From: Mustelus asterias | Lineage: Eukaryota | DNA length: 64,000 nucleotides | Assembly: GCF_964213995.1 (NCBI RefSeq) | Contig: NC_135802.1 | Coordinates: forward strand, 99,572,001-99,636,000 | Reading direction: 5' to 3' | Shown: positions 1 through 64,000 of the stretch, piece by piece | Numbering within the stretch: position 1 is the first letter of the stretch | Layout: each line of letters starts with the position of its first letter | Notes under the pieces: model-generated | What the model was told of the DNA's origin: nothing | Database searches by the model: none | Seen by the model: the letters and a program-made list of their open reading frames with translations, nothing else | Made by a program: the position numbers and the translations under genes

Positions 1-439
1 GGTGGATGAGTTTGATAAATGGCATTGGATTTAAACATAGAGAACATAAAGGTGGTTTGACACCCTGCCATCAGCCCTGTGTAAACCCACCCACTGCACT
101 GAAGGCAAGTTGCCCCAACTTGTAGTTAAAGTGGGGTGGGTGCAGGTGTAGTGGATCAGCTCCCCAACCACCGATGGTGGGACCGGCTTCCTGCCACAAT
201 GCCCAATATGGGACCACTTTACAGGCCATCAGCATTTTGTCAAAAGCTGATCAAACCCTTGTTAGGTGGTGAAGTCACCAGCTGAATGAAGGCAGTAGCC
301 CGGGTGGGATATGGCAAAGTATTTATTTGTTCAAAGAGGAGGCCTTGGGCAGGGATCGTAGCCCTTGCAATACCAGCAATAGGCTCCCCTCCATCAATGT
401 AATAAAGTATTTTAACATTCCTTTGGCCTATCTGCTGTC

Positions 440-452
440 GGCTTTGGTTAGG

Positions 453-487
<35 letters not shown>

Positions 488-1218
488 AAACTACCAGAAG
501 GATGTTGATGCATTGGAAAGGATGCAGAAGAGATTTACCCTCAGGATGTTGCCCAATTTGGAGGATATGGACTATGAAGGAAGATTGAACAAACTTGGAT
601 TGTTTTAATTGGAGCATCCAAGGATAAGGGGGGACCTGATGGAGGTTTACACGATTATGACAGGCTTGGATAGAGTGGGCAAAGTAAGAAGTCTCACAAC
701 ACCAGGTTCAAGTCCAACAGGTTTATTTAGAGTCACGAGCTTTCGGACGCTGCTCCTTCATCAACCACTCACCTGATGAAGGATTAGCGTTCCGAAAGCT
801 CATGATTCCAAATAAACCTGTTGGACTTTAACCTGGGTGTTGTGAGATTTCTTACTGTGCTCACCCCAGTCCAATGCCGGCATCTCCACATCTTGGATAG
901 AGTGGATAGTTGGAGTTTTTTCCCCAGGGTTGAAGGGTCAATTACTCGGGGGCATAGGTTGAAAGTGAGAGGGGGAAACTTTTTAAAAGAGATTTAAGGG
1001 GCAAGTTTTTTTGAGGGGGTGAATGCCTGGAACGTGCTGCCAGAGAAGGTGGTAGAAGCAGATTCTATAACAACGTTCAAGAGGCATCTGGATAGATAAA
1101 TGAATAGAGGGAAATGGACCACGTAGAGACAAGAAAATATTAGATTAGAGAGGCATCTGTGTCAGCACAGACTTGATGGGCCAAAGGACCTGGTCCTGTG
1201 CTGTACTGTTCTTTGTTC
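440..1218 (+). mobile_element. CR1 3' fragment
   Basis: LVRPHLEYCVQFWSP...LERMQKRF. Tail CTGTTCTTTGTTC. Confidence 0.9.
679..891. mobile_element. Palindromic Penelope-like non-autonomous retroelement with hammerhead cores (family A), inserted in a CR1
   Basis: Inverted arms GTAAGAAGTCTCACAACACCAGG...; CTGATGA...GAAAGCT core at about 769-806. 14-bp TSD CTTGGATAGAGTGG at 665-678 and 892-905. Confidence 0.8.
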
Positions 1219-3019
1219 CTCAACAGTGGCCAGCGTAAGTGATGATGCTGCTGAGCTTCTGGCTTTCAGATTGGGCCAGCAGCTCTAAGGACATGGATGG
1301 CAGTCCTGCACAGATCAGCAACCTCGGTAGCAGCTTATCCGCATTTGCTCCACGCACAATCAAGGGGGGGTGTCTTGCCGGTCAGGGATTGCATATTGCT
1401 GATATGCAATTTCCTCTGCTGCCAGATCTTGCCTTTAATGTGCTCCTAACCTCTGTGCGGTCAGGTCAATAGAATTGGTCTTTACGGATTAGCGTTTGGA
1501 ATACATATCTGGACCCTGTATTTATCTGTTGAAAGTGATTAATTGGAAACATTGCTTTCTCGCTTATCCGCCCATTCTGCTCCAACACAAGCTCTAAATA
1601 TTTAATTGTGGCCATTCCTAGAAAGAACCGAGGAGTTTGAATTCTTGTCTCGCTCTCCTCAATGTGTTTCCTTTCTTGTATAAAGCTATCCTGAGTATCA
1701 CATTACATTTAACTGTCAGGTGATGAGTTTAGTCTAAGGACACTCGGTGACAGCGGGGGTAACGGTGTCTGATTAAGTGAATAGCTCAATGTTAATTCCC
1801 TAATCGCTGCGGTTCTGGAGGGAGCCACTTGGCGGCAGCAAGTGGGTCTCGTCACCGATATTTAGCAGCAGCTTAAATTGGTGCAAACCTTTTTTTTGGG
1901 TGGGTTCCTTGAAATCTTGTGGCGGGCCCCCAGCTGAGAATCCCTGTTTTATAGTATTGGTGTAATTTGTGCCCTAGGAGGCAGAGTTTGAGCAGCTGTA
2001 GTAAAAAAGGATAAGTGGGTATGGGAAAGGACACCTTTTTAAAAGACAAAGGATTTTGTTTGCTGCTTCTCACATCCATGTAATTTTTGCAAATATTTCA
2101 ATGGCAGTAAACAGTGATTTGCCGTAGAAATATTGGGCTTCAGTTTGAGTCTCCTGGAAGTTACTTGACTCCAACGTTTAGAATGAATACTCCTCTGTTT
2201 GTGTCACCTGCAGTAATTGATCATAAATGTACAGATGAGGGATTCGAGCCTGATTAGCTCATCATCCAGGGAAATCTAATTCTCCAGCATCTGGAATGGC
2301 TTCTCAGATTCCCCCCCCCCCCCCCCCCTCCATTACCTGGAAGACCATTCCAAGTATTGATCACACTCTGCATGAGGAAGTATTTCCTGATGGTCTTGGG
2401 AATGAGTTCTTAGAATACTGGAGGAAGTTATGGGAATTGTAAGCATTGAACAGATGGCAGGGTTGGGGTGCATTAGTCATGGAGGCTGGGGGCTGTCCCA
2501 GGAACTCTGAGGAGAGCGTTCCTGAAAACTAACTGACCTTGGGATGGGATCTTGAAACATTGACATTGCTGGGATCTGCAGTATTGTGGGGACAGAGTTT
2601 CCGGAAAATGGACCCAAACTTTCCTTGATTCTACTATGCTTCACTTCCCATATGTTCCTGCATGTTGTTTACATTCACTTTCCTCAACTCCTGTCTTCAG
2701 TTTTTATTTTGAAATGTTGAATGTAAATTTCTGCTTGTTAAAAGTTAATAAACTTAAGAAAACAACATGGGGATGGGGGCATCCCTAACGAGCACCATAT
2801 GTGTATTGAATGAAATTATCAACTTGTACAGCCTTTAAAAATAAATTTTCACAAGCAAATAAATTATCCCGTAACATGCTCTAAATTTATTGTTTCTAAT
2901 TTATTTTTTCAATGAAGCCTCAAGAATAGTTCAGAAGAGTTCTTCCAACTTGAACGTTGACTCTTAATAATGTTTTCTTTCTAAATATCAAAAAACCACA
3001 AACAGTTGATATTGTTCCC

Positions 3020-3365
3020 ATGGTGGCACAGTGGTTAGCACTGCTGTTTCACAGCGCCAGGGACCTGAGTTCGATTCTGGCCTTGGGTCACTGTGCAGAG
3101 TTTACACATTTTCCCTGGGTCTGCATGGGTTTCCTCCGGGTGCTCCGGTTTCCTCCCACGGCGCATAGATGTGCAGATTAGGTGGATTGGCCATGCTAAA
3201 TTGCCCCTTAATGTCCAAAGATGTGTAGATTAGGGGGATTGCCATAGTAAATGCATGGGGTTACAAGGATAGAGCAGAGGGCAAGGTCTGGGTGGGAAGC
3301 TGTTTCGGAGAGTTGGTGCACTTTGATATGCCAGATGGCCACTTTCTGCACTGTAGGGATTCTGT
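3020..3365 (+). mobile_element. HE1-like tRNA-derived V-SINE with a CR1-type tail
   Basis: A box TGGCACAGTGG, B box GTTCGATTC, V-domain GGGTTTCCTCCGGGTGCTCCGGTTTCCTCCCAC. Tail CTGCACTGTAGGGATTCT. Confidence 0.85.
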
Positions 3366-4398
3366 TCTCTGTGTGGTATTTTTATACAGGTTATCCTTTT
3401 CTTTTACATTTGTGAAAGTTCCACACTTGTCTGCAATAAAGATTTTGAAAATTCAACCTCCAGTTTGTTTCAAAGTCTTTTGGGAAAGACAGCAAAACGC
3501 CTATCCTAAAAGGATGATGGGAATGACCTTTTATCCTTCAACTATTGAAAACTAAATGTGCAAAATGAACAGATGAAATTGAAAGTTCTATGCTGTGATT
3601 AAAAATATTGAATTAAAATGCAATGGGGGTGGTGGGGGAAACGGGTGAGAATGATAAATAGCCAGGACATTGGAATAACAATGTGGGAATGGCCCATTTT
3701 GTAAAGTGATTATGATTCATATAGAAACCATGACTTTTGCATGGAAAGATGATTAGGCATTTTTAAATAAATACATTTTCTATATTACCTGATTTTGCCA
3801 TTGAGAGATACTGGACAGGGCCCAGGTGAGGGTAGGAATGTAGGCAGGCAGGTGTTTAATATCATGCTTCTGGCAAACTGGTTTGCTGAAACCATCCCAC
3901 TCCAAACTAATTTCCTGGAGGCCAAATCCGGGCCAGAATGGCTACCCCACCCATAAGCAGTAGGCACCCAACTGAAGTAGTTAAAAGGTGAATTAAAAAT
4001 TGAGCATTGCACTTATATTTTCAAATTGGATAATCACAGCAGCATAAGTAATGGTGAACTTAATCAACAAGAACTTGGATTTATATTGTGCTTCTAATGT
4101 AGCAAAACTTCCAAAATGCTTAAACAAGAGCGTTATCAAAACTTACTCTGTAGCTCAGTGTTAAATTATCAGGACAGATGATCGAAACCTGGTCAAATAG
4201 GAAGAATCTAAGGATCATCATAAAAGGAAGAAAGAGAGGTGAGAATTTTAAAAAGTGAATTCCAGAGCTTAGGGCCAAGACAGTTGAGAGCATAAATGCT
4301 GATGGTGGAGCAACTACAAAATCATGATTGTGCAAGATGCCAGAATTGGTGGAATGCAGACATCTTGGAGACTTAGCAGGAGGAAGTTTGAGATATTG

Positions 4399-4655
4399 GG
4401 TGGGATTTTGTGGCCTCACTTGAGCGAGATCGGAAATTCCCGCCCAAGATCAACGGCGATTTTCTTTGTTGGATCCTTGCCCGTGCTGATTCCAAGACGG
4501 GCGAGGTGGTAGAGTTCCAGCCATGGGGCAGGATTTTACAGCCTCACTCGACCCCGAGACCGGAAAATTCCACCCAAGGTCAACTGACCTTTCCATTATC
4601 CACCCCTCGCCCGCTCCAATTCCCGTGGCGGGCAGGGCGGTAGAATTACGGTGAT
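4399..4655. mobile_element. Two tandem ~125-bp mini-MITEs inserted in an old L2-like LINE (about 4100-5120)
   Basis: Repeated GGATTTT..GCCTCACT.GA..GAGA.CGGAAA..TTCC.CCCAAG.TCAAC...GGTAGA.TT. Similar short elements at about 29195-29305, 55421-55545 and 61645-61785. Confidence 0.55.
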
Positions 4656-6327
4656 GGAGTGGTTTAAAAACCAGGATAATTATTTTAAACTTGAGGTTTT
4701 GTCGAACTGTGAACCAGTATAGGTCACCAAGCATGGGTAATAATTGAACAAGAATTTGAGTTAAGGTAGAGAGGCAGAATTTTGGATATGCTCAAGTTTA
4801 TGTAGGGTGGAAGATGGGGAGCCAGCCAGGAGTGCATTTGAATATTTATGCCTAGAGGTAACAAAGGCATGAATGAGGGTATCAGGAAAGGATGAGCTGA
4901 GGTAGAGCTGGAGTTGTGATGTTATAAAGGTGGAAGTGCACAGTCTTGCTGATGGGGCAAATAGGTAGGCCGAAGCTCATCTTGAAGTTGAGCACAGTAT
5001 CAAGATTGGATATGTTCTGGTTCAGCTTCAGGCGATTGGGGAATGGAGTTCATCATAGGGGCCAAAGACAATGTCTGCTCATCCAATACTGGATGTCAGC
5101 CAAGCAAAATAAATTGGCATTAAGAGTACACATTTACTGAGAGCATTAAAGAGATGTACCATTTTCAAAACTAAAACTGCTTCTGGTTGAACTAAATGAT
5201 GCTCAGTTTTTATTTAAGCTCTAAATATTTGAAGTCTAAAAGTGTGACAGAGTAATTGTTTAATTAGGTTTAATCCTATCCGTTGAATCACTGGTGATTC
5301 ATTTTGGCAATGAGTCTTATTATAGAAGTGTGTTTTACATAAGTTACTTTCAAATTGCAAGAAGTGTGAACACCTAAAAGAAGCTTTTTTTAAAAAACAA
5401 ATATGTACCTTAGTGGTGGAAAGATGGAGCATTAACTTCGAATTCTGTGAAGTAGTGGGATGTATTTTTGCATTTACGATTTTTCCTGCGCTGCTGGTTT
5501 GCTGACCTGACATCAGAAAATGCACATGCTAAGTGATACGGTAATTGTCTAATTAGATTTTATCCTCTCCATTTGATCACTGCAGGTGATTTGACTAAAT
5601 TCTATTTTGAGGCGGCAGGGTCTTGGAAAGGGCCACATATGTGTACTCCCTGGAGGCTAATTTACACTATTATTGATGGAAGATTGAAAGGTGGATGTGT
5701 GATTCAGTGAGAGAAGGATTCGGGACGGGGAACATGCATAATAGAATTTTGTGAGTCTATTTTGATTGGACTTGCATTCACGTCATTTCCTTTACACGTT
5801 ACCAATTTGAATTGTAATCTTACTAGGATTTGTTTCAACTAGTAATTTTTGTTCAGTTTTAACAGTGTAATGAATTTCACTCCAAATGCACAATTTCCCT
5901 GTTTATCTTTCAGATTCAAAGCATAGAGTTATATTTGTGGAAAATATGTAGTAAGGCTTCAGTCTGAACTTGAAAAGTGACGAGCTTGAAAGCAGGTTAT
6001 GGAGGGTGAAAGATAGATGTGTGCATTGTGGCTGTTGTCCCCTGTCTAATTAGTCAAATTGGGGCCAAGGGAGTGGTTTGCGACTGAAGGGATCACAAGG
6101 TTTCAGTCTCTGGGACAGGCAGGCAGTACTATATGTCAAAGCCATTACTCAGGAATTCTGCTCCATGCCTCTTTATATTTTCTGTAATTGTTCACTTAGT
6201 AACATTGTTATATTTATAAGATGTTAAAAGGGACACTGTCTAAAGATGTTGACCAGCAGGCATTGTAAAAAATAACAATTGATTACAACAAATTTAGAAC
6301 CAAAACAATGTGACAATCTCTAATTTA

Positions 6328-6500
6328 GGGGAGGTGGTGGTGTAGTAGTATTGCCACTGGACTAGTAATCCAGAGATCCAGGGTGATGCTCTGGGGACCT
6401 GGATTTGAATCTCACCATGGTAGATGGTGAAATTTGAGATTCACTAAATAAAATCTAGAATTAAAAATTTATGATGACCATGAAACCATTGTCCATTGAG
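6328..6500 (+). mobile_element. tRNA-derived SINE fragment
   Basis: GGTGGTGTAGTAGTA...GGATTTGAATCTC A/B-box-like head. Other SINE families at about 14705-14900, 26170-26430 and 48530-49320. Confidence 0.6.
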
Positions 6501-6930
6501 AAATTGTGAATTACTCAAGATTGCAGTTCTACCCACTCCTTTACCTGAGGAAAGTTTGGTCCTGAAGCTCTTCTTGAGCAAGAAACGGAGACCCTACAGA
6601 AAAATAGAAAAGGTTTTAAAAATGAGTGGGGAGTACCCCCTCCATTAAGTCAACATAGACCAGCACCCATCCCTTGAGCAAGAGTTATTTCCCCACCTGA
6701 ACTCCCATCGCCCCTCACATGTTATCCCCTAACTTAATTTTCCCTTTTACTCAAACCCTTGCCCGAACTACAATTCCACACCATCCCCACAAACTCAACC
6801 AGGTCAACTGTTCCATGCCTCAATTCTTCTGCTGATTTGAATTCTACTTCTTTCAGCATTGCTGTCCCCTCATTTTCCCTTTTCTATTGCTCCTGCCCTC
6901 CCATTTTGCCTCCCTTATTCTCCGCCTTCT

Positions 6931-8797
6931 TAACCCTGCTTGACTTTACCTGTGTTAACCCTGCTTGACTTTACCTGTGTTAACCCTGCTTGACTTTACC
7001 TGTGTTAACCCTGCTTGACTTTACCTGTGTTAACCCTGCTTGACTTTACCTGTGTTAACCCACTGTGAATACTTTACTTCAGTATTCACAGTGGAAAAGG
7101 ATCTTGGTAGTTGCAGTGCAGACTTGCAGTGGACTGAGAAGATTGAGCATGTGGACATTAGGAAAGAGGATGTGTTGGAGCTTTTGAAAAGCATCAAGTT
7201 AGATAAATCGCCAGGACCAGATGGGATGTACCCCAGGTTACTGTGGGAGGCGAGGGAAGAGATTGCTGAGCCTCTGGCGATGACCTTTGCCTCATCAGTG
7301 GAGACGGGAGAGGTTCCGGAGGATTGGAGGATTGTGGATGTGGTTCTGTTATTCTAGAAAGGGAGAAGAGATAGCCCGGGAAATTATAGACCAGTGAGTC
7401 TAACCTCAGTGGTTGGTAAGTTGATGGAGAAGATCCTGAGTGGCAGGATTTATGAACATCTGGAGCGGAATAGTATGATCAGAAATAGCCAGCACGGCTT
7501 TGTCGAAGGCAGATCATGCCTTACGAGCCTTTGAAGATGTAGCTAGACACATAGACGAGGGAAGAGCGGTAGATGTAGTTTATATGGATTTCAGCAAGGC
7601 GTTTGATAAGGTGCCACATGCAAGGCTTATTGAGAAAGTGAAGGGGCATGGGATACAAGGGGACATTGCCTTGTGGATTCAGAACTGGCTTGCCCTCAGA
7701 AGGCAAAGAGTGGTTATAGATGGGTCTTTTTCAGCCTGGAGGTCGGTCACCAGTGGAGTGCCCCAGGGATCTGTTCTGGGACCCTTGCTCTTTGTGATTT
7801 TTATAAATGACCTGGATGAGGAAGTGGAAGGATGGGTTGGCAAGTTTGCTGATGACACAAAGGTTGGTGGTGTTGTGGATAGTGTAGAGGGATGTCAGCA
7901 GTTGCAACGAGACATAGATAAGATGCAAGACTGGGCGGAGAAGTGGCAGATGGACTTCAACCCAGATAAGTGTGTGGTGGTTCATTTTGGCAGGTCGAAT
8001 AGGATGAAAGAATATAATATTAAGGGTAAGACGCTTGGCAGTGTGGAAGATCAGAAGGATCTTTGGGTCCGGGTTCATAGGACGCTCAAAGCAGCGTCGC
8101 AGGTAGAGGCTGTGGTTAAGAAGGCATATGGAATACTGGCCTTCATCAATAGAGGAATTGAGTTTAGAAATCGGGAGGTAATGCTGCAGCTGTATAGGAC
8201 CCTGGTCAGACTCCACCTGGAGTACTGTGCCCAGGTCTGGTCGCCTCATTACAGAAAGGATGTGGAAGCCATAGAAAGGGTGCAGAGGAGATTTACAAGA
8301 ATGTTGCCTGGATTAGGTGGCATGCCTTATGAGGATAGGTTGAGAGAGCCAGGTCTTTTCTCCTTGGAGAGGTGAAGGATGAGAGGTGACCTGATAGAGG
8401 TGTATAAGATGTTGAGGGGTATTGATAGAGTGGATTCTCAGAGGCTTTTACCCAGGGCTGAAATGGTTGCCACAAGAGGTCACAGCTTTAGGGTTCTGGG
8501 GAGTAGGTACAGAGGAGATGTTAGGGTTAAGTTTTTCACTCAGAGGGTGGAATCGGCTGCCGGTAGTGGTGGTGGAGGCGGATTCGATAGGGTCTTTTAA
8601 GAGACTTTTGGATAAGTTCATGGAAGTTAGTAAGATATAGGGTTATAGGTAAACCTAGTAGGTAGGGACATGTTCGGCGCAACTTGTGGGCCGAAGGGCC
8701 TGTTTGTGCTGTAGCTTTTCTATGTTCTAACCCTGCTTGACTTTACCAGTGTTAACCCTGCTTGACTTTGCCTGTGTTAACCCTGCTTGACTTTACC
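6931..8797 (+). repeat. 25-bp minisatellite (TAACCCTGCTTGACTTTACCTGTGT) split by the CR1: 5 units left, about 3 right
   Basis: Units at 6931, 6956, 6981, 7006 and 7031; the array resumes at 8728. Confidence 0.92.
7062..8727 (+). mobile_element. 5'-truncated CR1 LINE (ORF2 reverse transcriptase plus 3' tail)
   Basis: KSPGPDG, DFSKAFDKV, GVPQGSVLGPLLF, KFADDTK and LEYCAQVWSP motifs, with a stop and a frameshift. Tail TTCTATGTTCTA. TAACCC duplicated at the junctions. Confidence 0.95.
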
Positions 8798-8952
8798 TTT
8801 TTTGGGTAACAATGAGAAAGTACAGGGGTCGCTGGGAGTGTTTTGGAAAGTTTAGAGTGAACCTACTGCAAAATGTAATCAGAAATCAGACTGTAACAAT
8901 TGTCTCTTTTTTAAATCCTCAGTCAGATTTTCTCCAAATAAAAAATGCTTCG

Positions 8953-9480
8953 TAAGAACATAAAAACCAGGAGCAGGAGTAGGCCGTATGGCCCCTCGAG
9001 CCTGCTCCGCCATTCAATGAGATCATGGCTGATCTTTTTGTGGACTCCGCTCCACTTACCCGCCCGCTCACCATAACCCTTAATTCCTTTACTGTTCAAA
9101 AACTTATCTATCCTTGCCTTAAAAACATTCAATGAGGTAGCCTCAACTGCTTCACTGGGCAGGGAATTCCACAGATTCACAACCCTTTGCGTGAAGAAGT
9201 TCCTCCTCAACTCAGTCCTAAATCTGCTTCCCCTTATTTTGAGGCTATGCCCCCTAGTTCTAGTTTCACCCGCCAGTGGAAACAACTTCCCTTCGTAATC
9301 TTATGTTTCTATAAGATCTCCCCTCATTCTTCTGAATTCCAATGAGTATAGTCCCAGTCTACTCCGTCTCTCATCCATAAGCCAACCCCCTCAACTCTCG
9401 GAATCAACCTAGTGAACGTCCTCTGCACCCCCTCCAGTGCCAGTATATCCTTTCTCAAGTAAAGAGACCAAACTGTACAC
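8953..9480 (-). mobile_element. CR1 3' fragment
   Basis: TRGHSLKI...RRNFFTQRVVNLWNSLP on the minus strand, plus tail. Confidence 0.9.
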
Positions 9481-11192
9481 CTACCTGTTGTCAACATCTT
9501 CTGTTACAGTTGCAAGCCATCATTAATGCAGTTTTAAATAGATATTTCAGCTTCTCAGGAATGTATAGAGCAGAAAATTGAAACGTCAGGAATGCAGGTT
9601 AAAATGGAAATTATTTTCATGCTTCTCTTGTGTACTTTGGACAAATGTAAATGGTAAGGTTCCAAAACAAACTTTTGCATTCTGGAGAAAAAAAATCTAT
9701 GCTGAGTTCTTCCTTTAAAAAAAGGAATTGATAATTGTCAAAGCCAGACATTAAGTAATGAGGTCGAAGTCTCGCATGGTGAATGTGCAGCCAAGTTGCT
9801 GTCTGGTCTTCAAGGGAAAACATGGAGGTCATTGATTAATAAAAAGTTGTGAATACTGAAAATCTGAATTACAGCTACTTAACTGGCCAGTCGGCATCTG
9901 CTAACAGGAAAACCATTTTTTTCCCCCCTAGAAGATATCTAATCTCCTGTTTATGTCCAGCTTTTCACTTTTTTTTTTATGGAAGTCATTGATTTATTTA
10001 ACGTTATTTTCTCGAATCACTAGCCAAACAATTTTGTAAACTGCAGAGGTCAGACTACCTCTACATTTTCCAGAAATGTTTAGCCGTTGACTTTATGAAT
10101 AAAGTCCCTGTGGAGACCCGGAATAACTTTTTAAAAAAAAATTGGATCCTGGCTGCGGAGAGAGATTTCAGGATTTTACTGGAAGCATAAATTAAAATGG
10201 CCTGGATGGTTGTCTTAATCCATTGTGATCTTATGAACAGGGCAAGGGTATATTGGGGAAAAATGTTCAAAGTAGAATGACTAGGTTGGTTCTTTTGATT
10301 AAATTGTGAAAGAGACATTAAGAATTCAACATCCCATCGTTGAAGAAAAGATTACAAAATTTTGACCTCCTTGGGCTAGTCATTCAATTTTAGTACACCA
10401 CGGCGCTTAAACCCATATGATTCTAATAATAGAGCTCTTCAGAGGTCAAAAATAGATTTATTATTGTAATTACCTGTACAACAAGCAACAGAATAAAATA
10501 ATAGTGCATGTTCTCTGGTTTCAATTTGTTTGCTCATTTTCATTATTCAAACAACTTTAGATAGATAGAGATATATATTTTTTTCTTCTGTGCTTTAAGA
10601 CCCTGCCATCCATTTTGGAATAGGGATCCACTGTCAAAAAGCAGATTTTGAACAATTTTAGGTCTGTGTTCTAATGATACATGCCATTGTGTCAAGACTT
10701 TGCTATGACTCTCCAGCACCAGTGTTATCATGACTGCTTGATGCTTTTTTGATTCTGTGATCCCAGTCATGTTCTGATTCATCAATGCAGACAATGTAGG
10801 TTGCTTAATTTATCTGATTGCAGAACTAGACAACGTAATACAAAATACAATTAATAGATCATTCCCTCCAGACTAGTAACTACATCTCATTGACTTTTAA
10901 AGAAAAAGTTGCATGAATATCGTGTTAAGAACATCATTGAAGATTAATGGGACAAATATAAACTTAGATGATCAACTTCTTTGTCAGTGACGTTGTCCTT
11001 TTGTTGTGGGAATATCAAAGTGTAATATGTAGATTTTGTCATTAATATTCTAGAATTCTATTGGATTGCCATAAGGGGTAGAAACTTCGGATCTTCATAG
11101 TTAGAAAGGGTCACTTGTCTACAGCTTGTAGCTTGAATAAATCCTGTCCTTCTTCCTCTCTGACTGCCTCTGTCCACATCCCACTCATCAGT

Positions 11193-11770
11193 ACATAAGA
11201 AATAGGTGTAGGCCATCTAGCCCCTCGAGCCTGCCCCGCCATTCAATAAGATCATGGCTGATCTGATAGTGGTTTAGTTCCACTTACCCGCCCGCTCCCC
11301 ATAACCCTTAATTCCCTTATTGATCAGAAATCTATCTACCTGTGTCTTAAAACATATTTAATGAGGTAGCCTCCACTGCTTCAATGGGCAAAGAATTCCA
11401 GAGATTCACTACCCTCTGAGAGAAGAAGTTCCTCCTCAACTCTGTCCTAAACCGACTCCCCCTTATTTTGAGGCTGTCCTCTAGTTCTTGTTTCCTTTCT
11501 AAGTGGAAAGAATCTTTCTGCCTCTACCCTGTCTAGCCCCTTCATTATCTTATATGTCTCTATAAGATCTCCCCTCAGCCTTCTAAACTCCAACGAGTAC
11601 AGGCCCAATCTACTCAATCTCTCCTCATACTCCTTCATCTCTGGTATCAACCTGGTGAACCTTCTCTGTACTCCCTCCAAGGCCAATATATCCTTTCACA
11701 AACAAGGGGACCAAAATTGCGCACACTACTCTAGTTGCGGCCTCACCAGTACCTTAGACAATTGCAGCCT
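11193..11770 (-). mobile_element. CR1 3' fragment
   Basis: [14 protein letters not shown]...[21 protein letters not shown]. Confidence 0.9.
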
Positions 11771-12005
11771 CACTCTTGCCCGCCTCAAACCCCCCCCCCC
11801 CCCCCGACCTTCCCTTTCTCTCTGCCACATGGTGTTCTAAAACTTACAAGCTTCTTTCCCCTAGGTAGTCTTATTGAATGCTCTAGTCATAAGGAATAGA
11901 GTGACTCCTGTTTCTGCAAAATAAAAATAACCAATGATCTCTTACAAAGCATGCATTAAGACATGCATTGTTTGCGATTTCTTTTCAGTATTAATCTTTT
12001 AATAA

Positions 12006-12203
<198 letters not shown>

Positions 12204-15200
12204 TGAGTGTGTTTATAATGCGACCATATGACTAATTTATTTATAACTTGTTGCCCTAATAGTTTAAAATTAGTCTGTGCTTGTTTCTGAAAGCCACTTC
12301 TCATTTGAGTATTTGAGATATGATTCCTAAGTGTTGAGATTTTGCTAGTGCCAGTTTGGGATAGTGTATACCACTGCTTACACTGGGTGATACAGATGGG
12401 TTTTAAGTATATATAAAACGCAGCAGCAATGTTGCTGCTTATATCGGTTTCTCTTACTAAGAAAGGATTCTGCTCCACTCCAAGGAGCCTAGTAGAAGGG
12501 TAATGAACTATTTGTGGAAAAAGTTCAATTTAGTGTGCTATTGTTGTGGTAGTAATATTCCAGGGTTTCTCAGTGCTTTGCTTCAGAGTACTTTGTAAAC
12601 CATTAGAAATGGATGTAATGTTTACCATTGATATTCAAGGGCTGTGTCTAACTTTTCTTCCCTCACATGCATGGGATTCCTCTACATTTATAGCACTTAT
12701 TATAGGTCTGAACGCCAATTTGCCTTTTTAAAAAAAAAAGCTTAGATTAAAGTCAACTTCTATTTGTAGAAAAAATGGAAATGTTTTTGGTCAAGACTTT
12801 TTTTTTGTTTTATTGTAACAGGCACATTGCATCATGTGAAAAGAATGACCAGAACTAAAGTTAAAATCAGAGCCATAATGGCAGAGAGGAGGCCGTTCAG
12901 CCCATGCCCACTGCAGCTCCTGGTACAACAATCCACTTAGTCCCATTCCCCCCACACTATCCCCATAGCCCTGCAAGCTTATTTCTCTCGTGTCCATCCA
13001 GTTTCCTTTTGAAAATCGTTGATAGTCTGCTCTTCCTCCACCTTCGTGGGCAGTGAATTCTAGGTTATTACCAAACTGTGTCCCATCGTCCTTGGTAAAT
13101 CTCAAGGACCCTTTGCATGCTTCCTAAAGTGTGGTGACTAGAACAGGATGCAATACTCTAGCTGTGGCCAAGCAGAGCTTTATAAAGGTTCAACCTAAAT
13201 TCTCTGCTTTTGTACTCTTTTTATGAAGCTCAGAATCTGATATGCCTTTCTAATTACTCTCTCAATATATTCTGCTGACTTCAAAGATCTATGCACCCAA
13301 ACGCGCAGGTCCCTGCACACTTTTCAGAACTATGTCATTAAGTCTACATTTCCTCCCCTATTTCTTCTGCCAGCATCACGTCACTTAGACCTGTATTAAA
13401 TTCTACCTGCTGTCTGCTCATTCTGCTAGCTTATTATGTGCTGTTGCAAGTTAATTGGCACTATCCTAAACTTTGCCATGTTTGCTTTCATAGGCAATTT
13501 TGGAATTTTACTCTGCACTCCAAAATCCAAGTGTCATTAATTTGGGATGGGTTTAATCCTTTTACGACTCACCAGTTAACATCCGTTTAGCCTCATTTCA
13601 GGTCCAAATCTAGTTGTGTACCGTTTTATTTATAAACACACATACCTGTAATCCTTTGACTAAACTCCTATACTTACAACTACTTGAAAAGGTAACTCAT
13701 CATAGAATGAAGTTTCCACTGTTCAGTAATTATTTTGCTTTTTCTTTGTTGCTTCCCCTCCTGTCATGAAGACACACTCTGAGGTATGATTCAGCATATA
13801 CTGGGCATTCTCCTCTACCACGACCAAGTGATCATTGACTGTGTGAGAGTCTTAAGTAGTGATGCCTAGAAACTATTAGATTGTGGGAGGACATTCCTCC
13901 TCCTCCTCCTCCTCCCCGGGAGTTTACAATGTTCACAATCTCTGAGATTGTGCTATATCAAATAGTCTCTTCACCTACTAGGCCATTGAGTGAGTTAATT
14001 TAGAGGTTCAGTAAAATTTCACTTACCAAAAGTTTGGCTAATGTGCACAGTTAACTGTTCAAGACATTATTCTACACTCCATAGTCACCCCGGATGTTAC
14101 AGTTGTTTTTTACTCCCATTTAATGGGACTGCATTTGGATAATGAGAGGCTGTAATGTAATTGAAAAATATTTTGGGCTCTACTTTGGTAGCTGATATTG
14201 CATTGCCACTTCTAATCAGTGTAAATGTTGACACATGAAACTATATTGATTGGATAGTGTTGTGTTTTGATTACATTTTTTTTTGCTGTATCTGACTGAC
14301 CTATGGATATATTTTCTAAATGGTTCTGAATTGCTGCCATGAAGGATTGTACTGAAACCTGTATGAGGGTAATAACAAGAAAATGTCTAACATTTACTTT
14401 GCACTTTGGGGAAATAAAACAATAAAAACTGAAATGCCTTTTGAATGCAAATTGGATTTGTGTTGTGTGAGGAAGATTTCGATCTCTGAAAGTGAAAAAC
14501 TGCAGCTAATAAAAGTACAGAGATACCGGTAAATGAAGTGCCATTTTAGAGTTTCTGACACCTCCTGCTTGTATCATTGGCAGTAACTTGCCATTAGTTT
14601 AAGTTGACCTGGCTTGCAACTCTTGCTGAGCAGCTGGAGGTTGTTCACCATGGTTTGATCTGGCTGGAAGCTGTGGTTGGATTCTGCAGGTGAATGGACA
14701 CTGTGGGGAGGTCTTGGTGTGCAGAGGTGGCGCACCTACTGCTGAACCAGAAGCTCTGGGTTCGAGTCCAACGCTATGAACTGTTGGCCAATGCGGTTCA
14801 CAATGCGGTTCAACGACTCATCATCAGCTTAGGAATTCTTTCACCACTTCCCCCACTATTCCCCAAAAGGGAAAAACAGTGTCGGTGTGAAGATGCACTT
14901 AAAAATGGACATTGTCGGCAGGCAGTTAATAGTTTCATTGCTCTCTCTGGCAGTTGTGAAAACTTGATGCAGATGAGAATAAGGTGTTGGGCTATAAAAC
15001 TATATTCACCTTCGAGAAAGAATAACCAATGAAATTCATATTTTAAATCAAGAGGCAACTTCATTTTCCTATGTTTGCAAATGTTATCAGACATTTGAAG
15101 GACATCAGTCACACCTAATTTCTGACTAAAATAAAAGTGTAGGACTATAAGTGACTAGATACTGTCCAATATAAAAGTAACAAAAACAAAACAATGTGGT

Positions 15201-16382
15201 TACAATTTTGTGTTCTGAAGTTCATTGGTGCTTCCCCCCCCCCCCCCCCTCAACTTCCTCACCACTAAAATCAAATAGGGTGATTCTAATGATTGAAACC
15301 TGGTTTAAAGTTTAACACTGCAATCGAGCCCATTTTTTTGAAGTTACTCTGATGATTTGAACATGCTCTGAAGATTATGGATACAGAATTTTTTTTGAAG
15401 TACAGTAGGATCAGAATAATTGAAATAGCCTAGCATCAATTTGAAACAAGAAACTAAATTTAAGCACTGCTCTTGAGGGAACAGGATATGATAATGTTCA
15501 GTCTCAGTAACTGAGATGCTCATAATGGCGCCTCGGACTAAATGTTTCCCAAGTGCTGTTTTAATAAGGCTGTATTACGTCTTTGTGCAGCATTGGTGAA
15601 ATTAGGAATGTGGCCACGTTTGTGTAAATTGCCTGCGGTATTTCATGATTTTGGGAGTTACAAAATTGAGGTTCATTTGAGATGCTGGAAATCAAACTTG
15701 GGCTTTCCAAAATGTCTGACCAACTTAAAGATTTGTTTACATTGTTCCATATCCATCTTATACTGTTAGTATTTGGCTTCTGGAATCAACAAATAACGAG
15801 GGGGGACGCCAAAGTCTCATTAAACCACTTGGATGCATTATAAACTGTCAATCATAGCAAATGCATGTTATTGCAACATTGGAAATAAAGAGAAAGCCTT
15901 AATGGCTATTGTGATCATGAAAGTGAAGTAATACTGACATCCCAAAAACAGAAACTGTAGTGACATTGCGATTTACAGTGTTTAGGAGTGCTGCTCTATT
16001 TTTAATGGGTTGTTATACATAACAACGCACTTTGTAGTGTGATTTACTATGTCAGTTCACAGGCTGTCAGAATAACTCAATGCATAATCAAATCATGAAT
16101 GATCATTAGCTGCATTTAATAGGGTTGGTTTTGGTCTGTGATCATTGCACACTTCAATAGGAAATATTGATATGTCCACTAACTAGAGTTCACACAAATG
16201 AGGGTATTATCATGAGTGAATTCCTGTCTGTCAATTCAATTATTTATAATCTAAAGCACATAAAACTACTGTTTCACTGTTCTTTGTTTGAGTATGCTTC
16301 TAGACTATATTATTAGGAGCATTTTAAATGGATCAGGCTTTCTCATTTCTCGACTAGCAAGTTAATTTTTAACTAAAATTGA

Positions 16383-16553
<171 letters not shown>

Positions 16554-16744
16554 TAATCTCATCTAATTTCATCAATTCCTATTACAGCCTGGTCATGAGT
16601 GATTGTGGGCCATTCCAGAGGGAGAGGGAGTGTGTGTGGGGGGGGCGGGGGGGGTGGAAAGAAGACATAATGACAATAGATGCCGGGCACCACCAGGAGG
16701 AAATGCCACTTGATCCATCAGAAGTCATTCTTCCATGTGGCATG

Positions 16745-16961
16745 ATGTGGAGATGCCAGCATTGGACTGGAGTGGGCACAGTAAGAAGTCTCTCAACACC
16801 AGGTTAAAGTCCAACAGGTTTATTTGGAATCACACGCTTTTGGAGCGCTGTTCCTTCATCAGGTGAGTGATTCACCTGATGAAGGAGCAACACTCCGAAA
16901 GCTTGTGATTCTAAATAAACCTGTTGGACTTTAACCTGGTGTTGAGAGACTTCTTACTGTG
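16745..16961. mobile_element. Family A palindromic hammerhead element in a UBE2E intron
   Basis: Same arms as 679-891. Imperfect 13-bp TSD TCCATG(TG/CA)GCATG at 16732-16744 and 16962-16974. Confidence 0.8.
16872..16908 (+). ncRNA. Minimal type I hammerhead ribozyme motif
   Basis: TCAC-CTGATGA-A-GGAG(CAACA)CTCC-GAA-AGCT-T-GTGA. Stem I TCAC/GTGA, stem II GGAG/CTCC, palindromic AGCT in place of stem III. Confidence 0.7.
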
Positions 16962-18018
16962 TCCATGCAGCATGTGCACTCCATTCTACCAGACTCTATC
17001 CCACTTAATTGATCTCTTCAGGGGAAGTTTTTAATTTCTTAATCTCCTAAATTAATCAAGAAAAATGCAAGCATATTGTTCTGCTTATGCATTTGTGAAT
17101 ACTGAACAATAGGCTACCAGATAGCTGCTGAGTAGGGGAGTGTGCTCCAGTGTTTTGTGTGTGTGTGTGCCTATGGGGGGCGGGGGGAGGGTGCTGTTAT
17201 GCAGGTTCATAACTGATTTCCTGTATAATTGCTTAAAAAAAACAGGTATGGGTAGAAAAAGATAATTGGAAAGTCCTGAATTATTCAAGACACCGTATTG
17301 CCAGATGTCTGAGAAACAGATCTCTTCTGAGTATTGATGTGTGGGGATTTGTACTAGAAGGAGACTTTGGAAAGGAAAATAAAATAATCAAAAACATATA
17401 GCAACAAAATAAGGATTGAGTTCTTCTAAATATCTCATTAGTGTTTATAAAAAATACTTTATCACTTGACATATATGATGATGATAGGATTTGTAGCTTG
17501 TTTAAAGTGTTGACAATTTTTATTAAGTGAGTCTTAAACAAGTATTAAACTCTAGCTATCGATTATACTTGTAGAATATTATGCCATTTGTTTAATTTAC
17601 ACAATCACATTTAGCTGCTGTAAATTTGCCGTCTAAGTTGAGATAGCTGTGAGAGCATGGCAGTGGACTGTCTCTCTGTCCTTTGCCAAAAGATACTATC
17701 AGTTGAGATTTCTGCCCTGGGTTACTATGCAGTATTATCTGTGAATGTGTGTTGCTATGGTCATTAAATGAGGACACAATTGAACTTTATGATTGGTCAC
17801 ACAGTTAAATAGGCAATTAGCAATCAAATGTGAGGCCAGTAAATGAGGTACGATCACATTCATTGCCACTTATGTGGAGTTGCACAGCTGCAAGCAACTA
17901 CTTCAAGACTGTGATTGTGGCAAGACAAATGGGAACTAGAGAAAAAGAAACTGGAATGTTATAACTCGTATCTTATCCTACAGTAAACTGGTAATCAATA
18001 TTTTCTGTTTCATTGCAG

Positions 18019-18116
18019 CGGACCCTCTGGTTGGGAGCATAGCCACGCAGTATATGACTAACAGGGCTGAACATGACAAAATAGCAAGACAGTGGACCAA
18101 GAAATACGCCACATAA
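18019..18116 (+). CDS. UBE2E: UBE2E-family last coding exon
   Basis: TTTCATTGCAG acceptor. Translates (A)[31 protein letters not shown] followed by TAA. Confidence 0.97.
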
Positions 18117-20190
18117 ACTGGATGGTTACCAGTCCTACCGACATTTGTCTCCGATGGAAATGAGCTGCTTCTCGTTGAATTGAAAAGGGGAATGGGTTGG
18201 GGTGGAGGGGACGGGAGGGGAATGGGACAAGCATTCCTATAACAGGTTTTAAATGCAACAGTCTTTTATTTGCATAAGTCTAGTCAGAACTCTTGATGAG
18301 CTTTGTTATTGTAGCTTAAACAATAAACTATTGATATCTGACAGTAGATAGGAAATTCACGTGGAAAAGGTTGAAGAATATGACGTGATGGGTCACGCAC
18401 GATCCAGATTTGTTACTGAAATATTAAGTGATACCTCTTTGCTGGTTTAAGTTTTAGTTGTCTGTGTTCACTGTGTATGGTCAAAGTTTGAAAATGCTTG
18501 TAATGTCAGCCAACTTGCAGGGGTTGAAACTGTTGAAAAACGTAAGGGAAAACCATGCTAGAGACTTGCAGCATTTTTTAAAACCCGAGTAGAATGATGA
18601 CCAGATACAACAGAATTGTCTTTATTCAGGGAATAAGGAATGAATTGGCAGAATATTTGTAATTACAGGGAACAGGTTTTATTTTGCAGGGAGCGTGGGA
18701 GTGAAACCCAAAATCCTTTTAAGTAACTGTTTTGCCTTATTTGAATTTAGAGTCTCAATTCAGTGTATTTTTGTGGGTTATGTAATAGGGCAGTTTTTTT
18801 TTTACTTTAATATTATACAGCATTAGGTCCTGCTTAAAATTTACAAAATGATCAAACATGTAATCTTTAAAACAAATTGATTGAGGGCTTTAAGCCCCTG
18901 ATGGTTTCAAATTTTACAATTACCTGTTTCAAAACACAGTAGTGTCAGTGGTCATGCTTTAGTCAGATGAGAGTATTGTATTAAAATATCTATGGCTGCT
19001 TTTTTGATGCAGAGAATTCTCAGACTGCATCTTAATTTTGATGTTTTGTTAAGACTTTAGACAATATTAGGACTTAAGGATGAGCTGTTCAAAATACTTT
19101 TTAAGTTCCATCAGTTATTGTTAAGACTTCATTGGCCCCTTTCATATTACAAATTCAAAGAATGTTGATCTCTACCAAAGTTGTACAGCCACTGGTCTGT
19201 AACCACTGTAATTACTACCGTTTTCTTTGGAAAATTGATCTTAGAATGTCAGTTTGTCAGATACCACATATTGTAATTAAAAACACTGATCATGAAACTT
19301 TATTTAATGAGCAATAGTTGAAAAATCACAATAGATTTTATTTAGTTTTGGTTTGTCCGTGAAATGTCCATGAATGAAACCTGTTTGTGGCAATGGATGG
19401 GGATGTTCAGCTTTTGTACAAAGCAGTGTGGGGTTCCTGCTGTCACTAGATGTTTTTGTATGACTGTGTGCATTAAGTTGACAAAGACCTAATCAAAACA
19501 GTAAACGATTGAGCTTCTGCGACTTTTAGTTGTACAAGTAAAGGATTGGTATGTTTCCTGTATTGATTCAAAATAACTTTTCACACTTGTATATTGACGT
19601 GCATATCCCAAAGCTGACTAAGAGTTTATGGATTCAGATTTGGAAATGAGCATTGAGGTATAATGCACCTAGATGTAAATATGAAGAGGGCAGCTAACTG
19701 ACCAACAAATCGGTGTCCTCACCCCAATTCTCTCCCTGGCTTTAGAATTGTTGCTCCAACAGCCTAGCAATATATAAATGCAGCAACTGGTATAACATTA
19801 TGCCATTACAAATCAGAAGATGACAAGTTCAATCCAAATTGATGCTAAGGTGACTGATGTCAGTGGGCAAGTGACAGGAGACCTCCTCATTTCATGAGGC
19901 AGGCAAGAGGAAAATTAGCCCGGGTTCGGCACCTACTTGTTATCTTGTAATCCCTGCTAGAAAATGCATGTCTGCGGACATTGGGTATGATCAGAATTGG
20001 ATTCAGCTGTGGTACTTTTTATATTTATATCAGGTATTACTGTCTGCTGACATAGTTGGAACCATGCCCAGCAATCAAAGTTAATATTTTTTGGCGATTC
20101 ATTTACAAGTTCAAACTTCCATAGAAAGAGAAGTAAACACGTAAGCATGAGATGCATGCTGCTTATATTTATAGTAATGTAAATAAACTA
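18117..20190 (+). promoter_or_regulatory. Probable UBE2E 3'UTR with candidate poly(A) signals
   Basis: AT/U-rich, largely repeat-free sequence after the stop codon. AATAAA at 18322-18327 and 20182-20187. The true 3' end cannot be determined from sequence. Confidence 0.5.
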
Positions 20191-22149
20191 TATTCGGACA
20201 ATAAGATTTGACCCTTCAAGTTATAGACAGTTATCAATGGGTCGTGTTTATAATTAAGAAAGTTTAAAGTTGTGCTTAGACTCGAGTCTTTTAGCAGCTT
20301 AATATTTTAAATGCATATTATGCAATTAATGTTTTTTTCATTGAATTGGAAAAATCAACACAAGTATGTTTATCTCCTGCACACTGCAACTCAATCTAAG
20401 CTTACTTGCCCATCTGTGCAAGTTTTTATGTACATAAATTATATTAATATCTCAGGAAGCCAAAACCAGACTTGCTGGAGCTGCCCTGTTGCGCCTCTTG
20501 AATACTTTCATTGTCTATACCAGCTGAAGATCACCCAGGTTCTGAAATGATTCTCAAGTGATTCCCTCAGAGCTGTTGTCTGCCTGGAGCTATTTGGAAT
20601 CTCTCTCGGAATGAAACCAGAGGAAACCAAGCAGAAAATGAAAGTCCAACCTCAAGCATAGAGTGGAAATAATTAGAATCTCTGGCTGCAGGAAATATAT
20701 ATGTTTTATAATAGCTGAAAACCTTTTTAGAAGAAATGGTGTATGGAACATGGATGCTCTCATTTACAGATAGTTGTTCCCTTTCAGACCGTGTTTCCTA
20801 TTCAGTTGATCATTTTCAGGATTTACTTTATTTGCTTCTGTAGCTTTTGCTGCTGATTTGGGATATTTAAAATTCTAAAAAATACATTGCAGTACAAGTG
20901 ATACAGCATTGGTTACTTGAGCTCCGAATTTCATTTCATTTTTAATGGATTGAAATACGTTGGCTTTTAACACCAATGTAGAGATTACTTGGATCTAAAA
21001 TCACATTCATATAAGGAGGACCTGATATTGCCCTAACCAGCATATCTAATGAAGGACCCTGATACTCATGGTCTGAAAAATGTTAATAGCTAAGTGTTGA
21101 ATTTCTTTAGTAGCATTCAAAGTACTCTCAATTTCAAAAATATCTTAATTTTATATTTAGAAGCAAATATTATTCAGAGCCTTCCTTAAATCTGTTGTTT
21201 TACAGCTTTTCCATTGTCTCAAAGTACATCTATCTAATTGTTAACTGAAGAGAACTGATTCCCACCTTTTGTCCATATGAACTGGCTACCAAAGATGGAA
21301 AAATTGTTTGTTTTTCTGTTTTCCCTGTCTCCCAAGTAATCTCTACATTCTCCTTGACATCAAAGCTAGCAGTGAATAAACTTAATCTGGGCAACCATAA
21401 ATAAAAGGTGATTGGGAGGTTTTACTGAGAGCCGATTTGGTAGAGAACAGGGTAAATGTCAAATTCCCTCCCCTAATGTTAATCAATTTGAGGCCCAGGC
21501 TATTTTAATCCTCGGGTATTCAACAGGTTGAAACAAATAGCTGAGAGACTGTCTGCAGCTGCAGGTCAGCTGGCACTCATAAATTCCAGGTGGGAAGTTT
21601 CAGAAGGATTTCGTGGATGGGAAAAGATCCCCCCCCCCCCCCCTCCCCCGAAGACATGAATAAAACTGAATACATTTTCCGAGGCAATTTTAACTGTGTG
21701 GTTGTCCTAGTCCTATTGGGTGGGTTGGTTAAAATTATGTCTATGAACCTAAATGGATTACCATCCATTACTCTCCAACCAATAGCAGAGAAATAGGAAA
21801 CAATCTGTTCATATGCTGCACAAATTCTACAAATTAACTGTTATGTATATGTGTTTTGCAATGGCTTTAACTTCTCCCCTCCACTCTGTTGCCTGCGGGG
21901 GGGAAGAGTTACCTTTGACTGACTAACATTGGAAACTGTTTTGATGAAATAATGATCAAAACTGATACGTACCAACACTCAGATGCCTCAATGCAGTGTA
22001 ACATTTTTGTTTTTTGAATGACTCGTTGTTCCTTGATTATTTTGAAATAAGATGGAGTTAATTAGCAATCTTGTAGTAAAGAATTCTGTGGCGAAGAATG
22101 ACTAAGATGCAAGAACTTTGTGTGTTTTCAAGTGATGTGAATAAGCTTT

Positions 22150-24700
22150 GAATTTAAACAATTATAAGGAACAAAATAGAAGTGGATTGGAAATTAAATT
22201 AAAAGATGTGACAGCAGGTAACAAAGACAAACATTTACAGAAATAATTCTTGATGAATGTACATTTCCTCGAAGAATAAAAACTTCACTGGAAAAGTGGT
22301 AAAACAATTAGAAGTTGAGGATGGTATTAGATTAAAAGAAGAAGCTTAAAATATTGCTGAAAGACGAGTAAGCCTAAGAATTTGGAAGTGTTTCTCAAAT
22401 CGACAAAGGATAACCAAGAAATTGGTAAGAGGGAGAAATAGAATGAGAATCATAGAAATTTACAGTAATGTAGGAGGCCATTTTGCCCATTGGGCCTGCT
22501 GGACAATAAACTAATGCCACTTTCCAGCTCTTGGTCCAAAGCCATGTAGGTTACAGCACTTCAAGTGCCTATCCATGTGTTTTTCAAATGTCTCTGCCTC
22601 AACCACCTTTATGGGCATTTAGTTCCAGACACACAACACCATCTGAGTGAAATAATTTCCCATCAACTTCTCTCTAATCCTTCTGCCAGTTATTTTAAAT
22701 CTATGCTCCCAGCTTATTGACCTTTGCACTAATTGAAATGTATCTTTCTTATCTGTTATCTAAACCCCTCAATGTTCATTTAAATTTTCCTCTTTTCCAA
22801 AGAAAACCAATTTTAGTCTACCCAGGCATTCCTGATTACAAAGATTTTCCAGTAGTGGCAACATCCTGGTCAATCATCTCTGTACCTACCCCTGATGTAA
22901 TCACATCCCTCCTGCAATGTGGCCATAATAACTATGTAATATTCTAGCTGTGGCATAATTAGTGTTTTATACAATTCCAACATAATCTCCCTGCTCTTGT
23001 ATTAAATGCCTTGGCTAATAAACGTATTCTGTATGACACCTTAATTTCCTTGTCTACCTATCTTGCTACATGCTGAGATCTTTGACATGCATTCCAAGTT
23101 CTCTACTCTGTTCCTCTATGCTAATCAGTATCTTGCCTATGTTTTTTGTATTCCCTGGCTTTATTTGCCCTCCCCGAATGCATTACCACACACTTCTTCT
23201 CTAGACAGAATTCCATTTGCCACTTTTGTACCCACTTGACCAGCCATTGATATCTTTCTGCAGTCTGCAGCTTTCTTCCTCTCCTTCAATTATGCAACTA
23301 ATTTTCGTATCATCTGCAACTTTCCTGATTATGCCCTCGAAGTCTAAATTATTAATGTATATGCACCATAAAAATCAGTTGATTTAGTCCGAAGGGACCC
23401 TACCAAGAGACAAAAAAATCCTTGGCTGAGCCTATTTTGGATCTATCTTGCCCTTGGATCCAACAGGCCCAGTATGACGGGGGGCTTTTTCAAAAGCCTT
23501 GCTACATCAAAGGTTGTTAACATTACTTGATAACGCTTCAAAAAAAATTAATCCAATTGGTAGGATTTGACCTTTCTTTAATAAATCCATGCTGACTATC
23601 TTTGAGAAATCCATAATTCTCTAAATAACTAACCTTGTCGCTCAGATTTTTTTCCAATAGTCTGCTAGCCCCCTATATCTGCTTGCAGGATCTTGTCCCT
23701 CTTTCTACCTATATCATTGGGATCGATATGGACCACAACTGTGGCTATTTGCCCCCTTCCCCCTCCCCCCTTCCCCCTTCCCCCTCCCCCCTTCCCCTTC
23801 CCCCCTTCCCCTTCCCCTTCCCCCTCCCCCTTCCCCTCCCCCTCATTGTTCTGTAGCAGCTCAGTGGTATCCTTAATCCTGACAGCAGGGAGGCAAGATA
23901 CCATCCTGGGATCTCATTTGTTGCCACAGATATTTGTTCTTCAATTTAGACTCAATTCTAAATGTTAGAGCAATTGTCAAGGAATAGCCATATTGGTAAA
24001 AAGGACTAATTCATTTAGAATACAAATGAGGTTTACTGGACAATAAAGATTGATACTGAAAAGGCATGGTACGATATCAAAGTTATTTATGGGTCAATCT
24101 GTCTTTCCCATAAATTTCAGGACTGCTGGGGTCTTTTCTAGATCCCTTGAACCTGGTCTCTTGACTTGTGACGCCCTCCCAAGATTTTAGCTTGGCCAAC
24201 TTGAACTTAAGTTGGCCTTTGCAACTTTAAGATTTGCACTGTATTGGATCCTTTTCTAACCTATAACTTGCAGTCCATCTTAACTGCTGAAACTTCCTGT
24301 CCATTTCATCCACCTTAACTGCTTAAGTTACATAGTTCACAGCTGAGTTTTCTCACTCTCTTTGTCTCAGCTCATGACAAATACTATTGACTGCGATTCA
24401 GAAGTACATACCAATTAAAGAACTAGATGCATTCTGGACTCCTGCATTATCTGCTGGTGGCACACATTCCCTTTCTGCTTGTTAATTAAGCTTCCAATTG
24501 ACCATCTCCTGAACCTTGCTATCAGTTCTTGGTCTCATAGATGCCCTGCGGTGATGTCAGCAGCTGCTCAAGATCTGGAGTCTGAGCTTCTTCAGCTGGT
24601 GGCACCTTACGTACACGTCCTGGCGTTCCCACAGGGTATATGACATGTATTCAACAGGACTGAGGTGCCCAGATATGTGACCTTAAGATCACTATCTAAA
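22150..24700 (-). mobile_element. Cluster of old CR1 fragments, including an ORF1 esterase remnant (23665-23930) with a (CCCCTT/CCCCCT)n microsatellite at 23752-23842
   Basis: MVSCLPAVRIKDTTELLQN...VVVHIDPNDIGRKRDKILQ resembles the CR1 ORF1 SGNH esterase. Decayed RT and tail sequence at 22450-23640. Confidence 0.65.
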
Positions 24701-27700
24701 CTGAAGACTGGTCCCGGATCTAGACAAGTAAAAATTCCCAGTTCCTTCCCTGGAGCTGATGTCATGTTAGGTGTCTTTTTATCAAAACAGAGAGAAGGAG
24801 CAGAACTTAATGCAGCCCCGAGGTGCACTCATAGGTGGGGGTGCAACTTGATCAGAAGGCCTCAACTTAACATCGCTTGTATTCACCAAGAGATGAACAT
24901 GGGAATCACCAATTAGTGTGCTTGTACAGTAAATCTGTCGGGGTTTACCAGTGCCCTACCAGGGGGTGGATGATCTTCATCCTCTGGCACTATATACAAG
25001 GGACCCAACATTAATCCTCTGCCCTCTGGACCTCCCCCTCTCCCACCAAGCTTGCCTCCCACCAAACCCATCCTGCCCACAATCACCTGTCTGGACCCCA
25101 CCAGACCCATCCTGCCCACAATCACCTGTCTGGATCCATGGCCAATCTCTCCTGCAGGCCTGAGTGCAGTATCTGCAGTGACCACAACTCCTTTTGGCAC
25201 TGCAAAGAGGCTGGCTTCTGGCCACCAGCTTTTGTGGGCAGGATTTCTTCCCTATTAGGGTCTTAATTGAGTGAGATCTGTGCTATTAAAGTAAGTGATT
25301 ACCCGGTAATTATACCAGGCTTCCTAAAGAGAAGCGACCCAATTAATTTCCACCCAAGGTCATGAACCTGAAACATTATCACAGTTTCTCACTCTGCAGG
25401 TCTGCAGAGTATTTCCAGCATTTTTTTGTTTCTCTTTCAGATTTCCACCATCCCAGTATGTTGCTTTTGTAGAAGGATATGCTTACCTTAGAGGGGTGTG
25501 CTAGGTTGATTTAGTGAGAGTATTGTCCAATAAGGAGAGATCAGGTAAAATGAGCTTGCATTCCCTTGAATCTAAAGGAATGAAGGTAACGGGGCTGAAG
25601 CCTATTGGGGACGAGAGTGATTTACTCCCAGAATGAAGATGAAGAGGATTTTTTAAAAAAGCATTTGACAAAGTACTTGGCATTGGTGTTCACTATGGAA
25701 GAGGATGCTGATAAAATACTGGTAGAAGTGGAGAATGGTAATGGATGGGCTGGATGTACTGAAAAGGCTGGCTATGCTTAACATAGATGAGTTACTTGGT
25801 CCAGGTGATTTGCATTCCAAGTTGCAATGGGGATGCAGATAGCAGAAGGGCTTGTCATTTTTCAAACTTCCCTAGATAGAGGTGATGCCAGAAGATTAGA
25901 AAGTGGCAAATGCTCAAGGAAGTGTAAGGAAATTTCTAGTAATTACATCCTGGTCAGTTTCAGTGGCAGCTAAGGTTAAGGAAACAATAATATGGGAGGA
26001 GTTAAGAAGCAATTTGAAGAGGTTTGATTTAATTAAGGAGACCGTAAAGAACAGTTGACTAATTGACTTTTTTGATGAAGTAACAGGTTGAGGGGAATGC
26101 GGTGAATTTTTAAAAAGCATTTGATGAACTATCACAAACGGTTGGTTAACAGAATTATGTTTCATGGAATAGGAGGGAGCTTTTATGGTGTAGTGTCTAG
26201 CACCCTGCTTCTGAGCCAGAAGTTCTGAGTTCAAGTCCCACTCCAGGACTTGAGGGCAAAGGAAGGTGTGTTCATAATGTGGCCAAATAGGTTGAATATT
26301 CGCTGCATGTCCTTCCAATATAATGCCACTGGCAGTCTATAGAGTGGGGCAAATTCCTGGTCAGTGTTCTGAAGGAAAAAAAATGGAGGCTTTGCAATCA
26401 CTACTCAGTTCTAAATTATAACTTGCCTGGAAAGGTATACGTTGCCACTTCAACTTGGACTCCTTAGGTGATCAGTTATCTCGGCTGGATCAATTTTTGG
26501 TACCAACAGCATGGGGTTTGATTCCCATTGTGGCTGGGGTGGATTTGGGACCTGTCTCCTTCCCATACCCATGGTGGAGAAGGGCATGGCACTGTGGGTC
26601 AGATCTGCCTTTGGCAGAGAAGAGTGAGAGGAGGGTCAGTATCAACTTGGATTAAAAATCTGTTTAAGGATGGAAAAGCAGCAAGTTGCAATAAATGGTA
26701 GCCAGTGGTAGGAACACTGCCTTTTTCTGATGTATATAAGTGACTTAATATACATTGATATCGGAGTAGGGAGTCAAATTTCAAAATTTACCATCGACGT
26801 CAAGCTTGAAGGTATGGCAAATGGTGAGAATTATGCAATCAACTGCAACAGGACATAAGCTGGCAGAATGGGCAGACAAATAAGAGATTGGACTTGGAAC
26901 AGAAAAATGTGAGGCTGTAGTGAGCAATAGAAATTGAATTTAATACCAAGAAGTGCGAGGCTGTAATGAGCATTGGAAATAATAGCTCCGGAAGAACCTG
27001 AACTGTGTAATGGTGAGCTGGTTATTGATGAGTAAGTGCCACTTGATAGCACTGTTGACAGCTCCTCCCATCACTTTACTGATGATTAAGAATGTGGGAT
27101 ATTTGGTTGGGGGCCACTTGTATTTTGTGCAGAAGTAATAATAGATCAATTTTCCACATTATTGGATAGATGCCAGTGCTGTAGCTGCAGTTTGGTGTGG
27201 GATGCAAACGCAAAATACTGTAGATGCTGAAATGAAATCAGAAAATGCTGGAAATACTCAGCAGGGCAGGCAGCATCAGGAAAAAGAAATGGGTGTTTCA
27301 AGTTAATGAGCTTTTGTCAAGTCATCCAATGGTCATCAACCTGAAATGTTAATTCTGTTTGTGTTCATCCTCAGGCATTTAGAATCGCACTCCACTTTCT
27401 CAAAATATAAGTTCCCTCCATAGCCGTCGCTTAATCTCTCCAATAATAAATCAAAGCAGAGATCCAGAATATATGGTCTATACTATGGTCGATGGTAAAT
27501 TTTGAAATATAAAAAAAAATCCTGGCCTATATATTGATTGTGTTGCAATAAGTAAAATGTAATGATAAATTAATATTCAATTATATTTTCAAAGATGGAA
27601 TGGATTTAAAATAAATTGTATTTCTATTTTACAGGAACTTAAGTTGATGTTTTATCCCACTTTTTACGACTAATTGTGAAAGACAAACAGACTTCATTTG

Positions 27701-29719
27701 CAGTTATTTTGGGTGTGAATGAATTGGAAAATACCATTTCAAAGACTGATAAAACCAGTTATAATACAACTTTAACTAAAGATTGTGGCAACATTTAGAC
27801 ATAATTTAAAAATAAATAACTCATTAACACTGTGGGTCTCTCCAGTGTCTGCAATGTGGTCTGTGATATTTATTGCAGTCCTGCTGTTCTTGTATTTGTG
27901 ATGGCAATTTGCCCATCTCTCAGATACAGCAAAGCTTCCAAAGCAAAGTATCTCAATGGGATAATATAAAAATATTGCACACTTTATTGATACTAAAAAG
28001 ATACAGGAACTCCATAGATATGCAGTCATAACTAATTACTAGACTTTAGAAAATATACTCAATGCATCTTCTGGTTCTGATGAAAGGACATTGAGCTGAA
28101 ATGTCAACTTTTTTCTGCCTGACCGGTGGAGTATTTGCAGCACTTTCTATTTTTATTTTACTTTAAAAAAACTGCATCTTAAAATCATTTTTCCACTGAA
28201 CCTCTTCTCATTTATATATGCTTTTGAATTATGAAATGTAATAAATTTAATAATTGGTGTAATGGTTTTTGTAAAGTCAAAACCATTATATCAATGGTCC
28301 TACTGATTCATTCTGATAACCAAAAGAAATTCAGAGACCACTGTTAACAGGTTCCAAGGTGAAGTCAAAACAAAGATCCAGAGTTTCTGAAAACAGTTTA
28401 TTGCTCTTATTCAGCCTCTTCCCTCTCCTCACCTACACCAAATGTTCCGGCTGGCCTCTATGTACCTAATTAAACAATGCCCTACATGTGTGTATCCTAA
28501 TATAATTAACACTACTATCAACTACATGAGTTAAATTGGGCTACATATTGCTCATTTCTTTTGTATAGTTCAGCATCTGTGTACCTGTCGAGCATTGGGG
28601 ACATAAGAGCAAAGGAAATGGCAGCTGAAGTGGACCATAAAGCTTTTTGAGCCTGCTCCACCATTCAATTTGATTAAACCTGATTTTCAACTCCACCTTG
28701 CCGGCTGTTCCCATATTGAGACCAAAGATCTATCTAACTCGGCCTTAATTATTGACAACAATGGAGCATTCACAATTTAAAAATTGAACATGCAGCAACA
28801 ATATCATGAGGTGAACAATTATTAACCAAGACTGCTATTGCTATTTTGGATGGCACCAGTTAACTGGATGTTCTGTGCTTATCATTCATCAGAACATGAC
28901 GTTTAATGTCATGAATGAATACCACACTAATGGTATTTAAAGGAATTATGCAGGAGCTGCTGGTAAATTGCTGAAATATTTTTAGTTGCTGGTTAAATTA
29001 TAGATATTTAGAAGTTTAATTAATGAATAGAGAGTAGTCTGGCTTCTCTTGCTGTTGCTGTTACATCCTTCATAATTATTCACTTTTGGACATCGGAGAC
29101 TTGGCAGGGCTACCTCTCGAAATAGAGCATTGTTATATAGAAGGCTAATGGTAACTTTGTAAATATATAGAGCAGAATCTTATTACTCTTCATGCTGGCG
29201 GGATTTTCTCATCCCGCTGCAGTGAACGGAGATTTGTCTAGCTGCCAGATTCTCTGACCTCGCTGCAGCAGGGGCGTGGCATGAATGGCCAGTAAGATCG
29301 CACCCAAAGTCTACATCATCAGTGATGTGAGCTCACGACAACAGAACATGAAGCAAGTTCTATGTTTGGCCTCATGCTGAGGCTGAATTGTATATAGTAT
29401 AATGTTCAATAAAAGGTATAGTTTAGCAGCAGCTTTGCCTCGAGCATTATCTGTAAGTCTATACCTACGCTTCCCCCACCTAAGACAATGATAATAACAG
29501 ATGGTGACAGTGAAAAAACATGATAAAAGGAGCAATAAGTGACAAGCCCAGCAACCGTTAGAAGCAGCAAGAGAAATGACTCCAGGACAAGGACAGCACA
29601 GGAAAATCTTCAACTGAATTTCTGAGAAGACAACAATAAAAAACAGGTGGAAAAATTCCCACATTTATCAGAGTGTTTCAACCAAGTGGAAGACCCAAAT
29701 CAAACCGAAAATTGGCAGA

Positions 29720-30170
29720 ACTGGCATTGCAAGTTGACCAGCTGCAGAACAGCATTGGAGCTAGCAGAAAAGATAAGCAAGGAGCAGGTCAGTATCTTAC
29801 TCTATTATAGGCAGTAGGGTGTAGATGATGTAATGGTCAGGCAGGGCATAACCAAGGACTGACGTATGAAAAGGTTGCCAAAACCTTTGATATGTATTTT
29901 AGTCATTGCTCTCTCTATAATGGTGTTTTTGCAAAGTTTAATGGGTGCACCCAAAGACCAGGAGAGAGCATAGATTCTTTTATGAATTAATTATATCAAT
30001 TAGTGGAAAATTGTGAATATAGAGCCATGCAAGATGAATTAATTTAGGATCACACTGTCGTGGGAGTCTTAGAGACATTTGGATTTTTTGCAATCAAGGG
30101 AAGATTTTACCCCATCAAAGGCTGAGCAGCTAAGAAGACAGGCAGAAGAGAGAAAGCAAAACAAAATCTT
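29720..30170 (+). pseudogene. Gypsy-type LTR retrotransposon gag relic
   Basis: LAEKISKEQVSILLY and FNGCTQRPGESIDSFMN*LYQLVENCEYRAMQDELI*DHTVVGV resemble the Gypsy gag motif FN.R.Q..GES...F...L..LA..C.YG.L.DELIRDR.VVG. Confidence 0.7.
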
Positions 30171-30739
30171 TATTCAAGGCAAAAAAAAATCTTGTGGAGG
30201 AAAGAGCTGATAAAGTCCAGTTTATAGTACATAGATTATCTCTAAATCCAGATCCATCTAAGACCCACAATAATAATAACAGAAATATGGTGGACAGGGT
30301 GCATGAGGCATCTTTTTGGCAAACCAAATGAACTAAATCAAATAAACTGAAGGGCAAAGTAAAAGGGGCGGTCCCTTAAAAAGAGGGGGAAGCATGCCCA
30401 AAGCAAAATAAACCAAAGTGGAAAGGAAACTTAAAGCATCAAATCAAAAAGTCAATAATACACCCCAGCCCCTGCGGGGCCCAACGGACATGGAAGGCCT
30501 CAATGATGCCCGTGGATTCTGTATGCTCCCTCTCCAGAGACACCCAGCCGCGAATGTAGCCACGGTAGAGGGGCAGACAGTTGGATTGGATGACCCCTTG
30601 GATTGCCCGCTGCCTGGGCCTGTTTATGGTGAGCCTGGCCAGTCCCAGGAGCAGGTTCATGAGGAGGTCCTCTGCTTTCCTTGCCCCCCCCCCCCCCCCC
30701 TCTGCACCAGGTGAGGAGCATGAAGGGAGACACCATATA

Positions 30740-31150
30740 GCAAGGAAGAGGAGCAGGAGGCCATATTAACAGCAAGTATTCAGGGAGCCCTTCTACCACA
30801 AACTTGGTGATGAGCAATGTATGAAGCACCTTTGCTATAGAGATTGTTACTAAGACATAGCTGCTGCAGTCACAAAGCAAGGGCTGCACAACACTGCCTG
30901 CAGTTTTCTAGGTTACCATTGCTCTCAAATCTCAATTAAATCAGCTACTTTCAGACTGCAGCAGGTGACATTAGCAGCATTTTACAGCTCAGGGCACTGA
31001 TGTATCAGGGAAATAACTGAAGCTCTGTATACCAGTAAAATAGTTAATCTTCCCTGTTGCCAATGAGAAACAGGAATAGTGAGTCTGAGGTTTCCTCATG
31101 CTCCAAGGTGTCATTGACTGCACGCACAAGGCCTTGTGCGCCCCCCATGT
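30740..31150 (+). pseudogene. Second, more decayed Harbinger transposase N-terminal fragment
   Basis: RRPY..VFREPF..LGDEQCMKHL, FQTAAGDISSI, CIREITEALY and MLQGVIDCTHKAL (first catalytic Asp motif), with stops and frameshifts. Confidence 0.75.
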
Positions 31151-31835
31151 GAACCCCATACCTCCTTATTTTGGTGCTCCTAAGAGGTGCTTCCCCTGGA
31201 GATGTGGGCTACCATTGAGGAGGACTTTGGGCAGCTCCAGGGTGAGATGGCCAACTTCAGACTACATCATCTTGGCTTGGGCTGTAGCAGTCTAGTAAAT
31301 CTCAGCACCCTCCCTAAAACCTTCACTTCCTTGCCAAAGTAAAGTGTTCAAATTGACCACAATACAGCAGCCTGGACTTAACAAGTATTTTATAAAAGTT
31401 TATCATAACTCCCTAGCTTTTGTGATCTATACCTCTGTTCATACAGCCGAGGGTTGCAAACAGTTTTGATGGACACCTTCAAAGATTTGTTTGTATGCAC
31501 CCAGAAACCTATATTTTTAAATCCCCTTTAAAATTGTTCCAATTTTCAAATATTGCCTATCCTCATTCTTAACAAATCATATCACCTTGCACTTACAAGA
31601 ATCTTACAGCCAGAGACTATCCAATCCATGGTACCTGTGCTGAAACTTATTCCCACAACCCAGCTTTTCTATATGTTATCTTCAAGTTCATGTCCAATTT
31701 CCTTTTGAAAATTCCTATGGAATCTGATGTCACCTCCCTTTCAGAAGGTGCATTTGAAATGTGTGTGAAACAATTATTTTCATTTCCCCTCTAAACCTTT
31801 TAAAACAATCTATAACCTCTGGCTATGTCCTTCTT

Positions 31836-31973
31836 AGTAAGAAGTCTCACAACACCAGGTTAAAGTCCAACAGGTTTATTTGGTAGCAAATACCATTAAC
31901 CTGTTGGACTTTAACCTGGTGTTGTGAGACTTCTTACTGTGCTTACCCCAGTCCAACGCCGGCATCTCCACAT
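31836..31973. mobile_element. Family A element lacking the hammerhead centre
   Basis: Same arms. Perfect 12-bp TSD TATGTCCTTCTT at 31824-31835 and 31974-31985. Confidence 0.82.
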
Positions 31974-32229
31974 TATGTCCTTCTTGCCAAAGGAAACAAT
32001 TTCTCTACTTGGTTTATCAAATTCATTTAATATTTTGAATACCTCTAGTAGGTTAACCTTTACTTACCATGCAGTGAGGAGAACAAACCCAGTTCTTACA
32101 AACTCACTACATAAAAATATCCCATCCCGGGTATCATCCTGCTAAATCTCCCCCGTACTCCTTCCAAGACCTTGCTGAGGTGTATAAAAGTTTAGCATGA
32201 CTTTTAGATTCCATGCCCCAATCTACAAA

Positions 32230-32444
32230 TGATGTGGAGATGCCAGCGTTGGACTGGGGTAAACACAGTAAGAAGTTTAACAACACCAGGTTAAAGTCCA
32301 ACAGGTTTGTTTGGTAGCAAAAGCCACACAAGCTTTCGGAGCCCCACTCACCTGAAGAAGGGGCTTGGAGCTCCGAAAGCTTGTGTGGCTTTTGCTACCA
32401 AATAAACCTGTTGGACTTTAACCTGGTGTTGTTAAACTTCTTAC
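32230..32444. mobile_element. Family A element (variant arms) with an intact hammerhead core at about 32344-32388
   Basis: CAC-CTGAAGA-A-GGGGC(TTGGA)GCTCC-GAA-AGCT-T-GTG. TSD CCCAATCTACAAA at 32217-32229 and 32444-32456. Confidence 0.82.
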
Positions 32445-35400
32445 CCAATCTACAAAGCCAAGTATCCCATATATTTGTTTAACTCCCTTATCAACTTACC
32501 TAGCCCCACACACAGATTTGTGAATATGTTCCCTCAGGTTGCCCTGCTCTTGTGCACATCCTCAAAATTGTATCATTTCGATCATACTGCCACTCCATGT
32601 TGCCTCTCCTCTCTCAAAGTGTATCGCTTTATACTGTTATCTGCATTCAATTGCATTTGCCACAAATCTGCTCATTTCACCAGCCTGACTGTCCTTTGGA
32701 CATCTGCAACCATTCTATTTACTATTTGCTATGATGGCAACTTTCGTATCATCACCACAGTTTGAAATGGAAATTATACTCCCTACTCAAGTCTAGATCA
32801 ATTCTATAAAACAAGAAAAACGATGAAGCTAATACCAACTCCTGGCAGACCCCACTGTTTCTCTCCTATTAGATAAACTTCCATCCAACGCTATCTGTCT
32901 CCTATTCCTTAGCTAATTGCATGCCCAAATTGCCATTATCTCACTAATACCATGAGCATTTATTTTCAGTTGGCAATCCTTCAGTCTTCTGCCGCTTCTT
33001 CCATAGTAAGAAGTCTCACAACACCAGATTCTTTTATAACTGAGAAGGATTGAAAGATTGTGGTTAGAGTTTCTACTGTCTTCACCCTAGGTTCCCACAG
33101 GAATTTAGGATGTATCAGGTGGAGCGACATAAAAACTTGCAGGGATGGCAAGCTATTTAACTGCCCCTTTTTATTTTTATCATATCCAATGCCACTGCTA
33201 ACTTCCCCCCCACCCCTTCCTTACTGTGACATTGGCCTGGTTTTCATCATGGGAATCAGAATAATTCCTGACTTCACACACCCATCTCTGGAGAAAGTAC
33301 TCACAAGGATGAGATTGTTATTGCCATGGGTGCATGCTACAATTTAGCCAGCCAACCTGGGAAAGAGGTCAAAGACAGCCACAGGGGCTGCCAGGTGCCA
33401 AGGCTGGCAATTCAAAAGGCATGCCTCAGTTCTGTGGGACTTCAGCTCCCTAAGTCCTCACCCCTCATAGCTCTTCACCCTACCCCCCACACATACACTC
33501 TCAATGCCCCATCCATGCTACCTATTGCCCCTATACCAAGCTACGGCACTTCCATGCCCATTAATGCTTAATGAGATTTGGCTGAGACCCCAAAAATTCA
33601 GTATTCTGATAAAATACTTGAACCCCATGGAAAACATTGTCTGGTTGACAGCTCTGGCTCTCTGATCTCCGCTGTCAATTGCACAATGTTTATTTACACA
33701 AGGTTAAGAGATTTCAAGTGTTTGCAGTTTTGGCTATTGATATGTTAAACTGTATGGATGATTGACACTTTTATTGCCTTATGATAAAGAGACATTTTTT
33801 TAAACATGGTTGAAAGTATGAATAAATAACTGCTCTATAGCTTACATTTACACATTGTATTGGCCCTGTGGTTCTGTGCACTATACAGTGGGTCAATTGG
33901 CATGGAAGTGCCATAACTTTGCATGGGGGCATGAAGGGCTCTGAGGAGAATGTGGAGGCATAGTCTGTCATAGGAAGCAAGGAAAACCTTTGGAACTTAG
34001 AATCCATGACCAAGCCTTTTGAAAGCTATGGTTCACAACACTTCTGAGGTGCCATGAACCACAACTTTGAAAAGTTGGCCTAACTCTTTGAAAATTGCTG
34101 AGATCTAGGACATGTCTATCCCTGCACTGGAACTGGCCAGCTGGGCATGCCAGCTGTGGGCTCACCACCTGAACCAGCCCGCACCCTTAAAAGGCACTCT
34201 TGAAACTTTGAACAACCAGGAATGGGGTTGGGAATCCCAGAATCAGATTCCGCCTGCCATTTTTAAACTGCTCCCTCGTCATCCCAACTTAGCAAAAATG
34301 CAGGTCATTAATTTCATTTTCTTCTTTTGTGAGGACCAATGCAAATTACTCATTCAGTGCCTCAGTCATATCTTCTGCCTCCACAAGAAGATGCCCTTTC
34401 TTCTCCCTAGCCGGCCTCAACAATTTTTAACACTCCTTTTCTTACATGTTTATAAACAATTTTTGTGTTTCCTTTTATGTTACTCATTGCTCTTTTCTCA
34501 TGCTCTCTTTTCGCTCTTCTTGCATCCTTTTTAATTTTCTCTACACTTTCGGTATTCTGCTATTTACCGACCTATCCTGTACCTGATATTTGTCATAAAT
34601 CTCCTTTTCTATTTTACTTTAATCTTATTTCCTTTGTCATTCAGGGGCCATTGGATGCCCCATCTTTTGTTCTTATGAGAACCGATCCACATTTGCCTTG
34701 AAGACTGCCTAGTGCTCATTCAATATAATTCTGGCCAATCTTTGATTCCGGTCCACTTCTCTGCATTGAATTGTATCTACCATGTGCTGCCTGATTCATC
34801 TGCCTATGCCCTCATAAATCAGTTACCAACATGTCACTGTTTACTAAAGGAACAAAGCAGAAAATTCAAATCCAAACATTCATCACTTTTGCATCATAAG
34901 TGCTCTGGCCCCAATCTTGAGGTAAGAGCAAATGAGTCTCAGATTTCACCGCAGCCTGATTAATGAAGCTGAGAATAAACACTGGGTGGGCATTTGATGT
35001 AATTGTACTTAACAGCAAAAAAAACATTCTGGATTGAGTGTTTTTTGATAGCCCATAGTGTTGCTCTGATATTATCTAATGTTCAATGGGCGGGACTTTT
35101 AACTTCTGTGGGTGTAAAATAGCTGCTATGCTGCCTGTTAAAAACCTCACCCAATATTCATAGAATCATACAAACCCTACAGTGCAGAAAGAGGCCATTG
35201 GGCCCATCGAGTCTGCACCGACCACAATCCCACCCAGGCCCTATCCCCATATCCCTACATATTTACCCGCTAATCCCTCTAACCTACACATCTCAGGACA
35301 CTAAGGGGCAATTTTAGCATGGCCAATCAACCTAACCCGCACATCTTTGGACTTTGAATATTCTTTTCAATTAGCTTCAATGGAATTGAGATTTGGGCAG

Positions 35401-35569
35401 GGTATTCAACAAACCAATCTGCTATCAATTAAAACAAGCAACCACACTCTTAAAATTAGAGCATGGCCATTTAAGAGTGAACTCAGGAAGTATTTTTGTC
35501 ATAGAATGTGTGGTGGAAATATAGAATTTTCTTCCTCAAAAGACTGGATACTGAGTCAATTGAAATTTT

Positions 35570-36500
35570 AAGACTGAGATTGGTAAGGAGGACACCAATT
35601 GCATTGGCTTTTTCCACTCCATTTTTTCCAATGGTTTCTCTCCATGGCCAACCCTGGCATTAAAGTCACTGAGAGGGATGATCTTTTCATCTTTGGGGAT
35701 GGGAGGAAGGACTTCAACAAGGATAGAGTAGAGATTTTCCTTAACATCTTAATCGGAGTCAAGAGTTGAGGCATAAGCATTGATGACAATGGTATATGGG
35801 TTGTGGCTGAGCTGTAGGTGCAACTATAAATTATAAAATTGGGAAGTTCTGGCAGTGCATCTTGTAATGTCCCATGTTAAGGGTTGTGATTTTTAATCAA
35901 AAAAGAAAATGTGTAGTTTGCACATGTAAATTCAAACTAAGAACAACATATTTATTCTAGGAGCTCTTGCCTATACAGAGTACAAACTGAAACTAAACAG
36001 CAGCCTGTAAAACATCCTAATGACATCACCATCAAATCATGTGACTGGCTCTTAATGCAATCATGCAACTACTAAAATATATAACGCATCCAAGGTCCTA
36101 TTCTGCATGGCAAAATCAACTCTGTGGACATGAGGCTCACAATCAGCCTTTCCTTTCCAATAGATGGTGAATCCCCCCGCTTCAGTTCCCCTCCTCAGGA
36201 AGGCAGGTCTCACTGTCAATTTGGAGACTTGATAGTTCATGTAATACAATTATAGTTCTTCTTTTGGATGGTCACTCTTGAGATTATCCATGAGTGCTTT
36301 AATATTCCAAGTTGCAAAATGTTTATTTCTTTGAGCATATGGATGGTAATCCCGCACGGTATAATTGCCCAGCCAGGAGAAAGTGGGACAATTTAGTTTT
36401 AGGACACCTTTTCGAGGCTGTCCCATTTGGAGTGAGCAGAGGGTATCCCGAAGTGGACTGGGATTCTGCTGGCCAAAGGCACTTCTATCCCAACATATTC
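35570..36500 (-). mobile_element. RTE-clade LINE endonuclease relic
   Basis: Minus-strand GGFTIYWKGK..PHVHRVDFA and SDFNARVG, which are APE-endonuclease motifs. Fragmented. Confidence 0.6.
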
Positions 36501-36529
36501 TTGCATCTATGATAAAAGCAAATTGCTAC

Positions 36530-36722
36530 AGCTGCTGGAATCTGAAACAAAAACAGAAAATTCTGGAAAATCTCAGCAAATCTGTCAGCATGTGTGGAGA
36601 GAGAACAGAGCTAACGTTTCAAGTATCATGAAGAGTCATCCAGACTCAAAACATTAGCTCTAATTTCTCTCTCCACAGATGCTGCCAGACCTGCTGAGAT
36701 TTCCAGCATTTTCTGTTTTGTT
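36530..36722. mobile_element. Palindromic Penelope-like element, family B, with a decayed hammerhead core
   Basis: Inverted arms AAACAGAAAATTCTGGAAAATCTCAGCA... and ...TGCTGAGATTTCCAGCATTTTCTGTTT. Central ATGAAGAGTC(ATCCA)GACTCAAAACATT. Related fragments at about 25360-25470, 27205-27365, 28075-28160, 53015-53105 and 62155-62235. Confidence 0.65.
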
Positions 36723-38329
36723 ACCTTCTTGCATCTGTTGCCTGTGTTTAGATCCTAGACTAGGGACTGCCAGGTTTACAGCCCTGTCACTATCACCAAC
36801 TCTCCATCACCCACAGGACTTGGCAAATGAATCCTGGTAAACATAGAAACTAGAAGCAGGAGTAGGCCATTTGGTCCTTCCAGCCTGCTCCGCTGGTAGA
36901 AGCCTGCCATGACTTTGTTTAATGTGGGGACATTGATATGTCAAACCTCAGTGACTGGGACCACCCCTTGGCACAACGGCCTTTACATGTTTCCTTCAGC
37001 TGTTCTGCCATTGAGAAATTTTTGGGCTACCTCCGGTCTGCCACCTCTCCCTGAACTTGACACCATGCATCGCCCTACCAGGAGCAAGGAGCTCCCAATG
37101 ACATTTCACAAGGGATCATTGAAGCGTACAAGCCTCTCCAAAACATCAATGTGGCTATCCAAGGAGAAGCTGGAACTGTAAAACCACTGAAAGTATTAAC
37201 CCGAACATTGCAACTTACAAACACATTTTGCAGGATACCACATGTATGCTTAATGAGATGACTGTAAATACCGTGATATTATTATATCATTTATCTACAT
37301 TACATTCATTGCTACATCATAACATTTTCACTGAGTTTCTCTTCCATATGTTAAGCCTGTCTCAAAAACCAACATATGGTAACTATTAATCACGATCCCA
37401 TCAGTGCATGAAACAGTAAGTCCCAAGAAATAAACCAGATTTTATTGTAACCACTTCCAATATGAAGTAAGATGAGGTAAACTGAAGTACTTTGATACAC
37501 TGAGTGACAACTATAGACATTGGGTTCTGGAAGAAGGAGGCTAGAGTGAAAAGAACTAAAAGGGAGGGTAAAAGATCCACAACAAAGGGAGGAATGGTAT
37601 TAAATAATTTCAGAAAAAACAATGGTAAATGACTAAGAAAGTAATTTTACAGATACTTACTGGCAATGGAGATTTCACCTGCTCCAGCAAGATTTTGAAA
37701 TTTAATACTTATGGGCTGTGATTTTCCAATCAATAAGCAAAACATCACGGGCACTTTGCAACTCAGCTTCTGATTTTCTCTGCCTGGCGAGCGAGGATCC
37801 ACCAGGATGTCCCAATTTTCAGAATTACTCCCTTTAAATATACTGTTGTAAGATTTAGGCAACATGAAACAAAACAAAAGAAGCATTCAACAGGAGTTGA
37901 ACATATCTGTATATCATTAATATAGCTCCCCGATCGCTGGTCAGCCCTGCGACCCCGCATCGCTGGCCGTAAGACCCCCCCCCCCCCCCCCCCGATCACT
38001 GGCCTCCCAGACGCCTCCAAGCCAGCCCCAATGTCCCCCAGGGACAGGGGGCAGCACCCCCTTACCCCCAATCTCCTGGGAAGGCCTCAATTGTCTCCCA
38101 TCACACCAGCGGAGTTGGTCACCAGCTCCCTATTAGTGGGGAGCAGTTATAAACCCCGCTGGATTGAACCACTCCTGGTGGGGGGGTGGGGGGGGGGGGA
38201 GAATCGGGGGGAGACACACGCTAGCGAGCCCGGAGACTTTATTCCTGGGACCGCTCATGATAGGGAAATGGTCATTTTAATAGTTAAATCAGCTCCATGC
38301 CATAAATCCTGGCCCCGGAGACATGTAGA

Positions 38330-39320
38330 CACCGTGGCATGCAGCGGGGAGCCCACTAAATGGCCAACATACCATTTGCCTATGTCACCGCCTTCTGTAG
38401 CTGTATGCATACTTTCAGCGACTGGTGTACGAGGACACCCAGGTACCATTGCACATTCGCCTCTCTCAATCTATAGCCATTCAAGTAATAATGTGTCTTC
38501 CTGTTTTTGCTACCTAAGTGGATAACATCACATTTATCCACATTGTACTGCATCTGCCACTCACTCAACATCACACTGGAGCATCTCTGCATTCTCCTCA
38601 CAGCTCACTCTCCCACCCAGCTTTGTGTCTTCTGCAAATTTGGAGGTATAACATTTTGATTTGATTTATTTTTGTTACATGTATTAATATACAGTGAAAA
38701 GTATTGTTTCTTGACCACTATACAGACAAATCATACCGTACATAGAGAAGGAAAGGAGAGGGTGCAAAATGTAGTGTTACAGTCATAGCTAGGATGTAGA
38801 GAAAGATCCACTTAATATGAGGTAGGTCCATTCAAAAGTCTCTTGGCACCTATAGAAGCTTTTACAGTTAGTTTTTATGTTCCCCGCAAGCTTACTCTTT
38901 GTCCTCATTTGTTGAAGTTTAAACTGCTCCCAATCCTCAGGTTTGCTGTTTTTTCTGGCCAATTCGTATGCCTCTTCCTTGGATCTAATATCCCTAATTT
39001 CCCTTCTCAGCCGTGGTTTGGCCACCTTTCCTGTTTTACTTTTGCACCAGACAGGAATGAGCAATTGTTGCAGTTCTCTCGTGTGCTCTTTGAATGTTTG
39101 CCATTGCCTATCTACCTTCATTCCTTTAAGTAATGTTCCTCAATCCATCATAGCCAACTCATGCCTCATACCATCGTAGTTTCCTTTATTTAGATTCAGA
39201 ACCCCAGCCTCAGAATCACTACCCTCCATCTTGGTGAAGACTTCAATCACATTATGATCACTCATCCCCAAAGGGCCTCGCACAATTAGATGACCAATTC
39301 TTCCCTTCTCATTACACAAT
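38330..39320 (-). mobile_element. CR1 ORF2 fragments with a Rex1 3' tail inserted (about 38655-38843)
   Basis: WQMQYNVDKC..IHLG.KN and VDRQWQTFKE..KLAGNIKTNCKSFYR. Confidence 0.8.
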
Positions 39321-41347
39321 ACAAAAAGAGTGCTAAGAACATCCTATAACAAATTCAAGCCAATTTCTTCGTTCTCCAAGCATCATTAGGCTTTTTCCTC
39401 TCATAGTTGGCAGCCTTTTTTTAACTGTTACTTCACACACTGGAGATTTTAACTTTTGCATTTTGTCTCTCCTGCAATATAATTAGCAGCAACAAAAGTT
39501 GATTTGATTTCACTCCATAGTGACCTATGTGGTTCACCACCTCTGTGTCAGCCTGCTATACTGTCGGAGGAGGAGGAGGCCTACTGCTACTAACAGACTA
39601 GGTTAATCTGTATGTATTGAGAAAACACAATTTTGCCATTTAAGAAGGGTAAATGGACCACGGCACCAATCTGTTGTGTCAACATTGTATAAAATTGACT
39701 AAATAACTGCTAACTCAGTATTTAATATAATGAAATCTTCTGTTCCAATATCATGTAGACAGGTTAATCAGTCCATCCACACAGCACAAGTATTACTGAC
39801 GTGATCAATTAAATTGAATAATTTAGATTTTCTCCAAGTATTTCATTCAAAAATCTAACTAAACTAAATTTCTTCGGTGTCAATATTTGCTGAGAACGAT
39901 GACCAACAATTCAGCATAAGTGGCTCTAATTGCTCATAATGATTGTGGAACCTAGTTCTTTGCAAGCTGTTCAGGAGCCAGGAAATGTCAATATTTATCA
40001 GTGATTAAATGAAGTCAGGTTGGTTCAGCTGATGAAAGGTACAGGATGAGGTTTTCATATTAAAGAAGCAGAAACGTGGAGATCTGAAAGCTGGTGCCCA
40101 TTTGTTTTTGGAAGCAGCTGTTTACATGTTTAAAAAGGAAATGAAATTTCTGTTGGGCAAAGAATAAAGTGATTTGTAATCAATGTGATACATTCAGAAG
40201 CTCCCCCTGATGTACGCGACAGGATAAAATATCACAGCCTGAGATTTCTGCTGGGCTATTGCAAGCGTAAAATTGGTCAGATCTCAGTGCAAAAGATCAA
40301 AGAGCTTTAAGAGCAACCTACAATTAGCATTAATTGAATGTCCACAATGTTTTGCTCGAGTTTAAAAAACATCAAACCCGTCGCAAAATTGGATATGCCC
40401 CCAGATTGAATTAATCACAACTGTGAACTTTTGTTAACTGCACCCTTTTATGGTGCTTTCATGAGACTCTTAAAAAAAAAGCTGGGTTTCTTTAGGCGCA
40501 ATATCACTATTAAAAACATTCTGAAAGCTTTTAAATATTAATTTTATTTTTAAGTTACTAAAGCTCGGACTGCTACACACTAATACAACCAGCAAATGGC
40601 CCTGTGGGTTTTTTTTCAGTTATTTCCAGTTACCTAAAATGGGAGCTTTTTTGTGAGAAACTGAGTTTCACGTATATTGATCAAACTGCACCACACTTCA
40701 ATGTATCAAAGAACATTTTTAAATGAATAATCTTTTTATATTTTAAAACACTGCCTGATTGCACTGGTTCATGGAAGATTTTACATTCAGCAATATGCAA
40801 ATAGGTTTGCCTGAAAAACTTGAGCAAAACTTTAATTTGCAAAACTAGATTTTCAGCACCCTTTAAATGAATGAGCTCTTCCCAGCACCACCCTGAATGG
40901 CCCATGTTCAAGGTTATGCCTCCCCTGGATTCTCACAGTTTCTTAGTATCTACTGTATCAAATCCTTCAATCATCTTTAATGATTAAATTTTATCACCCC
41001 TTAATCTTCTATACCCAAGCAATACAAGACTAGTCGATGCAATCTGTTGTCATGATTCAACTCTTTAAGCCTACATTATTCTGGTAAAACTGTGCTGCAC
41101 CCCCTCATCCTGAAATACAGTGCGCGCCTTTATGGAGTTAATAGAATTGTGTGTGTGCCTCTTTTTTTCTTCCTGTATCTCTGATACTTTATCCCGTTTT
41201 TATTGCATTGTTTCTCTTCTCCGTGCTTCAGTCGGATATTACTCTCTCTCTGTCTATATTATTCTGTTGCCCCATATTCCTTCCTTCTTTATAGGCTGGT
41301 TTTAATGGTGTGCAGAGGTTCCTGCCCCCTGCAAAAATTGCACCCAC

Positions 41348-41705
41348 CCATTGATTCCGCCTACACTTCCCGCTGCCTTCAAAAAGCAGCCAACATAATT
41401 AAGGACCCCACACACCCCAGACATTCTCTCTTCCATCTTCCTCCTTCAGGAAAACGATACAAAATCTGACGACACGTGCCAACCAACTCAAGAACAGTTT
41501 CTTCCCTGCTGCCATCAGACTTTTGAATGGACCTCCCTTGCATTAAGTTGATCTTTCTACACCCTAGCTGTGACTGTAACGCTACATTCTGCACTCTCTC
41601 GTTTCCTTCTCTATGAACGGTATGCTTTGTTTGTGTAGTGAGCAAGAAACAATACTTTTCACTGTATACTAATACATGTGATAATAATAAATCAAATCAA
41701 ATCAG
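41348..41705 (+). mobile_element. Rex1/Babar-clade LINE 3' fragment
   Basis: YTSRCLQKAANIIKDPTHPRHSLFHLPPSGKRY. Same 3'UTR and AAATCAAATC tail as 62240-62778. Confidence 0.85.
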
Positions 41706-42341
41706 AATCCAGAATTACAGGAGGGCTACTGCAACCCAGAAGAAGTGTTCTGAAGGACTAAGTTTAAAGTTTTCTTCCACTACAGAGCTGCAGATATGTG
41801 GAAGATTCTCCCTGCATGCTCATCACCAAATTCCTTCAAAACAAAGTTTCTTACTTATTTGGTTTGGAAACAAAATTGCCAGTTATAAGGGGAGATGTAG
41901 GTTTTGGATTATCAAACATCCTTAAGAGCCAGCTGTGGGTCAGTTTACACTCTAGGGGCCTGATTTTACCATTTTCATTCTAAGTGCCGAATCTGGGCGT
42001 AGTACAGATCCGACCTAGAAATCCACGTTCAGACGCCCCCATAAGCTTTCAGCCATCTCCAGTCCGATCCGCGCTGTGGACGGGGCTTATCACTGCCGGA
42101 ATGATCGGAGTTCTGAACTGCTACATGTGCAGTTTGAAAAAATTTTGAAAAAGCGCACCCGTGTCGGGAAAGAAAAAAAAAGTGGAAAGCGGAGAGAGCA
42201 GCTCGGAGCAAAAAGCAGCAGCGAGGGTGTATCTCGGGGGTGGGGGGGGGGGGTGCAGATGGATCTCTTGTGGGGGTGGAGGGGGTCCGCTGCCACTCTG
42301 CGGGCGATCGGTGGGGAGGGAGGGGGGCAACAGTGTTAAAT

Positions 42342-42690
42342 GCATCGCCCATCTCCATCAATATGAAAGGATCGCCCATATCCAGCAGGATGAAGTCATT
42401 CCATATTACGATCAGCACTAAAATGCCGCCAATATATATCATTATGAAAATGTCACCCCGACCCATTGACACGAAGTTATCGCCCATTCCCATCAGTGAA
42501 ACAACAGCTCCCATATCCTTTAGAATGAATATTTATCCCATCTGTTTCATGATGAAAATTTCGCTCAGATCCATGACTATGAAAGCATGGGAAATATTCA
42601 ACAGTTTGAAAAATGATCTTCCATCCATCAGTGTGAAATAGCTCATGTATCCATCAGTCTGAAAATATCTCCCTCATCTATCAGTCTAGA
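42342..42690 (+). repeat. Degenerate 27-bp tandem repeat (11 in-register units, then decaying units)
   Basis: Units such as GCATCGCCCATCTCCATCAATATGAAA and GGATCGCCCATATCCAGCAGGATGAAG. 9-aa periodicity in ORF 42240..42641. Confidence 0.8.
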
Positions 42691-42981
42691 AAATATCTGT
42701 CACATCCAAAAACCCCTCTCATCTCCATCAGTGCGAATATAGTGTAGGCATACATGAGCATGGAACGATTTCCCTTGTCACAAATTAAGAAAGCATCTCC
42801 CCTATTCATCAGCACAGAAAATATCTTCTGCATCCATCCCAACATCTCTCAATCAATCGACATGAAAGATAATATCTAACAAACAGAACAAACATTCCTA
42901 GAGCAAGCAACTAGCGCAAAATCTCCAATGGACATAAATATGAAAATTGACCTCCAATCACTGTAGTGATGGTGTATCCCT

Positions 42982-43305
<324 letters not shown>

Positions 43306-43823
43306 TTAGCCCTCTCGCCCCCCCCTCCCCTCAGAGATACATCTGACCCGCCTCCTCCTCCTCCCACCCCTCAGAGATACATCTGACCCGCCTCCCTCCT
43401 CCCCCACCAGAGATACATCTGACCCGCCTCCCTCCTCCCCCCTCCTCCCTCCCAGAGGATGATCTGGGTCAGAGAGCCGTTGGAGACTCTGAACCCGCTC
43501 TTTGGAAGCTGCAGCATCGGCTTCAGACTTTTATTTAGCAGGTCTCTAAAAGCGCGGATCCGGAACGGTACATGCGGCGGTAAAGTGGGAAATGATGATA
43601 GAGTTGGGCGGGCAGTTCATTAAATCGATGTAAATGCATGCTAATGCATTTAAATTGTCAGTCCGCCCGATTTTGGCACGCAACGGATCCCCGCCATTCG
43701 CGGCTCTCGGTAAAGTGGTGATTTGCTCAGACGCAGGTGCAGATCGCGATAAAGACCTCACACTCGACTTTACCGTGATTTCGCGCCTGAAAATGGGCGC
43801 AAATTGTTGGTAAAATCGGGCCC

Positions 43824-44035
43824 TAGATGTGGGTCAGTTATTTACACCCTAGATGTGGGTCAGCGGGTTACACTCTAGATGTGGGTCAGCGGGTTACACT
43901 CTAGATGTGGGTCAGCGGGTTACACTCTAGATGTGGGTCAGCGGGTTACACTCTAGATGTGGGTCAGTGGGTTACACTCTAGATGTGGGTCAGCGGGTTA
44001 CACTCTAGATGTGGGTCAGTCAGTTGCACTCTGGC
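43824..44035 (+). repeat. 26-bp minisatellite (TAGATGTGGGTCAGCGGGTTACACTC), about 8 units
   Basis: Units are directly visible. A related single unit lies left of the Harbinger element (about 41931-41955). The array runs into a tRNA-SINE head at about 44020-44075. Confidence 0.9.
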
Positions 44036-44492
44036 CTCTGATTCAGAAATTGTTGGTCCAACCCCCACTCCAGAGGATGAAATTTTAAGGAGCCCACAGG
44101 AGCAGCAAACAGAAGATCTCTGAATTAGATGTGATGCAAAATATTAATTTCCTGTGTGAATTTGAGATAGAGATAATGTTTGTGGCATGCCATACCTCCT
44201 GCACCATATGTTGGGTTTCCAGTTGTATGGTATTTGCAAGCCTTGAGTACTCAGTAACAACTTTTTCAGTAGACTCCTATCTTCAAGATAAAGCCAGCAG
44301 TGCACAAGAATCTTGTCACACACAGTTCAGGTTTGTTGCTGTGCACCGGTTGCCTTTGTGCAGTTGCGTCTTAGGTTAGTGGTTTTTGTGAGGGATACAA
44401 AGGTAGTTTTAAGGATTTATATTTGTATTGATCAATATGGTATAGTCTAAGTGGGATTAATTTAATGTTTCTGTGCCTGTAAGGGTATACAT

Positions 44493-44780
44493 ATAGAATC
44501 CTACAGTGCAGAAGGAGGCCATTTGGCCTATCGAGTCTGCACCGACCACAGTCCCACCCAGGCACTATCCCCACAACCTCATACATTTACCCTGCTAATC
44601 CCACATGGCTAATCCACCTAACCCACACATCTTTGGACTGTGGGAGGAAATCGGAGGACCCGGAGGAAACCCACGCAGATGTGGGGAGAATCCACCCAGA
44701 CAGTGACCCAAGGCGGGAATCGAACCTGGGTCCCTGGTGCTGTGAGGCAACAGTGCTAACCACTGGGCCACCGTGCTGCT
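44493..44780 (-). mobile_element. HE1-like V-SINE
   Basis: Reverse complement of the 3020 family. A partial copy lies at about 35160-35352. Confidence 0.85.
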
Positions 44781-45754
44781 AGTGTTAATGTAAGTTAGTT
44801 TCATGTTGAACAAAGGTATTTATATGTGTGCGTGTTGGTTAAGTTTCAATTGTGCTTTGAGAGGGTTGCGGTGTGAAGAATAAATGGTAGTACCAGTCGG
44901 TGCTTAGTATCTGGCGGCTCTTTTAAGGTGGGAAGACTTTCTGTTCTTAGTTTAGCTGAATTTGTTGGTGGTTAGAGACAGGACACCGGGAAATGAACAT
45001 TTCCCAACTCTGCCAGACGCTGGACAGGACAAGAGAGTTGTGAAGATGCAAGATACAGTGTAGATAACAAGGGAATTGAGACAAAAAGAATGTCTTAAGA
45101 TGGCTGAAGTTAAGAGAACAGAGACAAATACATTCTTCAGAAAAATTCAAGAGTAAACGAAGTATTCTGAATTAAATAGACAATTGCAATAACCAAATTT
45201 AAAGTAGACAGCAAATTTCAGAGGTAAATCCAACATTTGATGCCATTTTACTTGAGTCCAGAAATCTAGAGTTTAAGTATTTGTGAACAGTTTGTACAAC
45301 AGATAAGACAAAGAAATCCTAAAGGGGGTAGAACAGAAGCTTTGTTTAGGAACATAGGAATTAGGAGCAGATGTAGGCAAATTCACCCCTTCGAGCCTGC
45401 TCCGTCATTCAATCAGATCATAGCTGATCTCTTCATGGTTTCAAATCCAGCTTCCCACCTGCTCCCCATATCCCTTTATCCCATTTTTTGTTAGAAATGT
45501 ATCTATCTCCTTCTTGAAGCCATTCAACAATTCAGACTCCACCACGCTATGGGGCAGCGGGTTCCACAAATTCACCACCCTCTACAATAAGTAGTTCCTC
45601 CTCATCTCAGTTTTAAATCTACCACCTCTCCCTTAAATGAATCATTTGAAAAACCGGGACTGGATTTTGGAATGCAAAGCACGAATAGAAAGTATTGTTG
45701 TGAACAAAGATTTTAAAGCGTTTTTTTTAGGAGTGGAGTGGAGTTTGGAAACTT

Positions 45755-46296
45755 CAAAGAACAAAGAACAAAGAACAATACAGCATAGGAACAGGCCCTT
45801 CGGCCCTCCAAGCCTGCGCCGCTCCCTGGTCCAAAACTAGACCATTCTTTTGTATCCCTCCATTCCCACTCTGTTCATGTGGCTATCTAGATAAGTCTTA
45901 AACGTTCCCAGTGTGTCCGCCTCCACCACCTTGCCCGGCAGCGCATTCCAGGCCCCCACCACCCTCTGTGTAAAATATGTCCTTCTGATATCCGTGTTAA
46001 ACCTCCCCCCCTCAACTTGAACCTATGACCCCTCGTGAACGTCACCACCAACCTGGGAAAAAGCTTCCCACCGTTCACCCTATCTATGCCTTTCATAATT
46101 TTATACACCTCTATTAGGTCACCCCTCATCCTCCGTCTTTCCAGTGAGAACAACCCCAGTTTACCCAATCTCTCCTCATAACTAAGCCCTTCCATACCAG
46201 GCAACATCCTGATAAACCTCCTCTGCACTCTCTCTAAAGCCTCCACGTCCTTCTGGTAGTGTGGCGACCAGAACTGGGCGCAGTACTCCAAATGTG
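45755..46296 (-). mobile_element. Young CR1 3' fragment
   Basis: HLEYCAQFWSPHYQKDVEALERVQRRF...RGDLIEVYKI. (TTCTTTG)n tail. Confidence 0.93.
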
Positions 46297-46337
46297 ACAT
46301 CATCTGGGGGGATTCTGAGGAGAAATCCACCGACATT

Positions 46338-47205
46338 GGGCCCGATTTTACCATTGCGTCGCGCCTGTTTTCGGGCGTGAAAACGTGGTAAAGTCGGGCA
46401 TGAGGCCATTAACACGATCTGCGCTCACGTCCGCGCAGCTGGCCACTTTACCGAGGCCCAGGAATGGCTGCGATCTGATCCATGCCCGAAATGCATGCAT
46501 TTAAATTGAATTAATGAACTGCCCACCCAACTTTATCAGCATTTCCCCCTTTACCACCGCGTTCGCCAATCTGGAATCGTGCCGAAATGGACATGCTAAA
46601 TAAAAGTCTATTTCGGGCGCTACAGCGGCTGAAGAGGTGAGTTCAGAGGTTCCAACGGCTCTCTGACTCAGATCGGTGGTGGGGGGGGGGGAGGGGGGGA
46701 GGGGGAGGTGGGCCAGATCATTCTGTGGTTTGTGGGGGGGAATAGAGGAGGAGGCGGGTAAGATGTATCTCTGGTGGGGAGGGGGGGGCAGGGGGGTCCG
46801 CTGCCACTCTGCGGACGATCGGTGGGGTGCAAGGGGGCAGGGGGTCGCGATCGGTCTGGGTAACGGGGGGGGTGGATAAGGGGGACAGTTATGCCTGTGG
46901 GGGCCATTGCTCCCGCCTTTTGCTCTCTGGCCACTTTCTCTGCTTTTTGCGGCCTGGGAGCGATCTGACACAGGCGCGTTTTTTCAAAATTTTTTCTAAC
47001 TGCACATGCGCAGTTCAGAGCTCCGATCATTTCAGGCGTGCTAAGCTCCCCTCCCCCTCCCCCTCTCCCCCCACAGTGCAATTCAGACCTGCGATTTTTT
47101 TTTTCAGGCTAAGTGCGTATGGGGGCGCCTGAAAGCAGATTTCCAAGTCGGATCTGAATTGCGCCCAGATTCAGCACTTAGAATGAAAATGGTAAAATCA
47201 GGCCC
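46338..47205. mobile_element. Non-autonomous PIF/Harbinger-type element (868 bp); empty sibling of 41956-43823 in the opposite orientation
   Basis: TIRs GGGCCCGATTTTACC and GGTAAAATCAGGCCC. TSD ATT at 46335-46337 and 46206-equivalent right copy 47206-47208. GC/CpG-rich interior with no coding capacity. Confidence 0.92.
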
Positions 47206-48990
47206 ATTCACTTGAGATTCAGAGTGGAGAGTGTATTTGACCACAGCCATATTGTGTTTAAAGGAACATTGTGTTACGCAGACTGTTGTAGCTTAAGATA
47301 CGCTTTGCCATCCATGATGACCTTAAAATCTGTGTGTAATTGTGAAACTAAGGGGGGATTAAAGGAGTATTGTGTTATAATCTAATTTTTCCATGTTTAA
47401 TGTTTTTTCCTTGTTGTTAAAGCTAGTTAACAATCCTGTGACTGTTCCTCCATGTTTTATATTAAAAAAATAAAAGCTGTGGTCTTTTGAGCCAGGGTTC
47501 CACTCTGGGATCTTCCTGTACAGTTATAACATCAACTGGAATTGTAAAATTTCCCTTGCTGTACTCTGGCGCATGGGAAGGGAGCAGGAGAATGGCAGCT
47601 TTCATGGAGGATCTGAACAAGCAAGGGTGAGCCAGTGATGGTGGGGAAGGGGGGGTGCGAAATGCTCTTGGGGACATTTAGAGATGGAAGAGGGAGGACA
47701 GTGGGTACATCGTGGGCATGGAGGAGTGAAGTGTGAAGGGTCTGGCATCCAGGGTATGGTGGATGTGTAGTAAGGACAGTCAGTCAAGGTTAGAAAATAA
47801 GGTGCCTCAAGGGCGGTGTTGGTATTATCCAAATATGGTTCCATCTCAGGTTGTGGCTGGCAGATTCCTGACAGGGCGTTGAATTCATCTACGACATTTT
47901 AATTATCCCCCACTGAGAATGATCTCAGGAATGTCCTTTACAATACATAGAAGAGAGAGCCAGCTGAGTCTGTAAGTTCAACTATGTTCCACAGAGTGGT
48001 GACTACAACACTGGACACTAACATGAACATTCAATAAAGAGTGAGCAAAAGGCACATCACTGTTTCTTCCACAATAAAGAAATCTCTCTATCTCCCCTTT
48101 AACCATCAATGCATGCCAACCATGAAGTGTGCCAGGGCATTTAGCTCTCTGACTAAGCTAGTCTCAACAAATAAAAATGAAGCATACATGAATAAAGTGA
48201 AACCCATATAATGAGAATTACTTACAAGTGAAATTTAAATTCGAATGAACACCCATGACACCTCTGTGCTCTCAATAGGTCTTACTTCATTAGCAATAGA
48301 GTTGGACAGAACAGTTTTGACCATGATTCACAGCATTCCTGTTAGAGCAGGGGACTTTTTCATAGCCCACACATAGCTATAGCGTTGTCAGCTGACAGCA
48401 GGTTTCATCACGTAAAGCTTCCCTTGCTGTGGAATCACAGTGTCTCTAAAGTATACTCCTGGCACTTTAAATTTTAATTGTAATCGCGTGGTGAATGGGA
48501 AAAAGCAAAAGAGCAGAAGTGGTGCATGCTTCCAGTTCCGCCATCAAGTCTTGAGCACGAGTTTAAGCCAATGCTCTCAGGTAGTATTGTTGGAGGTGCC
48601 GTCTTTCGGATAAGATGTTAAACTGAGGCCCTGTCTGCCCCCTCAGATAGATGTAAAAAAATCACATGATATTTGAAAGAAGAGTTATTCCCTGTGTTCT
48701 GGTCAAAATTTATTCCTTAACCAATGTTACCAAAATACAGATCATCTATTCATAGGAACATAGGAACAGGAGTAGGCCATTCAGCCCATCAAGCCTGCTC
48801 TGTCATTCAATCCGATCATGGCTGATTAGACAACTTCAATGCCATTTCCCCACATTATCCCCTTCATGTGCATCATCACATTGTTTGTGGGAACTTGCTG
48901 TGTAAAAATTAGTAGCTACATTTCTTATGTTATAGGAATAACTACAACTACAATTCTAAATTGGCTGTAAAGCACTTTGGGATGTTTGAT

Positions 48991-49275
48991 GCCTTTTGGC
49001 TAAGATCAAGTGTAGTATCGACATGCTGTACTTGGTTGAAGTCATTAGGCTACATTTTAGCTTAATTTGAAGCAATTTTTAAAAGCGGCATCTCGGCCTT
49101 TTGGCTAAGATGCAAATGAGATCAAGCCTTGGAGGAGGTGCAATGGGTGCTCCAATCAGCTTGGAACATGTAGATCAAGCCAAGACAGGAGGTGAAAGCC
49201 CTGTCTTGTCAGCTTGGATCGGGAATGTCTCACTTGTTGAGACTCTGAATTGGACTTGATTTGATTGAATTGGAT
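48991..49275 (+). mobile_element. U2 snRNA-headed repeat (two U2 5' fragments plus tandem hairpins) inserted in a SINE tail
   Basis: 48991-49019 matches U2 nt 12-40 (GCCTTTTGGCTAAGATCAAGTGTAGTATC). 49091-49111 matches U2 nt 7-27. The flanks join into a SINE-type tail (AAAGCACTTTGGGATG...TGAAAGG...ATATAAATG). Confidence 0.7.
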
Positions 49276-50919
49276 AAATAAATGAAAGGGGCCATATAAA
49301 TGTAAATCTTTCTTTCTAATACTCCGTGGCAAATGACTTTGTGAAGATAGGAGAAGGAGAACATCATTCAGGAAGGGCAGTAACTAGGATTGAATTGGGA
49401 GATATGGGGATGTGTTGATCTTGAAGTATTTATACAAAATGTTCCCTTAGGAAAGGAGTCAACAACTTTTCTCATCTTGGGAGGCTTTTTCTAAAAACAT
49501 ACCTTCAATAAAATCTATTGATAGTCACAAGATGAGAATTCAACATTTCTAAACCAAATATTTGACAAATTGCCAACTGTCCCTGGTAGAATATATGATT
49601 TGCATAAATAAGAAAAGTATTGAATTCATGTCTCAGTAGAAAAAAAACAATTAAAGTAGATTTCATTCTGAATTATCACATTTTTGACATTGTTTTTAGT
49701 ACAATTGTGAATGTAAAGTCATCATTAAAGCAAATTTCAACATGCATAGGAGTGGGTTTTTTGCCATTATTTTTGTGCTTTAAAAGAAGTTTCTAATAGC
49801 ACATTCAAAATAATTTCTCATCTCAGCTATATTAGAAACAATAATAATTATAACCATAAAACCTTGAACCAAAGGCATTTTCTAAAACCATGGTGAAGCA
49901 ATACCACTTGAACCACAGGATGCTCTGACTTCCCATGAAATCTTTCCCTCTCAGCTGGCCTTCAGCAACGTTCCTTCTCCACTAGCATGGATATCGACTT
50001 TTGACCACTCCAATACATTTAGATGATGACACAGAGGATAGGGGAGCCCTGAGAAACCCTGTTGATTTCCCTTTTACTGACACAGTTTAATTGACCCATG
50101 CAATTCCAGTGCAGGATCGAAGAGTATGGAGCCTGCACTTGTGGGAAGAACTTGCCAACCTGGTATTTTAACCACCTCCATTTCTTGTTAAGATTACGGA
50201 GTTAAGGTGAATAGATGCAGTTCATATATAGATCAGCCATGATTTAATTAAATGGCACAAAATGCTTGAGGGGTTGAATGGCCTAATCCTGTTCCTATTT
50301 TCCTAAACCTTCTTAAGGCCGGGAGGACCTTTTATGGTTGAGTCAGATCCATTTTTAAAATCAGGGTTTCTTCAAGTGTTTAGCTCTTTCTCCTTTCCAA
50401 AGATATAGTGAGTTATGCGCTGCCTGGTATAGAGGCGGGTTGCTTCACATCCTTTTAAAAAGCACCTGGATGAGCACTTGGCACATCTTAACATTCAAGG
50501 CTATGGGCCAAGTGCTGGCAAATGAGATTAGGTGGGAGGTTAGGTATTTCTGGCGTGTCGGTGCAGACTCGATGTGCCGAAGGGTGTCTTCTGCACTGTA
50601 TGATTCTATGAGTGTGCCTAGCTGTAACATGGGATTGTCCTCAGTTCCAGAGATAGGCTCCCATGCAGAAAATTTCTGGGGGATCACCCTGCTTTTATAA
50701 CTGACACCTGAGGAAAATGGATCAGGCTTGTTCAGGCCAAAACTCCTCTCCTCCCCGACAGTGATACCACCATACAGGTAGCTTCAGGTCCACAGCCCCA
50801 GTTGAAGAATTAGCAACGGAAAAGGCACAAAGGTCTCCAAGTCTTTTACTCCAAGTTACAAAGCCAATGCTTAAAATGGACCGGGCAAACCCAAATCCAT
50901 TCCTTGCTTGCTCCAAAAA

Positions 50920-51035
50920 ACAAATCAAATTGAATCCAATTCAAGGTCCCCATAAGAGAGACAAATAATATCCAAGCTGACAAGATGAAGCACTGCATCC
51001 TATCTTAGGCTTGATCTGATGCTTGACCTTAGCTT
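50920..51035 (-). repeat. Diverged relative of the U2-headed element
   Basis: The minus strand reads GCTAAGGTCAAG...AGATCAAGCCTAAGATAGG...CATCTTGTCAGCTTGGAT...GTCTC...GGGAC...TGAATTGGATTCAATTTGATTT, which is colinear with 49171-49270. Confidence 0.65.
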
Positions 51036-51219
51036 AAACTTCTATGGCTCTACAAAATAAAAATAACAATAGTATCTTATTTGTAGATTTCAACTGATTT
51101 TCTTTGACAAAAAAATTCCCTCTAAGTTATCTTTGCAATCTGGAAATGAGTGTGGAAACTATGGCCAGGCACGGAATCTGGTAAACATCTTCGCTAATGA
51201 GGCAATTCTTGTGACATTA

Positions 51220-51500
51220 AGTTTAAGTTTATTTATTAGTGTCACAAATAGGCTTACATTGACACTGCAATGAAGTTACTGTGAAAATCCCCTAGTCGCC
51301 ACACTCCGGCGCCTGTTCGGGTACACTGAGGGAGAATTTAGCATGGCCAATGCACCTAACCAGCACATCTTTCAGACTGTGGGAGGAAACCCCACGCAGA
51401 CACATGGAAAACGTGCAGACTCCACACAGGCAGTGACCCAAGCCAGGAATTGAACCCAGGTCCCGGGTGCTGTGAGGTAGCAGTGCTACCCCCACTGTGC
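51220..51500 (-). mobile_element. HE1-like V-SINE head and body with a different (L2-like) tail
   Basis: Same head and V-domain. The 3' end instead reads GGGGATTTTCACAGTAACTTCATTGCAGTG...AATAAATAAACT. Confidence 0.75.
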
Positions 51501-52224
51501 CACTGTACTTGTGAGTCATCTAGTCACGATTGTAAAAATATTTAACCAAGCATGTGGCTGACAATGATGTACACTCTCTATATTTTTAATTTTAAAAATG
51601 CAGAATAATTCAGGTTCCATAACCATTTTCATTGCCCCAGTGGGTAAAATCAGTAAAGAAATGAGTTACAGATTACTATCGCGTGGCCTTTGATGGAAAA
51701 TACGCATTTATAGATATCAGATAGAGGCACACAAATTGAGACAGCCTCCGTGATCAAATAGTTTTCCAAAGAATAACTACTTGAATGAGATGCCACATCC
51801 AAAGAACCACCTCTCCCAATCAATAAGCATTGTTATGAGGCTATGGGAAGTGGGAAAAAAACAGAAAAACAATTGCCAAATCAGTTTTAAAAAAACATAG
51901 CAACGTGCTATTACTTTGATTTTATCATCTAATTAATATCAATGTGAAAAACCCTTATCACAGAAACCTTTCGATGGTGATCATGTCAATCTTCTGAGTT
52001 GTAGTACTAAGCTGGCTGAGAAATTTGATTTTCTGCCAAGCTTGTTCCTATGTTGCATTTTCTGCCTCCAAAGTATACTGCCAAACCCAGGGTAGAAAGG
52101 TTAGTGCACAGCACATCTTCTATTACATTCACTTGGTAGCCAAATTTCTTCCAGGCCTTTTTGATTGTTATTTCAGTTTTGGATACAGTGCTGGCACATT
52201 GTGTCAACCTACAACTGTTATGTA

Positions 52225-52990
52225 CTCAAGTAACAGACCATCTCATATAAAAGTCGACCCCCAACTTTTGGCCAAAAAATCCTTAATTTTTCCATATACC
52301 TCAATTCACATTATTCATTAAAATAGCACAATACTTGTAAATTATTCATTAAAACAAGACTGGCATAACAGTTTCCAACGATGCAACCCTTCCCATTCCT
52401 TCCTTTCCCCCGGGCAGCATGGAAACTGCATGCCCAGTCCACGTTGCCACTTTCTCCCCTGGGCTGGCGGCATGGGGGGAGGCTCCCTGAAGCAGGAGCA
52501 AAACCGACTGAAACCTCACCAAAGAATGGATTTGGTTTCAATGCCTGTATGAGATTTTGGTGGGAACACCATGTTGACGGGTCATTCCGTTTGCCTGAAC
52601 ACCGGTTGACCAAAGTGGATCAATCTAGACTAGAGTGTCATGCTACCTCAGAAACTGGGAACCCCATGACCAGTTCAAAGTTCATGGGATTAGAAAAAAT
52701 AATCTAGGCGATGGATTAGCTATCTGCCACACAAAGGACTGATTAAACCCTGGCATTGTGTTTGAAAGCAAATAAAGATTCTACACTTCAGGACTGTTCA
52801 TAGACACACATACCCAAATAATGAAAGGGCTGATAGGGTGTTTCCAGGTGTTTCAGCGATGGCTTTCCCCATTACCTTTTAGTTAAAAATAATCCTCTCA
52901 AAAACATTATCCATATAAAAGTCAACCCCCTAACATTTTGCCTGAAAAAATGGGTCTCAAAACTTCAATTTTTATCTGAGATTACACGTT
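52225..52990 (-). mobile_element. Possible pogo/Tigger-like DNA transposon relic
   Basis: Repeated ATATAAAAGTC(G/A)ACCCCC sub-terminal motifs at about 52244 and 52912, typical of Tc1/pogo-type ends. No intact ORF. Confidence 0.35.
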
Positions 52991-53616
52991 ATTTAAATGC
53001 TCTGACACAAGCGGAGTTCTGATGAATGGATATTGATCTATAACATTAATTCTATTTCTCTCTCCACAGATGCTGCCAGACCTGAGTATTTTCAGCATTT
53101 TTTTTCAAATACTTTCCTGATTTGTTTCTCATCGATAAACTTAAATGCATCCAAACATAAGCTGTCCAGATCCTATCCTGTCTCATGTCTTCATCAATCC
53201 CATCTTGTTCATACACAATGACAATCAAACCCGAACACTTCTTTGTGTTTAAAACTCCCTTTGGTCCTCCGGTTTCCTGTCTTTCTAACATTTTCTAGGT
53301 TTACAGCTTTTCCTGTCCTCCCCATTGAAGTTCGCTTGTCCTTTCTGCCCACCAGGGCCATCCAGTGTCTTCAGTCACCAGGAACCACACTCTGGAATTC
53401 ACTCCTTAAATCTTTGCCTCTCCACCATTCTGTGGCTTATAAGATCTTTCTTAAAAGCAACCTCTGATTTCCTTTTGCTGTTTTCTAATATCTTGTTATT
53501 TGGCTCTGCATTTTAATTTTGCTTCAATGAAGTGCTATGGTGGGTGCTGTGCTACAATAAGTCACTCTATAATGCAAGTTATTGATTATGAGGATGAGGG
53601 TGAAGAAAAAGATATA

Positions 53617-54593
53617 GGGCGGAATTCTCCCAAAAAATTCTAATTGTCGGATTTGTGTGAAAACTGGAGTAATTCACGCTGTTTGTTTTGTGGGAGTTCA
53701 GAGAAGAATCTCCCACACTTTGTGCATTGCAGAGATCACTAGCGTGTATATCATTATAAAGTTGTGGGCGTGGCCTATTCCCGCCCGAGAGGCCGGCTGT
53801 ACAGTGCTGAATGGGCCATTGTGCATGTGCCGATCTGTCAGTGCCAAGATCGGCGCATGCGCAGTAGCCCTGCACTGTTGGCCTCCTGACTGCTGGCCAG
53901 CTCGATCGCTGGACAGCCCCGTGATCCTCACAGCGCCAGCCCTCCGCCCCCGCCATGGCCCAATTGCTGGTCCCCCGACCATTTCCGGGCCAGTCCTGAA
54001 CACTCCCCAACCCGCCCTGATCTCCAGCCCCCGCCCCACTCCCCCTCCCCCACGGACAGTTAGCCGCCTCCCCACAACCGCAGCCTGTCCCGGACACTGG
54101 CCTCTTTCCTTTCCGCATTGATGCCGTCTGCAGAGTGGCAGCTGATGCCCCTGGGCATTGACACTTCGCCCCTTGGGCACTGCCAGGGTGCCAATGCCCA
54201 GGGGGCACAAACCCCCACTCCCCAATCCTCTGGGGGGCCTCGATTGCCCCCTCTTCACTCTATTGGGGTCGGGCCTCTAGTTCCCCGAAAGTAGGGAGCT
54301 ACTGTAATCCCCGCTGGAGTGAACCACTCTGGCGGGAGGGAGATGCTAGCAGGCCTGGAGATTTCAGTCCCCGGCCTGCTAATCTCATTTAAATGATATT
54401 CAAATAACTATTTAAATTATTTCCACGTCTCCCCACTGATTTCTAGCGTGGAGCTGACGCCGCCCGAAATCCGGCGCTGGGAGACACTATCATGGCAGGA
54501 ACACATGCACGAACCCTGCGAATCAGCCAACGCGAGAATCGCCTGGCCCGCTGCACTAAAAAATTAGCACAGCAGGATGGGAGCATTGCGACC
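53617..54593. mobile_element. Harbinger-type MITE, second family
   Basis: Termini GGGCGGAATTCTCCC and GGGAGCATTGCGACC. Flanks ATA/ATG. CpG-rich interior. Related truncated copies at about 55665-56320 and 37920-38320. Confidence 0.7.
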
Positions 54594-55664
54594 ATGAGAT
54601 CTAGATCTCAGCTCAAGTTCAAATAAAAATCTGAGGATGTGAAAATGTTTTTCAGCCTGAGATAGTGTCAGCAGAGCTGAATGGAGTCAGGCAGAGAAAT
54701 AGTTTGTGGTGGAGTTGAAGACAGACCAAGGCTCTTCCAAGATATCTGGTGTAAACATGAAGGATGCTTAGAACACTATTTCGATATTGACTGGGTAATA
54801 ACTGTTTCCATTTCCCGGCTATATATTCGTGGTTTATCTGATGTTACCTGAATGGCCACATGTTGCATTTGGTGCCTTGCACCCTTGGGAAGCTGTCAAT
54901 TTCAAAGAAGCCTTGCGGTCTCGATGTCTGCCACTGTGGCTTAATGCCGAGGAATACACAGCACACTTAGTATATTAGCAAAACCCTGGTGACATTCTGA
55001 ATGCATTCATACAATGATGGACGATTCACTTCTGCCAAATCCCCAGTGGCAGATTGACAGGACCTTAATCATAAAAATTCAGAGCTGCGGTCTCCTTTAC
55101 AGTTGATTGCTCCTTCAACTGAGGAGACATAAGATGAGACAACACTAACAGCTTGGGTAATCGCAGATGTAGCACACAGCACTCTGAATTTAAATCCAGG
55201 TGGTAGCTGCAGTAGATGCATTCCCCTGGGTGTCTGGTGCCAAGAGCTATCGGGTTTTGTGCGTTTGTGCTCAATTTCAGTGCTCTGATTTCTTTGTCAA
55301 TACACCAGATACAAACCAACACCAGCAATGCTGAATGCTGCCACTATCTTGCTCTGGTCAAACGAGGAACAAACAGTAATTGAAACTTAGAACTGGAATT
55401 TACAGCAGAGCAGAGATATTTGGCCAGATTTTCCAGCCCTCCATGATGGATCCCACTGCAAGCGTGCAGTGGAACAGCCAAAAAGTCCATTGAGCTTTGG
55501 CAGGACCTGAAGATCCAGGTGGTGGCTGGGGCCAGAAGATCACAGTCGTTGGAACCTGAAATGCGACAAAGATTAACTAAACTTAAAACGTTCCTAAATA
55601 TTGTTTCGGTTCCACTATGTAGCTGAGGGGAAAATCCAACTTGCTCAAATTTTGACAAAGATTC

Positions 55665-56320
55665 GCAGGGCGATTCTCCCCAAAAAATTCTAAGTATCAC
55701 ATTTGCATAAAAACTGGAGTAAATCCCTCTGCAATTTTCAGTGGGAGTTTCAAAATGAATCTCCCACACAGAGTCCTAGTGTGAATCGTGCAAGAAAATC
55801 AGGGGCAGGGCCTATCCCCGCTGGTGAGGCGGCAGAATAGCGCTGAGCCGGCCATTCGGCGTACACCCATCTGCCATAGCTGAGATTGGCACATACGCAG
55901 TAGCCCCGCACTGCCGGCTTCCCAATCGCTGGCCAACTCAATTGCTAGCCAACCCCGCAACCCTGCATCGCTGCCCCTCTGACCCCCGCACGGCCCAATC
56001 GCTGGCTCCCCAAACATGTCTGGGCTAGCCACAACCACGCCCCCCCCCCCACCCCCCCCCCCCCCCCCCCCCAGTAGTTGCAATATCCGCCACCCCCCCT
56101 CCAGCCCTGACCCTCCCCCACCCTGGCAAGCTGAACCACCCCCCCACCCCAATCCCCAGCCCGATCGCTGGCCTCCCTCCCTCTGTCACTGATCCCTCTG
56201 CAGACTGGCAGTGGGACTTCCCACCCCACAATGTCCTCCCCAATATGCCCCACCCCTCTGGCCCCAGCCCCTTGGCTCTGCCAAGGCTGGGCTGGGAGAA
56301 ATGCCCCCTTGGACTTTGCT
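55665..56320. mobile_element. Truncated copy of the 53617 MITE family
   Basis: GGGCGATTCTCCCAAAAAATTCTAAGT...AAAACTGGAGTAA is colinear with 53617 onward. Cut off by a CR1 tail at about 56323. Confidence 0.7.
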
Positions 56321-56699
56321 TTCATAAGAACATAAGAAATAGGAGCAGGAGAAAGCATACATCCCTTTGAGTCTGCTCCTCCATTCAGTCTGACCATGCC
56401 TGACCTTGGGCTTCAACTCCATTTTCCCATTTGCTCCAATGCCCCTGGATTCCCTGAAAGATTGAAAATCTCTCCCAGCATTGAATATACTCAACGATGG
56501 GGCATCTACAGCCATCTAGGGTATAGAATTTCAAAGGTTCACTACCCTATGCGCAGACCTTTGCATGGTGAGGGTTTCGTTTTTAGCATTTTGACATTCA
56601 AACATTTAAGAACATTGAAGATCGATATAATGTAGCTGTAAAGGGAAAAGGTAAAAAGAAAAGCAACTCTTAATGAAATGTCCATTAACTCCAGTTTTA

Positions 56700-59590
56700 A
56701 AATAGTTCATTGCAAACTGACCCCGACTCATTGATACTTTCTCATGAGACCAATGATTTCGTTGTGCATGCGCTGTGGAGCACCCATACCCCAGATGAAA
56801 TCCAGTCAGAGAGAGCACCTCCTCTGAGGAGGAGAACAGAGACAGTGGAGGCCAGGTGGTCACAGGCATCACCCTGGAGCAGAGGAGCAGACACAGGGTG
56901 TTTAGGGTCAACAGAAGGGCAAGGAGGCCCTACAGAAGATGCCACTAACCAGCTGCCACTTTGACATGACTGAGGTCTGGTGCTGCAGGAGGCTACAGTT
57001 TTCAAGGAAAGCCGTCATGACCATCTGTCAGATGATCTGCCCGGAGATGACCATCAATTGTGTGGGTGGATACCCAATGCCCGTGGCTCACAAGATCATT
57101 GTTGCACTTAACTTTAATGCCTCCGGATCCTTCCTATGGGGATCTTTGCGGAGTCTCGCAGTCAGCTATACATACACATGTGTCAATTTGGTGACTGACA
57201 CCCTTCTCAGATGGCTAAGAACATTCATTCATTTCAGGATCAATCAATTCAGCCAGGCTGAGCGAGCCAGCAGCTTCACTACAATTGCAGAGATTCCCCT
57301 GGATTCAGGGTGCCACCGATTGCCCCATGTGTCCATCAAAGCATCAGCTAGCCAGCCGGGTGCCTTTGTGAACAGGAAGGGGTTTCACTTCATGAATGTT
57401 CAGATAGTTTGTGACCACAAGACCCAGAATCCACAGATCTGTGCAAGGTACCCTGGCACTCCCATGATGTCAACATTCTACACCACTCACAACTTCCAAG
57501 GTTGTTCACGGCTCCGGTACGCCTTGATGGATGGTTGCTTGGTGACAAAGAGTATCCCTTGAAAAGGTGGCTGGTGATGCCTCTCAGGCATCTGAGGACA
57601 GAGGCAGAGGGGAGATACAATCTCAGCCACAGATCCACAAGGGCGATGGCGGAGAGGACCATTGGCCTGCAGTTCCGATGCCTGGAGCACTCCAGGGCGC
57701 TCTGCAGTATCCATCAGAGAAAGTGTTGCTTATCATGGTTGTCTGCTGTGCTCTTCACAATTCCGCTTTCTCCAGAGTGATCTACTAGACCAGGCAGACA
57801 CTGAGGCAGGTGCATATGACCCAGAGGAGGAAACTAAAAATGACTCATCTGCAGAGCCCGAGCAGCCAAAGGGCAGGAGCAAAGAAATGAGGAACTTTCA
57901 GGGAGGCAGGGACATCAGGGAGGCCTCGATTCAGAGTTTTTTCAGCCAGGCTGCCCTGTCTTCCATCTGAGTTCATGGACAGCACCTCCATCCCAACCAG
58001 CTCACACGTAACCATTCCAGGAGCCCAGTGCAGCATCATAGCCTTAGTAATAATGCTTGATGGCCCATGTCTCTCACTAAACACTGATGAGGCTAACACT
58101 AAATGAATACACAGGACATGGCTTCTGAGAAATTAATAAGTTATGGTGATAACATTAACAGTAAACAAAGCAAAAACATCCAATCTAAACTTAAGTAATA
58201 GGAAAGAAAACACAAGCATCCAGTGCAAACCCTTGGCTGTGCTCAGTGTCTTAAGCTACCATTTGCAGGTGCTACGTCTAGCCACCACTCACCCAGCCCG
58301 CTCCAACTCGCTGACGGTGACATTAGAGGCAGCTTGTAGATGACATTGGCGGTCGTCCTCTTGCTGGTGGAGCCTGAGCAGGCACCGCTGGGCAGAGTGC
58401 GTTCAGCAACATGGCTGGGCACTCCTCAGTTGCCATGGATTCTGAGGATGGTGCAGTGAGTGGCAGAGAAGCAAAGGAGCTACAGCCCTTGTTCGGGGTG
58501 CCATGAGAGGACACCCCAGAGACAATAGCCAGCTCATCCACCATTGGGAGGTTTGTCTTGACCTCTCTGCTAGCAAATGAAGGATGGGCACCCATCTGAG
58601 AGTCTGGGTGCCGCACCTTTAATAGTGACCTCCTGGAGTCAGTGTTTGTGTGAGGGCTTGCAGGTCCGAGTGAAACCCCTGGAACCCTTCATTCCATTCC
58701 CAGAGCTGTTTCTCCACAAGAGTCAGCATTCTGTCAATGGATGAGGCTGTGCACATGGTACCACGGGTCAATGCAGCGCTTGTGCTCAGCAAGGACTCCT
58801 CCATGACAGAGATTATGGACGCAGACCCTCAGGGAACTCCCCAGATCTCCCCGTGCATCCCTCTGGACTCCCAACATCTGACACCTAATAGACGACTCTA
58901 GAAACTCATCACCTTTCTCGGACTCAGCATGGTCCTGGTCTCTAGCACTCCTCCAAATGCCAGCACCCTGTGCACTCCCTATCTCCACCATCTGCTCAAG
59001 CGAGCGTGATGTGCCCTCATCATTGTGCACTACCAACTCCATCCCTCAGCAAGAGCGTGCACTTCCTGATTGTCACCACCTCCACAAAGGCTCACAGCCA
59101 CTTATTGGAGGAACAGGGTGCTTGCTGCCCAGCTAAGATACACCCCCGTCCTCCCCCCAACCTGGTGTGACTTCCAGCTGCCACCATTAGCTCCCTCTGG
59201 CTCCTCTGTTGCCTTCAGAGGCCTCTGGGAGCCACCTTTAATCTTTGCATTGGGTTGCTATTGGACCTATTGCCCGCCCACTGACCTGCTGACCTGATGT
59301 GGACATGACATTCTTGGCAGTCCAGGCTTTCTGAGGATAAATGAATTATGGCAATGCCAGGATAGCAGGAATAGATATGTAAAAATTGTTTGCAGTGATC
59401 ATAGAGGACATGCAGGTACAGGGACTGATAACTCTTGCAGTTCATGTATGTCTCAACACATAGGGTGCCAGTTCGCCACGTGTGTGCAGTCGACTACATC
59501 CTGCACCTGAGGGAATCCTGAGACCATAGCAAATCCTGTTACCTTCTGTGTTTGCGCCGCACTATCTGTGCCAAAGGAAATTGTGCCCCA
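56700..59590. mobile_element. Degenerate autonomous Harbinger element (transposase plus a convergent accessory-ORF remnant at about 58320-59320)
   Basis: Transposase relic on the + strand. Broken coiled-coil-like minus-strand ORFs converge on it, as expected for the Myb/SANT accessory gene, although no Myb domain is recognisable. Possible right TIR GGAAATTGTGCCC near 59576-59588. Boundaries are approximate. Confidence 0.55.
56900..57800 (+). pseudogene. Frameshifted PIF/Harbinger (HARBI1-like, DDE_Tnp_4) transposase
   Basis: Motifs VALNFNASGSF, FVNRKGFHFMNVQIVCD, ICARYPG, WLLGDKEYPL, YNLSHRSTRAMAERTIG and VCCALHN, spread over three frames. Confidence 0.9.
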
Positions 59591-61794
59591 ACCTGGTAAA
59601 AAGGACATCAGTTAACTGATGGATGCAGCTGTGGGCTGTGGACTGTGAGATCCCTCTTTCAATTGGTCAGTTGCAGAGCTTTGGAAAGAACTGGTTGCAA
59701 AGAAATTGAGGGTTGCAGTCACCTTAAAGGCCACTGGGAGAGAATGTTCTGGTTTCCCCTTGGCTGGAGGCCTTCACAAAAGTATGCAATGCGAAGCCAC
59801 AAATTAAGATATGTTACTTATTCTTTACCATTGGGACCCATACTTCCCTAGACCTTTCTATATTCCTAGCAATCATCAAATTCAATTCCATGAGACATTT
59901 GTCTTTGTTACAGTTTCTGCTATGCACATAATGCACAAAATAAAGGTTCAGATTCTTTTAAGCATATCTGTTGAAAGACAAGGGCATCCATCAGCTTGAC
60001 AAGGAAATAGTAATTTAAAACCAGGAAGTAATTTGTTTTTGGCATGTAAGTGACACTGACAAGGCTGTGTTCACTGCACATTTCTTGTTGCTCAGTCGAG
60101 ATAGAAGTGAGCTTTCTCCCTGAACACGCCACAGTTCTGTGGTAAAGATTTCACTTTGGTGGGGTGAGGAACAGATTTCCAAAATATTTACCCAGCGATG
60201 ATCAAGGAATGGTGATATGCGTCTAAATCAGAATGGTGTGTGACTTGGAGGAGAAATTAGAAGTGATTCTCCCCCAGGATATTATTGTTCCTGTCCTTAT
60301 CAGAGGTAGAGGCCACAGGGGAGGGAGGTACTGTCAAAGGGAGTTTGGGAATTGCTGGTGCATCCTGTGGTTAATGGATATTGCAGTGATGGCAAACTGG
60401 TGAAGGAGGAGATGGATATTGAATCCAGTGAGAGGCTACCAATCCAGTGAAGCGTTCTGATCAGGCTGATGTCAGGTTTCTTGAGTATTGTTGCCCAAGT
60501 GAGTGCTGAGTATTCCATCATTCTCCTGATTTAAGCTTATACAGGGTTGAGAAGCTCTTAGGGGTCAGGAGGGGAGTCATAGTGTTTCCAGCCTTTGTCC
60601 TGCTTTCGTAGCCACAATGTTGATGTGGCTGGTCCAGTTCAATATCGGGTTGGTGGTATCCCACAAGATGTTGATGATAGGGCAGTGATATCTAGGTCCT
60701 GCTGTAGGCTGACGCAGGCTGCTTCATTATTGAAGGAGTTGTGAATGGAGCTGAACATTGTGTAATTATTCGCTAAAAACCCAACTCCTTTGTTTATGAC
60801 AGAGGGGAAGTTATTGACAAAATCAAATATTCTCCTATGAGGAACTTCTGCGCTGATATCCTAGGGTCATGACTAGTGGCCTCCAACAACCACAACCATC
60901 TTCCTTTGAAAAGTTTCCTTTTACCCTCAGTGACCTCAGTTTTGCTATGCTCTTTGGTACCATGTTTGGTCAAATGCACCAAGTGCAGCTCTCATCCCTT
61001 CTCTGGCGTTGTTTTAGCACCACGTCTGAATTGTTATGAGATCTGGAATCCAGTAGTTCAGATGGAACTTGGACTGAGTGTCAGTGAATAGGTTATCAGT
61101 GAGTGGGTGTCATCTAATGGCATCATTGAAGATACCTTTCATCATTTTAATTATGATTAAAGAGAGCCTGATAGGATGGTAATTGACTGATTTACATTAA
61201 TCTGCCTTTTTTTGTGGATGAGACATTGTTGGCACAATGCCAATGTTGTAGCTGTACTGATACAGCTTGACTTGAGAAGCAGCTAATTCAAATGCACAGA
61301 CCTTTAGTATTACACCTGGGATGTAGTCAGGGTCCATAGTGTTGAATTCTTTATTACTGAGGAGTATCCACAAGAACTCACTCCACAGACAAGCATCAGG
61401 GAACACAGGTATTTATTGCAATCTTACTCGCTCCACAATCCAAATGACAACTGCCCTCTCAGAGCAGTCCCCGGGCAGATCTCCCCACACCTCGGGTCAT
61501 CTGACCCATTCCCTTAAAGGGGCTACGCCCCAACATACATAACACATAGCCCATCGTTTGTATATATTATCCAGCAAGTACTAATTGCTAGTATTAGCAA
61601 ACATTGAGGCTCAACAAACAAGCAAAGGCTGAAAAAAGATAGAGGCCGGAAGGTTACGGCCATTCATGCCGGTGGGGCTTTCCCATCCCGCTGCAGTGAA
61701 CGGAGATTTTGCTCTCACCAAATTCTCTGACCTCACTGCAGCGGGAGCGTGGCATGAACGCATGGCATGAACATAAGATCGCACGCAAAGTTTT

Positions 61795-62030
61795 TTGTTG
61801 AAGCTTTTTGTCTTACACTCATCAGGATAATTCACAAGAATACCCAATGGAAGAGAAAACAACAAATTTATACTGTATGAGAAGAGAAGAGTGCTGATTG
61901 GTTGGTCAGGGTCTACTTGCCAATCAATCAGCACACTTTTCTCATAAAGTGTTGCTTTCCCCTTGCATTGGTATTCTTGTGAAATGTCCTGATGAGCGCA
62001 AGACAAAAACTGTCTCTTTTCAGCAATATT
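61795..62030. mobile_element. Palindromic Penelope-like element, family C, with decayed hammerhead cores on both strands
   Basis: GTCCTGATGAGCGCAAGACAAAAACT on the + strand and ATCCTGATGAGTGTAAGACAAAAAGCTT on the - strand. Inverted arms ...CACAAGAATACC... and ...GGTATTCTTGTG... Confidence 0.6.
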
Positions 62031-62239
62031 CAAATTCTGTGCTGCTGCCAAAAGACAAGAAACATCAAGATGGCAAATAATAATGTACTAAATTCCAATA
62101 AATAACTACAAAATGTCAACAAAGAATTTGAAATGTCTGTTGTGTTCTTCATGAAATAGAAGCAGAAAATGCTGGAAATACTCAGCAGGTCTGCAAACAT
62201 CTGTGGAGAGAGAAACAGAGTTAACATTTTAGGTAGTGA

Positions 62240-62778
62240 TTTGATCTGATTTGATTTGATTTATTATTGTCACATGTATTAACATACAGTGAAAAATATT
62301 GTTTCTTGCGCGCTATACAGACAAAGCATACCGTTCATAGAGAAGGAAACGAGAGAGTGCGGAATGTAGTGTTACAGTCACGGCTAGGGTGTAGAGAAAG
62401 ATCAACTTAATGCAAGGTAAGTCCATTCAAAAGTCGGACAGCAGCAGGGAAGAAGCTGTTCTTGAGTCAGTTGGTACGTGACCTCAGACTTTTGTATCTT
62501 TTTCCCAAAGGAAGAAGGTGGAAGAGAGAATGTCCAGGGTGCATGGGGTCCTTAATTATGCTGGCTGCTTTGCTGAGGCAGCGGGAAGTGTAGACTGAGT
62601 CAATGGATGGGAGGCTGGTTTGCGTGATGGATTGGGCTGCATACACGGCCTTTTGTAGTTCCTTGCGGTCTTGGGCAGAGCAGGAGCCATACCAAGCTGT
62701 GATACAACCAGAAAGAATGCTTTCTATGGTGCACCTGTAAAAGTTGGTGAGAGTCATGGCTGACATGCCAAATTTCCT
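62240..62778 (-). mobile_element. Rex1/Babar-clade LINE 3' fragment
   Basis: NFYRCTIESILSGCITAWYG...IIKDP.HPGHSLF.LLP.GKRY. (AAATC)n tail. Confidence 0.85.
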
Positions 62779-64000
62779 TTTCATCGGAAGCATTTCATGA
62801 ATCTCAATACTATTATATATATGTAGATATAATACCTTTCTCCAAGTCAACTAGCTGCTCCTGTAAATCATATTTTGTTTACTTTATATGACTGCAGCAA
62901 TCTTCTGTATTATTTTCTGAAAGCAAAATACACCAAACTAAGTACTTTCTGATTCCTTAACCCACCCCTCACCCACCCACGCACGTGCACGCACGCACAC
63001 ACACACACACACCTTTTTGAAAATGTTTTCATTATAAATCAGAAAATGGTTAAAGGCAATTGGGAATCTCTTACATTCTCCATACTTCTAAATCCAACAC
63101 TGCCCACTACAGGAACAACAGAATGGATTACATTGTTTGCGTAAGCATTACTGCTATTAGCTTAAAGCCAAGCAATTTACAACTGTTCAGCAAAGCAATA
63201 AAAGCGTCATCATATTGTCGTGTTGAGGGAGAGATCAGCTGCTAGTGCAGATGATAATGGCAGCCTAATGACATTAAATTGTCCTTTGTGACAACTTCAT
63301 GGGATTTGAAATGCTACTAATTCCCACATGATGAAATTAGTAGCATCTCAGTACAGTTGACTGGTCTCAGCTGTGCCTTCTCTGAAAAGCTACACAATGT
63401 GCAAACCACGTGACCTTGGTGTTATACAAACACACTTTGCACTGACAGGCTGTCCTGGTTAGTAACAATCAGCTTTTATCAATTACTTAACCTTAAGGAA
63501 CAGTTTCTGTGCTATCTTTTTTCCACATCATTGTGTCTTGTCATGACTACCACACAGAAGGCAATTTGATGAAATGTTGAGAAACTGTTTATTTTGTGAC
63601 ATTAGAGCTAAAAACTGAACAACGTTAATATCTCATGAACTAAAAGACTGTCAATAAAATTAAAAATAATCACAACTTGCTTATCAAAGGGTTACTGTTG
63701 AACATAGTGTAACCACTGTCAGAGATAAAGGGAAAAAGAATGATTTGCATGGATGTAACAACTTGCATAACCTAAGGACACCCATGTGCTTTACAGCCAA
63801 TGAAATAGTTTTGAAATGTAAGTCACTGTTACCATAAAGCAGCACGGCAGCCAATTTGCACACAGGGCCCTCCCACAAGTGATCATCACCAGATTATCTT
63901 TTTTTTAAATTATGTTAATTGAGACATAACACTGGGGATAACTGCTTTTCTTCAGAATAATGCTGTGGGTTATTTTACATCCGTCGTAAAGAGCAGGCAG

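Follow-up and report, generated by a model that had tools for sequence, protein, structure and literature searches.

A U2 snRNA-headed element with repeated paired modules inserted into the tail of an older SINE

Insertion of a U2-headed block into a SINE tail

The stretch of DNA analysed here, referred to as the window, comprises 64,000 nucleotides of repeat-rich vertebrate DNA with 67 internal repeat pairs. Its repeat signatures, which we take to be SacSINE1/DeuSINE-like, HE1-like and CR1 tails, point to a cartilaginous fish. One of the four scanned ORFs gave a Pfam match, a reverse-transcriptase fragment at 7479–8375 (RVT_1, E = 2e-23), which is flanked by a 25-nt tandem repeat at 6930–7061 and 8728–8798. 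Short direct and inverted repeats cluster at 31836–32444; they are related to 657–905 and 16741–16965 and possibly represent nested MITE-like elements. Broken reading frames at 56906–57970 on the plus strand, the first of them without Pfam match, presumably resemble a Harbinger/HARBI1-type transposase.

At 48991–49281 a non-coding block of about 291 bp splits the tail of an older SINE, which we assume to be DeuSINE/SacSINE1-like. The 3’ part of this host SINE lies to the left of the block (48885–48990, plus strand) and aligns up to 48980 with an uninterrupted copy in the same window (63878–63781, minus strand). The tail is resumed at 49282–49316 (plus strand), which aligns with 63768–63735 (minus strand); this right-flank match was equalled by three of 5000 random 34-mers. 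Between the two flank match points the intact copy (near 63800, minus strand) contains 12 nt, compared to 10 nt preceding the U2 piece at our locus. Approximately 291 bp were therefore gained, with a target loss of at most about 2 nt and without duplication. No target site duplication was found around the block either by eye or by comparison of the flanks (left flank up to 48984), where the best match of 5 out of 6 letters is about the random level. A previous reading of the locus from its letters alone (the sequence-only reading) had proposed that the block interrupts an older SINE tail and moved as a unit, and the alignment to the uninterrupted copy confirms this. The proposed start at 48991 also stands, while the right end lies at about 49281 and not at 49275. 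The host SINE is broken by another, unrelated repeat fragment at 48751–48826 (plus strand), presumably CR1-tail-like, with five more copies in the window that are 79–83% identical.

All features listed by the sequence-only reading, namely two U2 5’ fragments, two modules with inner stems and a small hairpin, are present at the positions it had given. The outer head at 48991–49019 (plus strand) corresponds to U2 snRNA nt 12–40, comprising the 3’ part of stem-loop I and the branch-point recognition sequence. All of its 29 letters agree with the Rfam U2 consensus (34.2 bits, E = 6.2e-5). As the gathering score of the U2 model is 46, nothing in the window reaches it and the locus is not a full-length U2 snRNA gene. 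The inner head (49088–49114, plus strand) contains U2 nt 7–27 at 49091–49111, folded as U2 stem-loop I with three additional non-U2 base pairs (-15.9 kcal/mol, z = -4.3); 49091–49110 match Rfam U2 positions 7–26 in 20 of 20 letters (E = 0.05). Both heads are of U2 origin. Neither a tRNA nor a 5S match covers the element in Rfam, and there is no tRNA in the window, so that the element is not tRNA- or 5S-headed.

The outer head is followed by a feature that the sequence-only reading had overlooked, as it had the second copy described below. Positions 49023–49050 (plus strand) fold back onto U2 nt 12–39, in the MFE as well as in the centroid structure, with two 2x2 internal loops between stems of 15, 5 and 4 bp. 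By-eye counting of this duplex gave 24 pairs, six of them G-U, and no A-C mispair. The region 48985–49045 folds well only on the plus strand (-20.5 kcal/mol, compared to -8.0 kcal/mol on the minus strand). The U2 side carries no changes, whereas the arm departs from the perfect complement at 10 of 28 positions with pairing retained. All six transitions in the arm yield G-U pairs (P = 0.033), a modest bias that was counted post hoc and is suggestive only; the asymmetry between an intact U2 side and a changed arm carries more weight. Between the arm and the inner head lies an AT-rich spacer (49051–49087, plus strand) with T4 and T5 runs and, as a weak match in the motif scan, a relaxed Sm-like site at 49074–49082; Rfam aligns this spacer weakly to the Sm-site region of U2. 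Altogether the motif scan found three T4/T5 runs between 49023 and 49290.

Downstream of the modules the element ends with a terminal hairpin of 6 bp with a 5-nt loop (49227–49243, plus strand) and a 3’ end (49244–49281, plus strand) in which a 9-mer occurs twice at a spacing of 20 nt (49246 and 49266). The terminus is a short A-rich stretch of 6–7 nt and no true poly(A). The 285-nt stretch starting at 48991 folds at -103 kcal/mol (z = -4.56) and none of 200 shuffles was as good. For the 3’ half of this copy the minus strand scores better than the plus strand (z = -3.99 and -1.88, respectively). We also noticed that 49255–49266 in the 3’ end are complementary to the start of the first module (49115–49126, plus strand) at 83% over 12 nt, and that sequence antisense to U2 nt 24–31 recurs four times in the element, so an alternative long-range fold is possible.

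Paired modules and a second copy

The two modules M1 (49119–49167) and M2 (49172–49220) are tandem partners on the plus strand with a period of 53 nt. A partial second copy of the element, located 1.7 kb away on the minus strand, contains a third module, M3 (50969–51017), which was found by BLAST (73% identity over 96 nt, E ~1e-8). Each module opens with AGATCAAG, identical to U2 nt 24–31 in the Rfam consensus, and is closed by a 3’ arm complementary to it. In M1 the resulting lower stem has 7 of 8 pairs and is followed by a 1-nt bulge, and the upper part consists of a 6-bp inner stem, a 15-nt loop and a TCA bulge. M2 has a lower stem of 8 bp and an inner stem of 6 bp that is extendable to 9, and the inner stem of M3 pairs at 6 of 6 positions. 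The inner parts differ strongly in sequence, sharing 8, 13 and 10 of 27 nt in the pairwise comparisons.

The sequence-only reading had pointed out that the divergent inner stems of M1 and M2 both pair, and this proved to be correct for M3 as well. Since the pattern was found without M3, this module constitutes an independent test. When the modules are aligned in the structural register, the inner 6-bp stem is paired in all 18 cells, with four of the six positions varying; the top pair, for example, is G-C in M1, C-G in M2 and T-A in M3. This count depends on a one-base register shift for M2 and on three modules. In the unadjusted MAFFT alignment, with M2 shifted by one base against the others, 85.7% are paired and 27–41 of 500 shuffles score as high; here covariation does not exceed the shuffle control. 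Shuffled inner parts produce such a stem with a probability of 0.008 for M1, 0.003 for M2 and 0.010 for M3. The folding energies of M1 and M3 alone are not exceptional (z = -0.29 and -1.63, compared to -3.88 for M2). Three sequences do not suffice to claim covariation formally. The inner stems covary over the three modules, and the element is represented by more than one copy in the window, the combination of single copy and absent covariation having been named beforehand as the outcome that would speak against the proposal. A loop motif AGGTG, which had been described as common to the modules, is present in M1 and M2, while M3 has AGGATG. A covariance model built from the three modules retrieved only these three in the window, the next match reaching 12.7 bits (E = 0.37).

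Two short motifs within the modules should be mentioned. The 9-mers at the module starts (49120–49128 and 49173–49181 on the plus strand, 51016–51008 on the minus strand) fit GWTCRANNC, which we take to be the Pol III B-box consensus; the fit probably follows from the U2 sequence itself. TCAGC at the bulge is invariant in all three modules (49156–49160 and 49209–49213 on the plus strand, 50980–50976 on the minus strand). Its presumed likeness to the U6 strand in U2/U6 helix I is too short to carry weight.

Both copies are colinear and free of gaps over module, hairpin and 3’ end, with the similarity extending to 49266. In copy 2 the terminal hairpin (50962–50946, within the shared 3’ portion at 50921–50962, minus strand) is still paired despite changes, by means of two G-U pairs. 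This copy has no A tail either and is followed by a T run. Upstream of M3, by-eye comparison to the Rfam consensus revealed a probable decayed U2 head at 51022–51038 (minus strand), which matches U2 nt 15–31 in 14 of 17 letters. The chance of such a match is 3e-6 per position, and 2e-3 for the 9 nt that are not derivable from module duplication; the Rfam search of copy 2 did not report a U2 head. In the MFE structure the head pairs with the 3’ end of copy 2. We do not build on this pairing, since the entire copy is no more stable than its shuffles (z = -0.35). A possible decayed, T-rich duplication of 15 bp surrounds copy 2 (51064–51050 and 50925–50911, minus strand; 12 of 15 letters), a match reached by 1.6% of random flank pairs and one to which we attach no weight. 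Sharing between the two copies in the 64 kb is thus firm for the 3’ 96 nt and tentative for the head. If the head of copy 2 is real, this copy, with a single head and a single module, represents the simpler version; copy 1 would be a later one, in which the module was duplicated and an outer head was added. The block was inserted as a unit, at least two dispersed and diverged versions of it share their 3’ end, and its stems have stayed paired through sequence change.

Relation to known elements and occurrence in sequence data

Several structural classes were considered and rejected. The two copies are not the terminal inverted repeats of one DNA transposon, as the host SINE resumes at 49282, within their span, and among the 25 longest of 36 inverted pairs none joins both ends in the manner of a MITE. 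By eye, the modules are not separated by an H box and the element does not end in ACA, both of which an H/ACA snoRNA would require. The motif scan detected no hammerhead core, as expected of a retrozyme-type element, on either strand of 49023–49290 or of copy 2. Among Rfam ribozymes at E ≤ 10 neither hammerhead nor HDV appeared; the sole ribozyme-class entry, RAGATH-6 in copy 2 (E = 7.6), is not credible. Self-cleavage of the element’s RNA therefore has no support.

In the literature consulted, the only snRNA-headed SINEs are the crocodilian SINEU groups, whose 5’ heads derive from U1 or U2 snRNA. According to the accessible text of Kojima 2015 (PMC4494074), all of them have a poly(A) tail and none was found outside crocodilians; subfamilies of SINEU-1 arose by stacked U2 heads and partial duplication, SINEU has internal oligo-T, and SINEU-2 insertions show deletions or unaltered target sites. 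The same text describes mobilisation by Tx1-Mar with a preference for Mariner-N4. Like SINEU-1 and SINEU-3, the element studied here is shorter than 500 bp and non-coding, with a short U2 5’ head, repeated head addition, partial duplication and internal oligo-T, and its target site is unaltered or truncated as in SINEU-2. In contrast to SINEU it has no poly(A), lies in a SINE instead of Mariner-N4 and resides in what appears to be a cartilaginous fish, the comparison being one of descriptions. The antisense arm and the covarying module are not described for SINEU in the accessible text of PMC4494074. Because both copies are without poly(A) and the comparison is confined to descriptions, we do not file the element as a SINEU member.

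A second point of reference are the retrotransposons Keno (Tx1 clade) and Utopia (RLE/NeSL), which insert into U2 genes. In Utopia insertions U2 resumes downstream at nt 39, and the 3’ flank of Keno is identical, as given in the accessible portions of PMC4640811 and PMC6136364. The outer U2 piece of our element ends at nt 40, 2 nt beyond this insertion site, and thus has the U2 5’ flank expected of such elements, ending within 2 nt of the site. Unlike Keno and Utopia, the element has no reverse transcriptase or endonuclease ORF, no U2 nt 39+ on its 3’ side and no location in a U2 gene; the likeness concerns the U2 piece. The copies are followed on their 3’ side by the host SINE tail (copy 1) and by unrelated DNA (copy 2), not by U2.

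Chimeric or tailless snRNA retropseudogenes, as far as PMC5322556 and PMC4494074 describe them in their accessible text, likewise consist of 3’-truncated U2 pieces joined to other sequence. The element differs from these in that copy 1 has no target site duplication, its U2 pieces form part of a paired structure and a second locus contains the core. An analogy to R2 elements is possible as well. In the R2 ribozyme, the element RNA pairs with upstream target sequence, and pairing of element RNA with upstream host-gene sequence would be the common trait. Co-transcription of R2 with 28S rRNA is cited in the accessible part of PMC4494074. The present element differs from R2 by the lack of a credible ribozyme match, its other target and the lack of an ORF.

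The open-licence full-text literature that we searched yielded no shark element of this kind; a Repbase or Dfam entry is quite possible. The shark SINE paper PMC5499810 deals with tRNA-headed SINEs, and the term snRNA is absent from its main text as accessible. In the accessible text of PMC5381603 and PMC5786205, snRNA-headed SINEs are cited solely through Kojima 2015.

The occurrence of the region in sequence data was assessed with 45 words from 48900–49400. Among the 23 runs listed, which are the best holders, 20 runs from 12 studies contain part of this region; four runs with word shares below 0.2 were left out. Among the runs listed, the share amounts to at most 0.71 in one organism (A) and to 0.40–0.49 in three others (B, C and D), and one run bears the label fish metagenome. 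For organism B the maximum is 22 of 45 words, compared to about 14 (32%) expected from the flanks alone (P = 0.012), whereas 18–19 of 45 words do not exceed what the flanks alone would give (P = 0.15 and 0.09). In organism A, two small data sets (57 and 68 million letters) contain 0.44 and 0.40 of the words, a hint at a multi-copy element. An orthologous site in close relatives could account for all these word shares as well. There are no RNA runs among the runs listed. Pattern scans returned four matches in viral contigs and two in metagenome contigs, none of them similar beyond the pattern. Three of these (L001, L004 and L006) each lie inside a phage-like or bacterial ORF and L005 is nearly identical to L006; we treat all six as chance matches.

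Possible origin of the element

We consider it an even chance that the block belongs to a family of short, non-autonomous retroposons which works like crocodilian SINEU, by repeated addition of U2 pieces. An older core, similar to copy 2, would have consisted of a U2 5’ piece running into AGATCAAG, one module and the terminal hairpin. Template switching during reverse transcription may then have added first the duplicated module and later the outer head, i.e. U2 up to nt 40 with its fold-back arm. Master copies would be transcribed by Pol II from a flanking or a U2 promoter, which we infer because T4 and T5 runs inside the element speak against Pol III. A LINE protein may use the module and the terminal hairpin as a handle for recognition in trans; the RNA would be reverse-transcribed at a nick and inserted without duplication. 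The antisense arms could hold the U2-derived sequence double-stranded and by this keep the RNA from snRNP assembly and splicing. In favour of a SINEU-like retroposon are the insertion without duplication, the second copy, the preserved pairing of inner stems and terminal hairpin, the stacked U2 heads with partial duplication and the oligo-T runs. It counts against this reading that unambiguous U2 heads are found in only one copy, that neither copy has poly(A), that no partner LINE with the element’s 3’ end was found in the window, that the folding energies of M1 and of copy 2 are unexceptional, that the 3’ half of copy 1 scores better on the minus strand and that pairing in the unadjusted alignment stays within the shuffle control.

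The main rival holds that a U2-targeting LINE (Keno/Tx1 or Utopia/NeSL) gave rise to the block as a non-autonomous derivative through internal deletion, which we regard as possible, if somewhat unlikely. A master in a U2 gene after nt 38 would be co-transcribed from the U2 promoter, its first 28 nt having evolved to pair with the upstream U2, and the copy found here would be an off-target landing that carried the U2 leader along. The end of the outer piece just past the Keno/Utopia site fits this scenario, and so does the fully intact 29-letter U2 side opposite a changed arm, as expected for an arm evolving against an unchanging host gene. Moreover, Utopia inserts outside U2 genes in crocodilians, and the accessible text of Kojima 2015 (PMC4494074) records a U2 head on Tx1-11_Crp, a member of a Tx1 group clustering with Keno. 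However, neither copy is followed by U2 nt 39+, there is no ORF of at least 120 aa between 47132 and 53579, and the inner head and the head of copy 2 end at nt 27–31 instead of nt 38; the G-U bias of the arm is modest and post hoc. The sequence-only reading had left the choice between a shark U2-derived SINE and the 5’ end of a U2-targeting retrotransposon. The former corresponds to the SINEU-like retroposon that we favour. The latter survives as a rival for the outer 5’ part only; for the unit as a whole it is contradicted by the defined common 3’ end together with the missing U2 flank and the missing long ORF. As the outer head may derive from a Keno/Utopia-type U2 co-transcript, the two readings overlap.

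A one-off chimeric retrocopy, in which template switching joined U2 fragments and the 3’ end of a structured repeat unrelated to them, appears improbable to us. The arm would then be a decayed fold-back duplication, with only the module and the terminal hairpin forming a family, and the remainder would be an ordinary unclassified repeat. Chimeric and tailless snRNA retrocopies are known as by-products of L1 (PMC4494074 and PMC5322556, in their accessible text), and the portion firmly common to copy 2 is indeed confined to the 3’ 96 nt. Yet the arms of a fold-back duplication should decay alike, while here ten changes on the arm face none on the U2 side and A-C mispairs are absent. In addition, all modules start with U2 nt 24–31 and copy 2 carries a U2-like lead-in of its own, so that the link to U2 runs through the core. 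Very improbable, finally, is the retrocopy of a host-encoded U2-variant small RNA composed of the 5’ U2 region, an Sm site and stem-loop-IV-like hairpins that would bind proteins of the U2B’’/U1A family. Rfam does thread the whole U2 model over 48982–49178, with a T run at the position of the Sm site, and the loop of M3 holds UGCAGU, which also occurs in the U2 stem-loop IV loop AUUGCAGUACC (loop taken from the accessible part of PMC4114683). But the Sm-like site is without its G, the loops of M1 and M2 are without UGCAGU, and the arm would sequester the branch-point sequence. The Rfam score remains below gathering and derives mostly from the first 29 nt, and copies of 73% identity resemble a repeat family more than a conserved gene.

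Two features, the covarying module and a fold-back arm that ends at the Keno/Utopia site, set the SINEU-like element above a routine repeat, on the evidence of two copies and three modules. A second vertebrate lineage with a snRNA-headed SINE would show that this design recurs. The pairing of the arm with U2 up to the Keno/Utopia site suggests a testable route, in which the element is co-transcribed with a U2 gene while its U2 part is masked, and the covarying module is a candidate LINE-recognition signal independent of poly(A). How SINEU is transcribed is described as an open question in the accessible text of Kojima 2015 (PMC4494074), snRNA promoters being located outside the transcript. We tentatively propose, as a rather unlikely extension, a lineage of cartilaginous fish with a master copy in a U2 gene, a borrowed U2 promoter and antisense arms over the branch-point and U6-pairing region. 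If this were true, a parasite RNA would mask the host snRNA sequence it carries while offering its LINE partner a hairpin domain that is repeated and covaries, and this would explain in concrete terms how snRNA-headed SINEs come to be transcribed and tolerated.
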